DNA of 39,868 nt from an uncultured Ignavibacteriales bacterium (GCA_964611355.1 CAZSYD010000018.1:1-39868), one strand, 5' to 3'. Positions 1 through 39,868 are shown, numbered from the stretch's first letter. Notes: generated from the letters alone by a model not told the origin. Program-made: numbers and translations.

Positions 1-107
1 GATAGTTGTATCTATTAATTATACAAGACGGAATTGGTCTTATTTTGAATTAAATAACGTAGTACGTTTTCTTGTTTCGCCAATATAAAACTTACGGCAA
101 GTATTCC

Positions 108-293
108 TTACGGGCAGCAGGGCGTCGGGCCAATGGAGAAAACGTAATTATTGATACGGACTACATCGCCGACATTGATGCTGCCGTCGCAATTGGCATC
201 GCCGGCTTCGGCCGGGTCGGGCGGCGGGCCGCTTTTGAAGATATAATTGATAATATGGACCGTGTCGCCAATGTTTATATTTCCGTCGCCGTT
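108..293 (-). pseudogene. Truncated C-terminal dockerin-type domain remnant without a start codon
   Basis: Manual minus-strand translation gives NGDGNINIGDTVHIINYIFKSGPPPDPAEAGDANCDGSINVGDVVRINNYVFSIGPTPCCP*, two Ca-binding dockerin repeats like those ending ORFs 8189..9409 and 24801..27227. An in-frame TAA (294-296) lies directly upstream. Confidence 0.85.
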
Positions 294-324
294 TTATTAC
301 TGTCGGATGTGATTGATTACCGGA
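280..324. repeat. 45-bp imperfect direct repeat, copy 1
   Basis: tttccgtcgccgttttattactgtcggatgtgattgattaccgga; 39/45 identical to 1714..1758, with an exact 16-bp core tgtcggatgtgattga. Confidence 0.9.
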
Positions 325-362
325 TGGGGTAAAAGTAGAGATATGTCGGTAATTATAACCAA

Positions 363-1502
363 CTAGTAGTGGTTTGCAGATCGACGGGCGTTTCGCTTTC
401 GTGGTTCCCCGGGGATATCCGGATATGGGGCATTTCTAATACCGCGTGGGTTTAACTGCAAGGTTTGCTGCCGGGTCATTGTGGTATGGTAAAATCCATC
501 CTTCTCCATCGGGACAAGCCTGCCAAAGAGTTTTTTTGCGTATTCGTAATCATCCGGGTCACGGAGATCCATGACAATCTCAATTTCCTTATGCCTGATT
601 TTCTCCCATTGCTCGCCTCCTCTCTCGCTGATTTCATCCATTGTCATCGACTCGGTGCGATGAAACTTGTATTCGCCCTTGGAACGGAACCATGTCTGGC
701 CATCGACATAAATCGTCTGAGCGTCATATTTCGTCAACGGCGCCCATTCCATTATCTCCTTTCTTTTCTGATCTGTCACAGAACCGATTTTCATGATTTT
801 GACCGAATCGTTATAATTTGTACTATCAGCGGGCTGGAACAGGAGTTCACCTCTGAAACGTATCAATGGTTCGCCATCAACAAAGATTAATTGCCCGGGA
901 TATCGAGTAAGCGGTTTTCGTTCCAGTATTTGTTTTTTCTGCAAGTCAGTGGGCGTGTGAGTCTTACCGCCCTCTACCGTATCAACATAGCCGCGTTCCG
1001 TCGTATAGACGACAGGCTTCCCATAGCCGGGTAAAAGGCTATCGGGTATCCCCACATCCGGCGGACGTGGTGACGGTGGCTTTGGTTTTCCTCGAAACAC
1101 CTTAACGGTATCACCTGTTGTAACGAAATAAAGATAAGTCCTACCAACAAAATCGCTTTTTCGGTGAACCTCAATAATAATACCGGAGGTATCATCCGGC
1201 GAAATAATTACAGCCAATTTATGGTCTATAGTGTCGCCATAATTCACGGGTATCCCCCAGGACTTCTTGCCTTCGTATTTAAGCCTTCCAATTGTAGATA
1301 CTGTAATGTTCAGACTATCCCATTGCCAATATGATTTAATTCTAAATGTTAAATCTACCAACCCAGTATTTATCGGCCCCTGAGGAGTATTTATCGATAG
1401 ACCAATGAGCCCAACATCCCTTGATATCTGTCCAAAACAAGGTTTTGCCAAAACCAAAGTAACAAGAGAATAACCTACCAACAGTTTTCTGATTGTACTC
1501 AT
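363..1502 (-). CDS. Hypothetical secreted protein with two internal ~45-aa repeats
   Basis: 379-aa ORF; GGAGG RBS upstream on the minus strand; signal-peptide-like N-terminus; Pro-rich linker; repeats TDLQKKQILERKPLTRYPGQLIFVDG and TDQKRKEIMEWAPLTKYDAQTIYVDG. Confidence 0.8.
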   Translation of the reverse strand: MSTIRKLLVGYSLVTLVLAKPCFGQISRDVGLIGLSINTPQGPINTGLVDLTFRIKSYWQWDSLNITVSTIGRLKYEGKKSWGIPVNYGDTIDHKLAVIISPDDTSGIIIEVHRKSDFVGRTYLYFVTTGDTVKVFRGKPKPPSPRPPDVGIPDSLLPGYGKPVVYTTERGYVDTVEGGKTHTPTDLQKKQILERKPLTRYPGQLIFVDGEPLIRFRGELLFQPADSTNYNDSVKIMKIGSVTDQKRKEIMEWAPLTKYDAQTIYVDGQTWFRSKGEYKFHRTESMTMDEISERGGEQWEKIRHKEIEIVMDLRDPDDYEYAKKLFGRLVPMEKDGFYHTTMTRQQTLQLNPRGIRNAPYPDIPGEPRKRNARRSANHY

Positions 1503-1713
1503 GATTGCCTCCTTCGATATACTACAATAAACTTTTGTTTTATTTATACCTATGGCACTCCATCTTTGACCTTTTTCTCGGAATACGCCGGTCTGGTAAT
1601 TGAGGGGTTGAAGAGAACCGGCAATGTCGACATTAAATAAAACATCTTACAAGAAAATGTCAAGCGATATCTCTATTTTATGACGAAATAATTGTCAATT
1701 CGTGCACTGACAG

Positions 1714-1758
1714 TTTCCGTCACCGTTTTACTTATGTCGGATGTGATTGACTACAGGA
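1714..1758. repeat. 45-bp imperfect direct repeat, copy 2
   Basis: tttccgtcaccgttttacttatgtcggatgtgattgactacagga; matches 280..324. Confidence 0.9.
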
Positions 1759-1836
1759 CATTTCCAGTTTCCCCTTGACTTCTACGACCTCAATTCAATT
1801 ATTCCCCCATAACTTGACTTAGGCAATTCGGTTTTT

Positions 1837-1962
1837 ATGCCCGCTGTTGAAGTAAAAGATTTAGCCAAACGGTTCGGTGCTGCATCAACCGCGTATTTTA
1901 CGGCTGATCAGCCTCCGGTCAAATGTCCGTTCAAACACCAGACTCTTGACGGAGAGGCCTGA
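1837..1962 (+). pseudogene. Chimeric ccmA N-terminus / ccmE C-terminus remnant (41 aa)
   Basis: Translates as MPAVEVKDLAKRFGAASTAYFTADQPPVKCPFKHQTLDGEA*. The start resembles an ABC ATPase N-terminus and the end resembles the CcmE F-x-A-x-x-x-x-x-KCPSKY motif. It stops 3 nt before ccmF. Confidence 0.6.
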
Positions 1963-1965
1963 TCG

Positions 1966-4155
1966 GTGAACTGGGGCGCGCTTCTGATAACGCTGGCTTT
2001 TGCCGGTATATTGACAAGCACGATCTGTTTTTTATTGGCCGCACTGGGGTATTCCCGGTTTTTCTCCCTGGCGCGCAGGAGCTACGCTTGCTTTGCGGCT
2101 TTTGTCAGCCTGGCCTGTCTGCTTCTGTTTTACCTCTTCATCACCGGCGATTATTCCTATAAATATGTCTTTGACCATTCCTCGTCCGACCTGCCTTTAT
2201 TTTATCTGATTTCGGCATTCTGGGTCGGGCAGGAAGGTACCTATCTCCTCTGGTTGTTTTTTCTGACCCTGATGGGGTATTTCATCATTAACCGGGGTCG
2301 GGAATATACCAGCCATGCGATGTTTTTTTACGGACTGATCAATCTTTTTTTCTGCACGATCCTGCTGGCGCTTTCGCCGTTTGAAAAACTGCCTGTGCCG
2401 CAGGCGGAGGGAGCCGGTCTTAATCCATTGTTGCAGGACCCCTGGATGGTCGTCCACCCGCCTGTAATATTTTTAGGTTATGCGGCGGTTGCCATACCCT
2501 GCGTCATCGCCATGGCGGCTCTGGCAAGAAACAAGTATGACAACTGGTCAAAAATATCATTCGGCCCGGTTGTGTTCGCAGCGCTGGCATTGGGGGCCGG
2601 GAATATCATGGGAGCGTTCTGGGCTTACAAGACGCTCGGGTGGGGCGGTTATTGGTCCTGGGACCCGGTTGAAAATTCGTCCCTTATCCCGTGGCTGACT
2701 TCGCTGGCGTTGATTCACGGCCTTCTCATTGAACGGCGCAGCAGCAGTCTCAGGAGGACCAATCTTTTTTTGGCGTTGTTCACCTTTTTGCTTGTTATCT
2801 ACGGAACTTTCCTGACACGCTCAGGCGTCCTGGTCAAATTTTCGGTACACAGCTTTGTTGATCTGGGAATCAACGTTTATCTGGTTGGCTTCATGATCGG
2901 GTTTGCGCTTCTGTCGCTGGTTCTCTATGTTCTTCGCATCGGCAGAATCAAAGTTCCCTCGGCAAATCTCGACGTTACCTCTCAGGAATTCTCGCTTGTT
3001 GTTTCGGTGTGGCTGTTGCTTTTAATTGCGGTGGTGGTTCTGACCGGAACGTCGTGGCCGCTTATCACCGCGTTTTTTGGCAGTCAGGGCGCAGCCGATA
3101 GGGATATGTACACCCGGCTGATTTTCCCCCTTGCGATAGTCATCTGTCTTTTCCTCGGCTTTTCGCCGTTTATGCTCTGGAGGGGAGGCGAGTCGGGACG
3201 GCTGATAAAGAAAGCGGTTATACCAATTATAGCGGCTTTGGCGATTACAATAGTCTCCGTATTAATGGGAGTAAAGTCCTTTTCCTACTTGCTTTTTATT
3301 TTCTCGGCCGCTTTCGCGTTTTTCTCTAACATACTGACGCTTGCGAGATACCTCCCCGATAGAATAAAACTGTCCGGACCCCAGGTAGCACATCTCGGAT
3401 TGGCCATGATGCTTATCGGCATACTCGTTTCTTCGGCCTATTCCACCAGTCGTATGTTGGTGATCGATCATGGCCGTGCCGGTTGGGCGTACGGTTTTGA
3501 GATTACCTATAAGGGAATGACCGGTGAAATTACCACGCCGGATAATGAGATTCTCCTTGATATCAAAGACGGCAACGGCGGGTACGAAGCCCGGCCGAAA
3601 ATGTTCCGGTCTCGCCGAATGGGAGGTTTCATGAAGAAACCGTATATTAAGCGGTATTTGTTTTATGACATCTACCTGGCCCCGGAGCAGTTTATTGACC
3701 TTTCGCCGGAGAACGGGGTGAAAATCGTGCGCGGCGATACTATCCGGCTTGGCGAATTTCATATAACTTTTACGGGTTTCGATCAGGCTGAGCATGATTT
3801 GAATTCATCGATGAAGTTCGCCGCGGTATTGGAAGTGACTAACGGCGCCGGCCGCACGGAAACAATAACGCCGGCCCTTGTCTTTGAGCCGGGTAAGAAT
3901 TTCATTCATTTCGACGTTCCGATAATGAGCGGTTACGATTCGTTTCAGGTTCGGTTGGAGAGGGTTTTTGCCGATGAGGGGGCTATCATGTTGTCAGTTG
4001 AGGGATTAACGCCAAAGTTGCCGACTGACCAGCTTGTTCTGGAAATCTCCAAAAAACCGGCCATGAATCTGCTCTGGGGGGGTGCGATTGTGCTCCTTTT
4101 GGGCGGTTTTCTCTCATTTCGTAACAGGTGGAAAATAAGCCGCACGGGGCCATAG
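1966..4155 (+). CDS. ccmF: Cytochrome c biogenesis heme lyase CcmF/NrfE family
   Basis: Multi-TM protein with GLNPLLQ, HPP, WGGYWSWDPVENSS (WWD domain), TFLTRSG, SVHSF and AHLG motifs. Confidence 0.93.
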   Translation: MNWGALLITLAFAGILTSTICFLLAALGYSRFFSLARRSYACFAAFVSLACLLLFYLFITGDYSYKYVFDHSSSDLPLFYLISAFWVGQEGTYLLWLFFLTLMGYFIINRGREYTSHAMFFYGLINLFFCTILLALSPFEKLPVPQAEGAGLNPLLQDPWMVVHPPVIFLGYAAVAIPCVIAMAALARNKYDNWSKISFGPVVFAALALGAGNIMGAFWAYKTLGWGGYWSWDPVENSSLIPWLTSLALIHGLLIERRSSSLRRTNLFLALFTFLLVIYGTFLTRSGVLVKFSVHSFVDLGINVYLVGFMIGFALLSLVLYVLRIGRIKVPSANLDVTSQEFSLVVSVWLLLLIAVVVLTGTSWPLITAFFGSQGAADRDMYTRLIFPLAIVICLFLGFSPFMLWRGGESGRLIKKAVIPIIAALAITIVSVLMGVKSFSYLLFIFSAAFAFFSNILTLARYLPDRIKLSGPQVAHLGLAMMLIGILVSSAYSTSRMLVIDHGRAGWAYGFEITYKGMTGEITTPDNEILLDIKDGNGGYEARPKMFRSRRMGGFMKKPYIKRYLFYDIYLAPEQFIDLSPENGVKIVRGDTIRLGEFHITFTGFDQAEHDLNSSMKFAAVLEVTNGAGRTETITPALVFEPGKNFIHFDVPIMSGYDSFQVRLERVFADEGAIMLSVEGLTPKLPTDQLVLEISKKPAMNLLWGGAIVLLLGGFLSFRNRWKISRTGP

Positions 4156-4242
4156 CCGGTAATAAGCCAATTTATATTTACACAAATCAGGAAATAGTCT
4201 CGTCTACAGAGGCAGAAAGAGCAAAAAAAACCATATTTTTGC

Positions 4243-4271
4243 TTGCCCAAAAGGGCGAAACTATTTATTAT
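4243..4271 (+). promoter_or_regulatory. Putative sigma70 promoter of the lipoprotein gene
   Basis: TTGCCC-17 bp-TATTAT. Confidence 0.4.
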
Positions 4272-4310
4272 TTGTTTTCGTGTTGCGATGACATTGGGAG
4301 GATTAGATAA

Positions 4311-5492
4311 ATGAGAAGAGTTGTTTCGGTTTTGGTTATTATCGGTCTTTTGGCGGTGTTTGGATACAGCGGGTGTGATAAAAACGATGAAAATACCATT
4401 AATTCCCTGCCCAAGCACCATAATGTTTTTCCGGTGTTCCATCTTAAGACCGACAACGGTTATCGGACCTATGGCGTCGATTCCGTTCTGCTTACGGCCG
4501 ATCCGGATATCGGCTGGCTGGATTCGGTCTTTACCGATGTCAATGGATGTATCGCCACTATGGCCGCAGGGACGTACATCACCGATATCGACACCACGAT
4601 TGAAATAGACCCCAACACACAGCTTCCCGACACGACTATCGACACTACTTCCGTTGTCCTTGGTTTTACGCCTTCGCAGGAATATGCTTTCGCCTTCGAA
4701 AGGGAAAATGAATTTACCTGGGTTGATTCGTTTAAGGCCGTGTACGCGGTGACGATTGATTCCACATGGATGCTTATCTCTGCCGAAACGCTGGAAGTAT
4801 CCGTAGTTCGTGATACCGCCAGGGCGCTTAAAACCGTGCTCGATTCGGTAGCCGTTATAGACGATCCGGACGATACTATTGGCAATCAGCCCGATTCGAT
4901 CTACGATCTGGAACTCCTGTATGGTTACTGGTTTGACACTGCCTTCACGGTTGTTAACCCTGATGATACTATAGATTTCCCTCCCGATTCAACGGTTGTT
5001 GACACGCAACTCTGGGGATTCTGGAATCGAATAGATTCCTTTTTCCTGGCGACCGATTCATCGGAATGGTGCGATATTGCCATAGATACAATCATTGAAG
5101 GTACCGAAACCACGTACGTGGAGCAGATTGAAATCGTCATAGATACCATGAGGGCGGATCTTAACGGTTATGTTACCTACATCATCGATACGATCTACCA
5201 TTACGCCGACTGCCCCGATTATCCTGATATTCAGGATGCCATATACAACTCTTGCGCATGGAATGACTACGATACTACCATTCACGCCGTTTTCCCCGAT
5301 ACTGCCAAAAGCCTGATCTTTGACGACAGCGTTCTGGTTATCAATCATGTAACAAATGATACCAGCCGGGCCTCTCTATACCTTGATGACGGCCGTGGTA
5401 CTTTAATTCCTTTAGATAGCCTGCAGCTTCAATTGACGATGCCGCCGGAGGAAGTCTATCCGTTCTATGATATGTATATCAAAGACGAGTAA
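4311..5492 (+). CDS. Acidic Asp-Thr/Ser-rich lipoprotein of unknown function
   Basis: GGGAGG RBS; signal peptide ending in lipobox-like YSG-C; highly acidic with many D-T/D-S motifs. Confidence 0.8.
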   Translation: MRRVVSVLVIIGLLAVFGYSGCDKNDENTINSLPKHHNVFPVFHLKTDNGYRTYGVDSVLLTADPDIGWLDSVFTDVNGCIATMAAGTYITDIDTTIEIDPNTQLPDTTIDTTSVVLGFTPSQEYAFAFERENEFTWVDSFKAVYAVTIDSTWMLISAETLEVSVVRDTARALKTVLDSVAVIDDPDDTIGNQPDSIYDLELLYGYWFDTAFTVVNPDDTIDFPPDSTVVDTQLWGFWNRIDSFFLATDSSEWCDIAIDTIIEGTETTYVEQIEIVIDTMRADLNGYVTYIIDTIYHYADCPDYPDIQDAIYNSCAWNDYDTTIHAVFPDTAKSLIFDDSVLVINHVTNDTSRASLYLDDGRGTLIPLDSLQLQLTMPPEEVYPFYDMYIKDE

Positions 5493-5528
5493 TCCGGGCT
5501 ATCCCATCGTTCCTTGATAAAGCTTGCC

Positions 5529-5558
5529 AAAACCCCGCGAATTCAGCGGGGTTTTTTT
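5529..5558 (+). terminator. Intrinsic terminator
   Basis: aaaaccccgc-gaattca-gcggggtttt followed by a T tract. Confidence 0.85.
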
Positions 5559-5559
5559 A

Positions 5560-5588
5560 TTGACAAATAGTTTATCGCATTTTATGCT
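5560..5588 (+). promoter_or_regulatory. Sigma70 promoter of the riboswitch-btuB operon
   Basis: TTGACA-17 bp-TATGCT immediately before the riboswitch. Confidence 0.7.
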
Positions 5589-5601
5589 ATACGAAGATAC
5601 A

Positions 5602-5761
5602 TTTCGGTCCCAGAGCGGTTAATAGGGAAGACGGTGAAAATCCGTCGCAGCCCCGCTACTGTGAGCGGCTACGAAAGGATCGGCAACCACTCTTTCGGGT
5701 CAACCGAAAGGGGAAGGGATCCCGGTAGGTTTGATGCCGCAAGCCAGGAGACCTGCCGAAA
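5602..5761 (+). ncRNA. Cobalamin riboswitch (B12 element)
   Basis: Hallmark segments AATAGGGAA-GACGGTGAAAATCCGTC-GCAGCCCCGCTACTGT, CCACT...GGGAAG and B12 box AAGCCAGGAGACCTGCC; P1 tttcggt/gccgaaa; lies upstream of a TonB-dependent receptor. Confidence 0.95.
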
Positions 5762-5800
5762 CGGAAACCTGTAATTCGACAGCCCTCGAGGGAGGGAAGG

Positions 5801-8143
5801 TTGAACCGATCCCGACCCGTCAACATGGCTGCCGGGATTTTTTTGTTATATTTTCCCGGCAGAGCAGGAGTTTGGTTTGTCCCTGCTGCAATATTGTGCC
5901 TGCTTCTGGCCGTTATTTTCCACTGTCCCGCGGCGGCTCAGTCTTCCGCAAAAATCGACGGATATGTTTATGATGACGTTGACGGCCATCCCCTTCCTCA
6001 AGCTGCAGTTGAAATTTCAGGCGCCAACTACTTTGTGCTAACCGATCAGCTCGGCTATTTCTATTTCGAAAACCTGCCTGATGGCCGGTACATCATTCAT
6101 GTCAGAGCGGAAGGATACCGGCCCCGGATAATTGAAAATATAGATGTCCTGACCGAGATAACCTCCCGGGTGAGCGTACGGATGGCGCGCAAAATCTATC
6201 GCCTCAGCGACACTCGCGTGTACGGGCAATATCTCCCGGCTGTCGCCGGCGATTTGAAAATCATCAATAGAAAAGAAATCCGGGAACTTGGCGTCAATAC
6301 TGTGGCCGAAGTTCTGGAGCAGGTTGAAGGAGTATATGTCCAGGAGACCGGCCCGGCGGGAGGTCGGGTGGAGGTCAGCATCCGGGGATGCGATCCGAAG
6401 CATGTTCTGGTGCTTTTTGACGGTCAGCGGATTAACGCGGCGGGGAACGGTACGGCCGACCTGGGAACCGTTCCGCTGGAGATGGTGGAAAAGGTCGAAA
6501 TTTATCGGGGCGGGCAATCCGCTCGTTTCGGTCCCGATGCGCTTGGAGGCGTGGTAAATATCATTTCATACACTACGGGACGCGACGATATTTCAAAAAT
6601 CACGTCAAAAAAATACTGGGGAAAATGGAAAACGGATCTGTATGATCTTACGCTGATCAATCCGGTTCCGTTCGACGGGATGACCGGCAAACTGGCTTAC
6701 AGCCATCGTGGAACTTCCGGTGACTTTCATTATGATTACCGGGTTACTCCCCGCGCCAATGTTACCCGTCAATATTCCGGTGCCCGGCAAAATGCCGCAT
6801 CCCGCTCCGATAACTATTTCTGGTCCCTTTCACGCAATTTCGGCGGGACGACTTTTTTGAATTTATCCGGTCAGGTTTATCGGTCGGAGAACGGCTTGCC
6901 CGGCAGCGTTTCCAGTCCGGATTCGACCGCCTGGAAAAAAGACGACCGCACGCTTGTTAGCGCTCGTATCAGGCACAGCGGGTCTGACGACTATGGTCTT
7001 GAACTGGAAATGGGATTTTCCCGGTTCATGCAGTATTTCAACAATATGGATCATCCCCGGGAGCCGCAGCGATACGATATCCGCTATACCAATGATATTT
7101 CTAATCTGCAGGCGACAGGCAACCGGAATCTCTGGCGCGGCAATGAACTGCGTGGCGGAATTGCCGCCCGGCGCGATATCCTGTATCACGACGATTATCA
7201 CCGGACTAATATGAGCATGGACCGCACCGTTAGGGACAATATCGGTATTTTCATCAGCAATCATCAATCCGTCGAGTTGACCGCGTGGCCGATTTTTGAT
7301 GTCGCCAACTTTGATATTTCGGCAAGATGGGACAACACCAATACCAAAAAGGATTCGACCTCGTGGCAGGATAGGGACGAATCGAACCGGATTGAAAACT
7401 TTTCGCCCGGGGTCGGCGCCTCGCTGTCACGGGAAGGCAAAATAGGGCTGGTAATTCGCGGAAGTTACGGCCTCTCCTGCCGACTCCCATCGATTAATTC
7501 ACTTTTCTGGAAAGGGGACACGCGCAGTCTGGGCAATCCGGGTCTTAAACCGGAAAGGTCGGAACATTCCGATATCGGGTGCGAAATCAATCTTGATTGG
7601 TGGGCAAAAATATCAGGCGGAATCACTTATTTTCATTCTTACATCCGGGATTTAATCGAATGGCAGCCCGGTTATCAGGGCGTTTGGCAACCGGTCAATC
7701 TGGCCGGCGCACGCATTACCGGCCACGAAGATTTCGTGCGGATACTAATGTTTGATGATTGTCTGCGTCTTGATTATCAAAACACGATAACCGTCGCCAG
7801 AAACAGGAAACCGGGGCATAACAGCTTCAACAAATACCTGACTTACCGGCCTCATTATATCACGCGATTGGGCGCGTCACTGCGTATCTGGAAACTCAAA
7901 GGCTCCTATTCGGTACGGCTTGTTGACATCCGTTACAATCGCGAAGCAAATACCAAGTGGTACGACGCTTATGGTGTTGACGATATGAACCTGGGATTTG
8001 AAACCGGCATTTCGAAGTTCAGGTTTGAAACAACATATCGAGTCAGGAATCTGCACGGAGAGCATTATGTCCTGATCGGGCATTACCCGATGCCGGGCAG
8101 GGAATGGGGGATAGATGTTTCTCTCTCGTATCGAATGGAGTAA
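5801..8143 (+). CDS. btuB: TonB-dependent receptor, likely cobalamin transporter BtuB, with N-terminal CarboxypepD_reg-like domain
   Basis: Plug motifs (SIRG...VLVLFDGQRIN, VEKVEIYRGGQSARFGPDALGGVVNII); barrel motif GNPGLKPERS; C-terminal YPMPGRE; riboswitch upstream; TTG start after a G/A-rich RBS. Confidence 0.85.
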   Translation: MNRSRPVNMAAGIFLLYFPGRAGVWFVPAAILCLLLAVIFHCPAAAQSSAKIDGYVYDDVDGHPLPQAAVEISGANYFVLTDQLGYFYFENLPDGRYIIHVRAEGYRPRIIENIDVLTEITSRVSVRMARKIYRLSDTRVYGQYLPAVAGDLKIINRKEIRELGVNTVAEVLEQVEGVYVQETGPAGGRVEVSIRGCDPKHVLVLFDGQRINAAGNGTADLGTVPLEMVEKVEIYRGGQSARFGPDALGGVVNIISYTTGRDDISKITSKKYWGKWKTDLYDLTLINPVPFDGMTGKLAYSHRGTSGDFHYDYRVTPRANVTRQYSGARQNAASRSDNYFWSLSRNFGGTTFLNLSGQVYRSENGLPGSVSSPDSTAWKKDDRTLVSARIRHSGSDDYGLELEMGFSRFMQYFNNMDHPREPQRYDIRYTNDISNLQATGNRNLWRGNELRGGIAARRDILYHDDYHRTNMSMDRTVRDNIGIFISNHQSVELTAWPIFDVANFDISARWDNTNTKKDSTSWQDRDESNRIENFSPGVGASLSREGKIGLVIRGSYGLSCRLPSINSLFWKGDTRSLGNPGLKPERSEHSDIGCEINLDWWAKISGGITYFHSYIRDLIEWQPGYQGVWQPVNLAGARITGHEDFVRILMFDDCLRLDYQNTITVARNRKPGHNSFNKYLTYRPHYITRLGASLRIWKLKGSYSVRLVDIRYNREANTKWYDAYGVDDMNLGFETGISKFRFETTYRVRNLHGEHYVLIGHYPMPGREWGIDVSLSYRME

Positions 8144-8188
8144 TCGTGTTCCGGTTTGAATATTCAATAAATAAATGGAGGTTCGACG

Positions 8189-9409
8189 ATGTTTGGAAGA
8201 GTTATCGCGGGAATTATGGCTGTCCTGTTAATTCCGGCGATTGTTACGGCTGCCGACCCGACAGCCTGGGTGATTAACACCACGGCCGAAACCTTGTCAA
8301 AGATCGACCTTAACTCGCAGGTAGTCACCAACGATGTCCTTACTCTTGGATCGGATATCGATTGTTACCCGAACCAGATAGCTGTCCGTGATACCCTGGC
8401 TTATGTTCTCAATTCCGGCACCGATGAAATACAGATAATCGATATCAACAACGAGACGACCGTCGGCTGGATCAACTTTGATCCCGGCAGCAATCCGTAC
8501 TGGATGGCTTTTCTCAATAATCAGTATCTCTATGTAACTCTGCTGACCGACAACAGCCTGGCCAAGGTTGATTTGAGCACTAATCAGATTGTCAAAATTA
8601 CCGAGGTGGGTAAATCGCCGGAGGGAGTCATCATATATAATTACAAGGCTTATATTGCTATTACTGCCTACGATTTCGTTACCTGGACCTGGGGTCAGGG
8701 TGAGGTGGTTGTCTATGATACCGAAACCGATGAAGTCGTTGACGTGGAGATTTTAACTTCGACTAATCCGCAGTTTCTTGATATTGACCGCGAGGGAATA
8801 ATCCACTTGGTTTGTACCGGCAATTACTGGGATGTGCCCGGAGTTATCTTTTTAATAGATCCTGCCATCAACGCCGCTTTTGATATTGTCGAGGTCGGCG
8901 GCACGCCCGGCCATATCTCTATTGCCCCTAATGACATCGCCTGGCTGGCGGCGGGCGGATGGGTTGCCGACGGCGAAGTTTATATGTACAATGCCGTCAC
9001 CCATGAAATCTACCACGACGCGGCCGACCCGCTTCTTGTCGATTCAGGGGCCGCCTCGGTGGCCGTTTACCAGGATTCGACCGCCTTTGTGTTGACTTTT
9101 AACGATATAGTTTCCCGCCACGACGGTTCGGGGGCGGAGATTAACGCTTATAGCCTGGGCGACGGCCCGGTCAATCTTGATTTTAGCTATATCCCCGGCG
9201 ACGCCAACGGCGACTGGAACGTCAATCTGGGCGACGCCGTTTACCTGTTCAACCATATTTTCCATTCCGGCCCGAAACCGGTATTTCCGGCCTGGCGAGC
9301 TGATGCCAACGCCGACGGCAATATCAATATCGGTGATGCAGTTTACCTGGTAAATCATATTTTTAATAATGGCGACAGGCCGAAACTCGGGATGGCGTGG
9401 CTCAGGTAA
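8189..9409 (+). CDS. Secreted YncE/BtuG-like beta-propeller with C-terminal dockerin domain
   Basis: GGAGG RBS; signal peptide; YVTN-like repeats (AYVLNSG, LYVTLL, VGKSPEG); C-terminal GDANGDWNVNLGDAVYL...ADANADGNINIGDAVYLVNHIF. Confidence 0.8.
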   Translation: MFGRVIAGIMAVLLIPAIVTAADPTAWVINTTAETLSKIDLNSQVVTNDVLTLGSDIDCYPNQIAVRDTLAYVLNSGTDEIQIIDINNETTVGWINFDPGSNPYWMAFLNNQYLYVTLLTDNSLAKVDLSTNQIVKITEVGKSPEGVIIYNYKAYIAITAYDFVTWTWGQGEVVVYDTETDEVVDVEILTSTNPQFLDIDREGIIHLVCTGNYWDVPGVIFLIDPAINAAFDIVEVGGTPGHISIAPNDIAWLAAGGWVADGEVYMYNAVTHEIYHDAADPLLVDSGAASVAVYQDSTAFVLTFNDIVSRHDGSGAEINAYSLGDGPVNLDFSYIPGDANGDWNVNLGDAVYLFNHIFHSGPKPVFPAWRADANADGNINIGDAVYLVNHIFNNGDRPKLGMAWLR

Positions 9410-9554
9410 GGCCGGGGCTTAGCCGCCTCGCGTCATGCACGGTTTATATTCTATGACGCCTTTGGTTGCCGCCCCGGCCGGTTCGGTCGGAGTTATTCTT
9501 TTATAGATGCAAAAAATAATTTGTCGTTGCTGTCCTGAGTGTATAATATGCGTA

Positions 9555-10682
9555 ATGCGGAATTTTCTGGCGATATCAATTCCGGCGTTGCTTCTCATGA
9601 CGTCGCTATTGGCGGCCCAAGATGATAAAATCCCCGGTTTTTCGCCCTACATGGGCTTGTCGGTACCTTATCCGGAAACAATCCCCGAATTGACCGTCGA
9701 ACCTCCCGGGGACCGGCGAATAACCAACGGTTTCCGCACTGCCCGTATCGTCGTTGATGCACAAGGAAAGGTACGCGATTTGGTTTTCTCGGAGGATTCC
9801 GCCTACTGGTTTGAACCTCTCGTAAATAAACGGGAAGAAATACGGTTTGGTTTCTCGGAAGGCAGAAAACTTAAAGATACGTTAAAAGTGCCGGTGCAGT
9901 TGGAATATTACGGTCCGGCTCAAAACAAATCGGTCAGGCTTCATTTCCCCGTATCACAGGATATAGTCTCCAACAAACCGTTATTGGAGGAGTTTTTCGA
10001 TATCAATAATATCAAACCTCCGGCGGTGATCGACCTGCCGCCGGTAAACTGCAAGGTTGACCGTGCGAAAAGGGAGCCGGATTATCTTACCATAACGGCC
10101 CTGGTTTCTCTTGATGAAAACGGAGAACTGCTTGACCTTGCTTATCCCATTCCGGGCCAGGATCAGATGACTCACCGGATACATGTTGCTTTGATAAACG
10201 CCGAATTCGAACCGGCCCGAATCAATGGTCAACCGTTTGCCTGTAATTTCCTTCTGACTTTCCGGATATTCGATAACATCGGATACCCCTTTTCGCCTTT
10301 CCAGCCGCATGATTCTATGCGAACGCCGGTGGTTACGGAAAAATATTTCATGACGCGGTATTTCAATCACCGGGATATATCCGTGCCGGCGTTACCGAGG
10401 AGATTCGCTTCGGGAACGATACTGTCCCCGGAATATGGCCGCCGAGTCCACGGATGGCTGGTAGCTGAGATCGGAATAAATACCGAGGGAAGAGTTAGTT
10501 TTGTCTCAGTGCATCATCGGAAAACCAAACGAGCCAGCGCCGCTCGAGAGGTTCTGATGACGACAACATGGTATCCCGCGGCAGACTGGCGCGGTAAGGC
10601 CAAATTATTCTCAGGCAATGTCCGGTTGGAGTTTAACCGTACCCGAAATGTCGTATATATCCCCGAATGGATCGAAAAATGA
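9555..10682 (+). CDS. Exported protein with up to three TonB C-terminal-like domains
   Basis: Start re-assigned to the ATG at 9555 (signal peptide MRNFLAISIPALLLMTSLLAA); TonB_C-like segments VVDAQGKV, SLDENGEL...FEPARINGQP and INTEGRV...WYPA. Confidence 0.6.
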   Translation: MRNFLAISIPALLLMTSLLAAQDDKIPGFSPYMGLSVPYPETIPELTVEPPGDRRITNGFRTARIVVDAQGKVRDLVFSEDSAYWFEPLVNKREEIRFGFSEGRKLKDTLKVPVQLEYYGPAQNKSVRLHFPVSQDIVSNKPLLEEFFDINNIKPPAVIDLPPVNCKVDRAKREPDYLTITALVSLDENGELLDLAYPIPGQDQMTHRIHVALINAEFEPARINGQPFACNFLLTFRIFDNIGYPFSPFQPHDSMRTPVVTEKYFMTRYFNHRDISVPALPRRFASGTILSPEYGRRVHGWLVAEIGINTEGRVSFVSVHHRKTKRASAAREVLMTTTWYPAADWRGKAKLFSGNVRLEFNRTRNVVYIPEWIEK

Positions 10683-10937
10683 CGCAAAAATTGCGACTTG
10701 TAAGGCCATGATTTATGGCTACTTACGAGCAGAATAGGCAACTCGTCTGTTTTTACGGATTAATCCTTGGAGGTAATCATCGATTTCGGCGCAAGCGTCG
10801 TAACATACTGTCGATTAATATATTGCGGGCGGAAAGGAAATTCTTCGACGGCATGTTTTTTGTTGCTCTTCGTCGGCAAATAATATATCCGGATTTTGCC
10901 TGGAAGAAAAAGCAGCGCATATCTGTATAAATGATAG

Positions 10938-11198
10938 ATGATGAAGATTCAGCAGTATGTAAATATGACCTCGGCCCTGATCGTGTTTGTGGGTGGAATG
11001 GTGATAGTCTTTTTCTATCCCGGTCATCTGGAGCGTCATTACCGGGTTCTTATCGGAGTGTTTGTATCGTTCTATTTTTTGATTCGTGTGGGGCAGACTG
11101 TGATTGCCGTTCGGAAGAGCCGCCGGAGTAAAAAGGACGGTTTTAAATACTTGATTGATAAGAACGAAGAGAAGATGGATGAACCAAAAATCCCTTGA
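10938..11198 (+). CDS. Small two-TM membrane protein
   Basis: 86 aa, two hydrophobic helices and a charged tail. Confidence 0.6.
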   Translation: MMKIQQYVNMTSALIVFVGGMVIVFFYPGHLERHYRVLIGVFVSFYFLIRVGQTVIAVRKSRRSKKDGFKYLIDKNEEKMDEPKIP

Positions 11199-11222
11199 CT
11201 TCAAAAGGTTTTTTTGTATTAT
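11195..11222 (+). promoter_or_regulatory. Putative sigma70 promoter of the TPR-exbBD-tonB operon
   Basis: TTGACT-16 bp-TATTAT. Confidence 0.5.
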
Positions 11223-11268
11223 GCGCCTTATTGATTTTGAATATATTCGAAAGGTTTTGGCTGGTAAC

Positions 11269-13068
11269 ATGATTGAATTTCGTTCCATAGCACGGTCCCT
11301 GGGATTGGCCCTGCTTGCCGTTATGGCTGTTTCACTGCCGGCTTCCGCATATGATTTCAAGCCGGAGATTGTCGATGCCTTGAACCGTAAAGACACCGCC
11401 CAGGTTCTGGCCTTGATCGACTCGGAGTTGAAACTCGATCCCAATTACGCTCCGCTTTACTTATTGAAAGGTCAGATATTTTTCGCGCGGAATCAAACCG
11501 ACGAAGCTCTGGAACAGTTCGAACTGGCCCTGAAAAAGAAATCAAAGTTGTATGAGGCGCTCTATTATAAAGGCCTGGTCATGCTCGAGAAGGACAATCT
11601 GAAAGAGGCCGAAAAGGCGTTCAACAAAGGCGTGAAAAAAGCCAAAATCGATAAAGCGCTTTTCCATAACGGTAAAGGTCTTCTTCACCTCAAGATGGAA
11701 CAATACGACCAGGCCGATGTGGAATTTCGCAAGGCAACTCAGGTTGGTCCGGACCGGGCTGAATTTCACGCCAACCTTGGCGACGCCAACTATTTTTCGG
11801 AAGTTTACGCCCTGGCGATCAGCGAATACAATAAAGTAATCGAGATGGATACAACCAATCTCGATATATACTTCAGGCTTGCGCGCGCCTATGTGGCCCA
11901 GGGTCAGTACAACGAGGCTCTGAGTCAGCTAAGTATTGTGCTGACCCGCGACAGTGCCTATGGGCAGGCATGGAAAGAAGCCGGAAGACTTTATACCATG
12001 GCCGGTCTTTCCGCCAAAGATAAAGAAGTCAAAGAACAACGATTCAAAGAAGCGATCGGCTCGTATAGAAAGTATCTGGAACTGACCAGCGATTCCACCG
12101 ATGGCGAAACATTTTTCAATCTGGGGCGGTCTTACTTCAACCTGAGTGGCTTTGCACAGGCTGATTCCGCCTTTGGATATGTTCTTTCGCTGGGGGATGT
12201 TCCCAAGAATATCTATCTGTATCTCGGACGGGGTTATATCGGTGAGGAGAGATATCAGGAAGGGATCGAATTCTTTAAGAAGCATCTTGACTGGTTGAAA
12301 GAGACGGATCCCGATTGGGAAGCCGGTCAGTGCGATGCCGATATCTTCCGCCGTATCGGAGACGGCTACAAGGCGATTGAGGACTTTGCAGGCGCTGCCG
12401 AAAACTATGTCCGGGCGGTCGAACTTGATTCGACCAACGGACGCTGCGCAGTGGAAGCTGCGCTTGCCTATCACCAGTTGAAAAATTTCCCGGATGCGTT
12501 GAAGTATTACCGGAAGCGAATCGAAATCGGCCCGGATTCGTGGAATATCTATCTTAACGCAGCGTATTGCACGCTCAAAATGGAAGATTTCGAGCAATCG
12601 GTTGAGTATTTGCAGAAAGTAGTTGAGCTTGATTCGACCAATGAGAAAGCGCATGTGCTTCTGTCGAATACTTATTTATATCAGTTGCATGATTGCGGAA
12701 ACGCGGTTACGTGGACAAAGAGATGGCTTGAACTGGATACCACCAACTGCGACGCCTATCAGAGCATGGGCTTCGCATACTTCGGCGGCACCTGTCCGGC
12801 TGATTATCCGAGAGCCGTCAATTATTTCAAGAAGACGCTGAAATGTTTCAAAGCCAGGGGAATGGACAACTGCGGGAATTCTGACGTCATGTTAAATGTG
12901 GCCAAGGCCTATCATCTTCATGCCTTTGATCTGGCCGAAGCCAATAAGAAAGAGGAGTCCAAGAAATATTTCAAGAACGCCTTTGACTGGTACAATAGAG
13001 TTTTGAAGTGCGATCCCGGCAATGCCGAAGCCAAGAAAGGCGTTCGGGATACCGAGTTTGAATTCTAA
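11269..13068 (+). CDS. Exported tetratricopeptide repeat protein
   Basis: Start re-assigned to 11269 (signal peptide ending ASA); TPR repeats throughout. Confidence 0.88.
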   Translation: MIEFRSIARSLGLALLAVMAVSLPASAYDFKPEIVDALNRKDTAQVLALIDSELKLDPNYAPLYLLKGQIFFARNQTDEALEQFELALKKKSKLYEALYYKGLVMLEKDNLKEAEKAFNKGVKKAKIDKALFHNGKGLLHLKMEQYDQADVEFRKATQVGPDRAEFHANLGDANYFSEVYALAISEYNKVIEMDTTNLDIYFRLARAYVAQGQYNEALSQLSIVLTRDSAYGQAWKEAGRLYTMAGLSAKDKEVKEQRFKEAIGSYRKYLELTSDSTDGETFFNLGRSYFNLSGFAQADSAFGYVLSLGDVPKNIYLYLGRGYIGEERYQEGIEFFKKHLDWLKETDPDWEAGQCDADIFRRIGDGYKAIEDFAGAAENYVRAVELDSTNGRCAVEAALAYHQLKNFPDALKYYRKRIEIGPDSWNIYLNAAYCTLKMEDFEQSVEYLQKVVELDSTNEKAHVLLSNTYLYQLHDCGNAVTWTKRWLELDTTNCDAYQSMGFAYFGGTCPADYPRAVNYFKKTLKCFKARGMDNCGNSDVMLNVAKAYHLHAFDLAEANKKEESKKYFKNAFDWYNRVLKCDPGNAEAKKGVRDTEFEF

Positions 13069-13093
13069 TCCGGAACGTTCAACAGGAGATCGT

Positions 13094-14092
13094 ATGGCTG
13101 AAGGAGAAAATAAATCGCAATCTTTTGAGAGTTCGAATGAGCGGTTTAAGTATATCGGCTTTGATGTTTTTCCGGGAAAACCCGGAAACATCTTCAAGTC
13201 TGAAGAGGAGCGCAGGTCGCTTATCGAAAGGGTCATGCGTAAATTCACCCGGAGCCAGGGTGAGGTCCGCGATCAATGTACCCTGATGGAAGAGCGGGTC
13301 TCAACGTTGGAGAAAGCGTTCCTGGCAGTGGCGGCCGTGGTGCTGATCGTCTCGCTCTTTTTGCCCTGGTTTTCCGGCTATTATGAAATTGTGACAACAA
13401 GACAGGTCTCCAGTGAAGGGGGGGGGGTGACTGCGGCAGTGGCCGAGGCCGGTGAGACGCCGGTTGTTGACTCGGCGGCCATGATGGCGGCGATTGATCC
13501 TGCCGCGACCGCCGAATCGGCCGAAAATGTGCCGGCCGGAGGAGCCAACGAGGGTACGGGCGAGATGGCGGCAGTCACCGATACGGAACAGCCGACTGAT
13601 ACCGGCGCTGTCACGGGAACGGTTGAAGGTAATGCTGAAAGAATGATGACCGTCACCGAAGTTACCCATGACAACAGGTCATTATCGGGGATCCGCGCCA
13701 TTCTGGCGTTGGGAACATACGGATCGATGGTCTTTTCCAGCGGTTTTATTTTGGTCATCTCCGGGATTCTAATGATTGTATTCTTTCTTGGTTGTATTAT
13801 CATGGCGGTTCTCAACCTGTACGTTCTGTATTTCGTAAAGAAGCCGAGCCCCGATGAGTATGCTCTCTACCTTAAGAAAATGCTGCGCTACAACTGGATT
13901 CCGGTGTTCATCTGGCTGGCTGTTTTTGTGCTTTCATTTATTGGCGCGGGATACGGTTTTAACCACGAAGGTATGGTAAAACAGGTGGGTAATTCATACG
14001 GGGCCGCCGCCTTTTTGGGCCTGGCTTCGTTCGGTATGTACATTACTCTTGGCGCTTTTCTGATCTTAGCGCTGAAGGGAAAAGAGATTTAG
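13094..14092 (+). CDS. Multi-TM membrane protein with Ala/Thr/Glu-rich linker
   Basis: AGGAG RBS before ATG 13094; one TM, a low-complexity linker, then about three TMs; directly upstream of exbB. Confidence 0.78.
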   Translation: MAEGENKSQSFESSNERFKYIGFDVFPGKPGNIFKSEEERRSLIERVMRKFTRSQGEVRDQCTLMEERVSTLEKAFLAVAAVVLIVSLFLPWFSGYYEIVTTRQVSSEGGGVTAAVAEAGETPVVDSAAMMAAIDPAATAESAENVPAGGANEGTGEMAAVTDTEQPTDTGAVTGTVEGNAERMMTVTEVTHDNRSLSGIRAILALGTYGSMVFSSGFILVISGILMIVFFLGCIIMAVLNLYVLYFVKKPSPDEYALYLKKMLRYNWIPVFIWLAVFVLSFIGAGYGFNHEGMVKQVGNSYGAAAFLGLASFGMYITLGAFLILALKGKEI

Positions 14093-14135
14093 GATAATAG
14101 AGGTTAAAAAACGATAGAGCGGAGGAATTGAAGCG

Positions 14136-14894
14136 GTGAAACAGACAATTTTCGTTACCCTGAATACGCTGATTTCATTTGGTATCGGCTGGTTTTTGTG
14201 GAGTGTCATCTTTGGCGGGGCTGACAGAAGTAGTCTTCTTTATACCTTACACCAGGGCGGCCCGCTGGTTATCATTCTGATATCTATTCTGTTGATGCTT
14301 CTGGCTTTTGTGGTGGAACGCTTCTTGTCGCTTCGGGTAGCCAAAGGCAAAAGTTCGGTCCAGGTCTTCTTCAAGAATCTGATTACTCATTTGCAAACCA
14401 ACGACTATGAATCGGCCCTGGCTGCTTGCGACAAACAGCGAGGTACAACGGCCAATGTTCTCCGAGCAGGCATTGAGCGGTATATCCGTGTGAAGGATAA
14501 TCCGGAAATGCACGTTGAAAAGAAAATATCCGAAACACAGACGGCGATTGAAGAAGCTAATGCTCTCGAAGGACCGCTTCTGGAACGCAACCTGATTGCC
14601 CTATCTACAATTGCTTCCATAGCTACCATGGTCGGTCTTCTGGGGACTACCATCGGCATGATTCGAGCTTTTGCGGCCACCGGCCATACGGCCGGCGGCG
14701 TTATCGATGCTCAGGAACTGGCGCGTGGCATCTCCGAAGCGTTGGTTAATACGGCCGGCGGTCTGGTCTCCGGCATTCTGGGCATTCTCTTCTATAATTT
14801 CTTTGTAAACAAGGTCGATGCCTTCAACTATACCACTGACGAGGCCACCTATGAGATACTGCAGTTGTTGAAGGCCAGGGAGGCTTCGAAGTAA
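14136..14894 (+). CDS. exbB: MotA/TolQ/ExbB proton channel protein
   Basis: LSTIASIATMVGLLGTTIGMIRAF...GISEALVNTAGGL. Confidence 0.92.
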   Translation: MKQTIFVTLNTLISFGIGWFLWSVIFGGADRSSLLYTLHQGGPLVIILISILLMLLAFVVERFLSLRVAKGKSSVQVFFKNLITHLQTNDYESALAACDKQRGTTANVLRAGIERYIRVKDNPEMHVEKKISETQTAIEEANALEGPLLERNLIALSTIASIATMVGLLGTTIGMIRAFAATGHTAGGVIDAQELARGISEALVNTAGGLVSGILGILFYNFFVNKVDAFNYTTDEATYEILQLLKAREASK

Positions 14895-15365
14895 ATGAGG
14901 ATTAAGAAGAAGAGACGGATGGGTGTCCATATTGATATGACTCCGATGGTCGATATCGCCTTTCTTCTGTTGATCTTTTATATGACGACCACGCAGTTCA
15001 AACCGCCGGAGAAAAAATCGGTCGATTTGCCGTCGTCCCATTCTCAGATATCGTTGCCGGATAAGGATGTGATCAACGTGACCGTCACCAAGGAAGACTC
15101 AATTTACGTTGAGTACATTATCAAAAGGACGGTTACGATAGACGGAAAAGACGTATCCATGCCGACCCGTATTTACGATGAAGCGACCGTCCATAATGTC
15201 GGCGATTATATCAACGGCGCCCGGGTCAGGAATCCGCGAGCCTTTCTGGTAATAAAAGCGGATAAGAAGTCCAGCTATGGGACGATGGAAGGAATAATGA
15301 AAACGCTTCAGGAGCAGAACCTGAGCCGTTTCCAGATTGTTACAAGTATGGAGCAGGATATCTAA
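14895..15365 (+). CDS. exbD: Biopolymer transporter ExbD/TolR
   Basis: DMTPMVDIAFLLLIFYM TM motif with conserved Asp; IKADK. Confidence 0.92.
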   Translation: MRIKKKRRMGVHIDMTPMVDIAFLLLIFYMTTTQFKPPEKKSVDLPSSHSQISLPDKDVINVTVTKEDSIYVEYIIKRTVTIDGKDVSMPTRIYDEATVHNVGDYINGARVRNPRAFLVIKADKKSSYGTMEGIMKTLQEQNLSRFQIVTSMEQDI

Positions 15366-15384
15366 TTAAAGGTGGTGAATAGAT

Positions 15385-16011
15385 ATGGCAGGAGCGCCCG
15401 TAGGAGGAAACAGGCCGGCCCGCGGTAAAAAAGCGGGCATCAGGCGGCCCAAGCAGCGAATAGCCATCCGTATAGATATGACCCCGATGGTCGATATCGC
15501 TTTTCTTCTGTTGATCTTTTATATGGTGACCACGGTGTTTTCCATGCCGCAGGCGATGGAAGTAAACCTGCCGCCGAAAACCGAAGAAGACCAGATACTC
15601 AAGATCAAGGAATCAAACGTCCTGATTATTCATGTGGATGAAAACGATGAATTCTACTGGAATATGGGGCGCGAACTCCCGGTGCTGATGAAAGCCGATT
15701 CACTCCGGAAACTGCTGGTTGATCAGAATAAGGCCAACGCCAAGCTGAATACCCTGGTGATTGTTCATAAGGATGCCCGTTATAAATCGATGGTGGATAT
15801 CCTCGATGAAATCGACCTGATCGAACGTTCATTTAACGCGGCGACCGCCAGGGAACTGGAAGTGACGATTAAGGAATTCAACGATCCCAGCAATGATCGT
15901 TACGATGAATTCAAGGCCAGAAGATTTTCCTATCGCTATGCCATGGCGCCCTGGGAAGACCGTGATACGCGTATTATAGATAAAGTGCTTTCACTTCAAG
16001 GTGGTGAGTAA
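15385..16011 (+). CDS. exbD: Second ExbD/TolR paralogue
   Basis: DMTPMVDIAFLLLIFYMVTT; ARYKSMVDILDE. Confidence 0.9.
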   Translation: MAGAPVGGNRPARGKKAGIRRPKQRIAIRIDMTPMVDIAFLLLIFYMVTTVFSMPQAMEVNLPPKTEEDQILKIKESNVLIIHVDENDEFYWNMGRELPVLMKADSLRKLLVDQNKANAKLNTLVIVHKDARYKSMVDILDEIDLIERSFNAATARELEVTIKEFNDPSNDRYDEFKARRFSYRYAMAPWEDRDTRIIDKVLSLQGGE

Positions 16012-16013
16012 TT

Positions 16014-16742
16014 ATGGCCAGGGCAATAAGTATTCCATACGGCGCCTTTGAACTCAAAAGAACCTATCAAAGAAATATGCTGATGGGGACGTTTTCGACG
16101 ATTCTCCTGACCGTCTTTTGTATCTTTGCGGTTTGGCTGTACAGAGTCATAACCTACGAAGAAATCGGCGAGGCCAAAAACGTTATCAGGATTAAGACCA
16201 TAGCCGAACTCGGTGCGCCGCCGTCGCTGGCGGCCAAACCGCCGCAGATCGATATCGCCAAGCCGAAAGTGGCGGCTCCGAGAGTCGGTGTCCCCACGCC
16301 GGTGGCTGACGACGAGGTTATTGACGAGGATATGGTCATCGCTTCGCGGGAAGAACTGCAGGAAATCAACGCTCCCGTTTTCTCGAACGATGGTGAATCC
16401 GGAGCAGAACTTATTATTGACATCCCGGAGGCCGATTACATGCCTTCGCCGGATGAGTTTATTCCCTGCGAGGTGCAGCCGGTGCAGGTATATGAGGAGG
16501 AGCCGGGCTATCCGCGGCTGGCCCGCGATGGCGGATTTACGGGTAAGGTGATCGTCCAGGCTTTCGTTGATAAAAACGGAGAAATAAAAAAGGCCCAGGC
16601 GATCAAGTGCGACCGGCCCAATATGGGTTTTGAGGAGGCTGCCGTCAAGGCCGCTTACAAGTGTCGGTATCGACCCGCCATCCAGAACGGCAACCCGATC
16701 GGCGTCTGGATATCGTACACCGTTGAGTTCGTACTGGAGTAA
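16014..16742 (+). CDS. tonB: Energy transducer TonB
   Basis: N-terminal TM, Pro-rich linker, TonB_C domain (PGYPRLAR...GKVIVQAFVDKNG...YRPAIQNGNP). Confidence 0.9.
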   Translation: MARAISIPYGAFELKRTYQRNMLMGTFSTILLTVFCIFAVWLYRVITYEEIGEAKNVIRIKTIAELGAPPSLAAKPPQIDIAKPKVAAPRVGVPTPVADDEVIDEDMVIASREELQEINAPVFSNDGESGAELIIDIPEADYMPSPDEFIPCEVQPVQVYEEEPGYPRLARDGGFTGKVIVQAFVDKNGEIKKAQAIKCDRPNMGFEEAAVKAAYKCRYRPAIQNGNPIGVWISYTVEFVLE

Positions 16743-16752
16743 AGATGACATC

Positions 16753-16778
16753 CGGGGAGAGTAAATAGCCTCTCCCCG
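16753..16778 (+). terminator. Hairpin after tonB (terminator or stabiliser)
   Basis: cggggagag/ctctccccg 9-bp stem, no strong T tract. Confidence 0.45.
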
Positions 16779-16936
16779 AATTACCCCTCAAGGGCATTCC
16801 GCCGGCCCTGATTTTCTCTTATCCCTCACGTCAGTAGCGCATTAAGGATGTATTTTCCGCTGTGTTGCAGATATTCAGCGGAAGAATCTTCCGGGAAAAA
16901 AGGAAAGGGAACAAAAACCTTTACCCGGAGGGAAGT

Positions 16937-17233
16937 ATGCATCCGACACTCAGCTATCGGCGCCAACCGGTCGCTAAAAACCAGCGGCGGGAAGAAATCA
17001 AGACAGCGGCTGTCGAATGGCGGCAGGAATGGATTGTGAACTTCTGCCTGGCCTCGATTCTGGCGCTTTTGATCCTGTTAATGTCGCTTTCCATTTATCT
17101 CGTATTCAGCAAGCCGGTTTATCCCACTACGCCCGAAACCGAAAGCACAGACTATAACGGCAGAACTTATGCGCTTATTAAAAAAGCAGACCCCGGTAAA
17201 TTACCATTGGACGAAACCATGAAGCCGTCATAA
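16937..17233 (+). CDS. Small single-TM hypothetical protein
   Basis: GGAGGG RBS before ATG 16937; one hydrophobic helix; lies between two tonB genes. Confidence 0.55.
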   Translation: MHPTLSYRRQPVAKNQRREEIKTAAVEWRQEWIVNFCLASILALLILLMSLSIYLVFSKPVYPTTPETESTDYNGRTYALIKKADPGKLPLDETMKPS

Positions 17234-17303
17234 CCCCGCCTTTTTTTAGGCCGGGCTATTTGCAGTGGGCCCGGCCAAACTCAAGTATGAGGAGGGCCAA
17301 AAA

Positions 17304-18038
17304 ATGTCTAAGGCAATTAACCTGGAATACGGAGCTTTTGAACTAAAAAAGCGATACCAGAAGAATATGATGCTGGGAAACCTTTCCGTAGTGATGCTGG
17401 TCTCGGCGTTGTTGGTTTTCCTGTGGGTTTACCCCCTTTCATCCCCGGCCAAGGTTGATATTACCGGCGGCGGGGAGAAGATACTTGATTCGATAATTAT
17501 TAACCTCCAGCCGCGACCAGATTTTACCATTCCCCGTCCCAAACCGGGGATATATCCCGGGGGAAATATAAAAGCAAAGGTAGGCAAACCGGTCATAATC
17601 CCGGATGATCTCGAAGGCGAAGAAGAGACATCGCTTTTGAACCGAAGTGAGCGGTTTGCTCTCGTTTCTGGTCTGCCTTCCGGCGGTGGAGGAGGAGAGG
17701 GACCTTTTGCAGGTGTGCCGCCTGTTGATGGCCATATCCCGTCTCCGGATACTTTTATCCCTGTCGAAAAACTGCCGGTGATCATCCATCAGGAACCGTT
17801 GGTGTATCCTCGCCTGGCACTCGAAGGCGGGTTTCCGGGGAAGGTTGTTATCGAAGTCTATATCGATAAGAAAGGCGATGTTAAGATGGCTCAGGTGGTA
17901 AAATGCAACCGTCCCGGTATAGGATTTGAAGAAGCTGCCATTGAAGCGGCTTATAAAAGCAAATATCGTCCGGCTATTCAGAACAACGAACCGGTCGGCG
18001 TCTGGATATCATACACGGTAAAATTCGTCTTGCAGTGA
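17304..18038 (+). CDS. tonB: Second TonB paralogue
   Basis: GAGGAGG RBS before ATG 17304; YGAFELKK N-terminus and TonB_C domain similar to 16014..16742. Confidence 0.88.
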   Translation: MSKAINLEYGAFELKKRYQKNMMLGNLSVVMLVSALLVFLWVYPLSSPAKVDITGGGEKILDSIIINLQPRPDFTIPRPKPGIYPGGNIKAKVGKPVIIPDDLEGEEETSLLNRSERFALVSGLPSGGGGGEGPFAGVPPVDGHIPSPDTFIPVEKLPVIIHQEPLVYPRLALEGGFPGKVVIEVYIDKKGDVKMAQVVKCNRPGIGFEEAAIEAAYKSKYRPAIQNNEPVGVWISYTVKFVLQ

Positions 18039-18157
18039 TCGAGGTTGACGACTTCGCCTTATTGGTCTCAAGGGGGGTCGGGAACGGCCCCCAACCGCCT
18101 CCGGTGGGTATTATTTTAAGGCAATACAATAATCCGTATCTCTCTGAATAATATATT

Positions 18158-18204
18158 ACCCTATATATTGTACTACCCGGAAGCTATTATCCAACATATA
18201 GTAA
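18158..18204. promoter_or_regulatory. Tandem NrdR-box-like operators
   Basis: ACCCTATATATTGTAC (18158-18173) and ATCCAACATATAGTAA (18189-18204); starts 31 bp apart; resemble the acaCwAtATaTwGtgt consensus. Confidence 0.6.
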
Positions 18205-18239
18205 AGTCAAAAAATTATCTAAAAATTCAATAAATTCCC

Positions 18240-18268
18240 TTGACACCTGCACAAATGTTCAGTATATT
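18240..18268 (+). promoter_or_regulatory. Sigma70 promoter with a LexA-like box in the spacer
   Basis: TTGACA-17 bp-TATATT; GCAC-AAAT-GTTC (18249-18260) is one mismatch from GAAC-N4-GTTC. Confidence 0.65.
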
Positions 18269-18305
18269 GGTTTTGAGTCGATAATAATACAAGTAAGGAG
18301 TCGCG

Positions 18306-18524
18306 ATGTATTCGGGCAGAAAGGTGCTATCGGATAAAAAACAAGAATGTGTGAACGTTGACCTGATCGGAAAACAATCTCTTGAATTGGAAACAGCCTA
18401 TGGCAAATCGTCGGTTACTACCCGAAAGATTTCCCGTTCCGTCTGTCCGGAATGCGGCGGCCCGATGGTCAGGACGGGAGGTTGTTTTTGCTGCATGGTT
18501 TGCGGTTGGGGAGCGTGCGGCTGA
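18306..18524 (+). CDS. Small Zn-ribbon protein resembling the C-terminus of class II ribonucleotide reductase
   Basis: TAAGGAG RBS; CPECGGPMVRTGGCFCCMVCGWGACG. Confidence 0.72.
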   Translation: MYSGRKVLSDKKQECVNVDLIGKQSLELETAYGKSSVTTRKISRSVCPECGGPMVRTGGCFCCMVCGWGACG

Positions 18525-18570
18525 TATATCGGCAATCATTTAATCGGAATTTTAGCAGGGGGAGGAAACG

Positions 18571-21240
18571 ATGCGAAAACGACTGATTAAATACAATATC
18601 CCGGAGCCGATTTTGGCCGGGTGGGAGGAACGGTTTAGCGGAAAGCTCCTGCCGCTGCAATACCGGGCCATTGAGGATTACGGACTTTTGAACGGGGAGT
18701 CACTTTTGATCTCGGCCCCCACTTCATCCGGCAAAACGTTCTGCGGCGAGTTGGCAATCGTTCGGGCGGTGCAAGAGCGCAAAAAGGCGATTTTTCTGAC
18801 CCCTCTCAAAGCGGTCACCGAAGAAAAATTCCGCCAGTTCTCCGACTGCTATGGCGAGATTGGTCTTCGTATCGTTATCGGTACTCGCGACCATCCGGAA
18901 TACGACGCCGATATCGAGAACGGCCGTTTTGATATCGCCGTCATGGTTTACGAGAAATTCAATTCTCTTCTGCTGATCAATTTCGACCTGATGGCGCAGG
19001 TGGGAACGCTGGTCCTTGATGAACTGCAGATGCTGGGAGACGATACCCGGGGACCCCGGCTGGAGCTGACGCTTACTAAACTTCTTTTTTCGGAATACAA
19101 TCCACAGCTTGTCGTTTTATCGGCTGTCCTGGGTGAAGCCGCCGGGTTGGCGGAATGGCTGGGCTGCCGTCTGCTTCTGGAGAAAAGCCGCCCGGTGGAA
19201 CTGCGCCGGGGCATAGCGTCTGAAGGCAGGTTTTGTTTTCGTTGCCATAATTCGGGTGAAATCGGCGAGGAACCTTTCAAAGAAGCGGAGGATAGTATCC
19301 TTTCGCTTTTCGAAAACATAAAGAAAGCTTTTGATTCGATCCGTACCGATAGTAAAGAATTCAAACTTGGCAAACAGGTATTGATTTTTCTCAAATCGCG
19401 ATATGAAACGGTAAGGGCGGCTCAGCGATTTGCCGAATACGCCGGATTGGAATCGATGCCGGAAAACAGGAAGTTTTTCGACGAGCGGCTGGCCGACGAG
19501 GAGGAATCATCCCTTCTGGAAAACCTGAAAAGCCTTCTGGCATGCGGGGTTGCTTTCCATAACGCCGACCTGACGGTCTCGCAGCGGATGGCGGTTGAGC
19601 AGGGGTATCGGGCCGGACTTGTACGGGTTATTTTCGCCACCACGACTTTATCAACCGGAATCAACCTTCCGGCCGCGACCGTTTTCATGGAGGCCCAGAA
19701 GTATTGCCGGCATGGATACGGCGGGCGGCCCGAATTGGAACCGCTGTCATGGTCCGAGTACGAAAACATGTCGGGACGCGCCGGGCGGGTAGGCTGGATG
19801 CGAACGGATGATGCCGACGAAACCGGCCGGGCCGTTCTTTTTGCCTCAAGCGAACTGGAAAAATCAATTCTTTGGGATTATTACATAGATAAACGGCCCG
19901 CTCCCCTGCAATCAAAACTCCATCTCCGCAATATGGCTGATATCGTCGTCGATCTGTTCAGTTCGGAACTGGTCAAGCGGCGCGAAGAGGTAGAACGCCT
20001 CCTTTCCCGCTCGTATCATGCTTTCTGTAACGGTTTTTCTTTCAATGTAAAGGATGAAATATATAGTAAGCTGCTTGAAAAGAATTTTCTCTGCCGCCAG
20101 GGGAACATACTTTCTGCGGCTCCACCGGGAAAGGCGGCGGCCGTCACCGGGCTCAGCGTTGAGGGGGCGGACTATCTGATTAAGGCTTATGATTCTCTCC
20201 TTCAGGCCGGATGTGATATGCAGATTATCCACAATATCCTTCACTCACCCGAAGGCCGGGAAATCTATCTGCCCCGCAGCCGGAGAAGGGAATCAATAAG
20301 CTTCGGAGATCATCTTTTCCCCCCATCGGCGGAGGATAATCCGCTTATTCGAGAGATAACCGCTCTACGGAGGGAGTTGACGCCGGACGAAATGAGCCGC
20401 CTGAGATTGACTTTTCTGCTGGCCGACTGGATGAGGGGAATGTCGACGCTTGATATTGAAAGCAATTACAATCTTCATCCGGGGATGATGGAAAACATCG
20501 CGCATCAAACGAGATGGCTGTTTTCTTCGGCGGCCCTTGTCATTCGGGCGTATGATCGCTTTTCCGATTTGCCGGCTCGTTTGGAACGGTTGGCTTTTTC
20601 GGCCGGAACCGGGCTGCCGGACAGCTTAAGGGAAATACATGACCGACTGCGCGACTATCTTTTCCGGAGTGAACTGATAAGCCTGTATAAAGAAGGCGTA
20701 AATACGCTAATGCAGCTTATAGACTCGGACCCGGCACTCTTGGGGGAAATCGTCTCTTCCAAAGAGCGCCTAAAAAAGCTTATGCAAAAACTTAAGATAA
20801 TAAAGGAGGGTAAAATGCACGCCGATACCAATCGACTATTAGGTCAGATTACTTTTCCGCAATCAATTGAGATTGACGGAACCCCGGTGCGCGAGCGGTT
20901 CCTGGTGCGCATCAACGGCCGGCCGATCGGCCTGACCGGCAAGTCGTTCAAATATCTTTTCAGCCTGGCCTGGTCACGCCTTACCAAGGATAACGGGTGG
21001 CTTTACAAAGAAGACCTCGAGCAAGGTTTTAATCAGGCCCGTTACCTGTACCGGCTTCGCAAGGAGGTCGGGCGGGATTTTATGCCGGACTGGCCTTTAT
21101 ACGAGAATAACCGGTCCGGTTATTACCGGCTGATCGCCGATAGGGAAAAGATCAAGGTAAATGTTGACGCCCTCAAAGAAAATCCCGATTATGAAATCAG
21201 GAAGATGGCGTCGGATCTGGTTCCGCTCCCGGCGAGCTAA
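18571..21240 (+). CDS. Ski2-like SF2 helicase (Hel308-like) with C-terminal winged-helix domain
   Basis: Motifs APTSSGKT, PLKAVTEEK, DELQ, LSA, AFHNADL, TTTLSTGINLPA and MSGRAGR; Hel308-like ratchet/HhH region; C-terminal OmpR-like wHTH (INGRPIGLT...LYRLRK...GYYRL). Confidence 0.88.
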   Translation: MRKRLIKYNIPEPILAGWEERFSGKLLPLQYRAIEDYGLLNGESLLISAPTSSGKTFCGELAIVRAVQERKKAIFLTPLKAVTEEKFRQFSDCYGEIGLRIVIGTRDHPEYDADIENGRFDIAVMVYEKFNSLLLINFDLMAQVGTLVLDELQMLGDDTRGPRLELTLTKLLFSEYNPQLVVLSAVLGEAAGLAEWLGCRLLLEKSRPVELRRGIASEGRFCFRCHNSGEIGEEPFKEAEDSILSLFENIKKAFDSIRTDSKEFKLGKQVLIFLKSRYETVRAAQRFAEYAGLESMPENRKFFDERLADEEESSLLENLKSLLACGVAFHNADLTVSQRMAVEQGYRAGLVRVIFATTTLSTGINLPAATVFMEAQKYCRHGYGGRPELEPLSWSEYENMSGRAGRVGWMRTDDADETGRAVLFASSELEKSILWDYYIDKRPAPLQSKLHLRNMADIVVDLFSSELVKRREEVERLLSRSYHAFCNGFSFNVKDEIYSKLLEKNFLCRQGNILSAAPPGKAAAVTGLSVEGADYLIKAYDSLLQAGCDMQIIHNILHSPEGREIYLPRSRRRESISFGDHLFPPSAEDNPLIREITALRRELTPDEMSRLRLTFLLADWMRGMSTLDIESNYNLHPGMMENIAHQTRWLFSSAALVIRAYDRFSDLPARLERLAFSAGTGLPDSLREIHDRLRDYLFRSELISLYKEGVNTLMQLIDSDPALLGEIVSSKERLKKLMQKLKIIKEGKMHADTNRLLGQITFPQSIEIDGTPVRERFLVRINGRPIGLTGKSFKYLFSLAWSRLTKDNGWLYKEDLEQGFNQARYLYRLRKEVGRDFMPDWPLYENNRSGYYRLIADREKIKVNVDALKENPDYEIRKMASDLVPLPAS

Positions 21241-21359
21241 CTCCGATCTTTGGATTCGGCGGGGCTGTCTGTACCTTTTGAAGGGAATCGATAAATCCTG
21301 GCGGTAATGGCGAACTTCCTTGAGACAAGAGGAGTATAAGCCGATAAGGAACTGTATAG

Positions 21360-23852
21360 ATGGCCATGATAATAAAGTCTCGCAAACAGTTACCATTGCT
21401 GACCTCCGATATGAAGGCGGTCCTGCCGGTACTGCCGATCAGGTCGGGCCTGATCTTTCCCGGCGAAATACATACTATTCAGGTCGGACGCAGGGAGAAC
21501 CTTGCTCTATTCGACAAAGTTACCGAGCAGGATAATCTACTGGTCCTTTCCTTTGCGCCCAAGCGGGCAAAACAGCGCGGTAAAGTCGGTCTTTCTCAGG
21601 TTGGCGTGCTGGCTCGAGTACAATCGGTCAAGCCGGCCATGTCGAACTCCCGGATGGTTAGCCTCGAAGGCTTACGTCGCGTTGCCCTGGTTGATATTAA
21701 AAAAAGAAAGCCCTTTATAGAAGCTTCGATCGCCGAAGTTGATGACAGCCCCGGCGCCAAATCCAGCCTACAAGAGCATGTTTCTAAAATAATGTACCTC
21801 GTTACCGACCTGATAAAGATTGACAATAGATATACTAACGAAATTGCCTATACCCTGGAAATGAATATATCCGTGCCGGGGCAGTTTGCAGATCGCGTGG
21901 CCTCGATGATCCACCTTCATCTCGCCGACAAACAGGAGGTTTTGGAGGCGGTGGTTGTTACCGAGCGGCTGGAAATTTTGATCAGGCTTTTGAACCGGGA
22001 AATTGAAAAGATATCTCTGGCGCTTCAGATCAAAAGCCGCACAAACGAGTCGCTGGAACGAAAGAGGAGAGAGGTTTTTCTCCGTCAGCAATTAATGGAG
22101 ATTCGACGGGAACTGGGCGAGGAATTTATTGAGGAAGATGTCGCAAGGATATATCACAATCGAATAAAAGACAAAGTCGATTTGCCCGGGGAAGTGGCCG
22201 AAAGGTTGTTCTTTGAGGCTGATCGGGTCAAGCATCTCTCTTCCTCGTCCAATGAATACGGCGCCACAAAAAACTATCTCGATCTCCTTTTGTCGCTTCC
22301 GTGGAGTGAACCGGCGGCGGATGGTTACGATCTGGTTGAGGTTGAAAAAACGATAGACGCGGAGTATTACGGGTCCTCAAAGATTAAGGAACAAATCCTG
22401 GAATACCTGGCGGTCAGGCAAATGAGCCCGGACCTTCAGGGTCTCTCTATCTTGTGTCTTACCGGCGCTGTTGGTACCGGCAAGGCTTCGCTCGTCAAGG
22501 CGATGGCTAAAGCAGTGGGCCGGCCGTTGGTAAGGATTAACGGTACCAGCCTTACCATGGTGGAGGATATCAAGGGCACCCAAAGGACTGCCATTGGAGC
22601 CGGGCCGGGTCAGTTGGTCAAAGCCGTAAAACGAGCCGGCTCCTTTGATCTGGTCGTTTTCATCGAGGACTTGGAATATGTTGTCGAATCGGACGATAAT
22701 AACGCCTTGCTGGCTCTCCTGGAGGCAATTGATCCCCGTCATAATAGTCTCTTTGTTGACAACTTTGTCGGGGTGCCGCTTGATTTCTCGCGCATATTGT
22801 TCGTCCTGGGTCTATCCTATTTTGATGATTTTCCGGAGCCGTTCCTCCACCGTTTGGAAATGGTTGAGATGCCCGGCTACATCGAGCGGGAAAAAATTAC
22901 TATCGCCAAAAAGCATATACTTCCCAAACTGTATAAGCGACATGGCTTGACCCGCACTGAGTTGAAATTCTCTGAAAAGGCAATGTCCCGGATTGTTCGT
23001 TACTATACAATGGAAGCTGGAATAATCGGATTTCAACAGCAACTGGAAAAGATTTTTCGCAAAATTACCCGCAAAAAAGCCTCAGGAGTAAAGTGCCGGT
23101 ATTCGGTTATCGAAACCAACACCGATGAGTTTCTGGGAACGGCGCAGTATATACCGGAAAAAGCTACAACCAAGCCGGAAATAGGCGTTGCTACCGGTTT
23201 GGCGTGGACGGGTGCCGGAGGCGACCTGATGCTTATCGAAGGCCTGAAGATGAAAGGCACCGGCCAGGTTATTTATACCGGTTCGCTTGGTGAAGTGATG
23301 AAAGAATCGGTTCAGGCGGCTCACAGCTTTGTCCGGGCAAGGGCCGAAACACTCGGGATCGACCATAACGATTTCGTCAATTTCGATATTCATATACATT
23401 TCCCTATGGGCGCTATACCAAAAGACGGCCCGTCGGCCGGAGTCACCGTCTCCCTGGTGGTTGCCTCGGTTATGGCGGAACGGCCGATTCGCAATGATAT
23501 CGCCATGACCGGCGAGGTAACCCTGCGGGGCAAGGTGCTATCAGTCGGCGGCATCAGGGAAAAGGTTTCGGCTGCTTTCCGCGCCGGAATCAAGAATATT
23601 ATTATCCCCAAGGAAAATGAGAAGGATATTAAGGATATGCCAAAAGAGATCGTCCGCAAAACCAACTTTATTCTTATCGAGTCGATTGATGAGTTGTTTG
23701 AAAAGGGCCTGCTTGGCTTTGCGCCGTCGACCTATACCCTTGAGAAGATCTTTGCCGCCGAGATTGAAAATGCAAAAAAGCGAAACAAAAACCGCGGTAA
23801 GCGCAAATCCGGCCGGAAAGTTGCCAAAAAAGGGAGAGTCAGATCCAAATAA
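21360..23852 (+). CDS. lon: LonA-family protease with degenerate AAA+ motifs
   Basis: LON N-domain (LPVLPIR...FPG); protease motifs [27 protein letters not shown] and GGIREK; Walker A reads GAVGTGKAS and Walker B reads FIEDLE. Confidence 0.88.
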
Positions 23853-23937
23853 TCCCGGTTCAGAAACCGATTGACAGGGAGATAGATTGACGTTGGAATA
23901 CCCTGCGTTAAATGCAGTCCGCATCCCGGAGAAAACC

Positions 23938-24474
23938 ATGCGCATCCTTATTGCCTTGCTTTGTCTTATCGGCGGAAGCTGTTTGGCTTCTGATATGACA
24001 GGTCAGGATCATAATCTTCCTGATTCAATACTTATAGAGAAGATTGAGGTTGAAAAAAGCGGCCGGATTGCTGTCAGGATAGAGTTCGTAAATAGCGAGG
24101 ATCTGGGTGCGGTAACGATTCCGCTTATTATAAGAGGCGAAGGGGCAAAATTCGATTCGGTATCATTTGTCGGGAGCCGACTGGAATACCTGGCCACCCG
24201 GCCGGTAACCATTACGGGGCAGGGCAGAATGGTCATCTTCGGGGCCATATGTATGACCGAAGATTATATCGCTCCCGGACGCGGACTATTGGCAACCTTA
24301 TATGTCGATATTCCCGATTCTCTTGAAAATAAACCGATTATAATCGACAGCGTAACCATTCATCCGGCCTCGCTCCTTTTTACCAGGTCGAATTCGGCTT
24401 CATATCCGCCCCGATTTGTACCCGGATCGGTAACTGTCGTCAAATCGACTGATAAACAAAAATCAGGAGATTGA
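23938..24474 (+). CDS. Secreted stand-alone cohesin-like beta-sandwich protein
   Basis: GGAG RBS before ATG 23938; signal peptide; pattern V-x-I-x-F-x-N...FDSVSFVGSR...IAPGRGLLATLY...FVPGSVTV. Confidence 0.6.
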   Translation: MRILIALLCLIGGSCLASDMTGQDHNLPDSILIEKIEVEKSGRIAVRIEFVNSEDLGAVTIPLIIRGEGAKFDSVSFVGSRLEYLATRPVTITGQGRMVIFGAICMTEDYIAPGRGLLATLYVDIPDSLENKPIIIDSVTIHPASLLFTRSNSASYPPRFVPGSVTVVKSTDKQKSGD

Positions 24475-24516
24475 TATGAATTTGCCGCCGCCAGTAGCTG
24501 TCGTGTGCAATTTCGC

Positions 24517-24545
24517 TTGACACTTCGCGTTCCATTTTATATTAT
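24517..24545 (+). promoter_or_regulatory. Sigma70 promoter giving a ~250-nt leader
   Basis: TTGACA-17 bp-TATTAT. Confidence 0.7.
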
Positions 24546-24800
24546 AACAGTGTGAAGTTTTGAGTGCGTGTTTTCTTACGCGTCGTTAGGTATTTCTACA
24601 TTTGAATCGTATAAAAACAGCGTATCGATAGGGCAGGAGGTTCCCATTGTTCAACAGGACGTTACCGGTACCGGTGTGGTCGCTGTTTTTGGTCGCCGCA
24701 ATTTATTCTTCGGCAATTTGGTTATATTTGCCGGTTCTCGGATTAAATTTGAAGAGATCGAAAAAACGAATTTCTTAAACCGGTAATGTGGAGGTGTGAA

Positions 24801-27227
24801 ATGAAGCTCACCATTGCATTAGCAGGCATTTTGCTTTTTACTTTTGGTGCAGCCATGGCCCTGGACGATAGGATGGATATTGGCGCGACAGTTGATGGTG
24901 TCCAGATCACGGAAAACGATACTGTCTGGGTGGATGAAGCCGCGACCTTTGATATCTATTTCGAAAACGCGGATACACTGGGCGGCTATTCAGCGGGATT
25001 TATTATCTGGTCCGATGACGGCGCCGACTGGCGGTGGGAAGAGTATTTTCTTGAAGCTGTGTACATCCCGGGAACCTGGCCTCCCGAATTTGATTCCGTT
25101 TATTCCGTCGTTACGGCCATTGAAGGTTCCCGTCAGTATCCCCCGTCGGCGGTTTGGGATCAAGGCGGTTTCCAGATCAGCCTGGCCGACACCAATGGCC
25201 CCCCGTATGATACCATTCTTTTCGGCGGAACCCGCAAAGACCACGGTCTCTATCCCGGCCCACTCGAATTGCAGATGCAAATGCATTTCGTGGCGACTGA
25301 ACCGACCACCGGCCTGATTTCGACCATATGTATCGATAGCGCCAAGGTCGGCGAGGCGGGAGATTTTATTTTCATCGATATCGCCGGACGGACCTCTCCG
25401 CCGACGGCTCTCTGGCCCGAAGGCGGCCGCTGCTATCCGGTCAAGAAAGAAGGTGCGGCAAGCCCACCGGTAATCATTCTTGATCCGCCCCAGATCGGCG
25501 TCACCGGTATAATAGGCACCTATACGCCGTCGGCGGAGATCAGCGTCACCAACGGCGGAATAGGAACTATGAACTGGTCGGTGACCAACAGCGAGGCGTG
25601 GCTGACTCCCGATCCGCCGGGCGGCGTGGATGACGGCATTATCGATCTGGTGTTCGATATAACCGGTTTGGACGAGGGAGTCTATTACGACACCGTGGTG
25701 GTTTCGTCGCCGGAGGCGATTAACAGCCCGCAGAAGGTGCCGGTTACGCTGACTATTATCGCGCTGCCGCCCGAAATTGAGTACGAACCTTCGGGATTCT
25801 CCGCTTCGGCCATACAGGGGGGAGCCAATCCTGATGATCGCTATCTGCATATCTGGTCCGACGTACCGGGAAGCGAACTTGAGTGGACCGTTTCGAATTC
25901 ATCGACATGGCTGACGTTGTGGCCCGCCACCGGGCTTTCTCATGATTCCACCAAACTGGAATTTGATATCAGCGGCCTGGGCTATGGCGTTTATTACGAT
26001 ACTATTGTTATAACCGATCCCGAAGCGACCAATAGTCCTCAGCACGTTCCCGTAACGCTGCAGATTGTCTCCGATCTGCCGGTGCTTGCTTTTGATCCCG
26101 ATACCCTCCACGTTGTTGTTCTCGTCGAAACCAGCGAACCGCCCGCTGTGGTTACGGTTTATAATTCCGGCGAAGGCGTGATGACTTTTGAAGCAAGTGA
26201 GGGCTGCAGTTGGATAACCGGTATTAATCCACAATCCGGTACGGCGCCGCAGGACGTATCTATTTCATTCAAGACGTACCCGCTTCACGTGGGCGATTAC
26301 TATTGCCCGGTAACGTTTACTTCTCCCGAAGCGGTCAATTCGCCGCAGGATTTGATCGTTCATCTGCACGTGACCGACGATCCGGCCGAAATATCGCTTG
26401 TCCCCAGTTCGGTCGAGATGACTTATTACGAATGCTGGCAGGGGCCTGATTACATACCTGCCGGCAAGATGTTCCAAATTTTCAATCAGGGCTCGGATCC
26501 GATGCATTGGTGGCTGACGCATACTTCGGACTGGCTGATTTTGAACCCGACATCCGGGTTTAACAACCAGATAGTATCCGTGTACGTACTTAACCTGGAT
26601 GAGATACCCGTTGGCACGTATGTCGATACGGTTGTGGTTTATTCCAACGAAGCGATCAACAGTCCCGAGTCGCTTCTGGTGACGCTGGATATAATCCCTG
26701 GAGATCAAGACCCTGAATTGGCCGTTACCGAAACCGGAATGGATATTCCCGCTCAGGAGGTATTCGGAGCCGGAGCAGCCCTGGTTCCGCTTACCGAGGT
26801 ATATAACCTGCACCCGGGTTGTATGGATTACCGGGTTGAAGAGGATATTCCCTGGCTTAAGATCATCGATACGCTGGGTTCGGCTCCGGAAAATCTTAAG
26901 GCGGTGGTGGAGATCGGCAGTTACACTTACGGAACTTATCCGGATTCGTTCTTTGTTCATTCGCCTACGGCGATAAATTCACCGATCAGGGTGGACGTGA
27001 ACCTGCTTGTCTGGCGATTGCACGGCGATGCTAACTGGACCAATAGCGTCAACATTGGCGATGTAGTTTACCTGACCAATTTTATTTATTATAACGGGCC
27101 CGGGCCGATACCGGAATATATTGTCGGCGACTGCAATGGTGACCAGGCTGTCAACGTTGGCGATATAGTGTACCTGCTCAACTACATCTTCTACAATGGG
27201 CCCGAACCGCTCGGCAATCCGAAATGA
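24801..27227 (+). CDS. Surface protein with N-terminal beta domain, about five BACON/Ig-like repeats and C-terminal dockerin
   Basis: GGAGGTG RBS; signal peptide; repeats W-x-V...WL...G-x-Y-x-DT...A-x-NSP-x-x-V-x-V-x-L; C-terminal GDANWTNSVNIGDVVYL...GDCNGDQAVNVGDIVYLLNYIF. Confidence 0.85.
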   Translation: MKLTIALAGILLFTFGAAMALDDRMDIGATVDGVQITENDTVWVDEAATFDIYFENADTLGGYSAGFIIWSDDGADWRWEEYFLEAVYIPGTWPPEFDSVYSVVTAIEGSRQYPPSAVWDQGGFQISLADTNGPPYDTILFGGTRKDHGLYPGPLELQMQMHFVATEPTTGLISTICIDSAKVGEAGDFIFIDIAGRTSPPTALWPEGGRCYPVKKEGAASPPVIILDPPQIGVTGIIGTYTPSAEISVTNGGIGTMNWSVTNSEAWLTPDPPGGVDDGIIDLVFDITGLDEGVYYDTVVVSSPEAINSPQKVPVTLTIIALPPEIEYEPSGFSASAIQGGANPDDRYLHIWSDVPGSELEWTVSNSSTWLTLWPATGLSHDSTKLEFDISGLGYGVYYDTIVITDPEATNSPQHVPVTLQIVSDLPVLAFDPDTLHVVVLVETSEPPAVVTVYNSGEGVMTFEASEGCSWITGINPQSGTAPQDVSISFKTYPLHVGDYYCPVTFTSPEAVNSPQDLIVHLHVTDDPAEISLVPSSVEMTYYECWQGPDYIPAGKMFQIFNQGSDPMHWWLTHTSDWLILNPTSGFNNQIVSVYVLNLDEIPVGTYVDTVVVYSNEAINSPESLLVTLDIIPGDQDPELAVTETGMDIPAQEVFGAGAALVPLTEVYNLHPGCMDYRVEEDIPWLKIIDTLGSAPENLKAVVEIGSYTYGTYPDSFFVHSPTAINSPIRVDVNLLVWRLHGDANWTNSVNIGDVVYLTNFIYYNGPGPIPEYIVGDCNGDQAVNVGDIVYLLNYIFYNGPEPLGNPK

Positions 27228-27248
27228 TGGATACCCAATAAAAACAAC

Positions 27249-27287
27249 AGGCCGCTCATCAGCTTGATTGAGCGGCCTTTTTATTTT
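27249..27287 (+). terminator. Intrinsic terminator
   Basis: aggccgctca...tgagcggcct followed by a T tract. Confidence 0.85.
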
Positions 27288-27434
27288 GGGATTCATGAAA
27301 GCAGGCAAAAGCCCGACGCTGCTTTGTTTGTCATAAGCTCGCGTTATCCCCGTCAATGACGCAAATTCTATTTTATCATCGCCCAAAGAGCCCCGACAGC
27401 AGGGGTTTTTTGCCGGGCAGGTCATTCCTTTTAG

Positions 27435-27464
27435 TTGACATTTGCGCGAAAGCGGCGATATATT
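27435..27464 (+). promoter_or_regulatory. Putative sigma70 promoter of miaB
   Basis: TTGACA-18 bp-TATATT. Confidence 0.55.
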
Positions 27465-27528
27465 CAGGCGTCAACGAGATTGTTACGAGCCGCGGTTACT
27501 GCAACTTTTGTTCGAGCAAATGGGCGTT

Positions 27529-28839
27529 ATGCTTGGAAGAACCTATTATTTGCATAGTTACGGGTGCCAGATGAACCTGGCCGATTCCGATATTCTTTCA
27601 GCCGCCATGGCGGCGGAGGGATATCGGCCCGTGGCCGACCCATCCGAAGCCGGTGTGATTATCATTAATACCTGCTCGGTGCGCAAGAAAGCCGAAGAAC
27701 GCGCCCTTGGACGGCTCAGGGAACTGGCTGGCCTGAAGAAAAACGGGCAAACCCGTATCTGCGTCGTCGGCTGCATGGCCCAGAGATATGGTAACAGGCT
27801 GCTTGAGAAAATACCGAGAATTGATTTTGTCCTCGGCACCGAACGGCTGTTTGGGTTACCTGCTCTTCTGTCACAGAGGAACGGTTGTCCCATCGTCGAT
27901 ACGGCCATGGAGAATACCCTTGACTGGGCCGAATATGCTCCAGCGCCGAACGATCCGTATTCCGCCCTTATTACTATTACCCGCGGTTGCAATAATTATT
28001 GCGCATATTGCGTTGTGCCTTATCTGCGAGGCCCGGAGCGGCATCGAAAACTGGAGGCGATAATCGCGGATATCAACCGCCTGACTGAAAAAGGAATCGT
28101 GGAGATTACCCTGGTCGGGCAGAATGTTAATTCCTACTATTGTGACGGATTGCGATTTCCCGGGTTGATACGAAAAGTGGCCAACGAAACCGACGTCAAG
28201 CGGATACGGTTTATTACGTCCCATCCGAAGGATATCTCGGATGATCTCATCGGGCTTTTTGCTGAAGAGCCGAAGCTGATGGGGCATATGCACCTGCCGC
28301 TGCAGAGCGGATCGGATCGTATACTGGAGATGATGTTTCGAAAATACACGCTGGCCCATTATTTGAACATAATTGAAAAGCTTCGTCGGAGCAGCCCGGA
28401 TATTGCCGTTACCACCGATCTTATTGTCGGATTTCCCACCGAAACGGAACAGGAGTATCGAATGACGCTTGATGCCGTCAACGAGATTGAATTTGACTCG
28501 GCTTTTATGTTTCGTTATTCGGTACGGGAAGAAACCTGGGCGGCTAAAAATCTTGATGATGACGTTCCCGAAGCGGCAAAGCTGGAGAGGCTCAAGGGGT
28601 TGATTGACCTGCAAAAGGAGATTGCCGGCAGGGTTAATCAAAGAGAGATCGGTCGCGTAAGGGAAGTCCTTGTCAATGGAACCAGCCGACGGGATAACAC
28701 TGTCCGGAAAGGAAAAACGCCGCAGAACAAGACAATTCTTTTTGACGGTGACGAAAACCTTTTTGGCCGGATTGTTCCGATTAGAGTGGTCGGAGCCGGC
28801 AGCCGGACTTTACATGGAGAGCCGGTAAATGACGTTTGA
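27529..28839 (+). CDS. miaB: tRNA-i6A37 methylthiotransferase MiaB
   Basis: YGCQMN, NTCSVR...AE, radical SAM CNNYCAYC, TSHP, HLPLQSGS, TRAM domain; start uncertain (27520 or 27529). Confidence 0.93.
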   Translation: MLGRTYYLHSYGCQMNLADSDILSAAMAAEGYRPVADPSEAGVIIINTCSVRKKAEERALGRLRELAGLKKNGQTRICVVGCMAQRYGNRLLEKIPRIDFVLGTERLFGLPALLSQRNGCPIVDTAMENTLDWAEYAPAPNDPYSALITITRGCNNYCAYCVVPYLRGPERHRKLEAIIADINRLTEKGIVEITLVGQNVNSYYCDGLRFPGLIRKVANETDVKRIRFITSHPKDISDDLIGLFAEEPKLMGHMHLPLQSGSDRILEMMFRKYTLAHYLNIIEKLRRSSPDIAVTTDLIVGFPTETEQEYRMTLDAVNEIEFDSAFMFRYSVREETWAAKNLDDDVPEAAKLERLKGLIDLQKEIAGRVNQREIGRVREVLVNGTSRRDNTVRKGKTPQNKTILFDGDENLFGRIVPIRVVGAGSRTLHGEPVNDV

Positions 28840-31795
28840 ACTGGCCGCAGCAATAGTTCTGTTTTTACTCACGGTTTTTGGCCTGCTTTTCGGCCTGACC
28901 AGAACGTCAGGCGTCGGCAGCGGCAGCTTTCCTAATCGGGGCCGATTCTTTGTCGGCCTGATTATCTGGATTCTAACTTCAATCCTGGCCGTTTTTATGA
29001 GTTTTCCGGGATACGCCGACTGGTTCATGCCGACCGTTTATCCGGTTCTGAAGATATCTTTTTTAGCCATGTTTCTTACCGGCTTTTTCCTGCTTATAAC
29101 CACGGTTGTTGCTTTTCCCGTTCATATGGATTACAATCGCCGGGAGATCGACGGCCGATCCGATCGGATAGCCCTGCTGGAGAATATCCGGCAGATAGCC
29201 GGTCAGCCGTATCCGATTACCGAATCGTTCGGCCTGGTTTTGCGAGAGCTGGCCAGTTTTCTGGTCGTCCGAAAGGGAGCGGTTTTCCTGATAAATCCCT
29301 CCCGGCGAGAGATGTATCTGGTGGCTCAGATAGGTCTGGACAAGAACGAAATGAGTCGCCTGGAACGGTTCCCGATCGGGCAGGATATTGTATCGCGATC
29401 GGCTACGGAACAAATGCCGTTTATTTCCGGCGATCTTATTACCTCCGACGCCGCAAGCCGCAAGCTTATTCTGGCCGGTCGGGATATTACTCTTTCAGCC
29501 GCCGCTGTGCCGCTTCATTCTCGTGATCGTTCTTTGGGATCGCTGCTTGTTCTTTCAGACAAGCCGTTTCGGTTCGAAAAGCGCGACCGGATGCTTCTGA
29601 ATGCCGCCGCCGAAGCTCTGGCCGGCGTGGTGGAAAACAACCGGCTGAGCCGCGAAAATCAAAAACTCGCTCGTCTGCTGGAGGAGGGCGCCGGGCGATT
29701 GGATAATTTGCGTCGCAATCTCGGTTTGCTGGCGAAATCAGACGAGCGGAAAGAGGCATTGACGTCGGTCTGTCGTTATCTGACCGAGCGATACAATGCG
29801 GTCGGCTGTCGCGTGGTCATGCTTGCCGATGGGGAGATTGAGGAAGTAGCTCGTTTTGAGTCCGCCTCAGGTTTGAATAACCGGAGCGAATCGTATCGGA
29901 CTGCCATCATCGACGCCATTATGAAGAAAAAAATGGTTATCCTCAACCAGGAAGCGAGGGCTCAGGACGGGAGCGCGTATATTGCTCGGTCCACCCTGCT
30001 GTGTCCGGTGCAGGTGCGGATGCCGGGGGAATATGCCCTCCTGATCGAGGCTCCCGGTGACGGTTTGGCTATAAACGAATCATTTCTGGAGGATATTGAA
30101 GGGATAACCGGCTTTATTACCGTTAGTTTGAATATATCCGGATTACAGGAAGCCGACACGTTTAATCAGGTTTTCGTACGCGGCCTCCTGAATATCCTCA
30201 GAATAAGACACGATGCTCCGGTTACGGCGATGCTTAATCAATTCCTCGAGGAGGTGTCCAAAACGATTCGCAGGACAACCTCGGCATTGGTGTTTATTCA
30301 AGATCAAAAATATGGCTATCGTCTTCTTGATGCGTGCCATATGTCCGGCGAGGCGCCGTCGGATTGCACGTTCCTGCCGGGAGAGGGGCCGATTGGAAAG
30401 ATGGCCGCCGCCGGTGAGATTCTTCAGTTTGTCGGGCGAGCGCAGGTAGAAAGAGCTTGGCAGGATGTGGAGTCGGTCAACCGGGATTTCTTCAGCCGTC
30501 TCTTTGGCGAAAAAGGATATCCGAATTATCAGTTCAATATCCCGGTCAGGGTTCTTGACGAAGTCGCCGCCGTTGTGGCCGTCTTTGACTACGGCGGCTC
30601 ATCCCGATTGAACGACAAGGAAAAGGGAATACTTCAGCTCGCGGCGCAATTATTGTCCATCAAACTGTCCATGGCCAGAATGGGTGACCGGATGTTTGAG
30701 GATCTTTCCGGTGAGAGTCTGAACAAAGTAGGAAGCGTCCTTAATCGTATCAATAACGATCTGGCTACTATTATGGGTCGTGCCCAGCTTATGGCGAGAC
30801 AACCGGATATATCCGGAAAGACAAGGTACGCCTCCGATGAAATCCTTAAGGCCTCGGAGTCGGCGGCCGATTCGATAAAGCGTCTTCAGGAAGGAATCAG
30901 GCCGGGTGAAAAACCGCTGTCCGGAGCCGACCGGAGCGTAAAGGAAAAGCTGGAGGCGTTTCTTGAAAGCCGGCATGTAACCGAAAATCTTTATATGTTT
31001 GACGGCCATCGACCGGTGATGCTTCAGAAAGAAATCGAACAACTGGATCGATTTGTTCCCGCCGAAGAAAATCTCTATCCTCTTCTTGAGTCCGTTTTGA
31101 GGAAGTTCGTCACGGTGGTTGAAGAAGGCGAGGAGGTTTTTATAAAGAGCGAATGCCGGAATGATAATTTATACGTCAACCTGATTCGCGGGTCGCGCGA
31201 TCGGTATCGGCAATTTGATCCCGCGCAGATTGATTTTGGCGACCCGGACGTGATGCCCCGGGATATAATTGATGAGAATTTGCTGGTGGCGCTTGTTCGC
31301 AGCAGGGGCCGGGTGTCGTTTGATCGTTTTGGCCGCCGACCCACCTATATCTCGTTTAGATTTCCCATTTCCGATCTTCAGGGTGTATCGCCGACAGAAA
31401 ATGTTGCCGATAAGAGCATGTCCGGGCTGAAACTCCTTGCGATTGATGATCAGCAAATGATCCTTGACCTGCTTTCCGGAATATGCGGTTCGCTTGGACT
31501 GGACCTGACAGCAGAGCAGAATCCCGCCCGTGGGGTGGAGATGTTTAAGCGGGGGGAATATGACATTGTTATGGTTGACCTGGCCATGGGAGAGGTTTCG
31601 GGCTGGGATATTGCACGCGAGATAAAGCGATATTCTCCCGATACGCCGGTGATTATGATGACCGGCTGGGGCATGAGACTCAGCCCTGAAGAAACGGCTC
31701 GTGGCGGAGTCGATTATACTCTCGCTAAACCATTTAGAATAGAGCAACTTACGGAAATAATCAATCAGGCCCGACTAAAACGAATCTCATCGTAG
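28829..31795 (+). CDS. Membrane-bound multi-GAF hybrid sensor with degenerate kinase core and C-terminal receiver domain
   Basis: Three N-terminal TMs; GAF domains; HisKA-like VLNRINNDLATIMGRAQL lacking His; REC domain with DD, VDLAM, MTG and KPF. Confidence 0.82.
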   Translation: MTFELAAAIVLFLLTVFGLLFGLTRTSGVGSGSFPNRGRFFVGLIIWILTSILAVFMSFPGYADWFMPTVYPVLKISFLAMFLTGFFLLITTVVAFPVHMDYNRREIDGRSDRIALLENIRQIAGQPYPITESFGLVLRELASFLVVRKGAVFLINPSRREMYLVAQIGLDKNEMSRLERFPIGQDIVSRSATEQMPFISGDLITSDAASRKLILAGRDITLSAAAVPLHSRDRSLGSLLVLSDKPFRFEKRDRMLLNAAAEALAGVVENNRLSRENQKLARLLEEGAGRLDNLRRNLGLLAKSDERKEALTSVCRYLTERYNAVGCRVVMLADGEIEEVARFESASGLNNRSESYRTAIIDAIMKKKMVILNQEARAQDGSAYIARSTLLCPVQVRMPGEYALLIEAPGDGLAINESFLEDIEGITGFITVSLNISGLQEADTFNQVFVRGLLNILRIRHDAPVTAMLNQFLEEVSKTIRRTTSALVFIQDQKYGYRLLDACHMSGEAPSDCTFLPGEGPIGKMAAAGEILQFVGRAQVERAWQDVESVNRDFFSRLFGEKGYPNYQFNIPVRVLDEVAAVVAVFDYGGSSRLNDKEKGILQLAAQLLSIKLSMARMGDRMFEDLSGESLNKVGSVLNRINNDLATIMGRAQLMARQPDISGKTRYASDEILKASESAADSIKRLQEGIRPGEKPLSGADRSVKEKLEAFLESRHVTENLYMFDGHRPVMLQKEIEQLDRFVPAEENLYPLLESVLRKFVTVVEEGEEVFIKSECRNDNLYVNLIRGSRDRYRQFDPAQIDFGDPDVMPRDIIDENLLVALVRSRGRVSFDRFGRRPTYISFRFPISDLQGVSPTENVADKSMSGLKLLAIDDQQMILDLLSGICGSLGLDLTAEQNPARGVEMFKRGEYDIVMVDLAMGEVSGWDIAREIKRYSPDTPVIMMTGWGMRLSPEETARGGVDYTLAKPFRIEQLTEIINQARLKRISS

Positions 31796-31804
31796 CCACC
31801 GGTC

Positions 31805-31831
31805 TAAACCTTTCTTGTTTCCTGCCGATAT
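31805..31831 (+). promoter_or_regulatory. Sigma28 (FliA/SigD)-type promoter
   Basis: TAAA-N15-GCCGATAT about 50 bp upstream of the HDOD gene. Confidence 0.65.
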
Positions 31832-31880
31832 TTAGATAAAATACAATGACTTACAGCTATGCGACTATCATGAGGGTACT

Positions 31881-33200
31881 GTGAAAGAACTGAAATACAT
31901 TGAAAAAATAAGAAGCGAATATTCGCTGCTGTCATTGCCACAGAGCCTTTCTCAGATACTTTCCATGGTTGGATCGGATGATTTTTCTATGGAGGACTTG
32001 AGCGATGCCGTATTGAAAGATCCCGGCCTGACCAGCAGAATACTAACGATGGCCAATTCCGCCTTCTACCGACATCAGGCCGAAATATCAACCATACAAC
32101 AGGCAGTAATAATGCTGGGTATGATGCAGGTGAAATGCCTGGCCTTATCGACTTCGGTTTTTGTCATTGAAAACTACAAGGATAAAATCAATCTCGACAT
32201 AAAGGATTTATTCAGTCATTTTATTTCGGTGGCCCTGGGTAGCAGGATGCTGGCCGAGGCGATCGGTTCTGACTTCACTGAAGAAGCGTTCATCGCGGGC
32301 CTTCTTCATGATATCGGCATAGTCTTCTTTATTCATCATTTTCCGGAAGATTACCGGACGGTAATCGATAACCTTAATGATTACCCGCGGTTTACCGAGG
32401 CGGAAGAGGATATTCTGGGCATTAACCATGCCACCATCGGCCGGATGCTGGCGGAAAAATGGAACTTGCCGACGGCGCTATGCGAAGCAATCGAGAACCA
32501 TCACAAGATCCCCGACAAAATCGGAGAAGTCGGTATAGTCAATATCGTCCAACTATCAGAATTGATCAGTAAGTCAGCTATCGACAACCGTCCCAAACAT
32601 CTGGAGAAACGCTTGGAGGATGTTAGCCTTTTATCGAATCTTATGAATATGGATCACCAAAAAATAGACGATATTTCGTTTTCCCTTTTGAATGAGACGA
32701 TTAAGATGGCCGAGCATATAGGTGTGGATATCGGTGATCCGACCGATGTTTTGACCCGGGCCAATAAGGAACTTTTTAATTCATACATGACTATTGAAAA
32801 CCTGTTCCGTGAGCGGCAGGAACTGTCCCGGCGCATTTTGGCCGAAGAAAGGCGAACTGCCGCAATGGAAGCCAAAAACGTGGCTATGGCAACCCTCTCG
32901 CATTACCTTAATAACGCCACCATGGCCATTTCAGGTCGCACGCAATTAATCAAGATGATGGTAGATAACGGCGCTATCCGGGACAACAAGAACGAGCTTA
33001 ACCCCATTCTTGAGGTAATTGAACAATCAGTCAAAAAGATATTGGCGGTGCTTTATGAATTGCGTGATCTGACCAGCCTTGAGGATATGGAGAAATACTC
33101 CGATTCCAGGGCCATCAACATTGATGATCGCATCATGGAACGAATGAAACAGATGGAAAAAACAGCCGACCAGATAATAGTATTGCCGGATACCGAATAA
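31881..33200 (+). CDS. HDOD domain protein with C-terminal HisKA-like helix
   Basis: DPGLTSRILTMANSAFY, AGLLHDIG, HATIGRMLAEKWNLP; C-terminal TLSHYLNNA. Confidence 0.87.
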   Translation: MKELKYIEKIRSEYSLLSLPQSLSQILSMVGSDDFSMEDLSDAVLKDPGLTSRILTMANSAFYRHQAEISTIQQAVIMLGMMQVKCLALSTSVFVIENYKDKINLDIKDLFSHFISVALGSRMLAEAIGSDFTEEAFIAGLLHDIGIVFFIHHFPEDYRTVIDNLNDYPRFTEAEEDILGINHATIGRMLAEKWNLPTALCEAIENHHKIPDKIGEVGIVNIVQLSELISKSAIDNRPKHLEKRLEDVSLLSNLMNMDHQKIDDISFSLLNETIKMAEHIGVDIGDPTDVLTRANKELFNSYMTIENLFRERQELSRRILAEERRTAAMEAKNVAMATLSHYLNNATMAISGRTQLIKMMVDNGAIRDNKNELNPILEVIEQSVKKILAVLYELRDLTSLEDMEKYSDSRAINIDDRIMERMKQMEKTADQIIVLPDTE

Positions 33201-33261
33201 TAAATATATATTGCTCTGCTTTTATACCTTCCCTATTTTGAGGGCCTGATTTGGAGGAGAT

Positions 33262-34458
33262 ATGCTCCGGTTTTTAACCGCAGGAGAATCCCACGGTCGG
33301 GCATTGGTAGCGACGGCGGAATCTTTCCCTGCCGGTTTTGAGATTTCGGTCGAGGAGATTAACCGGCATCTGGCCCGCCGTCAGCAGGGGTACGGTCGCG
33401 GCAAGCGTATGCGGATTGAAAAAGACCGGGTTAGGATTCTTTCCGGTCTCCGTAACGGCAGGACGCTGGGTTCACCTGTTGTCTGCCTGATTGAAAACAA
33501 AGACTGGCCAAACTGGAAAGAGTTGATGGATCCGGTCAAACCGATCTCCCGTAATTTAAACGACAAACAGCACCGATTGGCTCTTAAAGTTACTGCGCCG
33601 CGTCCCGGGCATGCCGACCTGGCCGGAGCCATAAAATATGACACTCATGATTTGCGTAACGTTCTGGAAAGGGCTTCCGCCCGCGAAACGGTCGCTCGCG
33701 TGGTCTGTGGTTCAATCGCCCGTCAGCTTCTGGAATATTTCGATATCCGGATAGTCTCCCATGTCGTGGCCATCGGTTCGGCGCGGTTGGGCCGCAAAAG
33801 GCAAAGCGTCGAATCCATAGAGATAAGGGCCGATAAATCTCCCGTGAGATGCGTTGACGCCCAGGTTTCCGAAAAGATGATAACCGAAATCAAGGAAGCG
33901 ATGACGGACAAAGACACCGTTGGAGGCGTATTTGAAGTAAGGGCGGCCAATCTGCCCGTCGGCCTGGGTTCGAACGCCCAATGGTTTACCCGCTTGGACG
34001 CCACTTTGGCGGCGGCGGTGATGTCGATTCAGTCGGTCAAAGGCGTGGAAATAGGCGACGGCTTTGCTTCCAGCGGAAAGAGGGGATCGAGGGTGCACGA
34101 TCGCATATATTATAACCGGAATGAGAAGCTCAACCGGCAAAAAGGTTTTTTGCGGCGCACAAATGCCTCGGGCGGAGTGGAAGGCGGCATATCCAACGGG
34201 AGTGAACTGGTGATTCGCGCGGCCTGCAAGCCGATTTCAACCTTGATGCAACCCCTCGATACGGTCGATATTAATACAGGGCAAAAAACCGCGGCCATGG
34301 TGGAGAGATCCGATATTTGCATTATTCCGGCTGCCGCCGTGGTCGGCGAGGCGATGGTGGCGATGGTTCTGGCGTCGGCTTTTACCGATAAGTTCGGCGG
34401 CGATTCGCGGGCTGAGATCAAGGCTAACTTTGAGGCTTACCTGAAGAGGGAGTTCTAA
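33262..34458 (+). CDS. aroC: Chorismate synthase
   Basis: TAGESHG, RRQQGYGRG, PRPGHAD, ERASARET, GGISNG, KPISTL. Confidence 0.97.
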   Translation: MLRFLTAGESHGRALVATAESFPAGFEISVEEINRHLARRQQGYGRGKRMRIEKDRVRILSGLRNGRTLGSPVVCLIENKDWPNWKELMDPVKPISRNLNDKQHRLALKVTAPRPGHADLAGAIKYDTHDLRNVLERASARETVARVVCGSIARQLLEYFDIRIVSHVVAIGSARLGRKRQSVESIEIRADKSPVRCVDAQVSEKMITEIKEAMTDKDTVGGVFEVRAANLPVGLGSNAQWFTRLDATLAAAVMSIQSVKGVEIGDGFASSGKRGSRVHDRIYYNRNEKLNRQKGFLRRTNASGGVEGGISNGSELVIRAACKPISTLMQPLDTVDINTGQKTAAMVERSDICIIPAAAVVGEAMVAMVLASAFTDKFGGDSRAEIKANFEAYLKREF

Positions 34459-34463
34459 ACGCT

Positions 34464-35441
34464 ATGCTGACAACAGTGGTTGGGAATTATCCAAGGATTC
34501 CGTCGATTAAAGATGGTATCAATCTCCGAAAAGGGATAAATGACGAGGAGAAGGGCAAAATAGACAAAGACCGGCTGGAAGAGATTTACCGGAAAACTAT
34601 TATCCGCACAATCAATGACCAGGTCGAAGCCGGAGTGGATATTATTACTGACGGCCAGATCAGATGGACGGAACTGACTTACCCCATGGCGACCGCTTTA
34701 ACATCGGTTCATCCGGGCGGACTGCGCCGCTTTTACGACAATAATATCTATTACCGGCGGCCTCAGATAACCGGCCTTATGTCGCGCGACAGGGAAATCG
34801 TCACCGAAGAATACCGTTTTGCTGTGAAGCATAGTGATCGTCCGGTCAAGGCGGTTCTCTGCGGCCCGATTACTTTTTGCAACCTCTCCAATAATTATTA
34901 CTACAAGTCATTCGGTAAGCTGGCCGACTCCGTGGCCGATGTTCTGGCAGGCGAGGTAAGGTCGCTCGTTGCCGCCGGATGCCGCCATATTCAGTTCGAT
35001 GAACCATCCCTGCCGCTTCTGCCGGCCAGGATGGAGCTGGCGTCCGAACTGTATTCAAAAATATTCGCCGGAGTTGACGCTGAATGCGGCATATTTATTT
35101 ATTTTAACTCCATCAAGTCGATTGCCGACAGGTTGTTTGAACTACCGCTTCGATTTATCGGGCTTGACCTTGTCAGCCATTCTGACGATATTGAATTTCT
35201 CAAAGGGTTTAACCCGGACTGCAAACTGATCGCCGGTCTTTTTGATGGGCGTAATATCATGCTTGAAAATGAGAAAAGCATCCGGTCGAAGATTGACCGG
35301 CTTTCCAAAATGATCCCGATCGACCGGATTATGTTATCGCCTTCAAGCGGACTTGAATTCCTGCCGCAAAAATATGCCGTGGCGAAAATGAAAAGAATGT
35401 GCGCCGTGGCCCGAAAATTAACCCCGGCGGAGACGAAATGA
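34464..35441 (+). CDS. Split MetE N-terminal-half-like subunit
   Basis: TTVVGNYPR, TDGQIRW, RFYDNNIYYRRP, KAVLCGP, QFDEP, DGRN; Zn ligands absent (YF in place of HxC, SSGL in place of DCGL). Confidence 0.75.
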   Translation: MLTTVVGNYPRIPSIKDGINLRKGINDEEKGKIDKDRLEEIYRKTIIRTINDQVEAGVDIITDGQIRWTELTYPMATALTSVHPGGLRRFYDNNIYYRRPQITGLMSRDREIVTEEYRFAVKHSDRPVKAVLCGPITFCNLSNNYYYKSFGKLADSVADVLAGEVRSLVAAGCRHIQFDEPSLPLLPARMELASELYSKIFAGVDAECGIFIYFNSIKSIADRLFELPLRFIGLDLVSHSDDIEFLKGFNPDCKLIAGLFDGRNIMLENEKSIRSKIDRLSKMIPIDRIMLSPSSGLEFLPQKYAVAKMKRMCAVARKLTPAETK

Positions 35442-36412
35442 AAAAGATGCTGCCGACAACTACAGTGGGGTCCTTTCCCAAACCGTCTTATCTGACCAAA
35501 GCCCGCGCCCAATATGCCGGAAAGAAAATATCTCATGATGAACTGGCGGAAATGGAGAAAAAGGCTACCCGCGAGATAATTGAACTTCAGGAACGGGTCG
35601 GACTCGACATTCTGGTTCACGGCGAGATGGAACGGGGCGATATGACGACCTACTTCGCGAAAAAGCTGGCCGGTTTTTCCATTTCAAGTCCGGTCAGATC
35701 GTATGGCAATCGTTATTATCGCAAACCGATTGTGAACGGTTCAATAGTGCGAAACGGGCCGATGACCGTCGAAATGTTCGAATATGCTCAGTCGCTGACC
35801 CAAAAGCCGGTCAAGGGAATGCTTACCGGGCCGTACACCATGTGCGATTGGTCATTTAATACCCATTACTCCGACCGCCGGTCGTTGACGCTGGCTTTGG
35901 CTGAGGTGATTGCGGCTGAGGCCGAAGATCTGGAAAAGGCCGGCGCGCAATATATTCAAATCGATGAACCGGCCATTTCGACGCGGCCGGAGGAGATTAA
36001 CCTTGCAATTGAAGCAATGGGTATGGTCACTTCAGGCTTGAAGGCAAAAACGATCAGCCACATCTGCTACGGCGATTTCAAGACCATCTATCCCGATATC
36101 CTCAAATTGCCGGTTGACCAACTCGACCTGGAGTTTGCCAATTCCGATTTCGCCAATCTCGATATTTTCCGCGACCCGCCCTTTACGAAGGAGATTGCAG
36201 TCGGAGTGATCGATATTCATTCGCACAAGGTTGAAACGGTGGAGCAGGTTAAAGAATGGATTCGCAGCGCGATGGATGTTTTTCCGCCCGAGAAAATATA
36301 TATCGACCCCGACTGCGGCCTTAAGACAAGAACCCTCGACGAGACTGAAGCCAAGCTCAAAGTTATGGTACGGGCGGTAAATGAAATCAGGACGGAGAAG
36401 GGATGGGATTAA
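35438..36412 (+). CDS. metE: Cobalamin-independent methionine synthase catalytic half (split MetE C-terminal subunit)
   Basis: TTTVGSFPK, HGEMERGDM, VRSYGNR, KGMLTGPYT, QIDEPA; Zn ligands HIC, E and PDCGLKTR; ATGA overlap with the upstream gene. Confidence 0.85.
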   Translation: MKKMLPTTTVGSFPKPSYLTKARAQYAGKKISHDELAEMEKKATREIIELQERVGLDILVHGEMERGDMTTYFAKKLAGFSISSPVRSYGNRYYRKPIVNGSIVRNGPMTVEMFEYAQSLTQKPVKGMLTGPYTMCDWSFNTHYSDRRSLTLALAEVIAAEAEDLEKAGAQYIQIDEPAISTRPEEINLAIEAMGMVTSGLKAKTISHICYGDFKTIYPDILKLPVDQLDLEFANSDFANLDIFRDPPFTKEIAVGVIDIHSHKVETVEQVKEWIRSAMDVFPPEKIYIDPDCGLKTRTLDETEAKLKVMVRAVNEIRTEKGWD

Positions 36413-38268
36413 CGTCTCCGTTTCTTGAGCGTATTGCCGATTCGGTTTTAATCGCGGACGGTGGCATGGGTACCCTTCTCCATGAGAGGGGTATTTCTTT
36501 TGAGCTTAGTTTTGATGCGCTTTGCCTTGACAATCGTGAGATGGTGCTGGCTGTCCATCGCGATTACATTAACGCCGGGGTTGATCTTATCGAGACAAAC
36601 AGCTTCGGCGCCAACTCCATCAGGCTGAAGAATTACGGCCTGGAAAAGAAAACCCGTCTTATTAATCGAGAAGCGGTTCGTATTGCCCGTCAGGCCCGCG
36701 AAGAAATGGGCCGCGATATTTTCGTGGCCGGCGCCATCGGGCCGACCGGCCGCGGAATGGTGTTGATCGATCGCCCGACATATGATGAAATCTATGCCGC
36801 CTATTGTGAACAGGTGGAGGGTCTTCTGGAAGGTGGAATCGACCTTTTCGTTATTGAAACCTTTACCAATCTCAAGGAGATAAAAATCGCCATCGATGCG
36901 GTTCGGTCGCTATCCCGGTTACCGATTTCCGCCCAGATGACCTTTTCCTATGACGGCGTTACCAATCAGGGCGTACCGGCCTCGCATATCGCGAAGGAAT
37001 TGAATAAGTATGATGTTGATCTGATCGGCGCCAACTGCTCGGTCGGTCCTCAGCCGCTTCTTGATGTAATGAGTCAGTTCGCCGAAAATTCCAACAAACC
37101 CCTTTCGGTAATGCCGAACGCCGGACTGCCACGTTACATCAACGGCCGATATCTGTACTACGCTTCGCCCGACTATTTCAGCTCCTGCGGCCCGGAATTC
37201 GTCAAATATGGGGTTCGTCTGATCGGCGGCTGTTGCGGCACCACGCCGGAACATATCCGGAAACTGGCTGATGCTATTCGCACCGGCAAACCGGCCGAGA
37301 AGAAATCCGATTTTCAGCCGCTTTATTTTTCATCCGTGCCGGATGAAGGAATCGAAACGCCTGTTAAATTCAGGAATCGTTTCCGCGAAAAGTTGGGCAA
37401 AGAGTTTGTCGTTTCGGTTGAAATCGATCCTCCACGAGGGTCCAACCCGCAAAAAATCCTTAAAGGAGCGGATTATCTGGCCGGATTGGGCGTCGATGCC
37501 CTGAACGTGGCCGACTCACCGATGGGACGGGCCCGCATGGGAGCGCTGGCGGTCGCTTCACTGGTCAGGCAGACGGCAGGAGTTGAAGTTATTCTGCATC
37601 TGACCTGCCGCGATCTCAATCTAATGGGCCTCCAGTCAACCGTACTTGGGGCGTGTGCACTCGGCATCCGGAATATCCTGGCGATTACCGGGGACCCGCC
37701 CAGCGGCGATTACCCCAGCGTTACGGCGGTTTATGACGTTGATTCCATCGGCCTGTTGCAAATCATCAATTCGCTGAACAAGGGAATGGGCATTACCGGA
37801 GCCAAAATCGGCTATCCGACCGATATTCTGGCCGGAGCGGCGGTCAATCCGGCGCCTCCGGATGAAAAACTGGAAATAGACCGGCTGAAAAGAAAGATAG
37901 ACTGCGGCGCGGCCTATTTTATGACTCAGCCGATTTTTGACCTTGATACGCTCAGGAGTTTTATCGATAAGACGGCTTCCCTTGACCTGACTATCGTTAT
38001 GGGCGTGCTGCCGCTGCAATCGCTTCGGCATGCGTTGTTTTTGCATAACGAAATCCCTGGCATAAACATCCCCGAAAAGATCATAAAAAGAATTGAAAAG
38101 GCTGGAGAAAAAGCTGCCGAGGAAGGCATAGAAATCGCATCGGAGATTTCAATCCAGTGCAGAGAATACGTTTCCGGTATTTATTATATGCCGTCATTCG
38201 GGCGGTACGAAACAATCGGCGCTATTCTCGGACGAATTGGATTGACCTCGACCACAAAAGACACTTAA
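36403..38268 (+). CDS. yitJ: Bifunctional homocysteine S-methyltransferase / methylenetetrahydrofolate reductase (YitJ-like)
   Basis: DGGMGT, GANCSVGP, PNAGLP, GGCCGTTPEHI; MTHFR domain VEIDPP, HLTCRD, ITGDPP, TQPIFD. Confidence 0.9.
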   Translation: MGLTSPFLERIADSVLIADGGMGTLLHERGISFELSFDALCLDNREMVLAVHRDYINAGVDLIETNSFGANSIRLKNYGLEKKTRLINREAVRIARQAREEMGRDIFVAGAIGPTGRGMVLIDRPTYDEIYAAYCEQVEGLLEGGIDLFVIETFTNLKEIKIAIDAVRSLSRLPISAQMTFSYDGVTNQGVPASHIAKELNKYDVDLIGANCSVGPQPLLDVMSQFAENSNKPLSVMPNAGLPRYINGRYLYYASPDYFSSCGPEFVKYGVRLIGGCCGTTPEHIRKLADAIRTGKPAEKKSDFQPLYFSSVPDEGIETPVKFRNRFREKLGKEFVVSVEIDPPRGSNPQKILKGADYLAGLGVDALNVADSPMGRARMGALAVASLVRQTAGVEVILHLTCRDLNLMGLQSTVLGACALGIRNILAITGDPPSGDYPSVTAVYDVDSIGLLQIINSLNKGMGITGAKIGYPTDILAGAAVNPAPPDEKLEIDRLKRKIDCGAAYFMTQPIFDLDTLRSFIDKTASLDLTIVMGVLPLQSLRHALFLHNEIPGINIPEKIIKRIEKAGEKAAEEGIEIASEISIQCREYVSGIYYMPSFGRYETIGAILGRIGLTSTTKDT

Positions 38269-38305
38269 TTCTTTTCAAACAGGAAAAATAATCGCGGAGA
38301 GATGT

Positions 38306-39793
38306 ATGAAGTTATCGTGTTATGTTTCCAGCTTTCTTGATATCGCCGAAAATGCGGCGGTGCTGTTTTGCTGCAAAGACGTTAGGCCGAAAGGCGAACT
38401 TCTGGAGAAGATCGATATTTTATCCGGCGGGGCGGTAAGTGAGATATATCAGTCGGGCGAATTTGACGGTTCGGCCGGATCGGAAGTGATGCTGCACCGT
38501 GTACCGGAAACCGCCGCCGGCAGGATTATTCTGGCCGGTTTGGGTGGAAAAAAAGAGGTTGAGGCCGAAGCGTTTCGCCGCGCGGCAGGGCGGGTCGGGA
38601 AAATGGCCCTTGCCCGTAAACTGAAATCGGTCGCTCTCTACTTCGACGGCGAGGCGACCAATTCGACGTCGCAGGCGTTAGTAGAAGGGTTTGTGCTGGG
38701 CAGTTATCGCTATGACGATTATAAATCGGATAATAATGCCAATAAAAAAGGTCTCGAATCGCTTGCCGTCGTCGTTCCCGGCCGCGGCAAACTCCCGCAG
38801 GCACAAGCCGGTCTTGCCCGGGCGGAAGTTATCACGTGGGCGGTTACCATGTGCCGCAACTTGGGAAGTATGCCGGGTAATGATCTCTATCCGGAGTCGT
38901 ACGCCCGGCGGGCACAGAAGATCGCCCGAACCTGCGGTCTTAAATGCAGAGTACTAGGACCGGCGGAAATCAGGAAGGAAAAGATGGGGGCGCTCCTGTC
39001 GGTCGGCAAGGGTTCGGAACGGTCGCCTCGATTTGTTATCCTCGAATACAACGGCAAACCGAAATCCAAACCGGTGGTGTTGATCGGCAAAGGGATCACA
39101 TTCGATTCGGGAGGTATTTCACTCAAGCCGGGACTCAACATGGGCGAAATGAAAGGGGATATGCTGGGGTCGGGGGTTGTTCTGTCGGTGATTGCCGCTG
39201 CGGCCCGACTTAAAGCCAAAGTAAATCTGGTCGCATTGATGCCGCTGGCCGAGAACATGCCGTCGGGCGGCGCCAGCAGGCCGGGCGATATCGTTACCTC
39301 CCGCGCCGGACACACGATTGAAATTATAAACACCGACGCCGAAGGCAGGCTGGTTCTGGCTGATGCCATCGACTATGCCGATACTTTCAAACCTCAGGCT
39401 GTCATTGATATTGCTACTCTGACCGGCGCGGCGTTGTATATTCTCGGTTATGAAGGCGCGCCGTTTGTCGGCACCAGCCGGAAACTAAGCGACAACCTGA
39501 GAGCGGCTTCGGCCGGCACAGGCGAACGTATCTGGGAATTACCGCTTTGGACTGAGTTTGCCGATTTGATGAAATCCCCGATTGCCGATCTTAAAAACTC
39601 CGGCGGCAAACCGGCCGGGACACTAACGGCGGCGTTATTCTTGAAGAAGTTCGTCAAGGACTGGCCGTGGGCGCATATCGACATCGCCTACTGCGACCTC
39701 GAGCCGAACGGCCGACCGTACATTCCCAAAGGCGTTACAGGCTTCGGCACAAGGCTTCTGCTTGAATTAATACTTCACTGGAAAACGGTATAA
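38306..39793 (+). CDS. pepA: Leucyl aminopeptidase (M17)
   Basis: GKGITFDSGG, MKGDM, NTDAEGRLVLAD, ATLTGA, WAHIDIA. Confidence 0.96.
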   Translation: MKLSCYVSSFLDIAENAAVLFCCKDVRPKGELLEKIDILSGGAVSEIYQSGEFDGSAGSEVMLHRVPETAAGRIILAGLGGKKEVEAEAFRRAAGRVGKMALARKLKSVALYFDGEATNSTSQALVEGFVLGSYRYDDYKSDNNANKKGLESLAVVVPGRGKLPQAQAGLARAEVITWAVTMCRNLGSMPGNDLYPESYARRAQKIARTCGLKCRVLGPAEIRKEKMGALLSVGKGSERSPRFVILEYNGKPKSKPVVLIGKGITFDSGGISLKPGLNMGEMKGDMLGSGVVLSVIAAAARLKAKVNLVALMPLAENMPSGGASRPGDIVTSRAGHTIEIINTDAEGRLVLADAIDYADTFKPQAVIDIATLTGAALYILGYEGAPFVGTSRKLSDNLRAASAGTGERIWELPLWTEFADLMKSPIADLKNSGGKPAGTLTAALFLKKFVKDWPWAHIDIAYCDLEPNGRPYIPKGVTGFGTRLLLELILHWKTV

Positions 39794-39811
39794 AATCTAT
39801 TCTTGCATAAA

Positions 39812-39844
39812 TTAAAAAGCCCGCCTTTTAAGCGGGCTTTTTAA
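39812..39844. terminator. Bidirectional intrinsic terminator
   Basis: ttaaaaagcccgc...gcgggctttttaa. Confidence 0.85.
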
Positions 39845-39868
39845 GTAAAGTTGTATAACAGTCTATTT

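Follow-up and report, generated by a model that had tools for sequence, protein, structure and literature searches.

Two 45-nt direct repeats that bracket a secreted-protein gene, one of them fused to a start-less dockerin coding sequence, most likely record ordinary genome decay and not a gene-shuffling system. In the reading that we favour, to which we assign a probability of about 55%, the repeats would be the homologous leader ends of two tandem paralogues, the second and longer of which was removed by a deletion between short stretches of microhomology. A first-pass annotation of the same DNA had viewed the repeats as possible recombination sites of a cassette system and had offered, as an alternative, a repeated leader element at which 14-bp microhomology had led to the deletion of a gene; the comparative evidence presented here favours that alternative, and the cassette part of the interpretation does not stand.

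Repeats and dockerin junction

The window, that is, the whole stretch of 39,868 nt that was analysed, is an entire contig (C18) of a metagenome-assembled genome of 2.57 Mb in 110 contigs, designated G000. The features of interest lie towards its first end (Table 1).

Table 1. Features at the beginning of the window, with positions counted from its first nucleotide.
Feature	Position	Strand	Description
Dockerin stub	108..293	-	61 codons plus TAA stop; without start codon
Repeat copy 1	280..324	-	begins 38 nt past the ORF-A stop
ORF-A, 379 aa	363..1502	-	short, N-domain-only family member; no Pfam family
Promoter-like module TTTCGTCA-N17-TTGACA	1658..1688	-	25 nt downstream of copy 2
Repeat copy 2	1714..1758	-	far-upstream part of the leader of ORF 363-1502
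ccmA-ccmE fusion ORF, 41 codons	1837..1962	+	first ~14 codons of ccmA plus last ~20 codons of ccmE
Intact ccmF-like gene	1966..4155	+	Cytochrom_C_asm + CcmF_C; synteny anchor with relatives

A repeat search returned a single direct-repeat family with two co-oriented copies that enclose ORF-A, in agreement with the first-pass annotation. Each copy is 45 nt long, 39 of the 45 positions are identical (87%), the spacing is 1434 nt, and the exact 16-mer common to both is TGTCGGATGTGATTGA. Read on the minus strand, both copies terminate in the 14-mer AACGGYGACGGAAA, which corresponds to codons of the dockerin calcium loop, as had also been noticed, and in both a TAA stands immediately 5' of the AAC. 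Shuffling of window positions 1-2400 never produced 39/45 identities in 100 attempts (best shuffle, 29/45), and 4 of 150 real 2.4-kb pieces of G000 reached that value, indicating that such local repeats are uncommon, although not unique. When one copy was compared with the whole of G000 by blastn-short, the other copy was recovered with an E value of 1.7e-5, and there was no further match longer than 14 nt. Likewise, a scan of the genome for the 16-mer, allowing up to two mismatches, returned the two exact places and one unrelated place on contig C11, which has two mismatches and no wider similarity to the 45-mer.

The similarity between the copies could not be extended past the 45 nt, because the scores obtained for the upstream flanks were reached by 402 of 1000 shuffles, and those for the downstream flanks by 139 of 1000 (57 of 2000 when the first 90/70 nt were considered); the weak match between the downstream flanks overlaps the motif TTTCGTCA of the family promoter described below. 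A promoter and terminator scan placed no site within either copy, and the sole match to Rfam 15 in positions 1-2400 was to a snoRNA model, located away from the repeats and well below threshold (19.4 bits against a gathering score of 60, E 0.32).

Copy 1 runs on in frame into the dockerin stub, so that its final 14 nt double as the first codons of the stub. These codons match Pfam Dockerin_1 (PF00404) with an E value of 9.5e-10 and 39 bits, from profile positions 5 to 56 of 57, passing the gathering cut-off of 22.9 bits. They are preceded by CAG TAA TAA, leaving no open codons upstream, and the D of the G-D-A signature, the first residue of the first calcium loop, is missing. The junction of copy 1 with a start-less dockerin that lacks its G-D-A, already pointed out in the first pass, is therefore confirmed. 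The other complete dockerin modules of G000, 36 in all, are each preceded by at least 45 open codons (median 709), which makes the stub the sole truncated module in this genome, and G-D-A precedes 31 of them. As it has no start codon, no upstream carrier domains and an incomplete first calcium loop, the stub is not part of a translated protein. It shares with type I dockerins (PF00404) the two-repeat organization, calcium-loop and helix segments both being present, and its identity to the 36 other modules of G000 is 44-64%; it carries H13 and R46 at two positions occupied by Y or F in 33 of the 36 paralogues. Judging from its sequence, the replacement of these conserved aromatic residues fits decay, as would be expected of a module under relaxed constraint. 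We found no literature combining Zixibacteria with dockerin.

The junction lies 280 nt from the end of the contig, and we thus considered whether it could be a chimeric join made by the assembler at a repeated dockerin sequence. The stub is placed at the very end of a whole contig in a genome of 110 contigs, and one sequencing run (X3) shows loose ends and alternative continuations at positions 51-55; nevertheless, we judge an artefact to be extremely improbable. Separately assembled Logan contigs from three runs bridge the junction (279-294) without differences, extending over positions 1-355 in run X1, 1-588 in X2 and 26-473 in X3. Additionally, the first 55 bases of C18 are the reverse complement of the start of contig C27, and two metagenome contigs (JGI), 99.9% identical to G000 and covering window positions -70 to 2278 and -1877 to 1043, cross the junction and continue into C27, confirming the C27-C18 join, both repeat copies and the fusion of copy 1 to the dockerin. 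The left flank encodes a DXP reductoisomerase, an M50 peptidase, two S26 signal peptidases and a small conserved protein, and this gene order agrees with that of relatives, which also argues against a chimera. Copy 2 is spanned by contigs from runs X1 and X3, and a contig from X2 stops inside it, at position 1743; in X3 and X4, some bins were uncovered. Because the source sample may be among these runs and contigs, not all of them are to be taken as independent.

ORF-A and its family in related genomes

The gene between the repeats had been described as an orphan, a label that did not survive wider comparison. ORF-A has a ribosome-binding site, AAGGAGG, at positions 1508-1514, and its N-terminus reads as signal-peptide-like. 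A near-length search with its product identified three distant relatives, 28-30% identical, and a family profile constructed from nine sequences, including ORF-A itself, retrieved 408 cluster representatives at E<=1e-3, 308 at E<=1e-10 and 125 at E<=1e-30. ORF-A aligns with this profile over its full length (E 3.6e-128, for a profile to which it contributed), including the invariant FVTTGD and GEYKFH motifs, and independent matches with P0002-P0004 showed 28-30% identity over 60-99% of the length of ORF-A. It is the only match to the family profile in G000, and it shows no similarity to the genes that occupy the same slot in relatives.

Many family members have 330-400 aa and are thus similar in size to ORF-A. 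Among the best 150 of the 408 matches, 22 have at least 700 aa, 18 of these containing CARDB; four of the 22, of 1180-1207 aa, have a C-terminal Dockerin_1 at E<=1e-3, two of them exceeding the Pfam cut-off. Locus L023 codes for a family protein of 1188 aa in which an N-domain matching ORF-A residues 7-377 (E 4e-25) is followed by CARDB, a transthyretin-like match and, finally, a dockerin 52% identical to the stub. By eye, an HExxH motif is present in the L023 protein and in the corresponding ORF from locus L022. The middle part of the L023 protein did not match anywhere in G000. This uncharacterised secreted N-domain family is widespread, and its tandem arrays combine short forms with long forms that have a dockerin tail.

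The family is present in 10 of the 14 genomes of the GTDB family to which G000 belongs (G000 counted), often in tandem, and a short form followed by a long form was seen in relatives. The array in L024, the same contig as G005:C57 and from the same GTDB family as G000, contains two short forms, of 375 and 386 aa, and then a long form, the three proteins showing 24-43% mutual identity. Tandem paralogues also occur in L022, in L026, where the copies are 76% identical, and in further relatives from the family. The L024 leaders contain a 57-nt island, 79% identical, which in its second occurrence lies 47 nt past a stop codon and 275 nt ahead of the next start. In turn, a 61-nt repeat, 80% identical, lies on either side of a short paralogue in L022, with a dockerin gene just upstream. 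The geometry of the G000 repeats is alike, since copy 1 begins 38 nt past a stop codon and copy 2 ends 211 nt before a start codon.

A module consisting of TTTCGTCA-N18-TTGACA is present in all three L024 leaders, and its counterpart in G000 follows copy 2. The 33 nt from TTTCGTCA to TTGACAT in G000 are identical at 27 positions to the leader of the long paralogue of L024/G005, a score reached by none of 500 shuffles, indicating that copy 2, 212-256 nt before the ORF-A start codon, belongs to a native family leader. G000 has the module in only two places, the second being C11:42208, on the minus strand. Some leaders of the secreted N-domain family thus have a promoter module in common; in its strict form, it was found in just 2 of 17 further family leaders. 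The G000 locus differs from the L024/G005 arrays in that a single gene of the presumed array survives, and in that the repeated piece lies upstream of the promoter module and not on it.

Similarity between the 45-mer itself and the leaders of relatives was limited. The p3 leader of L024 shares ACATCCGAC with it, at a score reached by 36-37 of 1000 shuffles, and the match was not significant for the p1 and p2 leaders. When five loci containing ORF-A homologues were searched for the 45-mer, the best score was 11, as compared with a median of 12 in 60 random 9-kb pieces.

Origin of the repeats

Deletions between short direct repeats can take place without RecA. We infer that ORF-A, a short, N-domain-only paralogue, was once followed downstream by a long paralogue, here called ORF-B, of about 1200 aa, which would have comprised an N-domain, CARDB, transthyretin-like and HExxH regions and a C-terminal dockerin. 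A deletion of roughly 3.7 kb would have begun just past ...GACGGAAA, a stretch of the ORF-B leader, and ended at the matching AACGGCGACGGAAA, where the ORF-B dockerin starts, taking the promoter, the N-domain and the middle of ORF-B. Its joint would fall inside a microhomology of 13-14 nt, as predicted when slippage or template switching takes place independently of RecA between short direct repeats, a type of deletion to which PMC7145654 and PMC2621351 relate. The remnant would consist of copy 1, as the surviving start of the ORF-B leader, fused to a start-less and decaying dockerin stub, with copy 2 remaining in the working leader of ORF-A. A single deletion of this kind would account for the homology between the copies stopping exactly at GGAAA, for the seamless passage of copy 1 into dockerin codons and for the absence of G-D-A from the stub; an origin of copy 1 in the ORF-B leader would likewise account for its location 38 nt after the ORF-A stop.

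Several lines of evidence support this origin: the family includes long forms of ~1200 aa that end in dockerin; relatives contain tandem arrays and short direct repeats flanking paralogues; ORF-A ends where short paralogues end; copy 2 is located in a native family leader; and the lineage is prone to deletion, as illustrated by ccmA-E and by the small genome, with the constraint on the stub apparently relaxed. As in microhomology-mediated deletions, one copy of a match of 13-14 nt lies exactly at the joint of two otherwise unrelated sequences, the lost segment would amount to a few kb, and a second scar lies 1.5 kb off; here, however, the microhomology is deduced from the paralogous copy 2 (13/14) and not from the true parents. 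A direct match of 13/14 between 300 nt and the next 3.7 kb was obtained in 30% of 300 random samples of G000, and one of 14/14 in 3%, so that the coincidence of such a microhomology is unremarkable.

Conversely, the 45-mer is not clearly conserved in the leaders of relatives, and the strict promoter module was found in only the 2 of 17 further leaders mentioned above, both of which count against an origin from paralogous leaders. The same applies to the reading frame, because ORF-A, copy 1 and the stub share a common frame (from the coordinates, 1434 = 3 x 478), which under this origin must be due to chance (1 in 3), and to the six differences between the copies, four of which affect third codon positions of the dockerin frame and none second positions (manual count; p about 0.1), a lean that hints at a coding past. 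An intact ORF-B was not found at this place in any genome searched. A DNA search of 40 relatives with window positions 1-2400 matched the ccmF and dockerin-coding parts and nothing from 294 to 1950, and the slot between the small conserved gene and ccmA holds unrelated genes in relatives, so that the former existence of ORF-B is deduced and not seen.

The common frame and the third-position lean would be better explained if a single long family gene had lost its middle, leaving ORF-A and the stub as its ends, and if a copy of the resulting 31+14-nt junction had later arisen upstream, through a tandem duplication of which one unit was lost afterwards or through a double template switch that patched the deletion with leader sequence of the same gene. 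Long forms that begin with the N-domain and finish with the dockerin do exist, and the TAA right before the AAC in both copies could mean that the junction between stop and dockerin predates the duplication. We consider this sequence of events possible but rather unlikely. It needs two or three events, as opposed to the one needed by the loss of a separate ORF-B, and no simple one-step mechanism would place a dispersed 45-nt copy 1.4 kb away. Moreover, copy 2 is followed by the family promoter and not by a decayed dockerin, since the dockerin-like similarity past it is not significant (the 139/1000 and 57/2000 shuffles given above) and overlaps TTTCGTCA. Finally, ORF-A ends like the short paralogues, 16 residues past a YPDIP motif (10 residues in the p1 protein of L024), and the following 70 nt are AT-rich, contain three in-frame stops (TAG, TAA, TAA) within 23 codons and look like intergenic DNA. 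For these same reasons, that short paralogues end there and that the 70 nt look intergenic, we rejected a broken gene read through the three stops.

The proposal of a cassette system implies that the 45-mers act as sites of the att or attC type, where a recombinase would insert or shuffle secreted-protein cassettes into dockerin-coding DNA. The arrangement has features in its favour, in that direct repeats with an exact core of 16 nt bracket a single gene with its own promoter, and in that the slot beside ccmA is occupied by different genes in different relatives. Nonetheless, the weight of the evidence makes it very improbable. The first-pass annotation had advised searching the genome and its relatives for further copies and looking left of the window for copies or a recombinase; there are just two copies in the 2.57 Mb of G000, the 45-mer consensus was found, with up to three mismatches, in none of 284 other genomes of the phylum, and an exact scan of metagenome contigs returned two contigs, both from this same locus. 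These counts also separate the pair from REP, MITE and cassette-site elements, classes with more than two copies. Integrase, transposase or resolvase families were represented in none of the 24 other ORFs of the window, in line with the earlier remark that it contains no recombinase, nor in any of the eight ORFs in the 7 kb to its left; the only two matches to Phage_integrase (PF00589) in G000 are on other contigs, C60 and C23.

Nor do the repeats use a recurrent dockerin sequence. The 14-mer AACGGYGACGGAAA occurs in G000 at the two repeat copies only; 11 places lie within one mismatch of it, just one of them in another dockerin, and the 36 other modules open with 36 different 14-mers, indicating that the dockerin motif is conserved here at the protein level only. 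The dockerin-coding motif assumed to be abundant is thus not so at the DNA level. Folding of both copies with 10-nt flanks, on both strands, yielded z-scores of -0.16, -0.33, +0.75 and +0.15 (200 shuffles each), no better than shuffled sequences, and there is therefore no hairpin at the copies. The core sites of attC conform to RYYYAAC and GTTRRRY; by eye, the nearest strings at the ends of the repeats, ATAAAAC and GTTTTAT, fit neither. Joints corresponding to empty sites or excised circles were absent from the Logan contigs of four runs and from the two metagenome contigs, a weak indication because assembled contigs drop rare variants. With only two copies, no empty site in these contigs and no association with dockerins elsewhere, the outcome is the one that had been named beforehand as refuting the cassette proposal.

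The comparison with known systems leads to the same view. As with integron cassettes, a single ORF of about 1.4 kb lies between co-oriented repeats, but the locus lacks an integron integrase, R''/R' core sites and a hairpin formed by an imperfect palindrome, its sites number only two, and the ORF comes with a promoter and a long leader of its own. As with attL and attR, a segment missing from the locus of relatives is flanked by direct repeats that share an exact core of 16 nt; here, however, ORF-A and its leader are all that the segment contains, this single gene belongs to the family and has a native promoter of that family, a recombinase gene is present neither inside the segment nor next to it, and an empty site was not found in the contigs examined. 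We also regard as highly unlikely a variant in which an unlinked or lost recombinase, or template switching at the NGDG-coding start of dockerins, inserts family genes with their promoters before dockerins; should it be true, the locus would show, arrested midway, the shuffling of domains among the secreted proteins of Zixibacteria.

A second deletion and the meaning of the locus

Loss of DNA is also evident next to the repeats. The fusion ORF that precedes the ccmF-like gene starts with a ccmA-like sequence, MPAVEVKDLAKRFG, and ends with a ccmE-like sequence, ADQPPVKCPFKHQTLDGEA; it marks where a second deletion, about 2.4 kb long, removed the genes from ccmA to ccmE. In all seven relatives examined, ccmA, B, C and E lie in front of ccmF. 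A tblastn search of G000 did not find ccmB or ccmE; ccmC matched ccmF alone, and weakly, and ccmA matched generic ABC ATPases only. Contigs from four runs, and also L029, read across the fusion. The family comprises 14 genomes of up to about 5.1 Mb, among which G000, with its 2.57 Mb, is the smallest, one other being listed at a rounded 2.6 Mb. It thus represents a small-genome lineage that lost ccmA-E and kept ccmF.

Together, our results indicate that this locus most likely reflects ordinary genome decay in such a lineage, under which the repeats, as the leaders of paralogues, and the microhomology scar would belong to a kind of event that is already known. Its mechanistic weight is small, since paralogous leaders and microhomology scars are textbook decay, but it conveys a caution, in that what looks like a repeat aimed at a motif conserved in proteins can turn out to be one deletion joint lying beside its paralogue. 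The by-products of the analysis are perhaps more useful: the secreted N-domain family, the promoter module common to some of its leaders and the loss of ccmA-E.

A variable slot beside ccmA

Divergent from ccmA lies a slot bounded by a small conserved gene (window -406 to -29, on contig C27, which adjoins the window's left end), and this slot was compared at loci L016-L019 of relatives. The secreted-protein gene found there, on the minus strand, differs between genera; in G000, the genome containing the window, the slot is occupied by ORF-A (379 aa) and the stub, a start-less 61-codon dockerin remnant. The slot between the small conserved gene and ccmA is a variable spot amid otherwise conserved synteny.

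The N-domain family and its upstream module

The N-domain of ORF-A is secreted and spans about 330 aa; FVTTGD and GEYKFH are its invariant motifs. A profile search gave 408 cluster representatives of this secreted family, which has no Pfam family and is uncharacterised. The domain either makes up a protein by itself or forms the N-terminal part of larger proteins (about 1200 aa), which also contain CARDB, a transthyretin-like part and an HExxH motif and end in a dockerin. Tandem short forms are often followed by a long form.

Some genes of the family are preceded, 100-310 nt upstream, by a promoter-like module, TTTCGTCA-N17/18-TTGACA, and this distance implies long 5' leaders. The module precedes all three paralogues at L024, and a TTCGTC variant was found in 2 of 17 further leaders of the family. 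Across the whole G000 genome it is present at two places only, one in the window and one on contig C11.

At the relatives' locus L022, a 61-nt direct repeat flanks a short paralogue on both sides. One copy comprises the genuine 3' end of the short paralogue (...GGSDSMDEKYR, stop) plus spacer; the other, an orphan version of such a 3' end situated in the spacer behind a dockerin gene, is apparently another remnant of a lost array member.

Locations of the features compared
Feature	Location	Strand	Detail
Slot content	G001, G002, G010	-	768-785-aa protein
Slot content	G003	-	775-aa protein with dockerin at end
Slot content	G000	-	ORF-A and stub
N-domain gene	window 363-1502	-	ORF-A
N-domain gene	L023 3983-7549
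N-domain proteins	P0008, P0015, P0030, P0046
Promoter-like module	window 1658-1688	-	G000
Promoter-like module	C11:42208	-	G000
Promoter-like module	L024 3679-3712, 5051-5084, 6583-6616
Promoter-like module	L022 about 3195-3230
Direct repeat	L022 3409-3469, 4231-4291		61 nt
Dockerin modules (examples)	window 9206-9382, 27033-27212
Dockerin modules (examples)	C48:7555-7737, 8311-8490
ccmA/ccmE fusion ORF	window 1837-1962	+	41 codons
ccmF	window 1966-4155	+	intact

Dockerins, cohesins and contig ends

G000 (2.57 Mb) contains 37 two-repeat dockerin modules, the stub included, and six cohesin-like matches, five of them above Pfam's cut-off. Two dockerin modules on contig C48 lie close to the N-terminus (45-53 codons upstream) and are not C-terminal. 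No paper in the literature library searched mentions 'Zixibacteria' together with 'dockerin'.

The window shares an exact 55-mer with the start of C27 (positions 1-55, reverse complement) and another with the start of contig C50 (39814-39868), and both look like assembly-graph links. In sequencing run X3, two contigs diverge from the window sequence at 51-55, and a second continuation is therefore present in that sample.

Remnants of the ccm genes

In a short ORF of the window, the beginning of ccmA is fused with the last part of ccmE, immediately 5' of an intact ccmF, and ccmA-B-C-E-F are retained at the same place in all seven relatives compared. In tblastn searches of the G000 genome (96% complete), ccmB and ccmE had no match anywhere, and ccmC had none except a weak one on ccmF. 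Accordingly, the half of System I (cytochrome c maturation) that delivers heme appears to have been lost from G000, with ccmF remaining.
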